Positions 1 through 64,000 of a DNA stretch of 64,000 bases are shown here, one piece after another. Source of the DNA: SAR202 cluster bacterium (GTDB lineage: Bacteria; Chloroflexota; Dehalococcoidia; UBA6926; VFHL01); contig VFHL01000003.1 of the NCBI GenBank assembly GCA_009392005.1, forward strand, positions 17,221 through 81,220, written 5' to 3'. Within the stretch, counting starts at the first letter, position 1, and each line of letters begins with the position of its first letter. A program made the position numbers and the translations under genes. Below the pieces are notes generated by a model that was not told the origin of the DNA, ran no database searches, and saw only the letters and a program-made list of their open reading frames with translations.

Positions 1-300
1 GCTGCGCATCTTTAACGTTTTCCCAATTGAAGCACAACAATAGTAGCGGCAAAACCTCTAGTTATTCCTATAAACACTCCATAAAAAACCTATGAAGTTT
101 CCAAATCTAGAAAAGATGCCCTATTTCACCGAACCAGATATCGCTGGCGGCAGGATTCCCACCATCATCAAGCCAACCACAGATCTTCCAACGATTATCT
201 TTTATCGCTCATTAGCCATACGGCAACTCGTACTAATATTTAAATGATCAAACAGACCTTTAAATATGGGAGAGTGAGATAGCAATTGAAGCAACTGTCT

Positions 301-347
301 CAGAAACAAAAAACGAGTCCTACGGATATAAGCCGTAGGACTCGTTT
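301..347 (-). terminator. Rho-independent terminator downstream of the 378..1628 acyl-CoA dehydrogenase gene
   Basis: Perfect 15-bp inverted repeat aaacgagtcctacgg (311-325) / ccgtaggactcgttt (333-347) with a 7-nt loop. On the minus strand the stem runs into a T-rich tract (complement of 301-313). Confidence 0.75.
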
Positions 348-377
348 AATCCAATGAAATTAAGCGATATTTAGATT

Positions 378-1628
378 CTACTGTTTGCCTGCGGTTGATG
401 GAGTTGTTGCAGCCCGTTCTTTGGTTCGGCTGACACCAAGTCGCCGTGCAACAATAACCTTTTGCACTTCAATAGTTCCACCTGGATGTGCCCACACCAA
501 CGAGTCACGCTGGAAATGTTCCAGTTCACCATCGAATTTCACCTTTGGATCATCTAAATCAACCAACGCTTCTAACCCAAGAACATCACGAGTTGCATCC
601 GCTATACGCAGCACCGACTCCTTACGCCACAACATCGCCTGTGATCCGTGATAACTCATCTCTTGTTTTGATTCATACATCCAATAGTTACGCAGGCCAA
701 AAAGCCTTCCTATCTCACTATCAATGTATGCATCCATCATAGTCTGTTGGTAATGTGGATCCTTTGCCCTTCCGGTCTCGCTCGCGAGTTCCAAGAACCG
801 CAAAGTAGGGTGATCTCTTTGCACAATTTGACCGCCACCACCGTGTTCAAGCTCTAAACTTGTTTGGGCAACTTGCCAACCTTGACCTTCGCCGCCAATC
901 AATCGATCATTAGGTACTCGGACGTTATCGAGATAAATTTGGAGTTTGCCCCAGTCAGCGAGCAAATCCAAAGTCTGGTAGGTCACACCAGGTGCATCCC
1001 CTGGTATCATAAAATAACCCATGTTCCGATGTCGCGGGGCATCTGGATCAGTGATTGCCAAAGTGAACATCTCATCAACTTCTTCATCTATCTCAGGTTC
1101 AGAGTCTGGCCCATTCTTATAACCATGATGAGTGCCAACGAATACCTTCTCACCGTTAATAACCCAATCATCTCCGTCCTTAACTGCACGTGTCTTAAGG
1201 GATGCCAAATCAGAACCCGCTCCTGGTTCAGTAAACAGTTGGTACAAGTCTCTTTTCCCTTCAAGGGTGGGAGTAACAAATCGCTGCTTCTGATCTTCAT
1301 CACCCCAGACCATCACAGCTGCAGGCATTAACTCGCTGGGCCGGAACCCCGGTAGCCTTCGCTTAGATACTTCCTCTTGAATGATCACATCGTGTTCAGC
1401 AGTGAGTCCACCACCACCATATTCCTTCGGCCAGGTAGGGAAGAGCCAGCCCTTTTCGCCAAATTTTTGGCGAAATTCTTTGGCCCAACGAAATGTCTCT
1501 TTGTCCATATGAGCTGCATCACTAGCGAAGTGTGGCTTCATTCCTTCGGGCACGTTCGCGTCAAGCCAATCATTCACTTCTTTGCGAAACAACTCTTGAT
1601 CACTCGTATACCGATACTCAAAATCCAT
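378..1628 (-). CDS. Acyl-CoA dehydrogenase family protein (paralog 1 of a tandem pair)
   Basis: 416-aa ORF. ACAD hallmarks: TEPGAGSDLASLKTRA, DGDDWVINGEKVF, and C-terminal GGTIEVQKVIVARRLG containing the catalytic-base Glu region. AGGAGG RBS upstream on the minus strand. Confidence 0.9.
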   Translation of the reverse strand: MDFEYRYTSDQELFRKEVNDWLDANVPEGMKPHFASDAAHMDKETFRWAKEFRQKFGEKGWLFPTWPKEYGGGGLTAEHDVIIQEEVSKRRLPGFRPSELMPAAVMVWGDEDQKQRFVTPTLEGKRDLYQLFTEPGAGSDLASLKTRAVKDGDDWVINGEKVFVGTHHGYKNGPDSEPEIDEEVDEMFTLAITDPDAPRHRNMGYFMIPGDAPGVTYQTLDLLADWGKLQIYLDNVRVPNDRLIGGEGQGWQVAQTSLELEHGGGGQIVQRDHPTLRFLELASETGRAKDPHYQQTMMDAYIDSEIGRLFGLRNYWMYESKQEMSYHGSQAMLWRKESVLRIADATRDVLGLEALVDLDDPKVKFDGELEHFQRDSLVWAHPGGTIEVQKVIVARRLGVSRTKERAATTPSTAGKQ

Positions 1629-1694
1629 TCTGCCTACCTCCTGTTAATCCAAAAGGACAAATCTATATGGTGCTTATCAAATACTCGAAGTTCT

Positions 1695-2948
1695 TTAAGA
1701 TTGTTTCCCAGACGTGGCCGGCGTCACAGCCGCGCGTTCTTTCGTCCGACTGACGCCGAGACGTCGAGCAACAATCACTTTCTGAACTTCAATCGTTCCA
1801 CCCGGATGGGCGCGGACTAAGCTTTCTCGCTGATAATTTTCCAATTCTCCCCAGTAGCGAACCTTCGGATCGTCGACATCAATCAAAGTTTCAAGACCGA
1901 GTACGTCACGCATGTTGTCAGCAATTCGTAACATCGACTCTTTCCGCCACAAAGAATTCTGTGATCCCTCGTAACTCATCTCTTGCTTGGATTCATACAT
2001 CCAATAATTGCGAAGACCAATAAGACGACCAATCTCAGTATCAATGAACGCATCCATTAACGCCTGCTGATCATGAGGGTCACGAATCTTGCCGGTCTCT
2101 TTAGCTAATTCTATAAATCTCTCTGTAGCATGCTCGCGCGGAACCACCTGTCCGCCACCGCCATGCTCTAACTCCAAGCTCGTCTGAGCAACCTGCCAAC
2201 CTTGCCCCTCTCCACCAATTAAACGCTCATTCGGTACACGAACATTATCAAGATAAATCTGTAACTTCCCCCAGTCAGCAAGAAGATCCAACTGTTGGAA
2301 CGTCACACCTGGTGCGTCGCCAGGAACAATGAAATAACCCATGTTTCGATGCCGAGGAGCATCCGGGTCCGTGATTGCTAAAGTAAACATCTCGTCAACT
2401 TGATCTTTAATTTCTAAATCTGCAGGGGGATTATTGCGGTAGCCTCGATGGTCGCCAACAAACACTTTCTCGCCAGTTATAACCCAATCATCCCCATCTT
2501 TCACTGCACGAGTTTTGAGTGATGCCAAATCTGAACCCGCACCCGGCTCAGTGAACAATTGGAACAACTCCGTCTGGCCCTTGAGAACGGGCTTCAACAA
2601 TTTTTCTTTCTGCTCATCAGTGCCCCAAACCATCACCGCTGCAGGCATCAACTCACCGGGCGCGAACCCAGGCAAACGCCTCTTGCCAACTTCTTCTTGA
2701 ATCACAACATCATGTTCTGCGGACAATCCTCCGCCTCCATACTCGACCGGCCATGTGGGGAACAGCCAACCTTTTTCACCCATTTTCTGACGAAGTTCGC
2801 TCGACCATTCATACGCATCCTTGTCAACGTGGGAATTATCCAGGGTGAAATACGGACGGCGCTCGTCAGGTATATTTTCATCCAACCAAGCCGAGACTTC
2901 GTTTCGAAACGCATCTTGCTCCGAAGTGTAATGATATTCAAAATCCAT
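1695..2948 (-). CDS. Acyl-CoA dehydrogenase family protein (paralog 2 of a tandem pair)
   Basis: 417-aa ORF, collinear with the 378..1628 product and roughly three-quarters identical to it by eye. Same ACAD motifs. Confidence 0.9.
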   Translation of the reverse strand: MDFEYHYTSEQDAFRNEVSAWLDENIPDERRPYFTLDNSHVDKDAYEWSSELRQKMGEKGWLFPTWPVEYGGGGLSAEHDVVIQEEVGKRRLPGFAPGELMPAAVMVWGTDEQKEKLLKPVLKGQTELFQLFTEPGAGSDLASLKTRAVKDGDDWVITGEKVFVGDHRGYRNNPPADLEIKDQVDEMFTLAITDPDAPRHRNMGYFIVPGDAPGVTFQQLDLLADWGKLQIYLDNVRVPNERLIGGEGQGWQVAQTSLELEHGGGGQVVPREHATERFIELAKETGKIRDPHDQQALMDAFIDTEIGRLIGLRNYWMYESKQEMSYEGSQNSLWRKESMLRIADNMRDVLGLETLIDVDDPKVRYWGELENYQRESLVRAHPGGTIEVQKVIVARRLGVSRTKERAAVTPATSGKQS

Positions 2949-3206
2949 TGAATGCCTCCTTATTTCACAACCTAGCTATTCATTTAATCCTTCTTTACCA
3001 GGCTCATCCCGCGGGTGAGCAAACAAGATAATCAGGTCTACTACCTTTGGAGAAACTACGCCCACTAGTACCCACATTAAATTCTAGTTGATGAGACTAT
3101 ATATCGTCAATTAATTCGTAACCAGTCACCATATAATTTTGCGCGGAAATATGCTGAAGAAACTTCACGCAAATCCATCATTCCGTTACAATCTCTATCT
3201 AAGCCA

Positions 3207-3767
3207 ATGCAAATCGGATTAATATCAGATACACATATAACCGGAGCAGAGCAAAATTTACCGGAACCAATCCTTCGCGCTTTTAGCCGTGTGGACCTTA
3301 TATTGCACTGCGGAGATTTAGAATCACTTTCTGTTTTAGACGAGATAGAAAAAATCGCACCAGTGAAAGCCGTGAGAGGCCACACAGATCCATTTGAAGA
3401 TAGCGACCGGCTTCAAGACGGAACGCGCATCGTCACGATCGAAAATATTAACATCGGTATGATCCATGATTTAGAGTGGCCGAATCCAGGGATTCCATAC
3501 CGAGACAACCAGCTTGTTTTTCCAGATACAGGCCTTGAACAACTTCTTTACAAAAAGTTTGGGCAACTCGTTGATATTGTAGTTTTTGGTGATACTCACG
3601 AAGAGATGATACAACGAGAAAAAGACGTGTTATTTATCAATCCAGGAAGCCCAACGCGTCCAAGCATTAGGCGTTTAGGCCACACTTTTGGTACAGTCGT
3701 CGTCATGGATATCACTTCGGACACATGTTCTGTTGAAATAGTTGATCTGGAAAGAATAGAAGCCTAA
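3207..3767 (+). CDS. Metallophosphoesterase, YfcE/MJ0936 family
   Basis: 186-aa ORF with MQIGLISDTHI (DxH), LHCGD (GD), VFGDTHE (GNH/GDTH-type) and INPGS motifs typical of small calcineurin-like phosphoesterases. Confidence 0.8.
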   Translation: MQIGLISDTHITGAEQNLPEPILRAFSRVDLILHCGDLESLSVLDEIEKIAPVKAVRGHTDPFEDSDRLQDGTRIVTIENINIGMIHDLEWPNPGIPYRDNQLVFPDTGLEQLLYKKFGQLVDIVVFGDTHEEMIQREKDVLFINPGSPTRPSIRRLGHTFGTVVVMDITSDTCSVEIVDLERIEA

Positions 3768-3810
3768 AAATTGCGTATCTCTGGTTGAACTAATACGGAG
3801 GCGGTGAAAT

Positions 3811-4461
3811 ATGACGAACGAGAATAGCGACAGTCGTACGGTCCCTGTTGTTGTATGGTACGACTACATATGACCTTGGTGTTATATCGGCCTGGCCAGG
3901 CTCGACAAGCTCAAAGAAGATTTCACTCTGGAGATTGATTACAAAACCTTCTACCTCCGGCCCGATATCCCGCCGGAAGGACGAGTACGGGATTTTAAGG
4001 ATGGTGAAAAGGCTGGTGATCCCGTAGGTGGGCGAATGGCTGAAGCCGCTGCTGACGCAGGGGTTATTATGCGCCGCGCACCACTCACACCAAATAGCCG
4101 CTTTTCATTCGAGGCTTCAGAATACGCAAAAGATAAAGGGATTTTCGAACCGTTCCATACCCTTTGTTACAAATCATTCTGGGAGGATGGCGCTAACTTG
4201 GGCGAAATCTCGGTTCTCCAAGATATTGGGAAAGCAGTGGGATTGGACCCCGATGAATTAAAAAAAGAAATCGATCGTGGCACATATACTGCACGAGCGC
4301 AATCCCAGTACGAAGAAGCGACCAAACTTGGAGTCCAAGGAATTCCATCCTTTGTGATTGGACGGTATTTCTTTTCAGGGGCACAACCATACGAATTGTT
4401 CAAAGAAGTAGCTGAACGTGTGCTTAAGGAACAAGCAGGCCAAGTAGACGAAACAAACTGA
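3811..4461 (+). CDS. DsbA/FrnE-like thiol:disulfide oxidoreductase, candidate selenoprotein (in-frame UGA at 3871..3873 read as Sec; U-P-W-C redox motif)
   Basis: ATG at 3811 lies 9 nt after a GGAGG RBS (3797-3801). It is in the same frame as the 4036..4461 ORF-track entry, and the only stop between them is TGA 3871-3873. My translation is MTNENSDSRTVPVVVWYDYI-[TGA]-PWCYIGLARLDKLKEDFTLEIDYKTFYLRPDIPPEG...GGRMAEAAADAG... The TGA sits where DsbA/FrnE family proteins have the first Cys of CPWC. The C-terminal part (GIQGIPSFVIGRYFFSGAQPYELF) is typical DsbA-FrnE. Confidence 0.7.
3887..3905 (+). promoter_or_regulatory. Candidate bacterial SECIS-like hairpin downstream of the in-frame UGA
   Basis: UCGGCCU [GGCC] AGGC(U)CGA forms 7 bp with one bulged U and a G-containing tetraloop. 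The stem starts 16 nt after the U of UGA, and the loop G residues are at about +24/+25. Folded by eye only. Confidence 0.45.
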
Positions 4462-4651
4462 CAATCACCTGAAAAAAGACTCCGTAATATCGCCAGACCA
4501 ATTCAAGAAACAACACGCTAAACCACAGGCGTGTGGATACAGGAAGTCTTGTCAAAAGATACGTAAACGCAATGGGACTCCTCCAATTAGGGTAGATCTA
4601 GACATGTAGGCAAAAACTACCTACAATAAGGCCACAATAAATAGACATAAG

Positions 4652-4747
4652 GTCTTGCGGGAGTCGGGAAAAACCGGCTGAGAGGGCATTCACAAAGTGG
4701 CCGACCGCTGAAACCTGCTCTGGTTCACTCCAGCGAAGGGAAAGGCT
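4652..4747 (+). promoter_or_regulatory. TPP (THI-box) riboswitch aptamer
   Basis: Conserved blocks gcgggagtcgg...ccggCTGAGAgg...gACCgCTGAAACCTGcTCTGGttcacTCCAGCGaAGGGAAa match the THI element consensus (CUGAGA and ACCUGAUCUGGAUAAUGCCAGCGUAGGGAA). It lies directly upstream of a thiamine ABC importer. Confidence 0.9.
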
Positions 4748-4762
4748 CAATGAAACGGATCA

Positions 4763-4803
4763 AAAGCGGCACTTCTATGAAGATTGCCGCTTTCTATTTT
4801 CTT
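4763..4803 (+). terminator. Intrinsic terminator, probable expression platform of the TPP riboswitch
   Basis: aaagcggca (4763-4771) / tgccgcttt (4785-4793) stem followed by ctattttctt. It sits between the aptamer and the thiB start. Confidence 0.7.
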
Positions 4804-4850
4804 CAATCTAAGAAACACCCAAGCACAAGCAGTGGATTTGAGGAGTCGTA

Positions 4851-5918
4851 ATGAATCGCACTATTCATGCATTTTTGCTAGCAACCATATTGATACTAGT
4901 CTGTGTCGCATGTCTGAATACAACACCGGAAGCAACAACTGAACCCGAACAGCTAACCATAATAACTCACGACAGTTTTGACGTCGGTGAGGATGTTATT
5001 CAAGAATTTGAGGCACAATTTAATGCAAAAATTAACATCCTCAAAGCCGGCGACGCAGGTGAAGTACTCAACAAATCGATCTTGAGTAAAGGGAATCCCC
5101 TCGGAGACGTGTTATACGGAATCGACAATACTTTCCTAACTCGCGCACTAGACGAACAAATTTTCCTGCCATACCAATCGCCTGCACTTTCAAATGTCCC
5201 GGCTCAATATCATGTTGATGCTACACACCGCGTGATGCCAATCGATTATGGATTCGTCGCGATAAATTATGACAAAAAATGGATGCAAGAACAAAATTTG
5301 ACCCCTCCCCAAAATCTACAAGAACTAGCCAGCGACAAGTGGTCTGGTAAGCTCGTCGTACAGAACCCCGCAACCTCTTCGCCTGGGCTTGCGTTCTTGC
5401 TGACAACCGTTGCACACTTCGGTGAGACAGGAACCTATACATATCTTGATTATTGGCGAGATCTGAAGGACAACCAAACACTGATAAAGAACGGCTGGAG
5501 TGATGCTTATTACGGGGATTTCACGCTGTATGGCGGTGATCGCCCTTTAGTTGTAAGTTACACGACGAGCCCAGCTGCAGAAGTGTTTTACTCAGAGGGA
5601 GTACATTCTGAACCCCCAACCGGCAATGTCTTGGGCCCCAAAACAGCTTTCCTCCAAATTGAGGGGGCGGGCATCCTCCTGGGTACAAACCACGTTGAGC
5701 TTGCGCAACATTTTATTGATTTTGCGATGGGCGTAACTTTCCAACAAGACTTTCCGACAAGAATGTGGGTTTTCCCTGTAAACCCGGAAGCAGTACTTGA
5801 TAGAACGTTCGCTGAATTTGCTGAAATCCCTTCAAACCCGGCGACGCTTGATCCACATGTCATATCAAAGAATCGCGCAAAATGGATAGATGAATGGGCT
5901 AAGATCATGTTGCGGTAA
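4851..5918 (+). CDS. thiB: Thiamine/TPP ABC transporter substrate-binding protein (TbpA/ThiB), probable lipoprotein
   Basis: 355 aa, collinear with E. coli TbpA as I recall it (DSF, DVLYGIDN, IDYGFVAINYDK, NPATSSPGLAFLL, GWSDAYY, VVSYTTSPA). N-terminal signal with Cys-containing lipobox-like LVCVAC. GAGGAG RBS. TPP riboswitch upstream. Confidence 0.9.
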   Translation: MNRTIHAFLLATILILVCVACLNTTPEATTEPEQLTIITHDSFDVGEDVIQEFEAQFNAKINILKAGDAGEVLNKSILSKGNPLGDVLYGIDNTFLTRALDEQIFLPYQSPALSNVPAQYHVDATHRVMPIDYGFVAINYDKKWMQEQNLTPPQNLQELASDKWSGKLVVQNPATSSPGLAFLLTTVAHFGETGTYTYLDYWRDLKDNQTLIKNGWSDAYYGDFTLYGGDRPLVVSYTTSPAAEVFYSEGVHSEPPTGNVLGPKTAFLQIEGAGILLGTNHVELAQHFIDFAMGVTFQQDFPTRMWVFPVNPEAVLDRTFAEFAEIPSNPATLDPHVISKNRAKWIDEWAKIMLR

Positions 5919-5932
5919 GGGACTATGTAAAA

Positions 5933-7594
5933 ATGAAACCCACCCTATCCGGCGCAGTGAAAGCTCTTCCTTTTGCTTTTTTAAGTGTTCTCTTCGCCTA
6001 TCCACTAATCATGATCTTGGTCAAAAGCCTCACACATGGCGGCAGTAATCCCATTGAACCCTTCGGTATTTTGCTGTCGGATTCCTTCTATTTACAGAGG
6101 ATCTGGTTCACGTTTTGGCAAGCGGCAGTCTCTACCATCCTCACCCTTGCTGTTGGGCTACCATCAGCTTTTGTATTTGCAAAGTATCAATTTCCTGGTA
6201 AACGCCTATTGCTCTCTTTAACCACTATCCCTTTCGTCATGCCGCCGATTGTCATGGCTCTAGGTTTCATTGCCCTAATTGGCCCATCGGGGGTATTGAA
6301 TGCATTCTTGTCATCGACCTTTGAATTAGAACGACCCCCGATCGGTATTTTGAACACCGTAGCGGTCGTTTTGATTGCTCACGTTGTATATGAATTCACC
6401 ATTGTTGTACGTATTGTCTCAACAGCTTGGGAACGGCTTGATTACCGTTTACAAGAATCTGCACGAGTCTTGGGTGCAGGTCCATGGGCTACTTTCCGCT
6501 TAGTAACGCTACCACTCTTGTTCCCATCCATTATCGCTGCCGCAACTCTCGTATTCATGTTCACGTTTACAAGCTTTGGAGTTGTTTTGATTTTGGGTGG
6601 AAGTCAAAACAGTACGATAGAAGTCACAATTTACACGTTAACAGCCCAACTATTTCAACTACCGCTCGCGGCAACCCTGGCAATTTTTCAAACCCTCATG
6701 ACGTTCCTCATCATGACATCCTATGCCTGGCTCCAAGAAACGAAAATAGTACAGATAGGATTCCAACCTCACCAAAAAGAGGAAAGGAGTAATGAGGAAA
6801 AGAGGAGGCGACTGTTCCTCGGGTCTAATATGATCCTAGTGTTGATCATACTTTCTCCAATGTTAGCGCTCATCGCAAAAACGTTCATAGATGAAAACGG
6901 GCTCAATTTTACTTACATAATGTCTATTTTTTCAAATACACAGAATTCGTTTTTCTTTGTCTCACCCTTAAAGGCAATCATGAATTCTGTAATCTTCGCG
7001 ATCGCAACTGTGACGTTATCGATACCTTTAGGATTAGCGTCAGCATATGCAATCGGCCAACGTCGAGTGTGGTGGAAAAACCCCCTTGACGGCCTATTGA
7101 TGTTGCCTCTTGGTGTATCCGCTGTAACTCTCAGTTTTGGTTTCCTCGTAACATTCAATCGCGCCCCGTTTGATCTTCGAGGAACTTGGGCCATCATTGT
7201 TTTAGCGCATGTTTTAATCGCATATCCTTTCATCTTGCGGATTTTGTTGCCAGCCCTGAGAGCAATGAATCCAGCTTTGCGAGACACCGCCCGAGTTTTA
7301 GGAGCATCACCCGCACAAGTATTCCGGAAAATCGACTTGCCAATTTTGTCAGGTGGATTGGTAATAGGCGCTTCGTTTGCCTTCGCGATTTCTCTGGGGG
7401 AATTTGGCGCATCTCTACTTTTGAATCGACCAGAGCTCACAACCATTCCCGTTGTAATTTTTCGCTTTTTCGGACAACCCGGGCAAGAAAATCTTGGACA
7501 AGCATTAGCGATGAGCACCCTGCTGATGGGTATGTGCGCCATTTCATTCTTTGTTATTGAAAGGACCCGCGGTGAAGACCGATGGACTTTTTAA
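5933..7594 (+). CDS. thiP: Thiamine ABC transporter permease (duplicated two-module ThiP type)
   Basis: 553-aa polytopic membrane protein with two ABC-permease EAA-type loops (ESARVLGAGPWATFRLVTLP and DTARVLGASPAQVFRKIDLP). Confidence 0.85.
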   Translation: MKPTLSGAVKALPFAFLSVLFAYPLIMILVKSLTHGGSNPIEPFGILLSDSFYLQRIWFTFWQAAVSTILTLAVGLPSAFVFAKYQFPGKRLLLSLTTIPFVMPPIVMALGFIALIGPSGVLNAFLSSTFELERPPIGILNTVAVVLIAHVVYEFTIVVRIVSTAWERLDYRLQESARVLGAGPWATFRLVTLPLLFPSIIAAATLVFMFTFTSFGVVLILGGSQNSTIEVTIYTLTAQLFQLPLAATLAIFQTLMTFLIMTSYAWLQETKIVQIGFQPHQKEERSNEEKRRRLFLGSNMILVLIILSPMLALIAKTFIDENGLNFTYIMSIFSNTQNSFFFVSPLKAIMNSVIFAIATVTLSIPLGLASAYAIGQRRVWWKNPLDGLLMLPLGVSAVTLSFGFLVTFNRAPFDLRGTWAIIVLAHVLIAYPFILRILLPALRAMNPALRDTARVLGASPAQVFRKIDLPILSGGLVIGASFAFAISLGEFGASLLLNRPELTTIPVVIFRFFGQPGQENLGQALAMSTLLMGMCAISFFVIERTRGEDRWTF

Positions 7595-7678
7595 GGCTAC
7601 AAGTAACATTTTGGGGGCTCTAAAATTGCTGCTCAAATCTTGCCTCTCACAAACCTCCAAAAGGAGCCAATTAAAGAA

Positions 7679-8785
7679 ATGACTCCTGATGACAGAGACC
7701 AAAATCTAGAACCTTTTCTTGAAATCACAAATATCTCAAAAAGATATGGTGATAAAACGGCGGTAGATCAAGTCAATATTCATATTCACCGTGGTGAAAT
7801 CATATCGCTACTTGGACCAAGCGGTTGTGGCAAATCCACGTTGTTAAAAATCATTGCAGGGCTCGAAGAATTCGATTCTGGAACAGTGTCTCTCACAAAC
7901 CAATCCCTGGAAGGAGTTGCCCCAGAGGATCGCAATTTCGGCTTAATGCCTCAAGATTTAGTCCTGTTCCCCCACCTAAATGTCTGGGACAACATAGCCT
8001 TTGGCTTACGAATGCAACGCCAGTCGCAAATCAATATCCAATCACGGGTTAATGATCTACTAACCCTCGTGGGATTACCGGACCAAGGTGAACGTAACGT
8101 CCAGGAGCTATCCGGCGGAGAACAACAACGTGTCGCTCTGGCACGGTCGCTAGCACCGGAACCAAAACTATTGATGCTAGATGAGCCTATGGGAGCATTA
8201 GATCGCCGATTGCGTGAAGATCTTTATTTGCATGTAAAAGCAATCCTCAAAGAAGTAGGGGTAACTGCAATCTATGTGACACACGATCATGACGAAGCTT
8301 TCGCAGTATCGGATCGAGCAGTTGTGATGCAAAACGGGAAGTTCATACAAATAGGGACACCAGAAAAGTTGTACACAACCCCTTCAAACGCATTTATTGC
8401 AAATTTCTTAGGGTTCCGGAACATCTTCCCGGCAACGATCACCTCACAACCTCACTCAAGCAACCTAAAAACACCAATCGGCATATTTGAGGTCGCCCCA
8501 AATCAAGTGCCCAGAGCATTTGAAGAAAATGAAGCGACCCTGTTAGTCCCGAACCAATCGATTACAATACAAAATGCAGACAAGCTAACTACCGCAACAA
8601 AAACAATCTCCGGAGTAATCGAATCAAAAATCTTCCAACAGGGATATTACCGTATACAGGTGAAGGTGCGCACCGAAACGCTACATCTGTCAGTACCAAT
8701 GACAACGGATTCGGTCCAATTAGCCCTTGGCAACACGCTAAATCTGGAAATTGACCCCACAAAAATAATGGTCCTGGCTAAGTAG
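7679..8785 (+). CDS. thiQ: ABC transporter ATP-binding protein of the thiamine importer, with C-terminal TOBE-like domain
   Basis: Walker A GPSGCGKST, signature LSGGEQQRV, Walker B LLMLDEP, H-loop VTHD. I prefer ATG 7679, preceded by AAGGAG, over the track's TTG 7640. It is longer than E. coli ThiQ because of a PotA/FbpC-like C-terminal domain. Confidence 0.85.
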   Translation: MTPDDRDQNLEPFLEITNISKRYGDKTAVDQVNIHIHRGEIISLLGPSGCGKSTLLKIIAGLEEFDSGTVSLTNQSLEGVAPEDRNFGLMPQDLVLFPHLNVWDNIAFGLRMQRQSQINIQSRVNDLLTLVGLPDQGERNVQELSGGEQQRVALARSLAPEPKLLMLDEPMGALDRRLREDLYLHVKAILKEVGVTAIYVTHDHDEAFAVSDRAVVMQNGKFIQIGTPEKLYTTPSNAFIANFLGFRNIFPATITSQPHSSNLKTPIGIFEVAPNQVPRAFEENEATLLVPNQSITIQNADKLTTATKTISGVIESKIFQQGYYRIQVKVRTETLHLSVPMTTDSVQLALGNTLNLEIDPTKIMVLAK

Positions 8786-8981
8786 CATAGAATGAGTGCG
8801 CAAAATTTACTCAAAAGAACATAAAATAGAAGCCGGATGAAAGTTAACTAAAGTCCCCAGAGGCAGAAACATTAGTAGCGACATTACATAGATACAACCG
8901 TAGATAAGAGATCCCTATTCAAATAACATCCACACATGTTTAATGAATTTGCGAGATTGATTTATATGTTTCCACAAAAAA

Positions 8982-9659
8982 ATGCGAAAAGAACTGGTCA
9001 AGAGACCCTCAAAAAAAACGTCCCGCGAGGAGTTTGTGGATACCAAAAATGTAGAAGAATCAAGTAAAGAACAAACGAACTCGCGGTCACAAAAACGACT
9101 CGCTTTGCCACAACTCAGTTTGCGAGTCCAGATACGGATCTTCGTTTATTTTTCGATTATTACGATTGTTGCGATGCTGATCGGTCGCGAGTACGTGGTC
9201 GGCCTAGGTAATTGGGGATACCTTGGCGCATTCGTAATTAGTTTGATTAGCAACGCAAGCATCATATTGCCGACCCCGGGAATTGCTGTCATCGCGATGA
9301 TGACAAGCGATTTCAACTTGTTATGGCTCGGAGTAAGCGCTGGGATCGGCGGCGCAATTGGAGCGACATCCAGCTACGTCGCAGGCATGATCACTGGTGA
9401 GCTCGTGAACAGTACTCGAATTTACCAGGTGTCTTTGAAAGCAATGAATCGATTCGGTGGAACCATAATTTTTGTTGCAACGCTCGCACCTTTTTTACCG
9501 ATGGACGCAGCAAGTATCTTGGCAGGGGGTATACGATACCCATTCAAACGATATTTTATAATCATGGCGAGCGCTCATACCCTTAAAATGGTTACCACCA
9601 CATACTTGATCGCAAATTCAACCAATTGGTTAACAGAGTGGATCCGACCCTTTGGATAG
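8982..9659 (+). CDS. YqaA/DedA (SNARE-associated, VTT-domain-like) membrane protein with Lys-rich N-terminal tail
   Basis: 225 aa. Core GYLGAFVISLISNASIILPTPG...LAPFLPMDAASILAGG resembles COG1238/YqaA proteins. The start codon is uncertain. Confidence 0.6.
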   Translation: MRKELVKRPSKKTSREEFVDTKNVEESSKEQTNSRSQKRLALPQLSLRVQIRIFVYFSIITIVAMLIGREYVVGLGNWGYLGAFVISLISNASIILPTPGIAVIAMMTSDFNLLWLGVSAGIGGAIGATSSYVAGMITGELVNSTRIYQVSLKAMNRFGGTIIFVATLAPFLPMDAASILAGGIRYPFKRYFIIMASAHTLKMVTTTYLIANSTNWLTEWIRPFG

Positions 9660-9854
9660 AGACTTGTAAACCACTCTCCGCACATCTCCCAAAAACCAAA
9701 ACGGACCCTATCGTCTATGATTCGTTAACAACAAAACTCTAAAAATCTTTTGACAAAACCATTCTCTCAAAATGATTTTTTAAACGTTATGTCAAAGCCA
9801 ACATTTTCCGCATGAAACCACAGATTTTATTACGTTAAATTTGCTCTTTTTATC

Positions 9855-9884
9855 TTGACGATGTTCCTGTTCTCGTGATATTGT
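9855..9884 (+). promoter_or_regulatory. Candidate sigma-70 promoter of the atp operon (extended -10)
   Basis: TTGACG (9855-9860), 18-nt spacer containing TG at 9876-9877, then TATTGT (9879-9884). By eye only. Confidence 0.45.
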
Positions 9885-9915
9885 GCCGTGGCAGAAAGTC
9901 AGAAAAGATTCGCCT

Positions 9916-10143
9916 ATGAACACGGGTCTAGTCTTAGTTGCAATGCGCCTCCTTGGCTTGGGGTGGTATGTTGCTGCGAGCTTGTTAATTTTCATAGTCG
10001 GCGGGGTTTGGTTGGACGGTGTTTTCAGCACCAAACCTATTTTAACTTTCATAGGGTTAGGGATCGGAATGATTGTGGCGTTCGGCGGCCTATACCGAAT
10101 GGTCAAACCAGCTTTAGTGCGCGTAAGAAAAGACGAGAAATAG
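9916..10143 (+). CDS. atpZ: AtpZ/AtpI-like small membrane protein of the F-ATPase operon
   Basis: Two-TM small protein (GLVLVAMRLLGLGWYVAASLLIFIVGGVWLD...ILTFIGLGIGMIVAFGGLYRMV) immediately upstream of atpB. I chose ATG 9916 because the track's 9883 start lies inside the putative promoter. Confidence 0.65.
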   Translation: MNTGLVLVAMRLLGLGWYVAASLLIFIVGGVWLDGVFSTKPILTFIGLGIGMIVAFGGLYRMVKPALVRVRKDEK

Positions 10144-10158
10144 TCGTAAGGAGGAACT

Positions 10159-11232
10159 TTGCTGGCATCTCTTTCACGCCCTCGCGTTTTCATACCCTTA
10201 GCTATTGCTTTAGTCTTGTTCATACTTGGCTTTATATTTCTTAAGGGCCCTCTAGAGATTCCTGGTTTAAAAATAGAACCACTATTTCGAATAGCCAATT
10301 ATCCCGTCCGAAATACCGTCATCCAACAATGGCTCGCAATGGCAGTACTCTTAGGCATCGGAATCACTGCTGCGCGAAATCCGGATATGGTCCCAAAACG
10401 CTTGCAATCACTAGTTGAAATCGTTGTCGAAGGATTGTTGAATTTATGCCAAACGGCAGCTGGTCGCGAAAATGGCCGCCGGTTCTTTCCTGTGGTCGCG
10501 ACTATATTTTTATTCGTCCTTTCAGCGAACTGGCTCGGAATAATTCCAGGCGTAGGAACGGTTGGTGTCGTTATACCCGCTGAAGAAGCAATCCACCATG
10601 CCGAGGAAGAGGGCAAGCATCTCGAAGACATTCATCTCTTTATGATGACTGAAGGTGGCAACATCCCATTCGGCCTCACTTATACCCTAGAAGAAGGTGG
10701 ACATGAGCATACAAGCTATTCAATATCTGGGGAAGAATACCACCACTCAGAAGAACACTTAGAACGCCAAGGTTTGACTGCAGGGCATCTTAATGGATTC
10801 CTCAGACCAGCAAACACGGATGTAAATACAACTGCTGCACTCGCAATAATCTCTGCGATTTTCGTAGAATTCTGGGGCATCACAGCTCTAGGCTTCTTCA
10901 CCTACATGGGTAAGTTCTTTAATTTCAAGGCGCTGCTAAAGGGCAACATAGGCATGGGTCTTGTTGACGTCTTTGTAGGCATACTAGAGTTCGTAGGAGA
11001 GCTCGTACGATTAATCAGTTTCACATTCCGTCTTTTCGGAAATTCATTCGCGGGCGAGGTTTTGATCCTAATCATAATGTTCCTAGTTCCTGTGATATTC
11101 CCGGTGCTTACATACGGCATGGAATTGTTCTTTGGGGCAATACAGGCATTTATATTCGGAATGCTAACCCTTGTCTTCGCGATAATGGCAGTCACTGCGC
11201 ACGGAGGCGAACACGGGGACGAACACCACTAA
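10159..11232 (+). CDS. atpB: F0F1 ATP synthase subunit a, with a large His/Glu-rich loop insertion
   Basis: 357 aa. Conserved LSANWLGIIPG, PANTDVNTTAALA, and the essential Arg region ISFTFRLFGNSFAGE. AAGGAGG RBS at 10148-10154. Confidence 0.92.
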   Translation: MLASLSRPRVFIPLAIALVLFILGFIFLKGPLEIPGLKIEPLFRIANYPVRNTVIQQWLAMAVLLGIGITAARNPDMVPKRLQSLVEIVVEGLLNLCQTAAGRENGRRFFPVVATIFLFVLSANWLGIIPGVGTVGVVIPAEEAIHHAEEEGKHLEDIHLFMMTEGGNIPFGLTYTLEEGGHEHTSYSISGEEYHHSEEHLERQGLTAGHLNGFLRPANTDVNTTAALAIISAIFVEFWGITALGFFTYMGKFFNFKALLKGNIGMGLVDVFVGILEFVGELVRLISFTFRLFGNSFAGEVLILIIMFLVPVIFPVLTYGMELFFGAIQAFIFGMLTLVFAIMAVTAHGGEHGDEHH

Positions 11233-11313
11233 CTGATTTCAATTAATAAGTATCTTGTATATAGTTTGTTCAGTAGGTAAAAATGGTAACGAGAATTTGT
11301 AGTAAATGTATAA

Positions 11314-11670
<357 letters not shown>

Positions 11671-11712
11671 TTAATCCGCGCGATCACGAAACGCGATTCA
11701 ACGAGGTGTGTT

Positions 11713-12216
11713 GTGGAGGCTATTGGATTTAACTTACCAGGGTTGGCGACTCAGCTCGTCAATTTCGTAATACTCCTGGTCTTGCTCCGTATGTTCGTCT
11801 ACGGGCCTGTTGTGCGAATGCTCGATAACCGATCTGAAAAGATTAGGGAATCTCTTGCAGCGGCAGATCAAGCCCAAGAAGCATCGGAGAAGAGTCAGGA
11901 GCAAATACAAGAAGCATTACAAGATGCGCGTGCTCAAGGGCAACAACTCATTGAGCAAGCACGGCAGACCAGCGAACGTTTGGTAAACGAAGCGCGCGAG
12001 GAAGCGCGCCGCCAAGGTGAGGAAGAGACCGAGCGCGCAAGAGCCGCGATTGAACGCGAACGTGATGACGCGATTGACAGTGTTCGACAGGAATTCGGTG
12101 ATCTGGCAATAACGGCGGCAGAAAAAGTGATACAAACCTCATTAGACGGTGATGCCCATAAAGGTCTCATTGAAGAGGTCCTATCAGAAGCCAGCCAGAG
12201 TACAGGAAGGAACTAG
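11713..12216 (+). CDS. atpF: F0F1 ATP synthase subunit b
   Basis: 167 aa with an N-terminal TM helix then a long charged coiled coil. Position in the operon. Confidence 0.9.
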   Translation: MEAIGFNLPGLATQLVNFVILLVLLRMFVYGPVVRMLDNRSEKIRESLAAADQAQEASEKSQEQIQEALQDARAQGQQLIEQARQTSERLVNEAREEARRQGEEETERARAAIERERDDAIDSVRQEFGDLAITAAEKVIQTSLDGDAHKGLIEEVLSEASQSTGRN

Positions 12217-12219
12217 AAA

Positions 12220-12759
12220 GTGGCAGGAGCGGCCTCCGCCCGGCGATATGCCCAAGCGGTGTTCGAAATTGCGCAAGAATCAAGCGATGAGCGATCTTGG
12301 CTAGATGATCTTGGGCGAATTGCGGACATCTTTGATGATCGTGAGATTCAAAGTTTTCTGGAAAACCCCAAAATCAGTTTCGATCAAAAAAAACAATCGC
12401 TTGAGCCACACTTCAGTGGTATGAATGGGTTAGCACAAAATTTTGCATATCTCCTCGTACAAAAAAGACGCGTGGGAATAGCAAGTGACATCGCCCAAGA
12501 ATATCAACGGTTCTTAGATTCTCTTGAGGATATAGCGCCGGTTGAAGTCACAACAGCAGTCCCCCTAGGAAAAGCCGAACAGGAAGAAATCACCGAAAAG
12601 ATTCAAAATATTATTGGTAAGAAATTACGTCTGACCGTCAGGGAAGATCCGTCAATTTTGGGTGGATTAATCGCCCGAGTCGGAGATCAAGTCATAGATG
12701 GATCAGCCCGTTCTCGCCTAATTTCGCTTCGGGAAAGCTTGCATGGACGAGCAAGATAA
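12220..12759 (+). CDS. atpH: F0F1 ATP synthase subunit delta (OSCP)
   Basis: 179 aa. ARRYAQAVFEIA N-terminus and GGLIARVGDQVIDGSARSRL C-terminal motif typical of delta. Confidence 0.9.
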   Translation: MAGAASARRYAQAVFEIAQESSDERSWLDDLGRIADIFDDREIQSFLENPKISFDQKKQSLEPHFSGMNGLAQNFAYLLVQKRRVGIASDIAQEYQRFLDSLEDIAPVEVTTAVPLGKAEQEEITEKIQNIIGKKLRLTVREDPSILGGLIARVGDQVIDGSARSRLISLRESLHGRAR

Positions 12760-12783
12760 TCCCCGTAATTTGGAAGGAGCCCC

Positions 12784-14295
12784 ATGGCAACCAGCGGACA
12801 AGAAATAGCATCGATACTTAAAGAACAGATTGAACAATTCGGCACGTCGGTCACAATGACCGATGTTGGTACGGTCGTTGAAGTGGGTGATGGTATTGCC
12901 CGCGTCCACGGGCTTACGAATTGCCGGTACAATGAATTGCTCGCTTTCCCCAATGGATTGATGGGTCTCGCTATGAACCTCGAAGAGGAGACTGTGGGCG
13001 CAACAGTCCTGGGTGACGACAAAGGCGTAAAGGAAGGCGACGAAGTCCGGACTACCGGACGCATAATGCAGATTCCCGTTGGCGACCAATTGTTGGGTAG
13101 AGTAGTTGACCCTTTGGGACTGCCCATCGACGGGAAAGGAGCATTGACATCAGACACAACTCGGGACTTGGAGCGAGTTGCACCAAACGTAGTAACCAGA
13201 GGCTCTGTAGACACTCCAGTGCAAACGGGAATCAAGGCCATTGATGCCATGATTCCGATTGGACGTGGCCAAAGAGAGTTAATCATTGGTGACCGGTCCA
13301 CTGGTAAGACTGCCATTGCCTTGGACACCATAATTAATCAAAAAGGACAAGATCTCCTTTGTATCTATGTTGCAATCGGCCAAAAAGCATCAAGAGTCGC
13401 AGCTATTCAAGGAACCCTTGAAGAGCATGGCGCGATGGAACACACCGTAATCGTTGCTGCTAATGCTAACGATCCTGCTTCTCTTCAATATCTTGCACCG
13501 TACGCCGGATGTGCAATTGGTGAAGAGTTTATGGAACAAGGTAAAGATGCTCTAATTATCTATGACGATCTTTCCAAACATGCGTGGGCCTACCGTCAAA
13601 TATCCCTTCTTCTCAGGCGCCCACCAGGTCGCGAAGCGTACCCGGGAGACGTCTTTTATCTCCACAGCAGGCTCCTTGAGAGGGCGGCGAAATTGGGCCC
13701 TGATTATGGAGGTGGCTCCCTAACTGCGCTACCGATTATTGAGACACAAGCAGGTGACGTATCAGCGTATATCCCAACAAACGTCATTTCCATCACGGAC
13801 GGTCAAATTTTTCTAGAGGCGGATCTATTCAACTCAGGAATAAGACCTGCAGTGAACGCTGGTTTATCGGTATCACGAGTGGGCGGTGCTGCACAAACAC
13901 GCGCCGTACGAAAAGTGGCTGGTCCTCTCCGGCTGGCACTTGCGCAATTCCGAGAGCTTGCTGCTTTCGCACAATTTGGAACGTCCGATTTAGATCCAGC
14001 CACCCTTGCACAATTAGAGCGGGGGCGAAGATTGACTGAACTCCTTAAACAAGATCAGTATGTACCTATGCCTTTAGCCCAAGAGTCAATGGTTCTATAC
14101 GCGGCAACCCAAGGCTACATGGATGACATAGCAGTTGAGCGTGTTCAGGCATTTGAGTCAGAATTCCTTGAATATGTAGACTCAAACAACCCAGAAATCG
14201 GTCGCTCAATTACCGAGACTGGTGACATCACCGATGAAAATGAAGAAGCGTTGAAAAAAGCGCTAGATGATTTCAAGAATTTATTTGGAGAGTAA
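12784..14295 (+). CDS. atpA: F0F1 ATP synthase subunit alpha
   Basis: 503 aa. Walker A GDRSTGKT. Strongly conserved alpha sequence throughout. Confidence 0.98.
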
Positions 14296-14343
14296 ATTTC
14301 CGAACTAAACTGCGATCATAAGTTAACAGAGTAAGAGAGCAAG

Positions 14344-15222
14344 ATGCCAAGTATCAGACAAATACGTCAAAGGATTCGAAGTGTTGAAAGCACTTCGAAG
14401 ATTACGAATGCGATGGAGATGATAGCCGCGTCAAAAATGCGACGTGCGCAGCAAAGTGTGCTGGCCTCGCGACCATACGCGACGGCCTTGCTTGATATCC
14501 TAAGCGACCTGGCACAGCGTAGTTTGTCTGGAGAAGTTCAAGATGTGAATCCACTTCTTGAAGTTCGTGAGGCAAACACAATTGGAGTTATTGTAGTCAC
14601 CCCAGATCGAGGACTTGCCGGTGGGCTTAGCAGCAATATGAACCGTGCTGCCGAAGAATTTATTTCCACGCAAACCGCCCCTGTAAAAGTCGTCACAGTT
14701 GGCCGCAAAGGTAGCGACTTCATGACTCGTTCACAACAGGACATTGTAGCGACCTTCACTCAAATTTCGGAGTACCCCGCGTTGGATGACGCCCGACCCG
14801 TAGCGAAGATTGTGCAGGATGAATATATCGCAGGCACAATGGATCGTGTCCACATCATATATCCCGAATTCGTCAACACCGTTGTACAAACACCGACTAT
14901 TAGACAACTTTTGCCAATTGAACCATCAGACGATTCATCCACTGACAGCTCTCCAGGAATTGATTTTGCGTATGAACCAGATCCAGGAACAGTCCTCAGC
15001 GGATTGTTACCAAGATTAGTTGAAATGTGGGTTTTCCACGCTTTCTTGGAATTGAGCGCTAGTGAACACTCTGCGCGAATGGTTGCAATGAATGCAGCGA
15101 CAAAAGCAGCACACGAGATGATAGGCGACCTTACACTCGTCTACAACAAAGCGCGCCAAGAAATTATTACCACTGAACTTCTCGATATTGTCAGCGGTGT
15201 GGCAGCCTTGGAACAATCATAA
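14344..15222 (+). CDS. atpG: F0F1 ATP synthase subunit gamma
   Basis: 292 aa. MPSIRQIRQRIRSVESTSKITNAMEMIAASKMRRAQ and C-terminal ITTELLDIVSG motifs. Confidence 0.97.
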   Translation: MPSIRQIRQRIRSVESTSKITNAMEMIAASKMRRAQQSVLASRPYATALLDILSDLAQRSLSGEVQDVNPLLEVREANTIGVIVVTPDRGLAGGLSSNMNRAAEEFISTQTAPVKVVTVGRKGSDFMTRSQQDIVATFTQISEYPALDDARPVAKIVQDEYIAGTMDRVHIIYPEFVNTVVQTPTIRQLLPIEPSDDSSTDSSPGIDFAYEPDPGTVLSGLLPRLVEMWVFHAFLELSASEHSARMVAMNAATKAAHEMIGDLTLVYNKARQEIITTELLDIVSGVAALEQS

Positions 15223-15223
15223 A

Positions 15224-15910
15224 ATGAATCTTTTTCAAGCAATCATATTTGATATGGACGGGGTCCTAATTGATAGTGAGCCACTGTTTTTAGATGCAGT
15301 CAATTCCCTCGTTCTGCAAGCGGGGAAAGACCCTATAACGAACACTGAAAACCAAAAACACCTCCTGGGGACCACTGTTGAGGAAACATGGCGCCGCGTC
15401 ATAAAAATGCGGGATCTTCCCCTCACTGTGGAAGAATGTGTATCGCAATATGATCCAATTGTGCGGCAGGTTCTTGAAGACCACTTGGTTCCTCAGCCCG
15501 GTGTACGTGATCTAATCCATTCTTTGAAAGAACGAGGACTGCCAAAGGCCGTAGCGTCCTCAGCACTAAGATCGTGGGTCGAACTGAAACTGGATACCAT
15601 CGGTCTACGGGACGAGTTTGACACCTACTTTGGAGGAGATGACGTTACGTCAGGCAAACCTGCCCCAGATATCTACCTTAAAGCTGCTAAAGCCGTTGGC
15701 GTTCATCCAAAGGAATGCATCGCGATAGAGGATTCACCGTTTGGTATTGCAGCTGCCAAAAGCGCAGGCATGTACACCATTGCGGTGCTCACTGAATCCA
15801 CAAGAGGTCTAGACCTCAGCGAAGCCGACGTTATTCTTGAAACATTAGAAGACTTTCAAATCGATTTACTAGCAAACCACAAACTCATGACGACAAGTCA
15901 ACAAAACTGA
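15224..15910 (+). CDS. HAD-superfamily hydrolase (subfamily IA, beta-phosphoglucomutase/phosphatase-like) embedded in the atp operon
   Basis: Motif I FDMDGVLIDSE, motif II ASS, motif III/IV GKPAPDIY...IAIEDSPFGIAAAKSAGM. ATG 15224 starts 1 nt after the atpG stop. The gene ends 16 nt before atpD. Confidence 0.85.
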   Translation: MNLFQAIIFDMDGVLIDSEPLFLDAVNSLVLQAGKDPITNTENQKHLLGTTVEETWRRVIKMRDLPLTVEECVSQYDPIVRQVLEDHLVPQPGVRDLIHSLKERGLPKAVASSALRSWVELKLDTIGLRDEFDTYFGGDDVTSGKPAPDIYLKAAKAVGVHPKECIAIEDSPFGIAAAKSAGMYTIAVLTESTRGLDLSEADVILETLEDFQIDLLANHKLMTTSQQN

Positions 15911-15923
15911 CACTAAGAGGTGA

Positions 15924-17321
<1,398 letters not shown>

Positions 17322-17369
17322 ATGCGTAGTCGACACATTTTTCAAATCAAGAGAATCTAAAGGTATGCT

Positions 17370-17774
17370 ATGTCACCAACAAACTTACAAGTAATCAGCG
17401 CCGAGAAAGTCCTGTACGAGGATGACGTTGATATTGTGGTATGCCCAGGAATCGAGGGAGAACTCGGTGTTTTGCCCCAACATGCCCCGATCTTTACTTT
17501 ATTGCAAACTGGAGAAATCCGCGTAAAGAAAGGTGAACAGGAAGATAGCATTTTTGTTACCGGTGGCTTTCTTCAGATAACGCAAGAAAAAGTCGTCGTT
17601 TTGGCTGATGCAGGTGAGCAAGCGCAAGATATCGATGAGGAGCGGGCCTCTCGAGCCAAAGAAAGAGCGGAAGAACGGTTAAACCAACAGGAACAAGATA
17701 CCGACATCCCCCGTGCTGAAAATGCGTTGCACAGATCCGTTACGCGATTACGCGTAGCTGAACGCAACAAATGA
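17370..17774 (+). CDS. atpC: F0F1 ATP synthase subunit epsilon
   Basis: 134 aa with an N-terminal beta-sandwich and C-terminal helical hairpin sequence pattern. Operon position. Ends with a TGA stop. Confidence 0.92.
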   Translation: MSPTNLQVISAEKVLYEDDVDIVVCPGIEGELGVLPQHAPIFTLLQTGEIRVKKGEQEDSIFVTGGFLQITQEKVVVLADAGEQAQDIDEERASRAKERAEERLNQQEQDTDIPRAENALHRSVTRLRVAERNK

Positions 17775-17844
17775 AATGTAGGAACAAATCCAAGACTGAA
17801 AGCACCCTTTATTTCTTCAAACGTGTATCCACTGGAATTGGAAA

Positions 17845-18486
17845 CTATTTCCAGCCACCTCGCTCTGAATCCCTCAGATAAAACGTCATTTCTTCCATCG
17901 CTAATATCGGATCCAATGAACGAACATAAACACCCCGTGGAACTTCCAAAGGTATTGGTGCGTAACTAAGAAAAGAATGAACTCCGTTGCGAATCAAGTC
18001 GTCAGCAACAAGCTGTGCGGCTCGCGCAGGCACAGCCAAAATCGCGATATCGACTCGATTGTTTTGGGTAAAAAGAGGAATATCCGAAGTATGGCGCACA
18101 AGTGTACCAGAAATTTCCTGCCCCACAACCTCCGAGTCCGAATCAAATGCCGCTGACAGATTAAATCCTTCAGGACTAAATCCAGGATATCCGATGATTG
18201 CCCGACCAAGCCGGCCAACACCAACCAAGATTGTCTCCCATTCACGATCTAATCCAAGAATCTGATCAAGGTCAGTGATTAGAAGTTGAACGTTATAGCC
18301 ACGGCCTTGTTTACCAAATCGCCCAAAATAACTCAAATCTTTACGAATTTGTGCTGGCGTGACATGCAATCGCTCTCCCAATTGATGAGAACTAACAAAA
18401 TCAACGTTATCATCTGCCAATTGGCGCAACGCCCTAAGATAGGTCGGCAATCGTCGAACCACAACGTCCGGGATATCAACCGCCAT
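17845..18486 (-). CDS. rex: Redox-sensing transcriptional repressor Rex
   Basis: 213 aa. N-terminal winged helix (RLPTYLRAL...SSHQLGERLHVTPAQIRKDLSYFG) and Rossmann GVGRLGRAI motif. Confidence 0.92.
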   Translation of the reverse strand: MAVDIPDVVVRRLPTYLRALRQLADDNVDFVSSHQLGERLHVTPAQIRKDLSYFGRFGKQGRGYNVQLLITDLDQILGLDREWETILVGVGRLGRAIIGYPGFSPEGFNLSAAFDSDSEVVGQEISGTLVRHTSDIPLFTQNNRVDIAILAVPARAAQLVADDLIRNGVHSFLSYAPIPLEVPRGVYVRSLDPILAMEEMTFYLRDSERGGWK

Positions 18487-18702
18487 CCGTTCACCTCCAG
18501 ATAAGCGTACGCAAGAACTGAGTTCTCAATATCAGGATTTTATATTGATAATTGGATTGACGTCAAACGAGGCAGTTTTGGATACGTTTCATACGAAGTG
18601 TGATCGTAAAATACTTTATTGAACGCTGAATATAGATTAGGCCGCAATTCGAACAGATCTGTACAATATACTTTGATATAAAATTTTTTCAAGGTGAAAC
18701 CT

Positions 18703-18996
18703 ATGCCAGTCGGTCTATGCTTAATCGAACTACGATTTCCAAATGCTATGTCCCTAAAAGACAAGAGGCGTATCACTAAATCAATTGTCGATAGAACTCG
18801 TCATCGGTTCAATATTTCGATTGCTGAAGTCAACATGCAAGATTCTCTACAAAAAGCGTCACTCGCTATAACAACAGTAAGCAACAGTACTCCACTAACC
18901 CAATCAACTTTAACAAATGTGCTAGATTTCATCGAAAGTACGCGATTGGATATTGAGGTTTTGGACTACCACGTCGACATCTCACATCCGTTCTGA
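18703..18996 (+). CDS. DUF503 (YlxP-like) family protein
   Basis: MPVGLCLIELRFPNAMSLKDKRRITKSIVDRTRHRFNISIAEV matches the DUF503 pattern. I prefer ATG 18703 over the track's GTG 18694. Confidence 0.75.
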   Translation: MPVGLCLIELRFPNAMSLKDKRRITKSIVDRTRHRFNISIAEVNMQDSLQKASLAITTVSNSTPLTQSTLTNVLDFIESTRLDIEVLDYHVDISHPF

Positions 18997-19070
18997 TTCT
19001 CTCAAGGAAACGCAATGGATTGTCTGGATTACACTGAACAATTCATCATCTTAAGAAATGGAGTTTGCAT

Positions 19071-19982
19071 ATGGACCTCGGCTTTATAGGTATAGGACGC
19101 ATGGGCTCAGCAATGGTCGCTCGGTTACTACGCGGTGGCCATCGCGTAATTGTTTATGACAGGGACTCTTCTGCATCAGAAACTGTTGCCGAAAAAGGGG
19201 CTATTAAAGCGGATTCAATTGAAAACGTAATCACTGAATTATCCCCTCCTCGTACGGTTTGGGTAATGATTCCATCAGGAACCAACACCGATGAGATCGT
19301 TGGTGAAGTTGGAGATAAGCTCTCGCAAGGTGACATCATCATAGATGGAGGGAATTCCTACTACAAAGATACTATCAGGCGAGCTGATTCATTCAAATCA
19401 AAAGGTATCGATTTTATAGACGTTGGCGTGAGTGGCGGAATACATGGTGGCGAAAATGGTTATAGTCTAATGATAGGCGCAGATATCAATGTTTATGAGA
19501 AAATAAGGCCTATCGTGGAAACACTAGCTCCGGCTAATCAAACTGGATATGGCCGGGTTGGTGCCACAGGAGCCGGTCACTTCACAAAAATGATTCATAA
19601 CAGTATCGAATATGCATTAATGGAAGCGTATGCAGAAGGTTTCGAACTGTTGCAGGCCAAAGAAGATTTTCAACTGGATTTAGCACAAATCTCAAGCATA
19701 TGGAACCACGGCAGCATCATCAGCTCGTGGTTATTAGATCTTACTACACAAATACTCGAGGTGGATCCAAAATTTGACTCTATAGCGCCATATGTCGAGG
19801 ACTCAGGTGAGGGAAGATGGGCAATACAGGAATCTATGGATTTAGAAGTTCCTGCTCCAAATTTAACTCTTGCTTTGCAAAACAGATTCAGATCTCGCCA
19901 AAGTAACTCCTTTACCGCTAAATTGCTAGCCGCAATGCGACAAGAATTTGGAGGGCATTCAGTGCGAAAAACTGACCCATGA
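19071..19982 (+). CDS. gnd: Short-form 6-phosphogluconate dehydrogenase (decarboxylating)-like NAD(P) oxidoreductase
   Basis: GFIGIGRMGSAM Rossmann motif, IIDGGNSYYKDT, GVSGG, GAGHFTKMIHNSIEYALMEAYAEG. About 300 aa, YqeC/Gnd-like length. GGAG RBS 7 nt upstream of ATG 19071. Confidence 0.85.
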   Translation: MDLGFIGIGRMGSAMVARLLRGGHRVIVYDRDSSASETVAEKGAIKADSIENVITELSPPRTVWVMIPSGTNTDEIVGEVGDKLSQGDIIIDGGNSYYKDTIRRADSFKSKGIDFIDVGVSGGIHGGENGYSLMIGADINVYEKIRPIVETLAPANQTGYGRVGATGAGHFTKMIHNSIEYALMEAYAEGFELLQAKEDFQLDLAQISSIWNHGSIISSWLLDLTTQILEVDPKFDSIAPYVEDSGEGRWAIQESMDLEVPAPNLTLALQNRFRSRQSNSFTAKLLAAMRQEFGGHSVRKTDP

Positions 19983-22261
19983 ATCATCCAAAAGCCCTTA
20001 ACCCAAATCCGAAACGATTTGCGCCCTTTTTATGGATACTTTTGGGGCTATTCCTATTCCGGGTTACCGCCCATTTTCTAGTCATCTATGCCAACGGTGT
20101 ATCTTGGTTACCACCACAGCAAGAATGGCTATCAGGAGCTGTGAGATACGAATATCTCCTTATTGTTCAGATCGCTATCTCAACGTTATTTCTCAAGATA
20201 TGTGTTGATTTTACGAGAGCCCGCGGAATATCAATCAAACCAAACCAGATTTTGGCATCTTGGTTGCCTATTTTGGGTTTAACCTACCTCGGTATAATGT
20301 TGATACGTTACGCAATGCGGATGGCTTTGTACCCTCCCGAAAGATGGACGGGAGGAGCTATACCAATATTCTTCCACTGCGTCCTCGCTACATTCATCTT
20401 AATAATTGCTCTGTACCACGTCAGATATTTTAAACGTTCTTTGAACATAGGATTTAGCAAAAGGATGTGGATCAGCCGTATCATTATTAGTGCATTCGCC
20501 ACATTTCTCATTCTTACTTGGATCATCCATACTCTTATGCCAACATTCCTCGGACATTATATGGGGATAGGTCCAGCTAAATTTGCAGTGAGTACAGAAA
20601 AGAATGTAAGCGTAATCACTTCCGACGGAACAAAGCTTGTAGCAAATATTTATCGCCCTCGTAAAGCGGAACCAAGTCCCACAATATTAGTGAGGGCACC
20701 TTTCAACATCCCAAAATTCGATATAAAAGCCCCGTTAAAAAATCGCATTCTCAAGGACAATATCATACGTATATATGCAATAGACCTCATCAGTCGTATG
20801 TGGGCTGAACGAGGATACAACGTAGTTTTTCAAGGAACACGTGGCAGAGGAAACTCAGAAGGCATCTATCATCCATTCATTCACGAGCGGGAAGATGGAG
20901 TTGAAACACTCAATTGGCTTTTCACACAACCTTGGTTTGATGGAAGATTAGGAATGTGGGGAGCGTCGTACTACGCATATACCCTTTGGGTAATATCAGA
21001 TGAAACGATACCTGGCCCTTCAACAATGGGGATACAACTCGCGAGCACCGATTGGTATTCAATGTTTTACGTCGGCGGTGCGTTCTCGCTAGAAAGCGCT
21101 CTCCACTGGGCATTACTTAGCAGGCCAACTGAGGACGTCTGGGTTTCTCCACAACGAATCCAAGACGCGATAAGTGGCTTCCCTCTTATTCAAGCCGATG
21201 AAAGAGCTCTGTACGACATACCATTTTTCAACGATTGGGTTACACACACAGAAAAAGACTCTTTTTGGGAAAAAATGGATGACCATCATAAGATCAACAA
21301 ATTACAAGGTCCGGTGCATTTGACTGCTGGTTGGTTTGATCCATTTTTACCAGGTCAGCTAAAAGACTTTATGGATATCAAGGAAAAAGCCCCCGCGCAC
21401 ATTGCAAATGAATCTAGATTAGTCATCGGCCCATGGGCACACGCACAAGAGGTAACCCTTCCAGGCAATATAATTGGAGAGCGTTATCGAACTTATAGTT
21501 TTGCACCTAGTTTTAATTGGTTTGATAAACATCTAAAACAGTTACCTGTTCCAGAAACTTCACCAGTACGCATTTTCGTTATGGGTGAAAATATCTGGAG
21601 AAACGAAAATGAATGGCCATTAGCTCGAACACAATACTCTCCGTATTACCTCAAGAGCACGGACAAAGCTAACACCTTGCATGGTGATGGATCTCTAACA
21701 ACAAGTTATCCCACCAAACAGAATGGTACGGATACGTTCACATATGATCCTTTTGACCCTGTACCATCCAAAGGTGGCCCCGTGCTTGGACCTCGGGCAC
21801 ACAAAATAGAGACACAAAATCAGGTAGAGATCCGTAATGACGTGTTGATTTACGACTCAAAACCACTCCCTCAAAATCTAGAGGTTACAGGACCGGTTAT
21901 GCTCGACATCTATGTATCAACGACAGCGCCGAGCACCGATTTTACGGCAAAGTTAGTGGACGTTCACCCAGATGGTTCGGCATATTATGTTTCTGAAGGA
22001 ATTTTGCGACTACACCTAGATGAAAATGAAACAAATGCAATTAGCGGAATAAGAATCACGTTATGGCCCACCAGTATCGTCTTCAAAAAAGACCACGTAA
22101 TTCGATTAGAAGTATCAAGCAGCAGCTACCCACGGTTTGACCGCAATCCCAACACAGGAAAGAGTATTCCCCTAGAGAAGAATCCGATCTCTGCTCAGCA
22201 AACTATTTATCATGGCAAGACCTATCCCTCCAATCTGATATTACCCATCATCCCACGATGA
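19979..22261 (+). CDS. Membrane-anchored CocE/NonD family hydrolase (X-Pro dipeptidyl-peptidase S15-like) with about 200-aa polytopic N-terminal domain
   Basis: 760 aa. The first ~200 residues hold about 5-6 hydrophobic helices. Then TSDGTKLVANIYRP...ILVRAPFN, nucleophile-elbow-like GMWGASYYAY, and a C-terminal PepX_C-like region (VTGPVMLDIYVSTTAPSTDFTAKLVDVHPDG...RLEVSSSSYPRFDRNPNTG). The start ATG overlaps the gnd stop (ATGA). Confidence 0.85.
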   Translation: MNHPKALNPNPKRFAPFLWILLGLFLFRVTAHFLVIYANGVSWLPPQQEWLSGAVRYEYLLIVQIAISTLFLKICVDFTRARGISIKPNQILASWLPILGLTYLGIMLIRYAMRMALYPPERWTGGAIPIFFHCVLATFILIIALYHVRYFKRSLNIGFSKRMWISRIIISAFATFLILTWIIHTLMPTFLGHYMGIGPAKFAVSTEKNVSVITSDGTKLVANIYRPRKAEPSPTILVRAPFNIPKFDIKAPLKNRILKDNIIRIYAIDLISRMWAERGYNVVFQGTRGRGNSEGIYHPFIHEREDGVETLNWLFTQPWFDGRLGMWGASYYAYTLWVISDETIPGPSTMGIQLASTDWYSMFYVGGAFSLESALHWALLSRPTEDVWVSPQRIQDAISGFPLIQADERALYDIPFFNDWVTHTEKDSFWEKMDDHHKINKLQGPVHLTAGWFDPFLPGQLKDFMDIKEKAPAHIANESRLVIGPWAHAQEVTLPGNIIGERYRTYSFAPSFNWFDKHLKQLPVPETSPVRIFVMGENIWRNENEWPLARTQYSPYYLKSTDKANTLHGDGSLTTSYPTKQNGTDTFTYDPFDPVPSKGGPVLGPRAHKIETQNQVEIRNDVLIYDSKPLPQNLEVTGPVMLDIYVSTTAPSTDFTAKLVDVHPDGSAYYVSEGILRLHLDENETNAISGIRITLWPTSIVFKKDHVIRLEVSSSSYPRFDRNPNTGKSIPLEKNPISAQQTIYHGKTYPSNLILPIIPR

Positions 22262-22406
22262 CCCACATTATGACCAAAGCAATGAGTCAGTAGTTACGAA
22301 ACGTTAACTTCAGAGGGGGTTGGTGGAAAATCGGAACCTTAAGGAATCTAATTCGTTAATGAATCGAGATCATCTCTTCCGCATTCTTCACGTAAAGAAT
22401 ATTGGG

Positions 22407-23501
22407 TTAACGCATGACCGGAAGTTTATCTTGAACAATGTCCCATGACGATGTTTGGGAAACCACCCATACTTGCGAAGATATTTCTAACTCCATATTC
22501 CTAAAAGCCGGCTGGGTGACGTATGACACAATCTGCACACCACAATCTATCGTGATGTCATATCCTGTACCATGGAAACTGATATGCTGGATGCGGCCTT
22601 CCATGATGTTCTCTGCACCAATTTTTATTGGCTTCTCAGCAGAAAGAACCACATCTCTTGAGCTGATCCCAAAAAGCAAACTCTCCCCAACTTCAGATTC
22701 AACGAATGGCAGTATTAGCGATACCCCATCAGAGATACCAACCATCGTACCGAATTCAGGTTCCAATTTATTGACAACGACTGACAATACATTATCGTGT
22801 CTCATCAAATCGGGAAACAAACCAACGTTTGCGCTGCCAAGAATCGACTCAGGGGATCCCCGCACACTTGCCTCACCATTGTCAACAATCTGGACAACAT
22901 CACCAAGTTTGATCGCGTCTTCATAATCATGGGTAACAAGAATAACCGGTATTTCACTCTCACGAAAAATAGACCGCAATTCATCGCGCATAGATGATCG
23001 CGAGTTCTCATCTAACGATGAAAACGGTTCATCCAAAAGTAGCGCCGCTGGTCGAGATGCAAAGGCACGGGCTAGCGATACTCGTTGTTTCTCACCGCCC
23101 GAAAGTTCCCAAACCCTACGTTGCTGCAATTCAGTCAATTGGAATTTTTCAATTAAATTCGTAATCATGATGTTTTTATCATCACCTGTTAAAGATTTAA
23201 GACCATACTCAACATTTGATCGTACATTTAAGTGCGGGAAAAGAGAAATCGTTTGAGGAACGTAAGCAATGCTTCGCATATGAGGCGCAATCGATATTGT
23301 ATCTGCGGTGCTGAACAAAACACGCGAATCTAATTGGACATGCCCTTCATCTGGTTGCAACAAACCGGAAATCACCCTTAAAGTCATCGTTTTGCCGGCC
23401 CCGGATCGGCCAAAAAGAACAAGCACGCTTCCCGAAGGTATTTCCCAATTCATCTCCAATTTAAAAGAGCCGATTTGATGTCGAGCCCATCCGCGTAACA
23501 T
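22407..23501 (-). CDS. modC: ModC-like ABC transporter ATP-binding protein with C-terminal TOBE/Mop-like domain (no cognate permease or binding protein in window)
   Basis: 364 aa. Walker A GRSGAGKT, LSGGEKQRV, LLLDEP, VTHD. Collinear with E. coli ModC as I recall it. The start overlaps the ruvB stop (TAATG). Confidence 0.75.
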   Translation of the reverse strand: MLRGWARHQIGSFKLEMNWEIPSGSVLVLFGRSGAGKTMTLRVISGLLQPDEGHVQLDSRVLFSTADTISIAPHMRSIAYVPQTISLFPHLNVRSNVEYGLKSLTGDDKNIMITNLIEKFQLTELQQRRVWELSGGEKQRVSLARAFASRPAALLLDEPFSSLDENSRSSMRDELRSIFRESEIPVILVTHDYEDAIKLGDVVQIVDNGEASVRGSPESILGSANVGLFPDLMRHDNVLSVVVNKLEPEFGTMVGISDGVSLILPFVESEVGESLLFGISSRDVVLSAEKPIKIGAENIMEGRIQHISFHGTGYDITIDCGVQIVSYVTQPAFRNMELEISSQVWVVSQTSSWDIVQDKLPVMR

Positions 23502-24571
23502 TAATTATCGTTCTCATTGAATGCAAGTTGATCACCTTGAACTTTGATTTGGTGTGCCTCAAGATGCTCCGGATATGGTTCATTCAAGTGTTCATAGGCA
23601 AGACGAGTTGCAAGCCGACCACGTGGGGTACGTTGAATGAATCCAAGTTGTAAAAGATATGGTTCATAGACATCCATAACAGTATCTGCTTCTTCCCCAA
23701 TGGATGCCGCCAAAGTCTCCAATCCTACAGGACCTCCACTAAATTTTTGCACCAAACCATCCAATAACATTTGATCTATTTCGTCTAACCCCAGACCATC
23801 AACACCCAATTTCGATAATGCCTCTTCCGCTACTGTTTTAGTCAAATTACCATCAGAAATAACATCAGCATAATCACGCACACGACGCAAAAGACGATTC
23901 GCAATGCGAGGTGTACCGCGAGATCTGCCCGCAATTAGTTGAATCGCCTGATCCTCAAAATCCAAGCTCAAAATACCCGCTGATCGCCGAAGAATTTGGT
24001 CGACCTCATTGGCTTTATAGAAATCTAGCCGATAGACAACCCCAAACCGATCACGTAATGGTGCTGTAATTAATGCAACACGCGTCGTCGCAGCTATAAT
24101 GGTGAATCGAGGTAGGGGTACTCGAACCGAACGGGCACCTGGTCCTCTACCGGTAACGACATCCAAAGCAAAATCTTCCATAGCAGGATACAAGACCTCT
24201 TGTACAACCCGGGGCATTCGGTGGAATTCATCAATGAAAAAGATGTCGCCGTCACGAAGACCCATCAATATCGAGACAAGATCACTTGCTCGTTCAATCG
24301 CTGGGCCCGAGGAAATCTTGATATTCACGCCCATTTCTGAAGCGACGATGCTAGCAAGTGTTGTTTTTCCGAGACCAGGTGGACCATGTAGCAACAAGTG
24401 ATCTAAAGATTCCTTACGCATACGAGCGGCTTTCACCGCGATTTGCAAATTCTCAACAACACGCTCTTGACCGATATACTCTTCAATAGTGCGAGGGCGG
24501 AGATTAACTTCGGAATGGTCCCCCTCATTAGGGCCAGCCGAAACGATGCGGTCTGTCATTATCTCACGCAA
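23501..24571 (-). CDS. ruvB: Holliday junction branch migration DNA helicase RuvB
   Basis: 356 aa. [12 protein letters not shown], Walker [10 protein letters not shown], Walker [23 protein letters not shown]. Confidence 0.97.
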
Positions 24572-24682
24572 CCTCGCATCCTATACCGTAATTAGGGAAT
24601 CTGCACGCATGATACAGAGGTTCCAGTGTGTTTTTTCACGCGCCTCAATTAACTATACATGTTCGTAACACCACTAATTTGC

Positions 24683-25951
24683 CTAAAGTGTTACTCCTCG
24701 ATCACGCAGCTCACCAATGCGAGCCTCGCTATAGCCAAGATCAGTCAATATCTCATCAGTATTCTCACCAAGAGCTGGCGATGAACGTTGAGCTTCTAAA
24801 GGTGTCTCGCTCATTTTGAGAGTTGGGCCATACATAGTCATATGTCCTAAAAGAGGATGTTCCAAATCAACAATGTTATCGTTGTCAATCACCTGGTCAT
24901 GGTCAGGTAATTCTTCAGTGACATAAACTGGGATCACCGGAACCTTAGCATTCCGGAATATTTCGATCCACTCATCGCTGGTTTTTTTCAGTAATTTAGC
25001 CTCAGCATCCTGATTTAATTTCGCTCCAAAATCAACCGCTTCCTGGCTAGTTGCATCATAGTCTTCATCCCAACGGATATCATGCAACCCCAAGATTTCA
25101 GCCATCCGTTTTTTCGGCTCATCGCTGAGACAACCAACCGTTATGAGACCTGTCTTCGTCTTATATGTACGGTAGTATATATTACCTGGGGGACGGGGTC
25201 GAAAATCACGATACGCTTCTTGCATTTCTTCGAAAGACTTCCCCTCACGTCGCATTCCATCCAAGTTCAATAAGAATTCTTCTCGTTGTTCTTTATCAAT
25301 TGCATCTATAACCATAAAGCGAGCAGACTGCAAAGCAAGTGATGTACCCATTAATGACGCCTCAATTTTCTGCCCCTGACCAGTCTTTTCGCGGTGCAAC
25401 AGAGCAGCTGTGATACCCCAAGCAATCGTGATTCCAGTCGCGACGTCTGCGACGGGTGTCGCTTGAATGTGAGTCGGTAACCCATCCTGTATGTTGTTGT
25501 TTCCGGTGAGTAATCCAGTCATCGCTTGCGTCACGATATCGGATCCCGGCAAAGTCGCCAGTGGGCCATTCAGACCAAAGCCAGAATTTTGGCAATAAAT
25601 TAATTTTGGATTAATTGCAGCCAAAGTATCATAGTCAATACCAAGTTTTACCGGTACATCTGGCCGGTAATTGATCAGAACAACATCAAGGTCAGGAACC
25701 ATTTTGTGCACAATTTCTTGCGCTTCAGGTGTTGACATATCTAATGGCAAACTGCGCTTCCCTCTGTTCAATGAGACAAAGCCGCGCCCTTCCATCGGTA
25801 CCATTTGCTGCGTGAGCCTAGTAGGATCCCCCCTCAAAGGCTCAACCTTAATAGTCTGCGCACCCATATCCGTCAATAATGATCCGCCAAATGGTCCAGC
25901 AACAATCTGCGTGAATTCCAGAATCTTTACTCCGTCTAAAGGTCCAGGCAT
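24683..25951 (-). CDS. Family III CoA-transferase (CaiB/BaiF family)
   Basis: 422 aa. PLDGVKILEFTQIVAGPFGGSLLTDMGAQTIKVE N-terminus, typical of CaiB/BaiF/Frc enzymes. Confidence 0.88.
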   Translation of the reverse strand: MPGPLDGVKILEFTQIVAGPFGGSLLTDMGAQTIKVEPLRGDPTRLTQQMVPMEGRGFVSLNRGKRSLPLDMSTPEAQEIVHKMVPDLDVVLINYRPDVPVKLGIDYDTLAAINPKLIYCQNSGFGLNGPLATLPGSDIVTQAMTGLLTGNNNIQDGLPTHIQATPVADVATGITIAWGITAALLHREKTGQGQKIEASLMGTSLALQSARFMVIDAIDKEQREEFLLNLDGMRREGKSFEEMQEAYRDFRPRPPGNIYYRTYKTKTGLITVGCLSDEPKKRMAEILGLHDIRWDEDYDATSQEAVDFGAKLNQDAEAKLLKKTSDEWIEIFRNAKVPVIPVYVTEELPDHDQVIDNDNIVDLEHPLLGHMTMYGPTLKMSETPLEAQRSSPALGENTDEILTDLGYSEARIGELRDRGVTL

Positions 25952-26186
25952 TTAACACCCCTCCGTATAAATACCGCTAGTACACTATATATACGGGCAA
26001 GGATAGCACCATCACTAACTGTGCTTCAAGACGAAATATTTATGAAAATCAGCCCTGAATGTATATATATAACAATTTCGCTAGGCCATCGGAAATGGCC
26101 TCATGAAGATTGCTGGGGATATTTGTTTTAATGACCAGACATATTCATTATGACAATAGAACCATCGCCTCGTTCAACACGTACCA

Positions 26187-26216
26187 TTGACAGTCATTCA
26201 CCCCCCCACCTAATAT
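26187..26216 (+). promoter_or_regulatory. Candidate sigma-70 promoter of the ccm cluster
   Basis: TTGACA (26187-26192), 18-nt spacer, TAATAT (26211-26216), about 35 nt upstream of the ccmE GTG. By eye only. Confidence 0.45.
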
Positions 26217-26251
26217 GACGACGCACTAATTCATAAAAATGGAGCGCTGCG

Positions 26252-26716
26252 GTGCAAGACGGCCAACAAAGTTTAAACGAAAATAGCCCCGTTAAAGGAT
26301 TCAACCGCCGACTCATAATTGGCGCTTTTGTTATTGTGCTCGCAATCGCTTACCTAACGGTTAATGGCCTGCGAGATAATGCAACATACTATCTTGAGAT
26401 TAACGAAGTACTCGCTAAATCATCTGATTTGGATGAACAAAGGATCAGGATGGGCGGGAAAGTGCTGCCAGGATCAATATCAATCGATACACAAAACTTA
26501 ATTTATGACTTCCAAATCCATCAAGATGGTCAATCAGTAACAGTCCATTACCAAGGAACGACCCCTGATATTTTCGGTGATGACATCCACGTGATAATTG
26601 AAGGTAAGATGCAAGATAACGGCATATTTCATGCAGATATCCTCACCGCACAATGCCCATCGAAAATGGTCGCTCGAGTTGAGCAAACTAACCTTGAAAA
26701 ACCTCCCCATAAATAG
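26252..26716 (+). CDS. ccmE: Cytochrome c maturation heme chaperone CcmE, Cys-variant (CPSKM in place of HxxxY)
   Basis: 154 aa. N-terminal TM anchor and an OB-fold region collinear with E. coli CcmE (RIRMGGKVLPGSI, VHYQGTTPDIFGDDIHVIIEGK). Position ahead of ccmF. Confidence 0.88.
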   Translation: MQDGQQSLNENSPVKGFNRRLIIGAFVIVLAIAYLTVNGLRDNATYYLEINEVLAKSSDLDEQRIRMGGKVLPGSISIDTQNLIYDFQIHQDGQSVTVHYQGTTPDIFGDDIHVIIEGKMQDNGIFHADILTAQCPSKMVARVEQTNLEKPPHK

Positions 26717-26726
26717 GACTGATTGA

Positions 26727-28703
26727 ATGGCTTATTCCGATATCGGATATGTCTCTCTCGTCGTTGCGCTCGTAATGTCTATATACACAGGGATCGCTTC
26801 AATAACGGCGGTGCGTTTCTATTATGCTCCCCTACTCCTAAGTGCACGAAACGGGGTTTGGATAATAAGCTGTTTGATGCTTATTGCTTCAGGGACATTA
26901 ATCTATGGGTTCATGACTCATGACTTTGGCCTGAGGTATGTGGTACTGCATTCAAGCGTAGACATGCCGTGGTATTACATCTCATCCGCTTTGTGGGGTG
27001 GGCAAGAAGGTTCTTTGCTTTATTGGGCAACCACCTTAAGTGTCCTAGCGGGTGTCGCTACATTGAGAAACAGAAATCGGTATGGACAACTCATGCCATA
27101 CGTTATAGCCACAATCATGATTGTCATAGCATTTTTCTTAACTGTCCTTATTTTTGCAACCAATCCATTCGAGCGCTTACCGTTCTCAATGCCAGATGGA
27201 CGCGGATTGAATCCACTACTCAGAGATCCGGGCATGGTCATTCATCCGCCAATGTTACTTCTAGGGTATGTGAGTTGGACTATCCCATTCGCATTCGTTA
27301 TTGCGGCTCTGATAACAGGACGTTTGGGCACAGAATGGGTTCGTGCGATTAGGAGGTGGACGCTATTAGCTTGGTCTATCCAAAGCATTGGGTTATTGCT
27401 TGGAGCTTGGTGGGCATACCATGTCCTCGGATGGGGTGGTTATTGGGGATGGGATCCGGTTGAAAACGTAGCGTTCCTTCCCTGGATCACTGGGACTGCG
27501 AGCCTCCATTCAGTCATGGTGGTAGAACGACGCGGGAAGCTTAAAGTGTGGACCATTAGTCTCGTCATACTGTCTTTTCTTCTTGCCATTTTTGGAACAT
27601 TTGTAGTACGGTCAGGCATTCTTTCATCAGTACACTCCTTTGCAGAATCAGATATTGGACACCTATTTCTGACCTTCTTTTCCCTTGCACTTGTTGGATC
27701 ACTTGCCCTTTTACTTTTTCGTTTACCGCAAATCAAAGATGAAGAGGGGTTTGAATCACCAATTTCTCGCGAATCTGGATTCCTTTTTAACAATCTGCTT
27801 CTCATCGGCATCGGTTTCGCAACGTTTTGGGGGACAATTTATCCGATAATAACCGAAGCATTCACAGGAGACAAAATAACAGTCGGACCACCTTTCTTCC
27901 AGCAAGTCAACGGACCATTATTTTTTGTATTACTTCTACTAATGGGCGTTGGGCCATTGTTGGCCTGGAGACAAACATCAATGCGCGCTTTGGTGAAAAG
28001 CATGTCGCTACCCCTGGTATTAGGCTTCTCCGCATTAATCATGTCCCAATTAATCACACAAAAACCTTTTGTTGCACTTAGCATAGGAGCCTTAGTCTTT
28101 GTCACTGCAACAATTCTTTTAGAATACAAAAGAGGCCTGATAATAAGAAAACGCAACACAGGAGAAATTTACCCATTAGCATTAACACGTCTCGTTTCTC
28201 GTAATAAACAAAGGTACGGTGGTTATATCGTTCATATTGGAATCATATTGATTGCGATCGGAATCATTGGTTCCACTGCTTTCCAAACAAATAGGGAAGT
28301 AAATATGAAAAAAGGTGAGTCGGTCGCCATTGGACGCTACGTACTAACATACGAGGAAAGTTTTTCTAGGATAGATCCGGAAAAAGAAATCCTTGGATCA
28401 ATCTTAACAATAAATCGTGGCGGAAAGAACATTGGCACGATGGTGCCCAGCACTGAGTTCTACAATAAATTCCAAGGACAACCAAGTAGCAAAATTGCGA
28501 TCTCAACTACCCTGCTAGATGACCTTTATATTTTTCAGGCATCTCGACCAACCGATAATGACGTCACTCTTTCAATATTTGTTAACCCTCTCGTCATGTG
28601 GATCTGGATTGGTGGCACCGTATTGATTTTGGGCATCCTAATTGCTGCATGGCCAGAAAAACGAACAATGTGGACTAGTTTGACACAAACCGCGAAGATT
28701 TAA
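26727..28703 (+). CDS. ccmF: Cytochrome c-type biogenesis heme lyase subunit CcmF
   Basis: 658-aa polytopic protein with the WWD heme-handling motif WGGYWGWDPVENVAFLPWI. Confidence 0.95.
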   Translation: MAYSDIGYVSLVVALVMSIYTGIASITAVRFYYAPLLLSARNGVWIISCLMLIASGTLIYGFMTHDFGLRYVVLHSSVDMPWYYISSALWGGQEGSLLYWATTLSVLAGVATLRNRNRYGQLMPYVIATIMIVIAFFLTVLIFATNPFERLPFSMPDGRGLNPLLRDPGMVIHPPMLLLGYVSWTIPFAFVIAALITGRLGTEWVRAIRRWTLLAWSIQSIGLLLGAWWAYHVLGWGGYWGWDPVENVAFLPWITGTASLHSVMVVERRGKLKVWTISLVILSFLLAIFGTFVVRSGILSSVHSFAESDIGHLFLTFFSLALVGSLALLLFRLPQIKDEEGFESPISRESGFLFNNLLLIGIGFATFWGTIYPIITEAFTGDKITVGPPFFQQVNGPLFFVLLLLMGVGPLLAWRQTSMRALVKSMSLPLVLGFSALIMSQLITQKPFVALSIGALVFVTATILLEYKRGLIIRKRNTGEIYPLALTRLVSRNKQRYGGYIVHIGIILIAIGIIGSTAFQTNREVNMKKGESVAIGRYVLTYEESFSRIDPEKEILGSILTINRGGKNIGTMVPSTEFYNKFQGQPSSKIAISTTLLDDLYIFQASRPTDNDVTLSIFVNPLVMWIWIGGTVLILGILIAAWPEKRTMWTSLTQTAKI

Positions 28704-28704
28704 G

Positions 28705-29241
28705 ATGCACACTCAGATGACGCAATATATCAAATGGGATCGCAATACCCCTTTTCTAAGCACCTTAGTTGGGCTCTCGGTAATGATCTCTCTTTTCCTC
28801 ACCACAATATCTTTCCCAAGCACCATCTATGCTGTTGACGATGTCCTTACAAGTGAACAACGAGCGATTGCGCTAAAGATCCAATGCCCTGTGTGCTCCG
28901 GAGAATCTATAGCAGAATCACAAGCCGATGTAGCAAGAAATATGCTCGCAAAGCTAATAGAACTTTCGAACGCAAACAAAACCGAGCAAGAAATCTTAGA
29001 TTATTTTGTAGATCGCTATGGACTTATAGTCCTTAGAAGCCCACCAAAAGCTGGATTCACAATGGGGTTATGGCTATTCCCACCTGGCGTCTTAATCATT
29101 GGCCTGAGCATGTTGATATATTTCCTCCGTTCACAAAAAATTGCAGATAAATATCCTGTTCCATCTAAAGAGCTGCAGGAGGACATTCAATACCAAGATC
29201 TAATTGAAGAGCAGGTACGCCAAGCGAAGGATGATACATGA
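28705..29241 (+). CDS. ccmH: Cytochrome c-type biogenesis thiol-redox protein CcmH
   Basis: 178 aa. Conserved KIQCPVCSGESIAESQADVARNM (LRCxxC-type motif) and a C-terminal TM helix. Confidence 0.9.
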   Translation: MHTQMTQYIKWDRNTPFLSTLVGLSVMISLFLTTISFPSTIYAVDDVLTSEQRAIALKIQCPVCSGESIAESQADVARNMLAKLIELSNANKTEQEILDYFVDRYGLIVLRSPPKAGFTMGLWLFPPGVLIIGLSMLIYFLRSQKIADKYPVPSKELQEDIQYQDLIEEQVRQAKDDT

Positions 29242-29585
29242 TTCCGACTCTGATATCGATATCAATTATTATCTTCGTCTTTGGGTTAATCCTATATCCC
29301 TTCGCTCGAAACAAAAAAGGAATGGCGTGGCTGGAAGAATCACAGGGCACACAGCTAATCCGACTTTATGACCTTAAAAACGCGCTCGTAGGTTCTATTT
29401 CCCAATTAGATTTCGACAACGACCTAGGCACCATCAATGTTGATGACTACCAAAGATTACGGAAAGAATATGTAGAGAGAGCAGCCACAATTCTCCGTGA
29501 AATTAGCAGGATTGAAGAAACCAGCGCACACGAAATGGAACGCGAGATAGAAAATTTAATACAGAAGCAAAACAATCAAGGGTGA
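29238..29585 (+). CDS. Small membrane protein resembling the N-terminal (TM + cytoplasmic helix) module of CcmI/CycH
   Basis: 115 aa with an N-terminal TM (LISISIIIFVFGLILYPF), then LYDLKNAL...QLDFDNDLGTINVDDYQRLRKEY, reminiscent of the CcmI N-terminal segment. Overlaps the ccmH stop by 4 nt. Confidence 0.5.
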   Translation: MIPTLISISIIIFVFGLILYPFARNKKGMAWLEESQGTQLIRLYDLKNALVGSISQLDFDNDLGTINVDDYQRLRKEYVERAATILREISRIEETSAHEMEREIENLIQKQNNQG

Positions 29586-29610
29586 AAAAACATAGAAGTA
29601 ATCAATCGTA

Positions 29611-30816
29611 ATGACTCTCAAAATACACCCAAAAAACATCGCACTAACCGCTAGCGCTTTATTCTTGTTTGTTTGTGCCACTTTTGTCCTGTCCCAACAG
29701 GAAACCCACGCACAAAACACAAAGATAGATATCATCGGAAATGTGGTGAATGGTAGCGCAAATAACCTTGCAGTTATAGATATCACTGTTTCCCTCCAAG
29801 CTCTGAGGGAGAATGGTGATACTGCGATGGCAGTCACCACTAATACAGACGAGAAAGGGATGTTTTATTTCAACGGTATTCTGATGGAGCAAGGGATGTT
29901 GTATAGAGTAGCTGTGGAGTATCAAAATGCCCGCTATTTCAGTGATGGATACACAGCGTTAAACATACCTCAGGAACCACTAACCGTAGCCGTATACGAA
30001 ACCACCGAGAATGACTCTCATATAAAATTCGACCAGCAAACTATGATAGTTACAGAAATAGATGCTGAAGCTGGATTTTTAAGAATTATTGAGGATACGA
30101 CAGTTTTGAACAATGGTCAGAAGGCATATATAGGAATGCGAGATGCCAATGGGCAGATTTCGACTGTACGTATACCTCTACCACTATTTGCTTTTGATGT
30201 CTTACCAGGAATTGGGTTTGGGGCGAATGGATTCCTCGTTACGCAAGGTGGCTTGGCAGATATCAGCCCGCTCTTACCCGGTAAACGTGATCTTTTGTAC
30301 GGATACAGTATCCCATATCCCACTAACTCAGTCTCACTGAATCGCTCATACCAATATCCAATCGATGTGGTAAGAATCCTAACACCCGTAGAAGTTGAAT
30401 CTAACCCTAATGGGATGGATTTTTTGGACACCGTAAGCATTGCAGACCGCAAATATAATGCGTTTATCTCCACAAATGTGACTGCAGGTGAATCAATTGG
30501 CGTGTCATTGATCAACCTACCGAAAAGTACGGGGCAAAAAAGTCGAGGTCTGGAATCAACTTTAAAATGGTACGCTTTGGCTACAATAGCGGGAATGCTA
30601 TTCTTGTTAGCAATTCTTGCGACATACAAGCACAAAAAGCGGCAGCAAGAGTCTAGTCTGACTTTTGCAAGCTTACAAGAGGAATCAGCAAGTGAAATCA
30701 TCCAGCTGAGAGAAGCCTATCTATCTGGATCAATGAATGAACAAGAATATAACGCTCGACGCGCCGAGATAATCAACCAACTAAGAAGGAACCGCGAACA
30801 CCAGCCGAAAGAGTAA
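29611..30816 (+). CDS. Uncharacterised secreted/membrane-anchored protein: signal peptide, carboxypeptidase-regulatory-like beta-sandwich, C-terminal TM and SHOCT-like tail
   Basis: 401 aa. Signal-like N-terminus (ALTASALFLFVCATFVLS). IIGNVVNG...TTNTDEKGMFYFNGI resembles CarboxypepD_reg repeats. TM WYALATIAGMLFLLAILATY, then GSMNEQEYNARRAEIINQL. Confidence 0.6.
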   Translation: MTLKIHPKNIALTASALFLFVCATFVLSQQETHAQNTKIDIIGNVVNGSANNLAVIDITVSLQALRENGDTAMAVTTNTDEKGMFYFNGILMEQGMLYRVAVEYQNARYFSDGYTALNIPQEPLTVAVYETTENDSHIKFDQQTMIVTEIDAEAGFLRIIEDTTVLNNGQKAYIGMRDANGQISTVRIPLPLFAFDVLPGIGFGANGFLVTQGGLADISPLLPGKRDLLYGYSIPYPTNSVSLNRSYQYPIDVVRILTPVEVESNPNGMDFLDTVSIADRKYNAFISTNVTAGESIGVSLINLPKSTGQKSRGLESTLKWYALATIAGMLFLLAILATYKHKKRQQESSLTFASLQEESASEIIQLREAYLSGSMNEQEYNARRAEIINQLRRNREHQPKE

Positions 30817-30820
30817 ATAT

Positions 30821-31543
30821 ATGGATGGTACAAATCTGACGGCAATTAATTTGGGAAAAAAATTTCATCAGCACCAGTTTGTACTCCGCCATTTAGATCT
30901 ACATGTAAAACCAAATCAGCGTGTCGGCATCTTTGGACCCAACGGAGCTGGTAAAACAACACTTTTGAAATTAATGACAGGACTTTTTCGGCCTACTGAA
31001 GGAACTATAGAAATTGATGGGATATCTCCTTTTTCTGGTGCGGAAGGGGCTCGCATCAGATCGAGCCTTGGATTTGTTTCGCATCAAACTTATCTTTATA
31101 ACGAAATGACAGTTCTTGAAAATTTGGATTTGCATGGAAAATTACATGGAATTAAGGAGCGGAGAACTAGAATAATCACTTCACTCGAAAATGTCGGAAT
31201 GACCGACCACATGAACCGTCCAGTGGGACAATTGTCACGCGGTATGCAGCAAAGAATCGCGCTCGCAAGATCAACGCTACACGAACCAGAACTAATTGTT
31301 TTCGATGAACCTGACACAGGACTAGACGACTTCGCCCGCGAAAAGTTGCAAGGCTTTATGCAAACAGGATTATCAGAACGGACAATGATCATTACAACAC
31401 ACAACCTAGAGCTAGGAATGGCTGTCACAGATAGATGGATTATTCTATTGAATGGTGTAATCGCATACGACATTGATTCCGTCGCGACAACGAATGAAGA
31501 TTTCAGTTATACCTACAAACAAATCATGTCATCGACACCTTAA
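30821..31543 (+). CDS. ccmA: Heme exporter ATP-binding protein CcmA
   Basis: 240 aa. Walker A GPNGAGKTT, LSRGMQQRIALAR, IVFDEP. Precedes ccmB and ccmC. Confidence 0.88.
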   Translation: MDGTNLTAINLGKKFHQHQFVLRHLDLHVKPNQRVGIFGPNGAGKTTLLKLMTGLFRPTEGTIEIDGISPFSGAEGARIRSSLGFVSHQTYLYNEMTVLENLDLHGKLHGIKERRTRIITSLENVGMTDHMNRPVGQLSRGMQQRIALARSTLHEPELIVFDEPDTGLDDFAREKLQGFMQTGLSERTMIITTHNLELGMAVTDRWIILLNGVIAYDIDSVATTNEDFSYTYKQIMSSTP

Positions 31544-31551
31544 CGCAAGAG

Positions 31552-32253
31552 ATGAAAAAAAGAGCGTTTGGAAAAGATCTCCCCGGATTAATTCAACAAA
31601 CATGGCTCCTTCTCAAGAAGGATGCACTAGTTGAGTTACGGTCAAAAGAATCGATTCCATTAATGATCGTGTTTTGCATTGTCTCACTCGTGATTTTTAA
31701 TTTCACATTTGACCTCCGTACCAGTAACGTCACTCTACTGGCTCCGGGAATTCTTTGGGTATCATTCATATTTTCTGGGCTTCTAGGATTGGGACGATCC
31801 TTTACTCGTGAAACCGAGCGAGAAACGCTCGCTGGAATACGCCTAGCACCTGTAGATCCAGCGGCAATTTACTTGAGCAAAATGCTCGCTTGCTTTTTTT
31901 CTGTCACAATCCTTCAATTATTGCTGACTTTTTTAATGGTTGTCTTTTTTGATGTCAACCTGGCTAAACCCTTCGTTGCTGTTGCTCTTCCCTTAGGAAG
32001 TCTAGGATTCGCAGCAATCGGCACTCCGTTCGCAGCGATGACGATGAACACGCGAGCCAGGGAGGCTTTACTACCTGTATTACTCCTACCGGTTCTACTA
32101 CCACTAGTCTTAGCAGTAGTTAGCAGCACAGCACTGGCGATGGACAATGTGGAATGGAATGAGATTAGCTTATGGATTCATTTTTTGATTGGCTATGATG
32201 TTTTATTTTTAACAATTAGTTTTTTAGGATTTCAAATTATAGTAGAAGAATAA
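31552..32253 (+). CDS. ccmB: Heme exporter membrane protein CcmB
   Basis: 233 aa, six-TM pattern, FTRETERETLAGIRLAPV motif region typical of CcmB. Confidence 0.85.
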   Translation: MKKRAFGKDLPGLIQQTWLLLKKDALVELRSKESIPLMIVFCIVSLVIFNFTFDLRTSNVTLLAPGILWVSFIFSGLLGLGRSFTRETERETLAGIRLAPVDPAAIYLSKMLACFFSVTILQLLLTFLMVVFFDVNLAKPFVAVALPLGSLGFAAIGTPFAAMTMNTRAREALLPVLLLPVLLPLVLAVVSSTALAMDNVEWNEISLWIHFLIGYDVLFLTISFLGFQIIVEE

Positions 32254-32289
32254 AATCTACGATATAATCAGGGCCGATACAGAAGATTA

Positions 32290-33018
32290 GTGAAGGATTT
32301 AACAATCAACTCTACACCTCAAAAACAATACCGCCCCGGAACATCACTTGTGATCACCGCGATTGCATCTACGGTGGCACTTTCCGTTGGGTTTTATATG
32401 GCGCTCATATATGCGCCAGAGGAAGCTCTCCAAGGCGGTGCTCAAAGAATTTTCTACCTTCATGTTCCTGCTTTGTGGGTAGGTGCATTAGCATTTTTAG
32501 TGGTATTCATCAGTAGCTTAGGGTACCTCTTTTCGCGCAATACGATTTGGGACATTATCGCCCGTTCGTCAGCAGAGATGGGTGTTATTTTCTTAACGCT
32601 GGGGATTGTAGCTGGAGCAATTTGGGCTAGGCCGATTTGGGGCATTTGGTATAGCTTTGACCCGAGAGGGACAACCACGCTCGTTTTGTGGTTAACATAC
32701 GTTTCGTACATTATGTTAAGGTCCATCGTCGGATCAGGGCCCCGAACATCTAGGCTAAGTGCGTTTTTGGGAATTGTAGGGTTTATCAATGTACCACTAG
32801 TGTTTATGGCAACACGATGGTGGCGAACATTACACCCCGCTCCAACAATTGTCACATCGGATTCTGAGTCAGGAATGCCACAAGAAATGTTCCTCGCATT
32901 TTTAGTATGCCTTGGAGCGTTCACAATATTTTATGCTTTCCTAATGATCTATCGTGTACAACTGGAACAAATCGTTGAGCGTGTCCAAACAGCTCGTTCA
33001 ACGCTCGGGCTATTTTGA
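32290..33018 (+). CDS. ccmC: Heme exporter/heme-handling protein CcmC
   Basis: 242 aa. Trp-rich WWD-type motif WARPIWGIWYSFDPRGTTTLVLW. GTG start. Confidence 0.9.
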   Translation: MKDLTINSTPQKQYRPGTSLVITAIASTVALSVGFYMALIYAPEEALQGGAQRIFYLHVPALWVGALAFLVVFISSLGYLFSRNTIWDIIARSSAEMGVIFLTLGIVAGAIWARPIWGIWYSFDPRGTTTLVLWLTYVSYIMLRSIVGSGPRTSRLSAFLGIVGFINVPLVFMATRWWRTLHPAPTIVTSDSESGMPQEMFLAFLVCLGAFTIFYAFLMIYRVQLEQIVERVQTARSTLGLF

Positions 33019-33053
33019 GTACTTCACAAAAATGAACAATTGAAGAGGTTATT

Positions 33054-33209
33054 ATGAATAACGCTATTTTCGCCTTTATCGCGTATGCATTGCTTTGGGC
33101 AATGTTGATTGCATATATAGTAATTTTAGCTAAGCGGCAATCAGAAATGCGAGGACAACTAGATGAAATTGAACACGCTCTCACGACACAAGACACGAAA
33201 CAAGAATAA
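33054..33209 (+). CDS. ccmD: CcmD-like small membrane protein (51 aa, below the ORF-track cutoff)
   Basis: My translation is MNNAIFAFIAYALLWAMLIAYIVILAKRQSEMRGQLDEIEHALTTQDTKQE: a single TM plus a charged tail, with a GAAGAGG RBS 6 nt upstream. Its position directly after ccmC is as in canonical ccmABCD. Confidence 0.65.
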   Translation: MNNAIFAFIAYALLWAMLIAYIVILAKRQSEMRGQLDEIEHALTTQDTKQE

Positions 33210-33244
33210 CTACCTAGAATTTTGAAGGTGAAGAGATTACCCCT

Positions 33245-33895
33245 TTGCCAAAACGAACTTTCATCGTCAATGGGCTTGGAATAGCTCTTCTAATAATCGC
33301 ATTGGCGATCATATACATTTCATCATTCCTCCGACAAGAGCCGGGTGGGTTCCAAGGTAATCAGTTAGACCCCCCAAGATCATCACTTGATTTCGAATTA
33401 ACCAATCAAAACGGTATTAAAACAAGATGGTCTGATTATCGCGGGAAGTATCTTGTTTTGACCTTCCTCTACACTAATTGCCGCGAACTTTGCCCGGTAA
33501 TCGCAAATAAAATCCAACAGACCCAAACAGCCATAAGTGAAAAAACGGATCAAGTACGCTTTGTAGCAATATCTCTTGATCCAGAAAGAGATACCCCTGA
33601 TTCAATAAGAGAATTTATGATGAGATGGAACTTGAATTCTTGGGATTACCTTGTCGGATCCGAAGATCTTCTCGAGCCATTATGGCAGCACTATTGGGTT
33701 GGAACGTTGTTTCAAGAATCAATCGAGAATACTGCTACCAGTAATAGAGCGTATGGGGAATATGCAATAAATCATGCCTCACCAGTGCACTTGATTGATC
33801 AGAATGGATACGCCCATGTTGCTTACAGTAGTCTTTTCGAATCCCATGAACTCACAAATGACATTTTGTATTTGGTCAAAATAAACGAACGATGA
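33245..33895 (+). CDS. SCO1/SenC family copper chaperone / thioredoxin-fold protein
   Basis: 216 aa. N-terminal TM, CxxxC motif YTNCRELCPV, downstream conserved His (HASPVHLID), FVAISLDPERDTP. Confidence 0.85.
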   Translation: MPKRTFIVNGLGIALLIIALAIIYISSFLRQEPGGFQGNQLDPPRSSLDFELTNQNGIKTRWSDYRGKYLVLTFLYTNCRELCPVIANKIQQTQTAISEKTDQVRFVAISLDPERDTPDSIREFMMRWNLNSWDYLVGSEDLLEPLWQHYWVGTLFQESIENTATSNRAYGEYAINHASPVHLIDQNGYAHVAYSSLFESHELTNDILYLVKINER

Positions 33896-34003
33896 AAGTA
33901 GTCCAGCATCATTAAAGGCCATGAATTCCCGAGGCACCGAGCAAGCTTAAATAAGTGCCCTCTTTAGAAACTTTTTAACTTCCAGAATAAATACTCGCTA
34001 ACC

Positions 34004-34033
34004 TTGACACTCATACGTCATCTTGGGTACACT
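34004..34033 (+). promoter_or_regulatory. Candidate sigma-70 promoter of the str/ribosomal protein operon
   Basis: TTGACA (34004-34009), 18-nt spacer, TACACT (34028-34033). It would give a leader of about 175 nt before rpsL. Confidence 0.45.
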
Positions 34034-34211
34034 CCCACGGCAAACAGTTAGTGGAACGTACCCAGGGGAAAACACCTTGGGTCCGAATCTCTCTCAGTGG
34101 CCCTACTCACGGGTAGAGACTCATTTGTGAGTTTCTTGTAACCAGGTAGATGGCCCGGGGGAGATTTTGTGGTGTAAACATGTGTTTAAAGACATTTTTT
34201 TGGGAGGCATC

Positions 34212-34622
34212 ATGCCAACAGTAAATCAGTTGGTTCGACGTGGTCGAACCCCGAAGAAAAAGAAGCCGACGGCACCAGCAATGCGAGTTAATTACAATTC
34301 GCTTAAAGGCGCTGTGTCACGTGACGCGTATTCACCTCAAAAAAGGGGTGTGTGCACCCAGGTCCGGACCGCAACCCCGAAGAAGCCGAATTCAGCTCTC
34401 CGGAAAGTCGCAAGAGTGCGGTTAACCAACCAGCAGGAAGTAACAGCTTACATACCTGGCGAGGGGCACAATCTGCAAGAACACTCAACGGTCCTAATCC
34501 GTGGAGGTAGAGTTAAGGATTTACCAGGCGTTCGATACCATATCATCCGAGGAACGCTTGACACCGATGGTGTAAGTGGAAGAACCAGGGGACGTAGCAA
34601 GTACGGAACGAAAAAAGGGTAG
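34212..34622 (+). CDS. rpsL: 30S ribosomal protein S12
   Basis: [12 protein letters not shown]...[18 protein letters not shown]...[18 protein letters not shown] chose the ATG at 34212, preceded by GGGAGG. The track's 34167 start adds a non-homologous extension. Confidence 0.97.
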
Positions 34623-34631
34623 GAGAATTTA

Positions 34632-35102
34632 ATGCCACGTAGACGGGCAGCAGAACCAAGGATTATAGAACCTGATCCGCGTTATAACAGCGAGAATGTT
34701 GCTCGATTTATTAACAAGGTGATGGAACGAGGCAAGAAAAGCGTGGCCCGGCAGATCGTATATCGATCGTTTGAAATCGTCCAAGAGGAAATGGGTCGTG
34801 ATCCTCTAGATGTGTTTGATGTTGCCATAAGGACCGCGACACCTCAGGTTCAAGTGAGGCCACGGCGCGTTGGAGGCGCAACATATCAAGTACCTGTTGA
34901 AGTTCACTCCCGAAAAGGTACGACATACGCAATGCGCTGGATTGTTGAGTCTGCACGAGCTCGTACGGGATCACCAATGCGACAAAAACTCGCAGAAGAG
35001 TTGATGGAAGCCTCGCGTGGACAAGGGGCAGCCGTCCGCCGACGTGAAAACTTGCACCGCATGGCTGAAGCCAATCAGGCATTCGCACACTACCGGTGGT
35101 AA
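34632..35102 (+). CDS. rpsG: 30S ribosomal protein S7
   Basis: 156 aa, canonical S7 sequence (FINKVMERGKKSVA...AFAHYRW). Confidence 0.98.
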   Translation: MPRRRAAEPRIIEPDPRYNSENVARFINKVMERGKKSVARQIVYRSFEIVQEEMGRDPLDVFDVAIRTATPQVQVRPRRVGGATYQVPVEVHSRKGTTYAMRWIVESARARTGSPMRQKLAEELMEASRGQGAAVRRRENLHRMAEANQAFAHYRW

Positions 35103-35153
35103 AAATTACTAAGTAAATCTAGAACCAAATATCTAATTGATCAGAAGAGAAAA

Positions 35154-37223
35154 ATGAGCCGCTCAACAGAAATAGAAAATATTCGAAATATAGGCTTCAT
35201 AGCCCACATTGACGCAGGAAAGACAACCGTCACAGAACGAGTTCTTTTCTACACCGGCCGCACGTATAAAATAGGCGAGGTTCACGAAGGAACCGCAGTC
35301 ATGGACTGGATGTCGCAAGAACAGGAACGCGGGATTACCATTGTATCCGCGGCGACGACCGCCGAATGGGCAGGCCACCAAGTGAACATTATTGACACAC
35401 CAGGCCACGTAGACTTTACTGCTGAAGTGGAGCGCAGTTTGAGAGTTCTCGATGGCGGTGTAGTGGTTTTTGATGGTGTTGCAGGCGTTGAACCCCAATC
35501 TGAGACAGTATGGCGGCAAGCAGATCGTTATGAAGTGCCAAGAATTTGCTTTGTAAACAAAATGGATCGAGTCGGTGCCGATTTCACTAAAGTACTTGAA
35601 AGCATCCATGATCGTCTCAAAGCGCCTGCGGTCCCAATACAACTGCCGATGGGTAGTGAGGACGCATTTCACGGCGTTATTGATTTGGTCGACTTAAAGG
35701 CACTCGACTATTCAGGGGACGAGCTAGAACCAAAAGCAGGTCCTATTCCGGACGAGTATCAAGATCGTGTAGCGGAAATGAGAGCTACTCTAACCGAGAG
35801 AGTTGCAGAAAACGATGATGACCTCATGTTGAAGTACCTTGAAGGTCAAGAACTAACCAATGAAGAAATTAAACATGGCCTGCGTCGAGCTACCATAAAA
35901 GGAAAAATTTACCCTGTTCTTTGTGGTACTGCTCTCAAGAACAAAGGTATCCAGCCATTGCTAGACGCTGTAATTGCATACCTGCCGGCACCCAATGAAA
36001 TTCCTTCGCTTGTAGGAACAGTGCCTGGGTCGGAAGAGGAAACAACACGTGCACTCAAAGATGATGAGCCATTCAGTGCACTTGCGTTCAAAGTAATGAC
36101 CGATCCATACGCCGGAAGGCTTGTGTTTTTCCGCGTCTATTCTGGCAGGGCGGAAGCAGGATCTGCCATCGCCAACACAACACAGGACGAAAAGGAACGC
36201 ATGGGTCGCCTACTGCGCATGCATGCGGCCGACCGCGAGGAGATTGAAGAAGTAGGTGCAGGCGACATTGCAGCTGCCTTAGGACTCAGGAACACATCCA
36301 CTGGAGACACTTTGAGCGCGGATGATTTCCCTATAATTCTTGAGAAAATCAGTTTCCCGGAACCAGTAATAACAATTGCCGTAGAGCCTAAAAGCCAAGA
36401 AGACGAAGAAAAGCTTGGCGACGCACTAACAAAACTCGCTGAAGAAGATCCGACATTCCAACGCCGATATGATCAAGAGACCGGTCAAACAGTCGTTTCG
36501 GGTATGGGAGAGCTTCACTTAGAAGTTCTGATGGAACGGGCTAAACGAGAATTCAATGTTGAAGCACGCATAAGTAAGCCTCAAGTTGCATACAGGGAAA
36601 CGATCACGCAACCTGCGAGAGCAGAGGGGCGGTATGTGAGACAAACAGGAGGCCGTGGACAATATGGCCACGTTTGGCTCGAAATTGAACCCCTAGATCC
36701 AGGCGAAGGTTTTCTGTTTGAAAACAAGATTGTTGGTGGATCAGTCCCAAGAGAATATATTAACCCAGTTCAACAAGGTATTAAGGAAGCACTCGAGACC
36801 GGAGTCTTAGCCAATTTCCCAATAGTTGATGTCGCTGTACGGCTCGTGGATGGTAGTTTCCATCCTGTGGACTCATCAGAAATGGCATTCAAAATGGCCG
36901 GGTCCATCGGTTTCAAAGAAGCTGTCCGAAAAGCGCGTCCCGCCCTACTCGAACCGATTATGGCAATTGACGTGACTACTCCACAGGATTTTATGGGAAA
37001 TATTCTTGGAGATCTAAATTCTAGACGTGCCCAGATGCGTGATATGGAAACCCGTGGCGACACTCAAGTAATTCAAGCATACGTTCCATTAGGCGAAATG
37101 TTCGGGTACGCAACGTTCTTACGTTCAATGAGCCAGGGGCGAGCGGTTTTCACCATGGAATTTCACCATTATGACCATGTGCCTCGAAACATCGCAGAAG
37201 AAATAGGAGGGCGGAGCCGCTAA
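35154..37223 (+). CDS. fusA: Elongation factor G
   Basis: 689 aa. G1 [10 protein letters not shown]3 DTPGHVDF, G4 NKMD. Confidence 0.98.
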
Positions 37224-37239
37224 CACGGCTATCTTCAAA

Positions 37240-37554
37240 ATGACTACTCCAAAGCAAACGATCAGGATAAAATTACGCGCATATGAGCACCGCGCCTTAG
37301 ATATATCCGCGCGGCAAATTGTAGAAGCTGCCGAACAAACAGGAGCAGTCGTGACTGGTCCGATTCCGTTGCCAACACATATTCGTAAATTCACTGTCAT
37401 CCGTGGACCACATGTCGATAAAGATTCACGCGAACAGTTTGAAATGAGAACACATAAACGCCTAATCGATATTACAGAAATATCATCACGAACCATAGAT
37501 TCGCTAACACACCTGACTCTACCCGCTGGTGTTGATATAGAAATACAATCATAA
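37240..37554 (+). CDS. rpsJ: 30S ribosomal protein S10
   Basis: 104 aa. [14 protein letters not shown]...GPIPLPT...[28 protein letters not shown]. Confidence 0.98.
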
Positions 37555-37556
37555 TC

Positions 37557-38183
37557 ATGTTACTAGGAACACTCGGAAAAAAACTGGGTATGACCCAAAT
37601 GATCAGCGAAGACGGCATAGTAAATGCCGTGACCGCAGTTGACGTTACACCTAGTACTATCGTTCAGATTAAGACACTAGATCGGGATGGGTACGAAAAA
37701 ATCCAATTAGGTTATGGGGAGGCGAACAAGATATCGAAACCTCTTCAGGGACACATGAAAGATCTCGGAGAGTTCCGATATTTACGAGAGGTACCCGTAA
37801 AAGATTCAAGCGATCATTCTCTTGGAGACATCGTTACCGCTGACGTTTTTTCTGTTGGCGACAAAATATCAATAACAGGCACCTCAAAAGGCAAGGGCTT
37901 TGCAGGACCAATTAAACGCTATCACTTCAAAGGTGGACCCAAAAGTCATGGACAAAAGGATAAACACCGAGCGCCAGGTTCGATAGGAGCGGGTACAACC
38001 CCGGGCCGCGTCTGGAAGGGCCAGCGAATGGCAGGCCACATGGGAATGGAGAAAGTTACCGTTCGCAATCTTCAGATAGCTGCGATCGATCTTGAGAGCA
38101 ACATTATCCTCGTCAAAGGTGCTGTGCCTGGCCCACCCGGTAATCTCCTGATCCTCCGTAAGAAGGCTGAGAGGACCTTATAG
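37557..38183 (+). CDS. rplC: 50S ribosomal protein L3
   Basis: 208 aa. GKKLGMTQ, GTSKGKGFAG..KRYHF, GSIG..TPGRVWKG..MAGHMG. Confidence 0.98.
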   Translation: MLLGTLGKKLGMTQMISEDGIVNAVTAVDVTPSTIVQIKTLDRDGYEKIQLGYGEANKISKPLQGHMKDLGEFRYLREVPVKDSSDHSLGDIVTADVFSVGDKISITGTSKGKGFAGPIKRYHFKGGPKSHGQKDKHRAPGSIGAGTTPGRVWKGQRMAGHMGMEKVTVRNLQIAAIDLESNIILVKGAVPGPPGNLLILRKKAERTL

Positions 38184-38184
38184 C

Positions 38185-38979
38185 ATGCACGTAAATGTAT
38201 ATGACCCTCAAGGAGAAATTGCAGGCGAAGTCCAAATCAGTGACGAACTATTCGATACGCCAATGAACCTGGGACTCGTTCATCAAGCATACATACGCCA
38301 ACGGGCAAACGCCCGGGCGGGTACAGCTTCGACGAAACAACGAGGTGAAGTTCGAGGTGGCGGCCGGAAACCATGGAGACAAAAGGGTACCGGTCGGGCG
38401 CGAGCTGGTACTATCCGTAGCCCGCTTTGGCGGGGTGGGGGGGTAACGTTTGGCCCTAAACCTAGAAGTTACAGACAGGACATGCCAAAAAAAATGCGCC
38501 GCTTAGCTTTGAGGTGTTCTCTATCTGACAAGCAGGCGAGCAGCAAGCTCACAATTATTGATGGACTAAACATTGAAAACCCGAGCACTAAAACTCTAGC
38601 AGGAATATTGCGGGCGCTTAATCTGAACCGATCCACATTATTAGTGACAGATGAAACACAAAGTTCGATCGTCCTGTCAGCACGCAACATCCCAAAGGTA
38701 AAAACTCTACCCGTATCGCACTTAAATGTTAATGACCTAATTCGACATGACCATTTATTAATAACGCTAAAAGCGGTTCGTAAAGCAGAATCAATTTGGG
38801 CCGAATTAGAGGAAGAATATTCGCCGTTAGTCGTGGAAAACAATAATACTTCACCGGAAAAGAACGCTAAACGTTCTTCAACTCCCAAAAAAGCTTCCCG
38901 ACGGAGCAAAAATGCTGCGGAAAAGGAAACAACCGCAGAAAGTGATTCAGGCGAGACTGAAATGGAAGAGGCCAAATAG
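38185..38979 (+). CDS. rplD: 50S ribosomal protein L4 with about 55-aa charged C-terminal tail
   Basis: 264 aa. Conserved GTASTKQRGEVRGGGRKPWRQKGTGRARAGTIRSPLWRGGGVTFGP. Confidence 0.97.
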   Translation: MHVNVYDPQGEIAGEVQISDELFDTPMNLGLVHQAYIRQRANARAGTASTKQRGEVRGGGRKPWRQKGTGRARAGTIRSPLWRGGGVTFGPKPRSYRQDMPKKMRRLALRCSLSDKQASSKLTIIDGLNIENPSTKTLAGILRALNLNRSTLLVTDETQSSIVLSARNIPKVKTLPVSHLNVNDLIRHDHLLITLKAVRKAESIWAELEEEYSPLVVENNNTSPEKNAKRSSTPKKASRRSKNAAEKETTAESDSGETEMEEAK

Positions 38980-39273
38980 ATGCACCCATTAGAAGTATTG
39001 CGCCGGCCAGTAGTAACCGAGAAAAGTGTTCTCATGGCTGAAGAAGGAAAATACGTTTTCCAGACGCATCCAAACGCGAACAAGATGCAAATCAAAGAAG
39101 CCGTGACACAAGCATTTGAAGTCACTGTGTTAAAGGTGAACACCTTGACTATGCCAGGGAAAAGACGTCGATCTCGCCAACGTGGTGGATGGGAAAGTCG
39201 TAGTAAGGCATGGAAAAAGGCGATCGTCACATTGGCACCCGGTGAGAGAATAGAACTGTTTGAAAGCCCATAG
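38980..39273 (+). CDS. rplW: 50S ribosomal protein L23
   Basis: 97 aa. RPVVTEKS, KMQIKEAVTQAFEVTVLKVNT. Confidence 0.97.
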   Translation: MHPLEVLRRPVVTEKSVLMAEEGKYVFQTHPNANKMQIKEAVTQAFEVTVLKVNTLTMPGKRRRSRQRGGWESRSKAWKKAIVTLAPGERIELFESP

Positions 39274-39296
39274 CTACAGAAATAAGAGACTAAACT

Positions 39297-40121
39297 ATGA
39301 CAACTAAAACATTTAAACCAAGCTCGCCTGGTAGGCGCCACCGCATCGGCATTGATTTTAGTGACCTGACAAAATCCAAGCCAGAAAAGAAGCTTACCCA
39401 ACCGCTCCGCAAGAAAGCCGGGCGCAATAATCGTGGGAAAATCACGGTACGCCACAGGGGTGGCGGCGCTAAGAGACGAATACGGATCATCGATTTCAAA
39501 CGCAATAAACATGACGTCGTAGGACGGGTCGCTGCAATCGAATATGATCCAAATCGATCAGCCAATATCGCTCTGATATTTTACGAAGACGGTGAAAAAC
39601 GGTACATACTTGCCCCCATTGGTTTAGAGGTTGGTCAAGTGATCGCCTCAGGAGAAAATGCAGAGATAAGTTTAGGCAATGCCTTGCCACTGAATCGCAT
39701 TCCTTCTGGAACGATGATTCACAACATAGAGCTACATCCAGGAAAAGGTGGCCAAATGATTAGAGGAGCCGGTACAGCAGCGCAGCTCCTCGCACGTGAG
39801 GAAAAATACACCCTGATCCGTCTTCCTTCTGGGGAAATCAGGCGCGTACTCAGCACGTGCATGGCAACCATTGGTCAGGTCGGTAATCCCGAACATAAAA
39901 ACCAACAATCAGGTAAAGCAGGAAGAACAAGATGGCTTGGTCGACGACCACAAGTGCGTGGATCAGCAATGAACCCGAACGACCACCCCCATGGGGGTGG
40001 CGAAGGTCGGTCACCGATTGGGCATCCAGGTCCGAAATCACCTTGGGGCAAACCAACTCTAGGTAAAAAGACACGCGGGAAAAAGATTACAGATCGTCTC
40101 ATAGTCCGGCGAAGGAAGTAA
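39297..40121 (+). CDS. rplB: 50S ribosomal protein L2
   Basis: 274 aa. [34 protein letters not shown]. Confidence 0.98.
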
Positions 40122-40125
40122 AGAT

Positions 40126-40416
40126 ATGTCAAGATCCAGGAAAAAGGGCCCATACGTACATCCTAAGTTGATGAAAAAAGTCCTAATGGCACAAAATGAT
40201 GGTGGCCGAACGGTCATACAAACTTGGGCACGGGCATCTACCGTGATGCCTGAAATGCTCGGATTAACCATCGCTGTACATAACGGAAGACGTCACGTTC
40301 CCATATTTATTACTGAGAATATGGTTGGGCACAAACTTGGCGAATTCGTCCCCACCAGGACATTCAGAGGGCACATAGCTGGTGCCCGGACAGAACGCGT
40401 AGCCCAGAGAATATAA
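40126..40416 (+). CDS. rpsS: 30S ribosomal protein S19
   Basis: 96 aa. [35 protein letters not shown]. Confidence 0.98.
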
Positions 40417-40430
40417 GGCAATATAAGGCA
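40411..40430 (+). repeat. Perfect 10-bp tandem duplication (atataaggca x2) at the rpsS/rplV junction
   Basis: 40411-40420 and 40421-40430 are identical. The first copy contains the rpsS stop codon (40414-40416). Confidence 0.9.
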
Positions 40431-40438
40431 TAGAATCA

Positions 40439-40777
40439 ATGAACGTTACCGCGACGGCAAAACAAATATCTCATTCACCGCAAAAACTGCGCATTATTGG
40501 CCGCGCCATAAAGGGCCTAACCGTCGAAGAGGCTTTGATCGTTTTACGATACCACCCTAGTCCATGGGCACGCGTAGTTTCTAAAGTCGTGCAGTCTGCA
40601 ACTGCAAATGCGGAAAACAATTATCAACTAGACCCACAAGAATTACATGTGGCTGATGTCAATATCGGTGACGGAGTACCATTAAAACGATTTAGGCCAC
40701 GAGCTCGTGGCCGTGTTGCGCAAATCAAGAAACGCCATAGTCACATAACCGTCACTGTGAACGATGAGAGGAACTAG
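40439..40777 (+). CDS. rplV: 50S ribosomal protein L22
   Basis: 112 aa. [36 protein letters not shown]. Confidence 0.97.
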
Positions 40778-40779
40778 AG

Positions 40780-41520
40780 ATGGGACATAAGGTTCATCCC
40801 AACGGCTTCCGCCTCGGAATAATCCGAGATTGGCAAGCGAAATGGTACGCTCACAAAAAGCCTTTATATCGCGAATTGCTCCAAGAGGATATCAAGCTTC
40901 GCACCGCGATACTAACGAAGAGGCGCGACGCAGCGATCTCCCGCGTTGAAATAGAACGTGCGGCGACTGAAATCACAACAACTCTACACAGTGCGCGACC
41001 AGGAATAATCATCGGTCGAGGTGGTCAGCGGGTGGAGGAACTGAGACGTGACTTAGAAGAGCTCACCGGAAAACGAATACGGATAAACATAAATGAAATT
41101 CGACAACCGGAACTTGATGCAACTCTAGTAGCTCAAAACCTCGCAGAACAAATTTCAAGACGTATACAAGTCCGACGCGGAGTCAAGCAAGCAATGGGCC
41201 GTACAATGCAAGCTGGAGCACAAGGCGTCCGAATTGAAGTTTCGGGTCGCCTCGGAGGCGCCGAGATTGCTCGCAAAGAAAAAGGGATGGAAGGGCGTGT
41301 ACCACTTCATACCCTCCGGGCAGATATTGATTACGGCTTTGCCGAAGCTGCAACCGCTATGGGAAGATTAGGTATAAAAGTCTGGGTATACAAAGGAGAT
41401 ATATTAACCACTCCTGAAATACAAGAACCAGCTCAGGCAAATGCGCCAACTGAATCTTCTAACGCACCTGAATCACCAACCCAACCAGAGGAGGATTCAC
41501 AAAGTGCTTCAACCCCGTAA
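40780..41520 (+). CDS. rpsC: 30S ribosomal protein S3
   Basis: 246 aa. [16 protein letters not shown] domain [17 protein letters not shown]. Short acidic/Pro-rich C-terminal tail. Confidence 0.98.
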
Positions 41521-41917
41521 AGTAAAATTCAGAAAAATGCATCGGGGAAGGCGTAAAGGAAAGGCCCAGCGAGGTAATTCCCTAGCGTTCGGTGATCTTG
41601 GAATCCAAGCGCTAGAACCCGTGTGGATGAGTGCTCAACAAATTGAAGCTGCCAGGCGGGCGATGACACGTCATGTAAGTCGTGGGGGGCAAATATGGAT
41701 TCGTGTATTTCCAGACAAGTCCATTACTAAACGCCCTGTAGATACGCGAATGGGTAAAGGAAAAGGTAATCCAGAAGGATGGGCCGCCGTGGTCAAACCA
41801 GGGCGTATGCTGTTTGAAATAGCTGGTATTGAAGAGGGTATCGCGCGAGAGGCACTAAGACTCGCGGGATCAAAACTGCCAATAAAAACACAAATTGTTG
41901 CACGTGAGGGGCTATAA
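41504..41917 (+). CDS. rplP: 50S ribosomal protein L16
   Basis: GTG 41504 ([16 protein letters not shown]) lies 7 nt after GAGGAGGA and overlaps the rpsC 3' end by 17 nt. The track's 41441 start is a spurious extension. Confidence 0.96.
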
Positions 41918-42121
41918 ATGCGAGCCGAAGAAATAAGAGCACTTGACGATACTGAAATTACGCAAGAACTAGAAGATGCACACAGAGAACTCTTTAATCT
42001 CAGATTTCGTCATGCGAGTCGACAGCTCGAAGATCCTAACCAGCTTCGCTCAATGCGAAAAACAATAGCACGAATTAAAACTATTATCAGAGAACGAAAC
42101 GCGGCAGAGGGAGACGACTAG
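41918..42121 (+). CDS. rpmC: 50S ribosomal protein L29
   Basis: 67 aa. [32 protein letters not shown]. Confidence 0.96.
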
Positions 42122-42508
42122 ATGGGTAATCGGAAGGTTGAAGTTGGCCGCGTGGTCAGTAACATAATGGACAAAACTGTAGTCGTCACTGTTCAGCGAC
42201 GATCAGTCCATCGCATATACAAAAAAGCGATACTACGGCAAAAACGATTTAAGGTCCATGATGAAAACAATACGTGCCAAATTGGTGACGTTGTTGAAAT
42301 TGAGGAAACTCGACCACTTTCGAAAAGCAAGCGTTGGCGTGTTGCAAAAGTCCTAATTGGAGGATATGGAGCGGAAACAGCGCCCACAACCGCCGAAGAG
42401 GTACAAGACATCAGTAGCAGTTTGGAAAATGCCGTAGAAGAAACAACTGAGGAAGACCAAACGACCGAAACTGAGAACGCAAGTACCGAGGAAGAAGTCT
42501 CAGCATGA
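42122..42508 (+). CDS. rpsQ: 30S ribosomal protein S17 with about 47-aa acidic C-terminal tail
   Basis: 128 aa. Core [25 protein letters not shown]...[32 protein letters not shown]. Confidence 0.96.
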
Positions 42509-42873
42509 TCCAATCAAATAGTCGGTTGAGTGTGTCAGACAATTCAGGTGCTCGCGAAATCATGTGCATTAATGTCCCCGGTGGTACACGTCGCCGATAT
42601 GCGAGTGTTGGAGACGTAATCATTGCATCTGTGAAGGAAACAGGACGTGGCAGCCAAATCCGCCGAGGCGAGGTCGTGCGTGCAGTGGTTGTACGAGTCG
42701 CACAGCCATATCGACGACAAGATGGATCATATATCCGATTTGATGAAAATGCAGCCGTCTTGTTGAATGATCGAAATGAACCACGTGGTACACGGGTTTT
42801 CGGTCCTGTTGCACGAGAGTTACGGGAGAAGAACTTCATGCGAATTGTCTCTCTAGCACCGGAGGTTTTATAA
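42505..42873 (+). CDS. rplN: 50S ribosomal protein L14
   Basis: 122 aa. [22 protein letters not shown]...[12 protein letters not shown]. Confidence 0.98.
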
Positions 42874-42875
42874 CA

Positions 42876-43193
42876 ATGCCAAGCAAGATTCGACGAGACG
42901 ACACAGTCATTGTAACTGCGGGAAAGAACAAAGGCACTCAGGGAAACGTAAGGCGATCTATTCCTGATAAAAACCGGGTAATAGTTGAAGGCGTGAATAT
43001 CATCAAGAGACATTTACGAAATGACCCTGGATTGGCACAATCTGGGATCGTGGAACAAGAAGCGGCAATCCATGTATCCAATGTGCAACTGATATGTACC
43101 GAATGCAACGAACCAACACGTGTAGGATTCCGATCCCTAGAAGACGGACGTAAAGTGAGGATTTGCAAGAAATGCAACGAGACGATCGACTAG
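42876..43193 (+). CDS. rplX: 50S ribosomal protein L24 (KOW domain plus CxxC...CxxC zinc-ribbon-like C-terminus)
   Basis: 105 aa. [21 protein letters not shown] (KOW). [11 protein letters not shown]...RICKKCNE resembles the Cys-containing L24 of Thermus as I recall it. Confidence 0.96.
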
Positions 43194-43849
43194 AAGAAAC
43201 GACTGAAGAACTAGCAGCAGATAATGTTGCCGATTCTGAAGAGACTTCTGGCAGTAAGAGCAAAACACGGAAACGAAAGGCCGCAACAACGTTGACGGTC
43301 CGAGTTCCACCTATGCTCGGCAAGTTCAGAGAAACAGTGATCCCAACAATGATGGATGATTTCGGCTATGAGAACGTTATGCAGGTCCCACGTTTAAGCA
43401 AAGCAGTGATTAACGTGGGTGTAGGTGATGCCAAAGATAATGCTCGGGCTATGGAAATGGCACAAGCTGACGTTACAATGATCACAGGACAAAAGCCGGT
43501 AACAACTAGGGCAAAAACATCTGTCGCAGGATTTAAGCTACGCGAAGGAATGCCAATAGGTACAATGGTTACACTCCGACGCCATAAGATGTATGATTTT
43601 CTTGACAAACTAATGAATGCCGCTCTTCCAAGAGTCCGCGATTTTCGTGGAGTATCGGATCGCGGATTTGATGGACATGGTAATTACACACTAGGTATTC
43701 AAGAGCAAATAATATTTCCCGAAGTTGATTATGGTGAAGTTGATAGAATTCGAGGACTGCAAATATCCATAGTTACAACGGCTAATACAGATGAAGAAGG
43801 ACGTAAGCTTCTTGAACACCTTGGCATGCCGTTTGCCAGACCGGCATAG
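43172..43849 (+). CDS. rplE: 50S ribosomal protein L5 (start uncertain; possible ~47-aa N-terminal extension)
   Basis: Conserved core from [38 protein letters not shown] onward (ATG 43313). The frame stays open upstream to ATG 43172 (GAGG at 43157-43160) and TTG 43163. I see no SD in front of 43313. Confidence 0.9.
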
Positions 43850-43857
43850 GAGGACAC

Positions 43858-44043
43858 GTGGCTAAAGAATCAAAAATCGCTAAATGGCGACGAGAGCCAA
43901 AATACAAAGTAAGGCATCATAATCGATGTGAAGTTTGCGGGCGACCTCGCGGATATTATAGGTATTTTGGTCTTTGTAGGATATGTCTCCGAGAGCGAGC
44001 ACTCCGGGGAGAATTACCCGGGATAACAAAATCAAGTTGGTAG
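43858..44043 (+). CDS. rpsN: 30S ribosomal protein S14 type Z (zinc-binding, 61 aa)
   Basis: [10 protein letters not shown]...[23 protein letters not shown] with a CxxC...CxxC motif. Confidence 0.97.
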
Positions 44044-44062
44044 ATGGTGAGAGGAATAAACT

Positions 44063-44464
44063 TTGAGTGTGACTGACCCGATAGCAGATATGTTGACACG
44101 CATACGTAATGCTTTAATGGCACGCCACGATTCAGTGATCGTCCCAACCTCAAAAACCAAGGAAGCTATTGCACGGCTATTGAAGGACGAGCAATACATA
44201 AGTAGTTATGAATTGTTGCGAACAGCAACCCCACAACGGGCAATACGGATTCAATTATCTTATAAAGAGGATGGAGCACCTTCAATCGAGGGCCTTAAAC
44301 GTATAAGTAAGCCTGGCCTGCGAGTTTATGTACAACATGGGGAGATACCGCGGGTGTTTGGTGGCTTAGGTATCGCCATAATCTCAACATCACAAGGCAT
44401 CATGACCGGCACACAAGCATGGCGAAATAAGACTGGAGGAGAACTCCTGTGTTACGTATGGTAG
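44063..44464 (+). CDS. rpsH: 30S ribosomal protein S8
   Basis: 133 aa. [28 protein letters not shown]. Confidence 0.98.
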
Positions 44465-44483
44465 CAAAGGAAGTTAAAGTGAT

Positions 44484-45035
44484 ATGTCTCGTATAGGTAA
44501 AATGCCAATTCAAATCCCACAAGGGGTCACAGTAACAATCTCCGAAAAGACCATTACTGTGAAAGGCCCGAAAGGGGAATTAACGAAAACCTTTTCTCCC
44601 AAAATATCCTTTGAAGAAAATGATGGTTCAATCACAGTTACCCGTGCATCAGATGATAGGGAGGACCGATCTCTTCACGGACTCACCAGAGCACTAGTAA
44701 ACAATATGGTGATTGGCGTGACAGAGGGTTTTACGAAGAGTCTTGAATTACAAGGAGTGGGATATCGTGTCCAAGAAGAAAGATCCGGTATAACACTGCA
44801 GGTAGGTTTCTCTCACCCAGTCCCTGTTGTACCGCACGATGGAATTACTTTCAGAGTCGAAGATAACGACCAGATACACGTTGATGGAATTGACAAACAA
44901 GTTGTTGGCGAAGTCGCTGCCCGACTAAGAGCAATCAGGCCTCCCAATGTTTACACTGGCAAAGGAATTCGGTACTTAGGGGAACAAGTGCGACGCAAAG
45001 CTGGTAAGGCCGGCGCTGGTGGAGGTACAGAGTAA
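44484..45035 (+). CDS. rplF: 50S ribosomal protein L6
   Basis: 183 aa. MSRIGKMPIQIPQGV, ELQGVGYRV, PPNVYTGKGIRY. Confidence 0.98.
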   Translation: MSRIGKMPIQIPQGVTVTISEKTITVKGPKGELTKTFSPKISFEENDGSITVTRASDDREDRSLHGLTRALVNNMVIGVTEGFTKSLELQGVGYRVQEERSGITLQVGFSHPVPVVPHDGITFRVEDNDQIHVDGIDKQVVGEVAARLRAIRPPNVYTGKGIRYLGEQVRRKAGKAGAGGGTE

Positions 45036-45404
45036 ATGGCAAAAACCACGAGTGGTCTCAATCAGCGCAAGCGGCGACACATCCGCGTCCGCAAGAAGGT
45101 GGCTGGAACGTCGGATCGTCCACGACTTAGCGTTTTCCGTAGTGCAAACCATATATACGCACAAGTCATAGATGATGATAATGGTAATACAATCGCGTCT
45201 GCCTCAACGGTAGAAGCGGATATTAATCAACAAAAGGATGGAAAAACCAAAGTAGAAATAGCTGCGATCGTAGGAAAACTAGCTGGAGAGCGCGCGACAG
45301 AAAAAGGCGTGAACAAGGTCGTTTTTGACCGCGCAGGTTTCAAATATCACGGTCGAGTGAAAGCATTAGCGGAAGGCGCGCGTAAAGCAGGCCTTGACTT
45401 TTAA
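45036..45404 (+). CDS. rplR: 50S ribosomal protein L18
   Basis: 122 aa. [48 protein letters not shown]. Confidence 0.98.
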
Positions 45405-45425
45405 ATAAAGCGCAAAGGACCTAAA

Positions 45426-46010
45426 ATGCAACGACAACAACGCGGACAAAGAGATCGCAACCGCGATCGAGAACAAGAATCTAACGAGATAGAAAGCGTC
45501 GTTAACATTCGACGAGTCGCAAAAACTGTGGCTGGCGGTAGGCGGTTCACCTTCAACGCTCTAATGGTCGTCGGTGACGGGGATGGTCGCGTTGGTATGG
45601 GGCAAGGCAGAGCCGGAGAAGTGCCTGACGCGATCCGGAAAGGTTCATCCAACGCCAAAAGAAACATGATCTCAGTACCTCGAAATGGTACAACGATCCC
45701 ACAGCAAATTGTTTCGAAATATGATGGTGCAAAGGTTTTATTAAAGCCAGCCGCGCCTGGCACAGGAGTGAGGGCAGGAGCAGCTGTCCGAGCTGTAATA
45801 GAAGCTGCTGGAATTAAAGACATCTTGACGAAATCACTTGGGAGCGCGAATCACACTAATATCGTCCGCGCAACATTAAAAGGACTCCAACAAATGAGGG
45901 CCCTCCCAGAACGAAACCCAAAAGGGAACTCAGCCTCAAAAGATGAGGCCCCAAAAGATGAGACATTAGGAGATCAAACGTCCGATGCGAGTCAAGAGGA
46001 GGCTCAATAA
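45426..46010 (+). CDS. rpsE: 30S ribosomal protein S5 with C-terminal low-complexity tail
   Basis: 194 aa. [49 protein letters not shown]. Confidence 0.97.
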
Positions 46011-46222
46011 TGTCTAAAGTCCGTATAACTCTTAGAAAAAGCCCCATAGGGTATTCAGATGACCAGAAAAAAACTGTGAAAGCACTGGGATTGAGTCGGT
46101 TAGGATCTTCTGTGGAACATGATTTTTCACGATCTATCCGCGGAATGATTATCAAAATAGAGCACCTTATAGAGTACGAAGAAAGAGAAGACAGCGTTTC
46201 AGGGGATCAAGAAGATGCGTGA
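46010..46222 (+). CDS. rpmD: 50S ribosomal protein L30
   Basis: 70 aa. VRITLRKSPIGYSDDQKKTVKALGL. Acidic C-terminal extension. Confidence 0.93.
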   Translation: MSKVRITLRKSPIGYSDDQKKTVKALGLSRLGSSVEHDFSRSIRGMIIKIEHLIEYEEREDSVSGDQEDA

Positions 46223-46652
46223 GAATGAACTTGCCGCGAGTCGCGGCGCCCGACGCAAATCTCGGAGAATTGGACGAGGTAATGGTTCTGGACATGGCAC
46301 GTACTCTGGTAGAGGGTTAAAAGGCCAAAATGCACGTTCAGGGGGTGGAGTTCGTCCGTTTTTCGAAGGAGGACAGCTTCCACTTGTCAAGCGATTACCT
46401 CATAAACGAGGATTTACAAACCATTTTCGAGTCGAGTATACAGGCGTCAACGTGGGTCGTTTAGAGATATTTCCAGAAGGTACAGAAATCACCTCAAAGG
46501 AATTACTAGAAGCAGGAATAATTCGAAAAAAGGACCGCCCGGTAAAAATCTTAGGAGGGGGCGATTGCACTCGTCCACTTACCATCCGAGTTGACAAAGT
46601 AACGTCTGCCGCTCAAGCAAAAATTGAAGCGGCCGGCGGACGGGTTGAATAA
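46215..46652 (+). CDS. rplO: 50S ribosomal protein L15
   Basis: 145 aa. RIGRGNGSGHGTYSGRGLKGQNARSGGGVRPFFEGGQLPL. Confidence 0.97.
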   Translation: MRENELAASRGARRKSRRIGRGNGSGHGTYSGRGLKGQNARSGGGVRPFFEGGQLPLVKRLPHKRGFTNHFRVEYTGVNVGRLEIFPEGTEITSKELLEAGIIRKKDRPVKILGGGDCTRPLTIRVDKVTSAAQAKIEAAGGRVE

Positions 46653-46657
46653 GAGTA

Positions 46658-47986
46658 ATGCGATCTACTAGCAACCGTAATACAGGCCGTCCCCAGCTGA
46701 TTCAAGCTGTTATGGACGCTGTTCGGGTCCCTGACCTCCGTAAACGTCTCCTTTTCACTTTTGGCCTGTTAGTCATTTTTCGGTTCATCGCACACGTTCC
46801 AATGCCAGGAGTTGATTTGCTCGCTCTTGACCGCCTATTCCAAAGTAACCAATTACTAGGTTTATTGGACTTGTTTAGCGGTGGCGCTATGAGAAATCTT
46901 AGTGTTGCCGCCCTTGGAGTGTACCCTTATATTACGGCATCAATCATTATGCAATTAATGATTCCGGTTTTTCCTGGGCTAAGTGGACTGGCTCAAGAAG
47001 GAGAGGCCGGCAGGGCAAAAATTAGCCAATACACACATTGGGCAACCATTCCCCTCGCTCTAGCGCAAGGGTATGCGCAACTAGTTCTATTGAGTAGCGC
47101 AGGCACGCTAGATCCTCTTTTCCCATACCCTGGAGGGTCATTCCTTCAAACCCTAGCCATGGTTATATCTTTAGCTGCAGGCACGATGTTGTTAGTATGG
47201 ATTGGAGAACTCATCACCGAAAACGGAATCGGTAACGGAATCTCATTGATCATATTTGGTGGTATCGTTGCTGGTTTGCCAGGCATGGCTGGACAAGGAT
47301 TGCTAGTAGGCGATCCAACAGGGTTGCTTCTTTTTGGCATCATTGGTTTTGCAATGTTGTACGTAATTGTTGTTTTCACCGAAGCCCAACGCCGCATCCC
47401 AGTCCAATACGGCCGAAGCGTCCAAAGAGGAGGCCGGCTTGAGAGGCAAGGAAGCCAAACACACATCCCCCTACGGGTCAATTCAGCAGGAATGATCCCA
47501 CTAATATTCTCTTTTTCTATCATGATATTTCCTGGCACAGTAGCAGGCTATTTTGTAAACGCCGACAACAATGTCGTTTCTGGCGTCGCAGATTTTATGC
47601 AACGCCTATTTTTCACGACTAGCCCTGTTTATTGGATACTCCTATTTTTGCTAACAGTAGGCTTCGCATTTTTCTATACACTGATTACTTTTCAGCAACA
47701 AAATCTCGCAGAGAATTTACAACAAAGTGGTGGTTTTATACCTGGAATAAGGCCGGGGCCGCCAACTGCACAATATCTAAATCGAGTAATAATGCGCATT
47801 ACGTGGGGTGGAGCAATTTTCTTAGGAGCAATAGCCGTCGTACCATTCATCGCTACACTTATTACCAATGTTGAAACACTGACATTGAGTAGCACCGCTC
47901 TTTTAATCGTGGTCGGAGTGACCTTAGATACAATGCGCCAATTGGAAGCACAATTGTTAATGCGACAGTACGAAGGTTTTATTTAA
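46658..47986 (+). CDS. secY: Preprotein translocase subunit SecY
   Basis: 442 aa, 10-TM pattern. LRKRLLFTFGLLVIFR, GIGNGISLIIFGGIVA. Confidence 0.98.
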   Translation: MRSTSNRNTGRPQLIQAVMDAVRVPDLRKRLLFTFGLLVIFRFIAHVPMPGVDLLALDRLFQSNQLLGLLDLFSGGAMRNLSVAALGVYPYITASIIMQLMIPVFPGLSGLAQEGEAGRAKISQYTHWATIPLALAQGYAQLVLLSSAGTLDPLFPYPGGSFLQTLAMVISLAAGTMLLVWIGELITENGIGNGISLIIFGGIVAGLPGMAGQGLLVGDPTGLLLFGIIGFAMLYVIVVFTEAQRRIPVQYGRSVQRGGRLERQGSQTHIPLRVNSAGMIPLIFSFSIMIFPGTVAGYFVNADNNVVSGVADFMQRLFFTTSPVYWILLFLLTVGFAFFYTLITFQQQNLAENLQQSGGFIPGIRPGPPTAQYLNRVIMRITWGGAIFLGAIAVVPFIATLITNVETLTLSSTALLIVVGVTLDTMRQLEAQLLMRQYEGFI

Positions 47987-48019
47987 TTAGCGAAACGGAA
48001 TAGAAAGTAGGTCGAGAAA

Positions 48020-48661
48020 TTGCAAGTGGTTCTTCTTGGGGCGCCTGGTGCCGGTAAAGGGACTCAAGCCGAAGCGTTATCAGCACATTTGAACGTACCC
48101 CATATTGCAACAGGGGACTTGTTCCGCGCGGCCCGTCAAAGCGGCACAGAGATAGGAAACATAGCTGCTGGTTACATGGACCGTGGAGAGCTTGTACCCG
48201 ATGAAGTGGTTGTGCGAATGCTTTTGGAACGGATATCTCTGCCTGATGCCCAAAATGGATACCTTCTAGACGGTTTTCCTCGCACCCTTGATCAAGCCAA
48301 ATCTCTCGGTGATGCTTTAGGCAAGAATGATAGTACGTTAGACGCTGTACTATATCTGAATGTTTCAAATGAAGAGCTTGTTTCAAGATTATCAGGAAGA
48401 TGGATATGCCGTAAGTGCCAAGCACCGTATCATGCAATATCAGCACCACCTCAAAAAGACGGAACATGTGATCGTTGTGACGGAGAATTATATCAACGCG
48501 AAGACGATCAGGAAGCAACTGTACGTACCCGATTAGGTGTATTCGAAAAAGACACCGCTCCACTTATTGAATATTATCGTTCTCAAGGCATATTGAGTGA
48601 AATTCCTGGTGAAGGAAACGTTAAGGAAATTGAGAATAAAATGATCTCAACTCTTTCATAA
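48020..48661 (+). CDS. adk: Adenylate kinase (zinc-lid type)
   Basis: 213 aa. P-loop GAPGAGKGTQ. Lid CRKCQAPYH...CDRCDGEL. TTG start as in the ORF track. Confidence 0.96.
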   Translation: MQVVLLGAPGAGKGTQAEALSAHLNVPHIATGDLFRAARQSGTEIGNIAAGYMDRGELVPDEVVVRMLLERISLPDAQNGYLLDGFPRTLDQAKSLGDALGKNDSTLDAVLYLNVSNEELVSRLSGRWICRKCQAPYHAISAPPQKDGTCDRCDGELYQREDDQEATVRTRLGVFEKDTAPLIEYYRSQGILSEIPGEGNVKEIENKMISTLS

Positions 48662-48663
48662 TT

Positions 48664-49443
48664 ATGTTCAGCTTAGGGAACAATAAAGGGATAACAATAA
48701 AATCCCCTGAAGAAATTGATCTGATGCGCAAATCAGGCCAAATTGTAGCTCAAACAATGCAAAAACTTATCTTGGCAGCAAAACCCGGAATAACTACGAT
48801 GGAGTTAGATCAAATCGCCGAAGATGATATCCGCTCACAAAATGCAGTTCCCTCCTTCAAGGGCTACCTAAATTATCCCGCTACAATATGCACCTCAATT
48901 AATAACGAACTCGTACATGGGATACCAAGCGATAGAAAAATACAGGATGGTGACATTCTTTCAATTGATGCAGGAGCAATCTACAAAGGGTTCCACTCAG
49001 ATCACGCAATGACAATACCCGTAGGCACCATACCTGAATCAATCAATGACCTAATAAATGTGACTAGGGAGTCACTGCTCGTCGGCATCAAAAACGCTGT
49101 ACGAGGAGCACGAATTGGTGATATTTCACACAGTATTCAAGAGTATATTGAATCCAATAATTATGGAGTCGTTCGAGAGTACGTTGGCCATGGCATTGGA
49201 CGAAATTTACATGAAGATCCACCCGTCCCAAATTTTGGGGAAAATGGTCGAGGACTAGAACTGAAAAAGGGTCTAGTTTTGGCCATCGAACCAATGGTTA
49301 CAGTCGGAGATTGGCATACTAAATTACACGAAGACGAATGGACCGTTTCCACACTAGATGGGAACCTATGCGCGCATTTTGAGCACACTATTGTGATTAC
49401 TGATAATGACGCGGAAATTCTTACAATAAACCAGCCTTTATAG
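48664..49443 (+). CDS. map: Type I methionine aminopeptidase
   Basis: 259 aa. Metal ligands in GDILSIDAG, FHSDH, GHGIG, LAIEPM, HFEHT contexts. Confidence 0.97.
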   Translation: MFSLGNNKGITIKSPEEIDLMRKSGQIVAQTMQKLILAAKPGITTMELDQIAEDDIRSQNAVPSFKGYLNYPATICTSINNELVHGIPSDRKIQDGDILSIDAGAIYKGFHSDHAMTIPVGTIPESINDLINVTRESLLVGIKNAVRGARIGDISHSIQEYIESNNYGVVREYVGHGIGRNLHEDPPVPNFGENGRGLELKKGLVLAIEPMVTVGDWHTKLHEDEWTVSTLDGNLCAHFEHTIVITDNDAEILTINQPL

Positions 49444-49577
49444 AGAACAATTTGGAAAAGGATGCGCGAAGCACACGGACAAAAACAATTCAATCAAAAA
49501 CAAATATGGAAACTGTAGGAAGAGTGTGGCATACTATGCTGGCCCCACTTTGATATAGTCGTCGGTATTGGAGAACT

Positions 49578-49796
49578 GTGGCAAAAAAAGAAGCTATTGA
49601 AGTAGAAGGAACCATAAAAGAGGCACTCCCAAATGGAATGTTTCGGGTAGAGCTTGCAAATGATCATAAAGTGCTAGCACATGTGTCGGGAAAGATTAGA
49701 CTTAACTTCATCCGTATTTTACCCGGTGACAAGGTTCTGGTTGACCTGTCACCCTACGACCTGACCCGAGGGCGTATAACTTACAGGTTCAGATAG
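49578..49796 (+). CDS. infA: Translation initiation factor IF-1
   Basis: 72 aa. [54 protein letters not shown] start. Confidence 0.97.
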
Positions 49797-49803
49797 GAGC
49801 ATA

Positions 49804-49917
49804 ATGCGTGTATCAGCATCCGTAACTCGCCGGTGCGCAAAATGCAAGGTGATTCGTAGAAAAGGAGTGGTGCGAGTGATTTGCTCGACACCCAAGCATA
49901 AGCAGCGACAAGGATAA
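49804..49917 (+). CDS. rpmJ: 50S ribosomal protein L36 (37 aa, below the ORF-track cutoff)
   Basis: My translation is [37 protein letters not shown], the canonical zinc-type L36. It lies between infA and rpsM as usual. Confidence 0.95.
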
Positions 49918-49933
49918 TTATAGGAGGATTCGT

Positions 49934-50317
49934 ATGGCCCGGGTGGGCGGTGTAGACATACCAAATGACAAGAAAGTTCCCTTCTCAATCCGATACATCT
50001 ATGGTATTGGCCCGACACTAGCGGCTGAGATCGTCGATAAAGCGAATCTAGACCCGAATACCAAAGTCGGCGATATGAATGAAGCAGAACTATCGCGTTT
50101 GCGAGATGTTGTAGAACGCGGGGGTTACTTAATTGAAGGAGATCTCAAACGAGAGATCGGATTAAACATCCGTCGACTGGTGGACATAGGTAGCTATAGA
50201 GGGCTCCGTCACCGACAAGGATTACCAGTTAGGGGGCAAAGGACAAAGACCAATGCCCGCTCACGAAAAGGTAAGGCCAAGACCGTAGCGGGCCGTCGTC
50301 GCGTAACTACACGATAG
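49934..50317 (+). CDS. rpsM: 30S ribosomal protein S13
   Basis: 127 aa. ARVGGVDIPNDKKV, SYRGLRHRQGLPVRGQRTKTNARSRKG. Confidence 0.98.
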   Translation: MARVGGVDIPNDKKVPFSIRYIYGIGPTLAAEIVDKANLDPNTKVGDMNEAELSRLRDVVERGGYLIEGDLKREIGLNIRRLVDIGSYRGLRHRQGLPVRGQRTKTNARSRKGKAKTVAGRRRVTTR

Positions 50318-50339
50318 AATAAAAGAAAGATTATAGTAT

Positions 50340-50735
50340 ATGACGACTCGAGGACGACGACAGCGCGTTAGAAGACGAGAACGGAAATCCGTTCCTGTTG
50401 GGCGCGCGTACATCAGATCCACATTCAACAATACTGTGGTGACTTTAACTGACTCAAATGGTAATACTCTCGCTTGGGGTTCTTCAGGAACAGCGGGGTT
50501 TAGTGGTTCACGAAAAGGAACAGCATTCGCCGCGCAAAAAGCCGCTGATGAAGCGGCAAAAAGTGCAATGGAACATGGGCTACGGCAAATAGACATTCAC
50601 GTGCGAGGACCAGGTAGTGGTCGTGAAGCAGCGATACGAGCTCTGCAAGCAGCTGGGCTCACAATAACAAGTATTCGCGATGTGACGCCAATTCCACATA
50701 ATGGAACGCGAGCTCCAAAAAGACGTCGCGTATAG
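50340..50735 (+). CDS. rpsK: 30S ribosomal protein S11
   Basis: 131 aa. [48 protein letters not shown]. Confidence 0.98.
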
Positions 50736-50741
50736 GAGGAT

Positions 50742-51371
50742 TTGTTGGCAAGATATACTGGACCAGTTTGTCGTCAATGCAGGCGCGCTGGACAAAAATT
50801 ATTTATAAAAGGTGAACGTTGTTTAACCCCAAAGTGCGCGATTGAGCGCAGGCGAAGCACGCCTGGTGAGCAACCAACGAGAAGAAGACGGTTGTCAGAA
50901 TGGGGCACGCAACTGCGGGAAAAGCAGAAAGCACGCCAAATGTACGGGGTGCTGGAGAAGCAGTTCCGAAAACACTATGATGAGGCCAAACGGCGAACTG
51001 GTCTGACAGGCGAAAACCTCCTTCAGATACTTGAAAGCCGACTGGACAACACCGTTTATCGATTAGGATTTGCGGATTCCCGAGCGCAAGCACGGCAGTT
51101 GGTTCGTCACGGACATATCAGTGTCGATGGACGAAAAACGAACATCCCATCATACTTGGTTCAGCCAGGCCAAGTCCTCGCTTGGACTGAACGCGGCCAA
51201 AGAAGTGAATATTACAGTATCGTTACCCAGGAGATCCAAAAGCGTACCCCCGCATCATGGGTTACACTCGACCCATCAGCTATGCAAGGGAAGGTCGTTG
51301 GACTTCCGGAACGCTCAGAAATCGATAGTAGAATTGACGAACGACTAATCGTTGAATTCTACTCTCGATAA
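50742..51371 (+). CDS. rpsD: 30S ribosomal protein S4 (Cys-cluster N-terminus)
   Basis: 209 aa. ARYTGPVCRQCRRAGQKLFIKGERCLTPKCAIERR, and an S4 RNA-binding domain RLDNTVYRLGFADSRAQARQLVRHGHISVDG. Confidence 0.97.
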   Translation: MLARYTGPVCRQCRRAGQKLFIKGERCLTPKCAIERRRSTPGEQPTRRRRLSEWGTQLREKQKARQMYGVLEKQFRKHYDEAKRRTGLTGENLLQILESRLDNTVYRLGFADSRAQARQLVRHGHISVDGRKTNIPSYLVQPGQVLAWTERGQRSEYYSIVTQEIQKRTPASWVTLDPSAMQGKVVGLPERSEIDSRIDERLIVEFYSR

Positions 51372-51387
51372 GAGACGAGGAAAAGTT

Positions 51388-52470
51388 TTGACAGAATCAT
51401 TATTACCGGAGATTGAAGTTGTCGAGTTGACGCCTGACTATGGGAAATTTATATTTCAGCCATTAGGACGTGGGTTTGGTTCAACACTTGGAAATGCCTT
51501 GCGCCGGGTTTTATTGGGTGCACTTCCAGGTTACGCTGTTACATCCGTAAAAATCGATGGCGTACAACACGAATACTCAACAATAGAACATATGAAGGAA
51601 GACGTAATCGAGTTCCTTTTGAACGTCAAAGGAATCAGATTCCGCCCGGTTGCACCGCAAGAAGCACCGGTGTCTATGACATTAGATTGGACTGGCGAAG
51701 GGACAGTAAAAGCCGGGGATATTCAAAAAGCCGGTGAATATGAAATTGTGAACCCTGGCCTCCACCTTGCGACTTTGGATAGCAAAGATGCTAGCCTTTC
51801 AGCTGAATTTCAAGTGATGCAAGGGGTTGGCTACAAGTCTCCAAGTGAAGAAAACGAAGAGGCTATGATCGGTGAAATACCAGTAGATGCAGTGTTCACA
51901 CCAATTCGCAATGTGAATTATGAAGTACAGCATACCCGCGTAGGACAAATAACTGACTACGATCGTTTAGTCATGGAAATCCATACAGATGAGACTATTG
52001 GTCCTAAAGAAGCGGCTTCAGAAGCCGCACGCATATTAGCGGGATATTTGTCGCTCATCACTAGTATGGGTGACCCCGTACCAGTCCCAGAGCCAGATCA
52101 GCAACGCCCAAAGGAAACATCTGAACTACCAGATGAGTTGTACAACCTCTCAATTGAGGATCTGAAACTTTCCGCACGAACTTCAAACTGCCTTCGCCGA
52201 GGCAACATCAACACCGTAGGCGAGGTTTTAGAAAGAAGTGATACTGAACTTCTCGCACTGCGCAATTTTGGAGAACGCTCTCTAAAAGAATTAAAGGAAC
52301 ATTTAACTCAAATCGGCGCCATCCAAACTTCAGGTGATCAAGAAGGCTATCCGGATGGTGCAGATACAGCTACAGAAGTATTGACTTCCTACTCGACAAC
52401 CGGGGAGGAAGACACATCAGAAATAGAACCCGTCCCACCAACCACTGGACGGACTTTCTTACCAGATTAA
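51388..52470 (+). CDS. rpoA: DNA-directed RNA polymerase subunit alpha with about 45-aa acidic C-terminal tail
   Basis: NTD ([23 protein letters not shown]) and CTD ([28 protein letters not shown]) motifs. I prefer TTG 51388, after GAGGAAAA, because the track's 51352 start overlaps rpsD. Confidence 0.95.
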
Positions 52471-52487
52471 GTGACGGAGGAATAGCA

Positions 52488-52901
52488 ATGCGACATAGAA
52501 AAGCTGGTAGGAAGCTCGGCTTGAAAACTGCGCCTAGACTGTCGATGCTTCGAAATCTTACAACTGACCTCTTAAATCATGAAGAATTGACGACAACGGA
52601 GCCAAAAGCAAAAGAAATTCGTCGTTTAACAGAAAAGATGATCACATTAGGAAAAAAAGGACATCGAGCCGCCGTCGAGGCAGAACAAAAAAGTGATTCG
52701 GAAAAGCAACAATTACTGGCAACGAGTCTGCATCACAGACGAGAGGCATTAAAATTCATCGTATCTAACGAGACCGTCAAAAAAACTTTCGAAAGCTTGG
52801 CGGAGCGATATGAAGACCGCCCCGGCGGATATACTCGAATCGTCAAACTAGGACCTCGGCGTGGTGATGGTGCACCGATGGCGATGATCCAGCTAGTCTA
52901 A
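52488..52901 (+). CDS. rplQ: 50S ribosomal protein L17
   Basis: 137 aa. [50 protein letters not shown]. Confidence 0.97.
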
Positions 52902-52990
52902 AAAATCATTAACAGAAATGCGAAAACCTGGTACAAATGGTTTCAACTATCAGCGAGACCAATTGTACCAATGAGACACTCAACCTATTC

Positions 52991-53767
52991 ATGAGCAAAG
53001 TACTTCTAGTTTTGGAATATGAAGGCACCAGGTACTCTGGCTTCCAATTGCAGCAAGAATCGACCCAAACGATACAAGGCTGCATAGAAAACGCTATCTT
53101 CATGCTTACAAACGAACGAACAAGATTAATCGGAGCAAGCAGAACTGACGCAGGGGTGCACGCAGAGGGACAGGTGGCCACTTTCCAAACGAACACATCT
53201 TTTTCTTCAGACAAATACCGTAGCGGGCTAAACCATTACCTTCCATCAGATATTACTGTCCGCAAAGCTGCTTTCGTTAATGACCATTTCAACCCAAGAC
53301 GAGATGCACGAAGCCGGACTTATAGATATTCAATTCTTAATCGCCATGCACCCTCAGCGATCCACAGAAATTTCACCCTCCACTGGAGATCCAAACTGAA
53401 CGTGTCCTTGATGCAAAAAGCCGCTGGGAATCTCGTTGGGGAACACGATATGCTGTCTTTTATATCTAACCCCACCGACGAAATCACAACCATACGCAAA
53501 TTTTCCTGCGCAAATGTATGGGAAGAAAATGAAATGGTTATCATAGAGATGGAAGCAAATGGATTCTTGCCTCAACAAATCAGGCGCACCACAGGCGCTC
53601 TAATACGAGTTGGTGAAGAAAAACTCTCTATAGAAGAATTCGCGCAGATGATACAATGCCCTAGGCGAGGAGCCGCTCCTTGGTCGCTACCCTCAAACGG
53701 CCTCTCCTTAATTAAAGTAAATTATTGCCACGAAAGACTGGACGAAAACATTTATGAAAACGTATAG
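52991..53767 (+). CDS. truA: tRNA pseudouridine(38-40) synthase TruA
   Basis: [16 protein letters not shown] and catalytic [16 protein letters not shown] prefer ATG 52991 over the track's 52937. Confidence 0.93.
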
Positions 53768-54392
53768 CACAAAACCTTCAGACATCAAACGTGACTGGCA
53801 CGTCATTGATGCCGAAGGCGAAACCCTTGGGCGCCTTGCCTCTAAAATAGCTCAACTGCTAAAGGGCAAGCATAAACCCGAATACGTGCCGCATCTCGAC
53901 ACGGGCGACCATGTAATTGTCGTTAACGCAGAAAAAATCCGAGTGACAGGGAAAAAAATCGTCGACAAAACATATTACCGCCACTCTGGATATCCAGGCG
54001 GACTACATGAAACTAAACTTGGCAAGATGCTAGATACGCATCCCACAAGGGTCATTGAACTCGCTGTCCGCGGCATGCTTCCACATAATGCCCTTGGAAG
54101 GCAAATGTTCCGTAAACTTAATGTTTATGCGGGACCGGACCACCCACATGTAGCTCAAATAAACTGGGGGGAAGGCAAATCCCCAACACCCAAAAAGAAT
54201 GCCCGCAAACGTCGAAGGCTTAAAGAACGCCTCGCGAATGAAGCGATGGGAGAAGCTGTAACAGAAGAAGCACCATCCGCTGTTGAGGAAACTGCGGAAG
54301 CACAGCCATCAAGTGACGAAAAACCGCTTGATGCTGACAACACCACTGAAGCTAACACTGAAGATAGTTCAGACGAATCTAAGACGAATTAA
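53754..54392 (+). CDS. rplM: 50S ribosomal protein L13 with about 75-aa basic-then-acidic C-terminal tail
   Basis: 212 aa. Core [43 protein letters not shown]. Overlaps the truA 3' end by 14 nt. Confidence 0.96.
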
Positions 54393-54424
54393 ATTCGCGT
54401 AATTGCCCAAATAGGAGAAACCTA

Positions 54425-54823
54425 ATGGCCCAACAGACTTATCATTATGGAACTGGTCGTCGCAAAACGGCGATAGCTCGTGTTCGCCTGTATCCTGGGA
54501 CAGGCCAGAATTTTATCATCAATGGCAAACCTCTTATAGAAAGTTTTCCTCTTGAAGTGCATCGCCGCAGTATTTTGTCGCCCCTCCTGCTCGTCAATGC
54601 CGCTGATAAATTTGACGCTTCTATCAAAGTAACTGGAGGCGGCATAACTGGCCGAGCAGAAGCAATCAGACACGGGGTCGCGAGGGCATTACTAAGTTCG
54701 GATTCCAATTTAAGACCATCAATCAAAAAAGCTGGTTATTTAACAAGAGACTCGCGTGCTAAAGAACGAAACAAATACGGCTTTGTACGAGCACGTAAAA
54801 GGAAACAATACACCAAGCGTTAG
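54425..54823 (+). CDS. rpsI: 30S ribosomal protein S9
   Basis: 132 aa. GTGRRKTAIARVRL, GGGITGRAEAIRHGVARAL, RDSRAKERNKYGFVRARKRKQYTKR. Confidence 0.98.
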   Translation: MAQQTYHYGTGRRKTAIARVRLYPGTGQNFIINGKPLIESFPLEVHRRSILSPLLLVNAADKFDASIKVTGGGITGRAEAIRHGVARALLSSDSNLRPSIKKAGYLTRDSRAKERNKYGFVRARKRKQYTKR

Positions 54824-54928
54824 TATACGGAGATTGATTCTATCCCACGACGGCAATTTGTTTCACAACATCATCGCAACAAAACCTCCAATCCCTAATA
54901 CAAGCGGCCAATCTGGACAACAAGTGGC

Positions 54929-56185
54929 ATGCTAAAAATCCCTGTAAATCGCCGGCCGAACATATTCTATGGTTGGTGGATTGTACTGCTCGCTGTCTTC
55001 TTAAATATTTATCAAGGAGGCATCCTGTTTTATGGGTTTACATTGCTAATCACGCCTATGCGTGAAGAAATGAACTGGTCATATACAGCAATTTCGTCCG
55101 TCTACCTTTTCATGGGTGCGATTCATATGATAGTCGCCCCAGCTTTGGGTTATTCTTTCGATAAAATTGGTCCGCGACCTCTGATGGCAGGTGGCATTTT
55201 CTTGATGGGTCTAGGTCTTTTGCTGCTCGGATTTACCCAAACGTTATGGGGTTTCTACTTCACGTTCATATTGGCAAATCTTGGAGCGAGCGGCATGTGG
55301 AATGCAACGGGAGCAGCCGTTCCAAACTGGTTTATACAAAAGCGTGGCCGAGCATTAGGAACTCAAAGCTTAGGGTATGCTCTCGCTGGAATAATGACAG
55401 TCCCATTCCTATTCTTCATTGACTCTTATGGATGGAGAACCGCGGTCATGGTAGCAGGAATTGTCACTTGGTTTCTAATCATCCCGGCAACTGCGATAGT
55501 GCGCAAACGTCCCGAAGATTATGGCTTATGGCCTGATGGAATCAAACCCTCAAAAACCCCCGAAGATTCTAATGAAATCACCGAGATCAATATAGGCGTT
55601 CGGGACGCCGTACAAACCCAGGCATTTTGGTTCCTAGCTCTTGGATTCAGCATGGGATTCCTTGCGATTTCTGCAATCCAAGTGTACGAAACACCATTTA
55701 TGCAAAGTGTTGGGTATTCTCGGCGAGCAGCAGCTCTCTTACTTACTGTAATACCACTCTCAACAATATTTGGGAGATTAGGTTTCGGTTACCTCGCCGA
55801 TTACTGGGATAAGCAAAAAGCCGCGGCCATCGCTCTTTTCCTGCAATCAATTGCAGTCATCATACTCGCCTTTTTTGACTCTTCCCGTGTTTGGTTAATC
55901 CCTATTTTCTTAATCTTTTGGGGCCTTGGCTTTGGAGGAACTGTGGTGCTTCGACCCGCATTGCAAGGCGACTTATTCGGCCGCAAGTCATTTGGGACGA
56001 TTCAAGGAGTTCTCTCAACAACAGGTGAAATCGGTTTTATGTTCGCTCCAGTTGTAGCCGGCATTACCTTTGATGTTCTAGGAAGTTTTCAACCAGTTTT
56101 CATTGCCTTCGCGATATTAACTTTAACAGCTGCCCCAATCGTTCTTACAATCCGGAAGCCGCGGCCAAATCTAGGTGAACCCTAA
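54929..56185 (+). CDS. MFS transporter
   Basis: 418 aa, about 12 TM segments in a 6+6 arrangement with a central hydrophilic loop, and a D-K-x-G-P-R-type motif (FDKIGPRP) after TM2. Confidence 0.8.
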   Translation: MLKIPVNRRPNIFYGWWIVLLAVFLNIYQGGILFYGFTLLITPMREEMNWSYTAISSVYLFMGAIHMIVAPALGYSFDKIGPRPLMAGGIFLMGLGLLLLGFTQTLWGFYFTFILANLGASGMWNATGAAVPNWFIQKRGRALGTQSLGYALAGIMTVPFLFFIDSYGWRTAVMVAGIVTWFLIIPATAIVRKRPEDYGLWPDGIKPSKTPEDSNEITEINIGVRDAVQTQAFWFLALGFSMGFLAISAIQVYETPFMQSVGYSRRAAALLLTVIPLSTIFGRLGFGYLADYWDKQKAAAIALFLQSIAVIILAFFDSSRVWLIPIFLIFWGLGFGGTVVLRPALQGDLFGRKSFGTIQGVLSTTGEIGFMFAPVVAGITFDVLGSFQPVFIAFAILTLTAAPIVLTIRKPRPNLGEP

Positions 56186-56282
56186 GTCTTTCCATAGAAA
56201 ATGATCTGTTGAGTAGATAACAAATCACCTTGAAATTCGAAATGTTTTCACCAAAAAGCCTAATCCAGTCAAACAAAGTTTG

Positions 56283-57365
56283 TCAGTCAAATTTACTGAT
56301 ACGATCGACTTCAGATTGATCTAGCCTTTTTATCACTGCAACAACCAAAGCAATCGCATTATCAAAATCACTGCGGTGAATCACGCCGTTGTGGCTATGA
56401 AGATATCGAGTTGGGACAGAAATATTAATAGCAGGTATACCGCTACGTGATCTTTGCATCTGTGCTCCATCTTCGCCATAACCACTAAGGATTTCGTATT
56501 GAACTGGTATAGATTCCTCTTTCGCTACCTCGACAATAAAGTCACGAAGTTTTAGATTCGGTAACATTGATGCATCATGAAGAAAAATACCGGGACCATC
56601 ACCTAATTTTTCTTGTGCTTCGTCCTGGGTAATACCTGGGTAATCTGCTGCCACACCTGACTCAAGATTAATCCCGATATCAGGAGATACAAGAGTAGAA
56701 CTTGTTTGCGCACCCCTTAGGCCAACCTCCTCTTGCACGGTGGCAACACCATAAAGTGCATTGCGTAACGTTGTCTCCTTCAATGAACGAAATATCTCAA
56801 TCATTGCAGCAACGCCAATACGGTCATCCCAGGCCTTGCCCAAATACAAGGGGCTGTCATTCAAGACTTGGAATTTGCTATCAGGAGCTATTGGATCCCC
56901 TGGTTGAATTCCAAGGCGCTGTTCAGCATCTTCTTTGTCTGTCGCTCCAACATCAATAAACATCTCTTCGCGTTTAAAGATCTTGCCTCGTGCATCAGCT
57001 GGAATTACGTGTGGCGTTTTGATACCAGTCAGCCCGTGCACGTGTCCATTCTTTGTGGCAATAACCCACCGTTGATTTATTAGGCTTTGATCCAACCAGC
57101 CACCTAATGTTTGAAATTTCACATACCCATCTAAAGTAATGTATTTAACCATCAGGCCGACTTCATCCATATGGCCCGCCAACATGATTTTTGGCACCCC
57201 ATCCAGTTGACTCTGCCTGGCAACCACAGAACCCAGTCCATCTGTCTCAACTGAATGCGCCAATGGTACAATCTCTCTTCGGAAAATTTCTCTCACTGGA
57301 GCTTCAAATCCTGTAGGCGCGTAAGCATTACTTAGCTCTTCTAATAACCTTTGCACTCTCGCCAT
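56283..57365 (-). CDS. M42 family metallopeptidase (glutamyl aminopeptidase / FrvX / CelM-like)
   Basis: 360 aa. LSNAYAPTGFE, MLAGHMDEVGLMV, AWDDRIG, VQEEVGLRGA, PTRYLHS motifs characteristic of M42. Confidence 0.88.
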   Translation of the reverse strand: MARVQRLLEELSNAYAPTGFEAPVREIFRREIVPLAHSVETDGLGSVVARQSQLDGVPKIMLAGHMDEVGLMVKYITLDGYVKFQTLGGWLDQSLINQRWVIATKNGHVHGLTGIKTPHVIPADARGKIFKREEMFIDVGATDKEDAEQRLGIQPGDPIAPDSKFQVLNDSPLYLGKAWDDRIGVAAMIEIFRSLKETTLRNALYGVATVQEEVGLRGAQTSSTLVSPDIGINLESGVAADYPGITQDEAQEKLGDGPGIFLHDASMLPNLKLRDFIVEVAKEESIPVQYEILSGYGEDGAQMQRSRSGIPAINISVPTRYLHSHNGVIHRSDFDNAIALVVAVIKRLDQSEVDRISKFD

Positions 57366-57493
57366 TTCATGACCTCCAAATTTTTCAACACTATAAATGA
57401 TTCCAGGCCGTCGTCCTTCAATGAAACGCGCAGAAAAAACAAGAGATGCAAATTAACTACCATTCCGATTGAATGATCCTTGTCGCACCCAAA

Positions 57494-59251
57494 TTAATCA
57501 TCCTCAAGCGTCGATATGTCACCTTCTGGCAATCCCAGTTCTCTAGCTTTCAGCAGACGACGCATAATTTTCCCACTTCGTGTTTTCGGTAATGAATCTA
57601 CGAACTCTATTTCCCTAGGCGCAACTGCAGATGAAAGTTTCGTACGAGCAAACCGGTTAAGATCTCGTCGAAGTTCATCTGTCACTTCATATCCTTCTTT
57701 TAACGCTACAAATGCCTTAACAACTTCCATAGCAATTGGATCTGGTTTACCGATAACACCTGCCTCAGCAACCGCAGGATGTTCAATAAGCGCACTTTCA
57801 ACCTCAAAAGGTCCAACAAGATGTCCAGCCGTATTGATGACATCATCAGCGCGCCCCATGAACCAAAAATATCCATCTTCATCTTGACGAGCTTTGTCTC
57901 CGGTGATATACCACCCCTTCAGGAATCGTGAATTATAACGCTCAGGAGCTTGCCAATAAGAATGGAACTGGGATGGCCAACCAGATCGTATCGCTAAGTG
58001 CCCATCTTGGCCCGGTGGCAATTCATTATACTCATCATCCAAAATACCCACACGGATTCCAGGAATCGGACGCCCCATTGAACCCGGTCGAACCGGCATC
58101 CAAGCATAATTAGCAATCAAAATAGCGCCCGTCTCAGTTTGCCACCAATTATCATGAATCGGTTGACCAAAAACACCTTGTCCCCATACAACAGCTTCCG
58201 GATTGAGAGGCTCTCCCACACTATTGATATGGCGTAGCGATGAAAGGTCATATCTTGCAGGAATATCCTCACCAGCCTTCATCAACATACGCACTGCCGT
58301 AGGAGCTGTGTACCAAACTGTCACTTTATGACGCTGGATCATCTCATACCACCGACTCGCGCTGAATCCACTTTCATCAATTAGCTGTGTAACACCGTTA
58401 CTCCATGGTGCAAACATCCCATATGACGTACCTGTAACCCAACCTGGGTCTGCTGTGCACCAGTACAAATCATCCTCTTGTAAGTCAAGAACCCATTTCC
58501 CTGTTGCGTATTGTTGAACAATAGCTAAATGTCGATGTACAGCTCCTTTTGGCTTACCGGTAGTGCCAGAGGTATAGTGCATCACGGAATAATCGTACAT
58601 CGTCGTATTTTCAATCGTAAATTCATCAGAAGCTGCGCCTACAATGGTCTCATAAGAAACATCCTTGGATCCCATGGGAGGGTTTTCATGCCGACCATCT
58701 TTATTAATAACAATTACATGCTTCAGTGCAGGTAAATCATCTATTATAGTGGCAACTCGTTCCCGCAAATCTGGAGATGTAAGAAGAGCGACCGCACCTG
58801 CATCTTCAAGACGATCTCGCACTGGATCAGGGCCAAAAGCAGAAAACAATGGACCTGCGATAGCTCCAATTTTTAAAATTCCAAAAAAGGAAAAATACAA
58901 TTCTGGAATCCGCTCCAAAAAAAGGAAAACGCGATCACCTTTCTTAATCCCAATTTCGTTCAACGCATTCGCCACCTTATTCGTTTCTCTTCGAAGCTCT
59001 TGAAACGTGTAGGTTTCCTGCTCTCCGTTCTTTCCTTCCCAAATTAATGCAGGCTTATTTCGTTTCGGTCCTTCCGCATGACGATCAATACATTCGTAAG
59101 CCTTATTTAAGCCTCCACCTGGGAGCCAATCGAGCTCGCTGTACATATCCTCCCATTCAAAGGTCGCAGTCATCTCCTGATAATTATCCAGATTTGGTCT
59201 AACACTCATCTCATCTACAGTTGGTTTTGCAATCTCTTCTTCAAGATCCAT
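57494..59251 (-). CDS. AMP-forming acyl/acetyl-CoA synthetase (AcsA-like)
   Basis: AMP-binding motif YTSGTTGKPKG, YWCTADPGWVTG, GDKARQDEDGYFWFMGRADDVI, and C-terminal PKTRSGKIMRR. I prefer ATG 59251, after GAGGTGG, over the track's 59266. Confidence 0.9.
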   Translation of the reverse strand: MDLEEEIAKPTVDEMSVRPNLDNYQEMTATFEWEDMYSELDWLPGGGLNKAYECIDRHAEGPKRNKPALIWEGKNGEQETYTFQELRRETNKVANALNEIGIKKGDRVFLFLERIPELYFSFFGILKIGAIAGPLFSAFGPDPVRDRLEDAGAVALLTSPDLRERVATIIDDLPALKHVIVINKDGRHENPPMGSKDVSYETIVGAASDEFTIENTTMYDYSVMHYTSGTTGKPKGAVHRHLAIVQQYATGKWVLDLQEDDLYWCTADPGWVTGTSYGMFAPWSNGVTQLIDESGFSASRWYEMIQRHKVTVWYTAPTAVRMLMKAGEDIPARYDLSSLRHINSVGEPLNPEAVVWGQGVFGQPIHDNWWQTETGAILIANYAWMPVRPGSMGRPIPGIRVGILDDEYNELPPGQDGHLAIRSGWPSQFHSYWQAPERYNSRFLKGWYITGDKARQDEDGYFWFMGRADDVINTAGHLVGPFEVESALIEHPAVAEAGVIGKPDPIAMEVVKAFVALKEGYEVTDELRRDLNRFARTKLSSAVAPREIEFVDSLPKTRSGKIMRRLLKARELGLPEGDISTLEDD

Positions 59252-59490
59252 GATCCACCACCTCATTCTCAGCTAGCCTTAACGCACATTTGTACGCTTT
59301 GGATGACTGTATTAGACACAAGACATCACTGTCAAACGCCAAAGAGTATCTGTTTATCATGCTCGTAAAGTAATTCTGGATATTTTTTCCATTACCAAAC
59401 AACACGATCAAAAATGTTTTTCTAAAGGGAAAAGCATCAGAGATATTTCTCCCATGTTATACTCCCGTCACATTTACATAGGAAAATGGA

Positions 59491-61215
59491 ATGAGCCAGT
59501 TTCGTATCGGTCTCGCCCAAATAAACTCAACCGTCGGAGATTTAGACGGCAATTCTCAAAAAATAATCGAATATATACATGCTGCACGCGATAAGGGAAT
59601 TGATCTAATCGCCTTTCCTGAGCTCGCCCTAATTGGTTACCCTCCCGAAGATCTTTTACTCAAGCCTAGTTTCTTGGCTGAAGCAAAGTCATACCTTGAA
59701 AAAATCATCGAAAACTCTACAGGTATTGCTGCAGTTGTCGGATGCGTTGAAAGAATTGATACTGACATCTTTAACGGAGCAGCTATATTCAGTAACAGAA
59801 ATTTAATCAACATCTATCACAAAATCCTACTCCCCAACTATGGAGTATTTGACGAAGAACGGTATTTTGAAGCAGGTGCGGAATACCCAGTTTTCACGGT
59901 ACGAGGAATAAGAATAGGAGTAAATATCTGCGAAGACATCTGGTTTGAAGATGGACCAACGTCGGACCAATGTGCGGCAGGAGCAGAAATCATTGTCAAC
60001 ATTAATGGATCTCCTTATCACCGCAACAAACGAAATGACCGATACAAAATGCTGAAGAAACGAGCACAAGATAACAACGTCATCGTAACCTATACAAACC
60101 TGGTTGGTGGCCAAGACGAATTAGTTTTCGATGGATCTAGTATGATTCTTGATCACAATGGACTTCTTCTCGGTGAAGCAAAACAATTTGAAGAAGACCT
60201 TCTCATAATGGATTTCGATACCGAAACCTTGCAGCAAAAACGCATAGATCCTACGAATGCTACCTCAAAAGTCATCCACTACAGCATCCCTGACGACAAT
60301 CCAGAAATGTCTACAAAACCCAAACTAGAATCCCAAGAGCGATGGACACCGCTTGACTCAGTTGAAGAGGTACATCACGCCCTTGTTATAGGAACACGTG
60401 ACTACGTTACAAAGAGTGGGTTTCAAAAAGTCTTGATTGGGATGTCAGGGGGAATAGATTCAGCGTTAACCATGGTACTTGCAGTGGAAGCACTCGGCGC
60501 AGAAAATGTCACCGGGATCACAATGCCAACACGTTTTTCATCAGAAGGTAGTGTAAATGATTCAATTCAATTAGCTAAAAACCTGGGAGTAAATATTCAG
60601 ACAATTCCGATTGAAACAACTTTCAACACTTTACTTTCAACACTAGAACCGGTGTTCGCGGATACAAAGCCAAATACTGCTGAAGAGAATTTACAAGCTC
60701 GTATTCGCGGAAACATTCTTATGGCTGTCTCAAATAAGTTCGGTTGGCTTGTACTCACCACTGGAAACAAGAGCGAAATGGCAACGGGTTATGCGACCCT
60801 ATATGGAGACATGGCAGGTGGTTTTGCAGTCATCAAAGATGTCCCCAAAACCCTCGTCTACGAATTGTCAGAACGAATCAACGAAAGTGCCGAATTCGAG
60901 TTGATCCCCCGAGAAATTATTGACAAGGAACCCTCGGCAGAACTCAGAGAAAACCAGAAAGACATTGACAGCCTTCCTCCATATTCAACTTTAGATCCAA
61001 TCCTAGAAGCCTATGTTGAAAAAGACCGTAGTATCGAAGATATGGTAGAAATGGGTTTTGATCTCGAATTAGTAAAACAGGCGGTTGCGCTAGTGGATAA
61101 AAGTGAATACAAGCGGCGGCAAGCACCTCCAGGCGTTAAAATCACGCCTCGTGCCTTCGGAAGAGATCGCCGTCTCCCAATTGTGAATAAATATAATCCA
61201 CTTGCAACGCTATGA
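59491..61215 (+). CDS. nadE: Glutamine-dependent NAD+ synthetase (CN-hydrolase domain + NAD synthetase domain)
   Basis: 574 aa. Nitrilase-like N-terminus (FPELALIGYPPEDL, NICEDIW) and PP-loop GMSGGIDSAL. Confidence 0.95.
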   Translation: MSQFRIGLAQINSTVGDLDGNSQKIIEYIHAARDKGIDLIAFPELALIGYPPEDLLLKPSFLAEAKSYLEKIIENSTGIAAVVGCVERIDTDIFNGAAIFSNRNLINIYHKILLPNYGVFDEERYFEAGAEYPVFTVRGIRIGVNICEDIWFEDGPTSDQCAAGAEIIVNINGSPYHRNKRNDRYKMLKKRAQDNNVIVTYTNLVGGQDELVFDGSSMILDHNGLLLGEAKQFEEDLLIMDFDTETLQQKRIDPTNATSKVIHYSIPDDNPEMSTKPKLESQERWTPLDSVEEVHHALVIGTRDYVTKSGFQKVLIGMSGGIDSALTMVLAVEALGAENVTGITMPTRFSSEGSVNDSIQLAKNLGVNIQTIPIETTFNTLLSTLEPVFADTKPNTAEENLQARIRGNILMAVSNKFGWLVLTTGNKSEMATGYATLYGDMAGGFAVIKDVPKTLVYELSERINESAEFELIPREIIDKEPSAELRENQKDIDSLPPYSTLDPILEAYVEKDRSIEDMVEMGFDLELVKQAVALVDKSEYKRRQAPPGVKITPRAFGRDRRLPIVNKYNPLATL

Positions 61216-61355
61216 ATCATTTGGAGATCCAATAACATATCAAATGTTATGCAAAAATACTTGTACAATAAAAACAGTCTCGTAGTATAATTCCAAAGAA
61301 ATATTGGAAGAGACTCACTGAACTGCTTGAAATTTGAATTTGAAGAGGAGATTTT

Positions 61356-61610
61356 ATGACCTTCGTAATCGCGGAACCATGCATTGACCTAAAAGATGCC
61401 GGATGCGTTGAAGTTTGCCCAGTCGACTGCATTGCTACAACAGACGACGACAATATGTACTTCATCAACCCAGTCGAATGTATTGATTGTGCAGCATGTG
61501 AGCCAGTTTGCCCTGTAACAGCAATCTTTGATGAGCCAGACCTACCTGAGCAATGGAGTTCCTACTCGAAACTAAACGCTGACTGGTTTGAAAACCATCC
61601 TGACGCATAG
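61356..61610 (+). CDS. fdxA: Ferredoxin, FdxA-like (3Fe-4S + 4Fe-4S type Cys pattern)
   Basis: 84 aa. MTFVIAEPCIDLKDAGCVEVCPVDCI and CIDCAACEPVCPVTAI cluster motifs. Confidence 0.88.
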   Translation: MTFVIAEPCIDLKDAGCVEVCPVDCIATTDDDNMYFINPVECIDCAACEPVCPVTAIFDEPDLPEQWSSYSKLNADWFENHPDA

Positions 61611-61663
61611 AGGAATCACACCTTAAGCTTTAAGCAAGCGATATCTTAGGACTAAGCTAATTT

Positions 61664-61697
61664 AAAACGCCGCGGATTTATCCCCGCGGCGTTTTTA
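61664..61697. terminator. Bidirectional rho-independent terminator between the convergent ferredoxin and aquaporin genes
   Basis: aaaacgccgcgg (61664-61675) / ccgcggcgtttt (61684-61695) is a perfect 12-bp stem with an 8-nt loop. A-run 5' and T-run 3', so it is U-tailed on both strands. Confidence 0.85.
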
Positions 61698-61739
61698 TTC
61701 TGATTCAAACGTACCCTCGAATTAGAGAGCTTTCATACT

Positions 61740-62429
61740 CTATTCATCAGAATGGCTTCGTAGAACGAAGTGATATAAGGACCCTGCTGCGAGTGCACCT
61801 GTAATAGGACCAAGCCAATAGAGAAGAATGTGATCTTGCCAACTGCCACTAATTAACGCAGGGCCAAATGCTCGAGCGGGATTCATAGCCGCACCTGTTA
61901 AAGGTCCACCCATAAAAATATCGAGCATAACCACGCACCCAATACCAAACCCGGCTATACCTTTCGGTCCCATTGGATCAACTGCCGTCCCAAATATTAC
62001 GAAGACCAAGAAAAACGTTAACACTGCTTCAACAGCAATAGCAGTGCCCACATTAATGTTTGCAACGCCGGGGGTCCCAAGATTCACGGCTTGCCATTGC
62101 TCCTGAGAAAAAATAGTAGCAAGAAAAAGAGCAGCAAGACTCGCTCCAATAATCTGAGCCACAATGTAAAGTGCCCCAGTCAAAGGAGGAATACGGCGTG
62201 TCGCCAAAAACGCGATCGTGACCGCCGGATTGATGTGGCCTCCAGAGATATATCCGATTGCAGAAACCATTGTCGCAACAGTAAGTCCATGCGCCAAAGC
62301 GATCCCAACGATCCCAATTTGCCCTCCAGTCACATGATCAGTAATAATCGCCCCAGCACCAATGAATATAAGAGCAAAAGTCCCCACAAACTCTGCAACA
62401 AATTTATTAACGTTAGCTGTCATACGCAC
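61740..62429 (-). CDS. aqpZ: MIP-family channel (aquaporin Z / glycerol facilitator-like)
   Basis: 229 aa with two NPA boxes (HINPAVT and MNPARAF) and six TM segments. Confidence 0.92.
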   Translation of the reverse strand: MRMTANVNKFVAEFVGTFALIFIGAGAIITDHVTGGQIGIVGIALAHGLTVATMVSAIGYISGGHINPAVTIAFLATRRIPPLTGALYIVAQIIGASLAALFLATIFSQEQWQAVNLGTPGVANINVGTAIAVEAVLTFFLVFVIFGTAVDPMGPKGIAGFGIGCVVMLDIFMGGPLTGAAMNPARAFGPALISGSWQDHILLYWLGPITGALAAGSLYHFVLRSHSDE

Positions 62430-62504
62430 CTCTCATATCTCTCGATTTTCTTCGCCTCACAATATAATAATCAACAGACTTCCATCCCAACGCTCTATCA
62501 ATAA

Positions 62505-63269
62505 TCATCCTAATACACGTTGTATATTTTTAAAAGTTGCCTCCTTGATTTCATCCATTGAGACGCTCTTCACTTTAGCCAGACACTCTGCCACCTGAAT
62601 CAGATGATGCGGTTCAGTCCAGGTTTCACGATTTTTTTTGTACGGCTGGGGAAAAGAATCAGTTTCAATAACAATTTGATCCAAAGGGCAAAGACCAGCA
62701 ATTTCCTGCAAGCCTTGATCTCGTAATAATGGCTTCGCAAACGATAACAAAACCCCTTGCTCTAGACACGCTTCGGCGTATGCAATTGACCCCTGGAAGT
62801 AATGCGCAATCACCCCTACGTTCTCAGCTCCTTCTTCCTTAAGCATACGTAGTGGTTCCAGACCAGCTTCCCGATTGTGGAAAATAATTGGCTTGTTTAC
62901 TTCCAGCGCGATACGAATTTGAAGGCGGAAAGCCTCCTCTTGCCAAACTTTATCCGGGCGGCCTTCCATGTAATCCAAACCAATCTCACTTATGGCAACA
63001 ACTGCTGGAAGTAACGCCAATTCACGCAATTCACCAAACATCTCGGCGTTCAGACGGCCTTTCAGATCCATCGGATGCACACCAACACATGCTTCCACAA
63101 GCGGAACTTCATCAGCAAGGGAAACACAGCTCTTTGACGATTCAATTGTCGTACCCGCTGCGAGAATTAGGCCAACCCCAGATATTTTAGCCCGTTCGAC
63201 AATCGATGAGATTTCATCTGTATCAAATTGATTGATATGAGTATGACTATCAACGAAAAAGGGCTGCAC
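62505..63269 (-). CDS. tatD: TatD family metal-dependent hydrolase
   Basis: 254 aa. FVDSHTHI N-terminus, GEIGLDY, IFHNREA, ETDSP-like IETDSFP. Confidence 0.9.
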   Translation of the reverse strand: MQPFFVDSHTHINQFDTDEISSIVERAKISGVGLILAAGTTIESSKSCVSLADEVPLVEACVGVHPMDLKGRLNAEMFGELRELALLPAVVAISEIGLDYMEGRPDKVWQEEAFRLQIRIALEVNKPIIFHNREAGLEPLRMLKEEGAENVGVIAHYFQGSIAYAEACLEQGVLLSFAKPLLRDQGLQEIAGLCPLDQIVIETDSFPQPYKKNRETWTEPHHLIQVAECLAKVKSVSMDEIKEATFKNIQRVLG

Positions 63270-63323
63270 TAGACTAGTTCACACAAAGCAGGAAAATGTA
63301 TAACTGCTGGTTTGACCGTTATA

Positions 63324-63806
63324 TCAATCGTTTTTCGGCTGCCGAAGAAGGTTAACCATCTCCAGTGCTCCCGAAGCCGCATCCGCTCCACGATTCCCCT
63401 GCCCTCCACCTGAACGCTCCATTGCCTGTTCAACAGTATCTGTCGTCAGAACACCAAAAAGAACCGGCTTACCGTGCTGAATTCCCAGGTCTGCAAGGCT
63501 TCGCGCGACAGCATGCGCAATATAATCAAAGTGTAACGTCTCGCCACGGATCACCGCACCGAGGCACAAAACTGCATCATAATCCCTTTGTACCAACACA
63601 CCAGCCATTGTTGACAATTCAAATGCACCAGGGACCCAGAAAACATCATGATCACTACCAGAGGTCTCAAAAACCTGTTTTGCACCCTGCAGTAAACGAG
63701 ATGTAACCTCATCGTTAAATCTAGAGACTGCGACCCCTATACGAATGTTACGATTTTCGCTTACTAACCTACCCGCTTGATCACCATGCCATTCAATTCC
63801 TGCCAT
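63324..63806 (-). CDS. ribH: 6,7-dimethyl-8-ribityllumazine synthase
   Basis: IGVAVSRFNDEVTSRLLQGA, VPGAFEL, LGAVIRGETLHFDY, FGVLTTDT. ATG 63806 overlaps the stop of the upstream ribBA frame. The track's 63860 start is an extension. Confidence 0.93.
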   Translation of the reverse strand: MAGIEWHGDQAGRLVSENRNIRIGVAVSRFNDEVTSRLLQGAKQVFETSGSDHDVFWVPGAFELSTMAGVLVQRDYDAVLCLGAVIRGETLHFDYIAHAVARSLADLGIQHGKPVLFGVLTTDTVEQAMERSGGGQGNRGADAASGALEMVNLLRQPKND

Positions 63807-64000
63807 CAGTTCCTTCTTTAGGGGCTGTTTGATCTCTATCATCCTGATCAGGTGACTCAAGATTTGTTAACAGGTGCCCCATTTTTCCTTTTTTCGTTTC
63901 TAGATAACGCCTGTTAAATGGCGTAACCTTTGCCTGAATCGGAACTATCTCATCCACTTCAATCCCAAAACCTTCAAGGCCGGCAAGCTTGCGAGGGTTA
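63793..64000 (-). CDS. ribBA: 3' end of bifunctional DHBP synthase / GTP cyclohydrolase II (partial, runs off the window)
   Basis: My minus-strand translation is ...NPRKLAGLEGFGIEVDEIVPIQAKVTPFNRRYLETKKGKMGHLL..., matching the conserved C-terminus of RibA (NxxYLxTKxxKxGH). The stop TGA at 63795-63793 overlaps the ribH start. Confidence 0.8.
   Translation of the reverse strand, partial: NPRKLAGLEGFGIEVDEIVPIQAKVTPFNRRYLETKKGKMGHLLTNLESPDQDDRDQTAPKEGTDGRN

Follow-up and report, generated by a model that had tools for sequence, protein, structure and literature searches.

At positions 3811-4461 of the plus strand, the window (the whole 64-kb stretch of DNA that was analysed) contains a reading frame of 217 codons, in which codon 21 is the sole internal stop and the terminal stop is TGA. 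The translation around codon 21 reads VVVWYDYI-*-PWCYIGLARLDKL. The ATG at 3811 is the first possible start, because an in-frame TGA at 3805-3807 shuts the frame upstream. The elements of the gene are the following:

3811..4461, plus strand: coding sequence of a FrnE/DsbA-family oxidoreductase of 216 aa with a predicted selenocysteine (Sec) at residue 21, according to translation (the terminal TGA is included in the range)
3797..3801, plus strand: GGAGG resembling a Shine-Dalgarno box, separated from the start codon by 9 nt, read from the sequence
3811..3813, plus strand: ATG start codon, the first start past the in-frame stop at 3805-3807
3871..3873, plus strand: in-frame TGA, putative selenocysteine U21 and residue 1 of a U-P-W-C redox motif; TGA in 88/88 motif-carrying loci, in the Cys column of homologues
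3880..3882, plus strand: TGT, Cys24, the resolving residue of UxxC; all loci found have 'PWC' after the TGA
4345..4347, plus strand: CCA, Pro179 in the loop G-I-P-S-F; the column is invariant in two alignments (A1 and A3) and is aligned to G-V-P-F-F of FrnE
4459..4461, plus strand: terminal TGA, the true stop of the same gene; homologues terminate no more than a few residues away

The ATG with its GGAGG ribosome binding site, the single in-frame TGA and an ORF fragment of 141 aa (4036..4461) had been described in the initial annotation, and all of them can be read in the sequence; the fragment is the only ORF listed for this gene in the window. The accompanying statement that standard annotation hides the gene was also correct. 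The public database call for the window gene comprises 191 aa and begins with 'MGLARLD' at an ATC codon (3886) just past the TGA, and the calls for nearly all orthologues are truncated as well. Two of these orthologues, 181-190 aa in length, were named 'DsbA family protein' by NCBI.

The gene stands alone. It is preceded, in this order, by two acyl-CoA dehydrogenase genes on the minus strand and a gene for a YfcE-family phosphodiesterase (3207-3767), and is followed by a TPP riboswitch (4647-4758), a thiamine-type ABC transporter (4851-8785) and the ATP synthase operon. No notable promoter or terminator adjoins it. Since its orthologues sit in differing contexts, no operon logic is apparent. 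The riboswitch on the plus strand corresponds to Rfam RF00059 (62 bits, E=9e-10) and has a promoter-like site at 4599-4627, and the three transporter ORFs encode a substrate-binding protein (4851-5918, TIGR01254), a fused double permease (5933-7594) and an ATPase (7640-8785).

Some further observations concern the rest of the window. A gene for an M42 peptidase (56283-57365, minus strand) is 62-66% identical to M42 genes located beside orthologues in the closest MAGs, in line with the window being of Dehalococcoidia origin. In eight loci (L002, L004, L010, L011, L016, L019, L021 and L022) the M42 gene lies 1.5-3 kb downstream of the orthologue, whereas in the window the distance is 52 kb, and this suggests that the region is rearranged relative to the relatives. 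The M42 gene of the window is adjacent to a NAD synthase gene, which is also found near the orthologue in L001. In the cytochrome c maturation cluster (CcmF at 26727-28703, SCO1/SenC at 33245-33895), an ORF of 401 aa (29611-30816, plus strand) has no Pfam match at E<=1e-8.

The redox motif and its TGA in related sequences

If U is read as C, the 216-aa product matches the Pfam DSBA family (PF01323) with E=3e-26 and a score of 92.8 bits at a gathering cut-off of 25.6, residues 13-199 corresponding to positions 2-188 of the 191 profile positions. Thus, the homology runs across the TGA. The initial annotation had placed this codon on the N-terminal Cys of a CPWC motif and had proposed to verify this by alignment. 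Indeed, the column is occupied by Cys (C-P-W-C) in 18/18 full-length Cys homologues and also in FrnE of Deinococcus radiodurans, a cytoplasmic disulfide oxidoreductase.

FrnE (5CNW, 5COH and 5CP1; a C239S mutant has also been deposited) is the closest solved structure by sequence (5CNW, E=8e-19, residues 6-207), with an identity of about 30%. Its 'CPWCYIG' aligns on 'U-PWCYIG' of the window protein, and the two proteins have the x-P-W-C-Y-I-G motif and the G-[IV]-P loop in common. They differ in two respects. FrnE has Cys where the window protein would have Sec, and it is extended at the C-terminus by a tail containing another Cys pair (CX4C), while the window protein ends at residue 216 (...KEQAGQVDETN) without any Cys in this part. 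Such a C-terminal Cys pair was found only in the more distant homologues P0074, P0075, P0078 and P0081. The N-terminus, MTNENSDSRTVPVVVW, leads straight into strand 1 and shows no hydrophobic signal-like stretch by eye; the product appears to be cytoplasmic.

The only close Cys form is P0002, a protein of 219 aa from a groundwater metagenome (L088 5001-5660 and L089 3756-4415), which is 63% identical to the window protein over 97% of its length, shares VWYDYI-x-PWCY with it and has TGT (Cys) in place of TGA. The fold was modelled on this homologue as a stand-in for the window protein. The AlphaFold model has a mean pLDDT of 93.6 and contains a strand at residues 14-20, the CPWC motif at residues 24-27 and a helix at residues 25-40. 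The modelled motif is thus at the N-terminus of helix 1, which is the canonical active site of the thioredoxin fold, and Pro179 of the window protein would, judging from the family, be the cis-proline of thioredoxin-fold and DsbA proteins. The top Foldseek matches of the model are the FrnE entries with a TM score of about 0.8, followed by SCO1869.

Periplasmic DsbA of the E. coli type and the HCCA isomerase/kappa-class GST proteins have the same superfamily fold, namely a thioredoxin domain with a helical insertion, and gave weaker Foldseek matches to the model (TM 0.5-0.7; identity 12-20%). The motif of periplasmic DsbA is C-P-H-C as opposed to U-P-W-C in the window protein, and HCCA isomerase and kappa-class GST have no dithiol motif and use glutathione. 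On the grounds of motif, identity and the lack of a signal peptide visible by eye, these assignments were rejected. The Rcas_1661 (seleno)lipoprotein family was also discarded, because the NCBIfam match was weak, partial and below the cut-off. No NCBIfam model names the Sec-containing DsbA-like family or would rescue the truncated calls.

For the DNA level, one genome per GTDB species was scanned, which yielded 392 relatives, and the best 80 of these 392 were kept. They are all distinct species representatives among Dehalococcoidia/Chloroflexota MAGs, of which one bears the label SAR202-VII-2 and several originate from sponges and the deep ocean. Their proteins are 42-66% identical to the window product, and the GC content of the loci ranges from 40 to 68% (45.5% in the window). 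The codon before P-W-C is TGA in 88/88 motif-carrying loci, a set made up of 86 loci that were fetched, L090 and the window itself. This count includes L013 and L090, two Sec-form loci which were missed by the motif pattern (86/86 including the window) and then added. The 20 codons upstream of the TGA are kept as protein in the orthologues (VWYDY[IV]) with synonymous variation, and the three codons directly ahead of it differ almost only synonymously (GAC/GAT, TAC/TAT, ATT/ATC/ATA).

The protein search revealed 83 relatives, 58 of them with an identity of at least 47%. Among these 58, only two calls have full length: P0002, which is their sole Cys form, and P0003, in which the motif reads 'W-P-W-C'. 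The remaining 56 are N-truncated calls with varied starts just past the motif.

The hairpin downstream of the UGA

The initial annotation had also pointed to a hairpin just downstream of the TGA as a possible SECIS. The hairpin found by us is located as follows:

3887..3905, plus strand: candidate bacterial SECIS-type hairpin with the apical loop GGCC (3894-3897), 20 nt after the UGA

The predicted fold, UCGGCCU[GGCC]AGGC(U)CGA, has 7 bp (U3887-A3905, C3888-G3904, G3889-C3903, G3890-C3901, C3891-G3900, C3892-G3899 and U3893-A3898) and one bulge (U3902), and its minimum free energy (MFE) amounts to -7.9 kcal/mol if 27 nt are folded and to -10.3 kcal/mol if the folded segment is extended. The published bSECIS model specifies a loop of 3-9 nt with a G in loop position 1 or 2, an upper stem of 4-16 bp, a spacing of 16-37 nt and an MFE <= -7.5 kcal/mol (PMC13188914, Fig. 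2). The hairpin of the window lies within all four published constraints, and the same applies to 73 of 79 distinct orthologue sequences; in the MFE fold of the other six, no G is present in the first two loop positions. A different hairpin at 3868-3887, which contains the UGA and appeared when 3865-3935 was folded, was dismissed as a chance structure, since orthologues such as ACAUCUGACCCUGGUGCUAC cannot form it (by eye).

Two general approaches gave negative results. The 71-nt stretch 3865-3935 is not unusually stable when compared to dinucleotide shuffles (z=+0.61), and RNAalifold detected no consensus structure in an ungapped alignment of 72 sequences (A2). After the latter result, a helix set by hand (columns 16-22/30-36 of A2) was tested by pair counts, slide controls and synonymous recoding. 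Standard pairs are present in 84% of the cells of this helix. The covariation score is 0.151 compared to 0.059 in shuffled alignments (reached by 0/500) and to at most 0.100 with the partner slid, the significance in the shuffle controls being overstated because the sequences are related. An example of compensatory changes is pair 21-31, which is C-G in 43, G-C in 7, A-U in 5 and U-A in 5 sequences and joins the third base of a Gly codon to the first base of a Val/Ile/Leu codon. Relative to its synonymous recodings, the hairpin of the window scores z=-2.9, with 0.7% of the recodings equally stable, and the mean z over the 72 sequences is -3.0. Two of the codons in the hairpin, CTG (Leu) and AGG (Arg), are the least used for their amino acids in the genes of the window. 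In the majority register, the window hairpin has a C-C mismatch and needs the bulged U.

Not all orthologues use the same register. In a subgroup with the sequence …CTG GCC AGG TTG GAC CAG… (L001, L009, L011, L014, L015, L019 and L021) the majority hairpin is absent, and a stem-loop with a GGU loop is found approximately 5 nt further 3', 25 nt after the UGA. This suggests that the SECIS register moved within one gene family.

The close Cys form in L088, the sole control of this kind, has lost the hairpin: the region adopts a different fold of -5.8 kcal/mol. The degradation is due to the changes CTG>ATG and GAC CAG>GAG CGG. The downstream sequence of L088 and L089 resembles that of the L001-type genes with the hairpin broken. 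From these sequences, P0002 looks like a Sec-to-Cys reversion, an event described as rare outside FdhA and SelD (2026 review, PMC13188914).

Decoding of the UGA codon

Taken together, these comparisons suggest, with a probability of about 0.9, that the TGA at 3871-3873 is a genuine Sec codon in a 216-aa gene of the FrnE-type DsbA family with the motif U21-P-W-C24. We propose that a ribosome arriving at this UGA would encounter the hairpin 3887-3905, whose apical loop begins with GG 20 nt downstream and may act as a bacterial SECIS. The latter would recruit SelB-GTP-Sec-tRNA(Sec), and Sec would be inserted with no termination. The protein could then alternate between a U21-C24 selenenylsulfide and its selenol/thiol form and, as far as the direction of catalysis and the substrates can be inferred from its Cys relative FrnE, may serve as a disulfide reductase or isomerase. 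Sec at this position would provide a stronger nucleophile, resistant to irreversible over-oxidation.

Genes for the decoding machinery were not detected at the loci analysed. The 64-kb window contains no tRNA-Sec according to ARAGORN and Rfam, and Pfam/NCBIfam scans of 29 window ORFs revealed no SelA, SelB or SelD. Similarly, ARAGORN found no tRNA-Sec in 60 orthologue loci, and SelA, SelB and SelD are absent from the six ORFs of L079. At the level of the lineage, the top ten of BSepDB (2026) include two MAGs of Dehalococcoidia, which have 49 and 46 selenoprotein genes, and all species of this database have the Sec pathway (PMC13326102). One of the two comes from a MAG series that also supplied many of the loci analysed here.

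Other selenoprotein genes were also looked for. Within the window, none of the other TGA-interrupted ORFs in redox-like contexts made a convincing second case. In three orthologue loci, an ORF of approximately 93 aa with an in-frame TGA is present approximately 2 kb downstream of the FrnE-type gene (L079 5390-5680, L087 2750-3040 and L075 at about 5329, all on the plus strand). The context of its TGA is 'YL(A/S)(T/A)IG-U-GGHAKV', and the ORF aligns over its full length to NCBIfam NF041239, 'CC/Se motif family (seleno)protein', with E=1.5e-8 and 34.6 bits, slightly below the cut-off of 40. It is probably a second selenoprotein gene in these MAGs, and as such supports Sec decoding in the lineage independently. 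When all loci were scanned with looser criteria, conservation in other frames between close relatives obscured the results, and the 'IG-U-GGHAKV' candidate alone stood out.

The UGA could alternatively be recoded to an amino acid other than Sec. It could be read as Cys by a tRNA(Sec)-like tRNA(Cys) on the SelB/SECIS path, or as Trp or Gly as a result of lineage-wide or context-dependent reassignment. The inserted amino acid is not readable from the sequence alone, some bacteria are known to have tRNA(Sec)-like tRNAs that carry Cys, and the public call P0003 translated the codon as W. However, this call originates from a 793-nt ENA contig (L090 104-739) whose DNA has a TGA at this site, together with a good SECIS hairpin of -10.8 kcal/mol, and its 'W' is therefore an artefact of gene calling with code 4. 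Further, genome-wide reassignment is not compatible with the stop usage. In line with the initial statement that TGA is an ordinary stop in this DNA, it ends 17 of 73 non-overlapping window ORFs (TAA 35, TAG 21), including the gene itself and those terminating at 17774 and 19982, the last one encoding 6-phosphogluconate dehydrogenase according to Pfam. The affected position is that of a redox Cys, which is a documented site of replacement by Sec in the DsbA-like family, and the lineage is documented as rich in selenoproteins. We consider recoding to another amino acid improbable.

Even less probable is true termination at 3871-3873 with re-initiation further downstream, giving a functional N-truncated product, whose length would be 191 aa with the start at ATC 3886 and 141 aa with the start at ATG 4036. 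It would agree with the truncated database calls for nearly all orthologues, but the called starts are inconsistent among them (MGLARLD, MARLDQL, MDQLEQ, LDQLEQEF, MEQDF), and the call in the window requires an ATC start. Moreover, a truncated product would be devoid of strand 1 and of the whole UxxC/CxxC motif, by which the active site of the fold is defined, and conservation at the protein level covers both the 20 codons ahead of the TGA and the PWC behind it.

Finally, a pseudogene or sequencing error, in which a Cys-type DsbA/FrnE gene would have acquired a nonsense mutation by chance or a wrongly called base, is very nearly excluded. TGA is one base from TGC/TGT and gene callers treat the locus as truncated, but the identical TGA recurs in each of the 88 loci, which stem from independent assemblies and include 80 different species representatives, the frame on either side is under purifying selection, and a conserved structured element lies just downstream. 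Such a pattern across species and GC contents cannot be explained by nonsense mutation or assembly error.

Relation to known selenoproteins and implications

Insertion of Sec at this site would place the gene in a family which is already known. A 'DsbA-like protein' (COG2761, FrnE group, UxxC) was described in 2005 as a new selenoprotein family with nine sequences from the Sargasso Sea (PMC1088965), in agreement with the statement in the initial annotation that such proteins had appeared in surveys of marine metagenomes. Later it was found in Deltaproteobacteria and Clostridia (PMC1794560) and in 41 organisms in a survey from 2016 (PMC5029168), and it is listed in a 2026 review as 'DsbA-like protein form 1, PF01323, UxxC' (PMC13188914). 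Its range in the literature includes Asgard archaea. The window protein has in common with this family the Pfam domain, a UxxC motif with the putative Sec in the N-terminal position and the marine origin, and in both cases a SECIS hairpin with a G in the apical loop follows soon after the UGA. The likeness of the window clade to the family representatives AACY01178397 and NIP15863.1 refers to the description of domain and motif.

Because the family has been catalogued since 2005 and the lineage is rich in selenoproteins, we regard the locus as a mis-annotated new member of a known selenoprotein family. Knowledge of selenoprotein families and of recoding is unchanged by this gene. The practical consequence concerns annotation. 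The gene and many of its Dehalococcoidia orthologues are held publicly as 'DsbA family proteins' of 180-190 aa without the active site. Corrected calls would add one more selenoprotein to the proteomes of an abundant marine lineage and improve estimates of its selenium dependence. In addition, the 79 distinct UGA-plus-hairpin sequences with their compensatory changes could be useful for testing models of the bacterial SECIS.

All close relatives found have TGA, with the exception of the one Cys form from groundwater, and the two SECIS registers are represented by loops of the GGCC/UGGAAC type at +19-21 nt and by the GGU loop at +25 nt. Based on this, it is tempting to speculate that an FrnE-like enzyme has become fixed in selenoprotein form in virtually the whole marine Dehalococcoidia clade, SAR202-labelled MAGs included, with the SECIS placed in the codons for the first turn of helix 1 and in at least two registers, a generalization which we put forward only tentatively and consider rather unlikely to hold in full. 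If it is true and the clade is undescribed in this respect, an abundant dark-ocean group would have a lineage-wide, selenium-dependent core redox enzyme, and its genes would offer a natural series for the co-evolution of a SECIS element and a protein helix.
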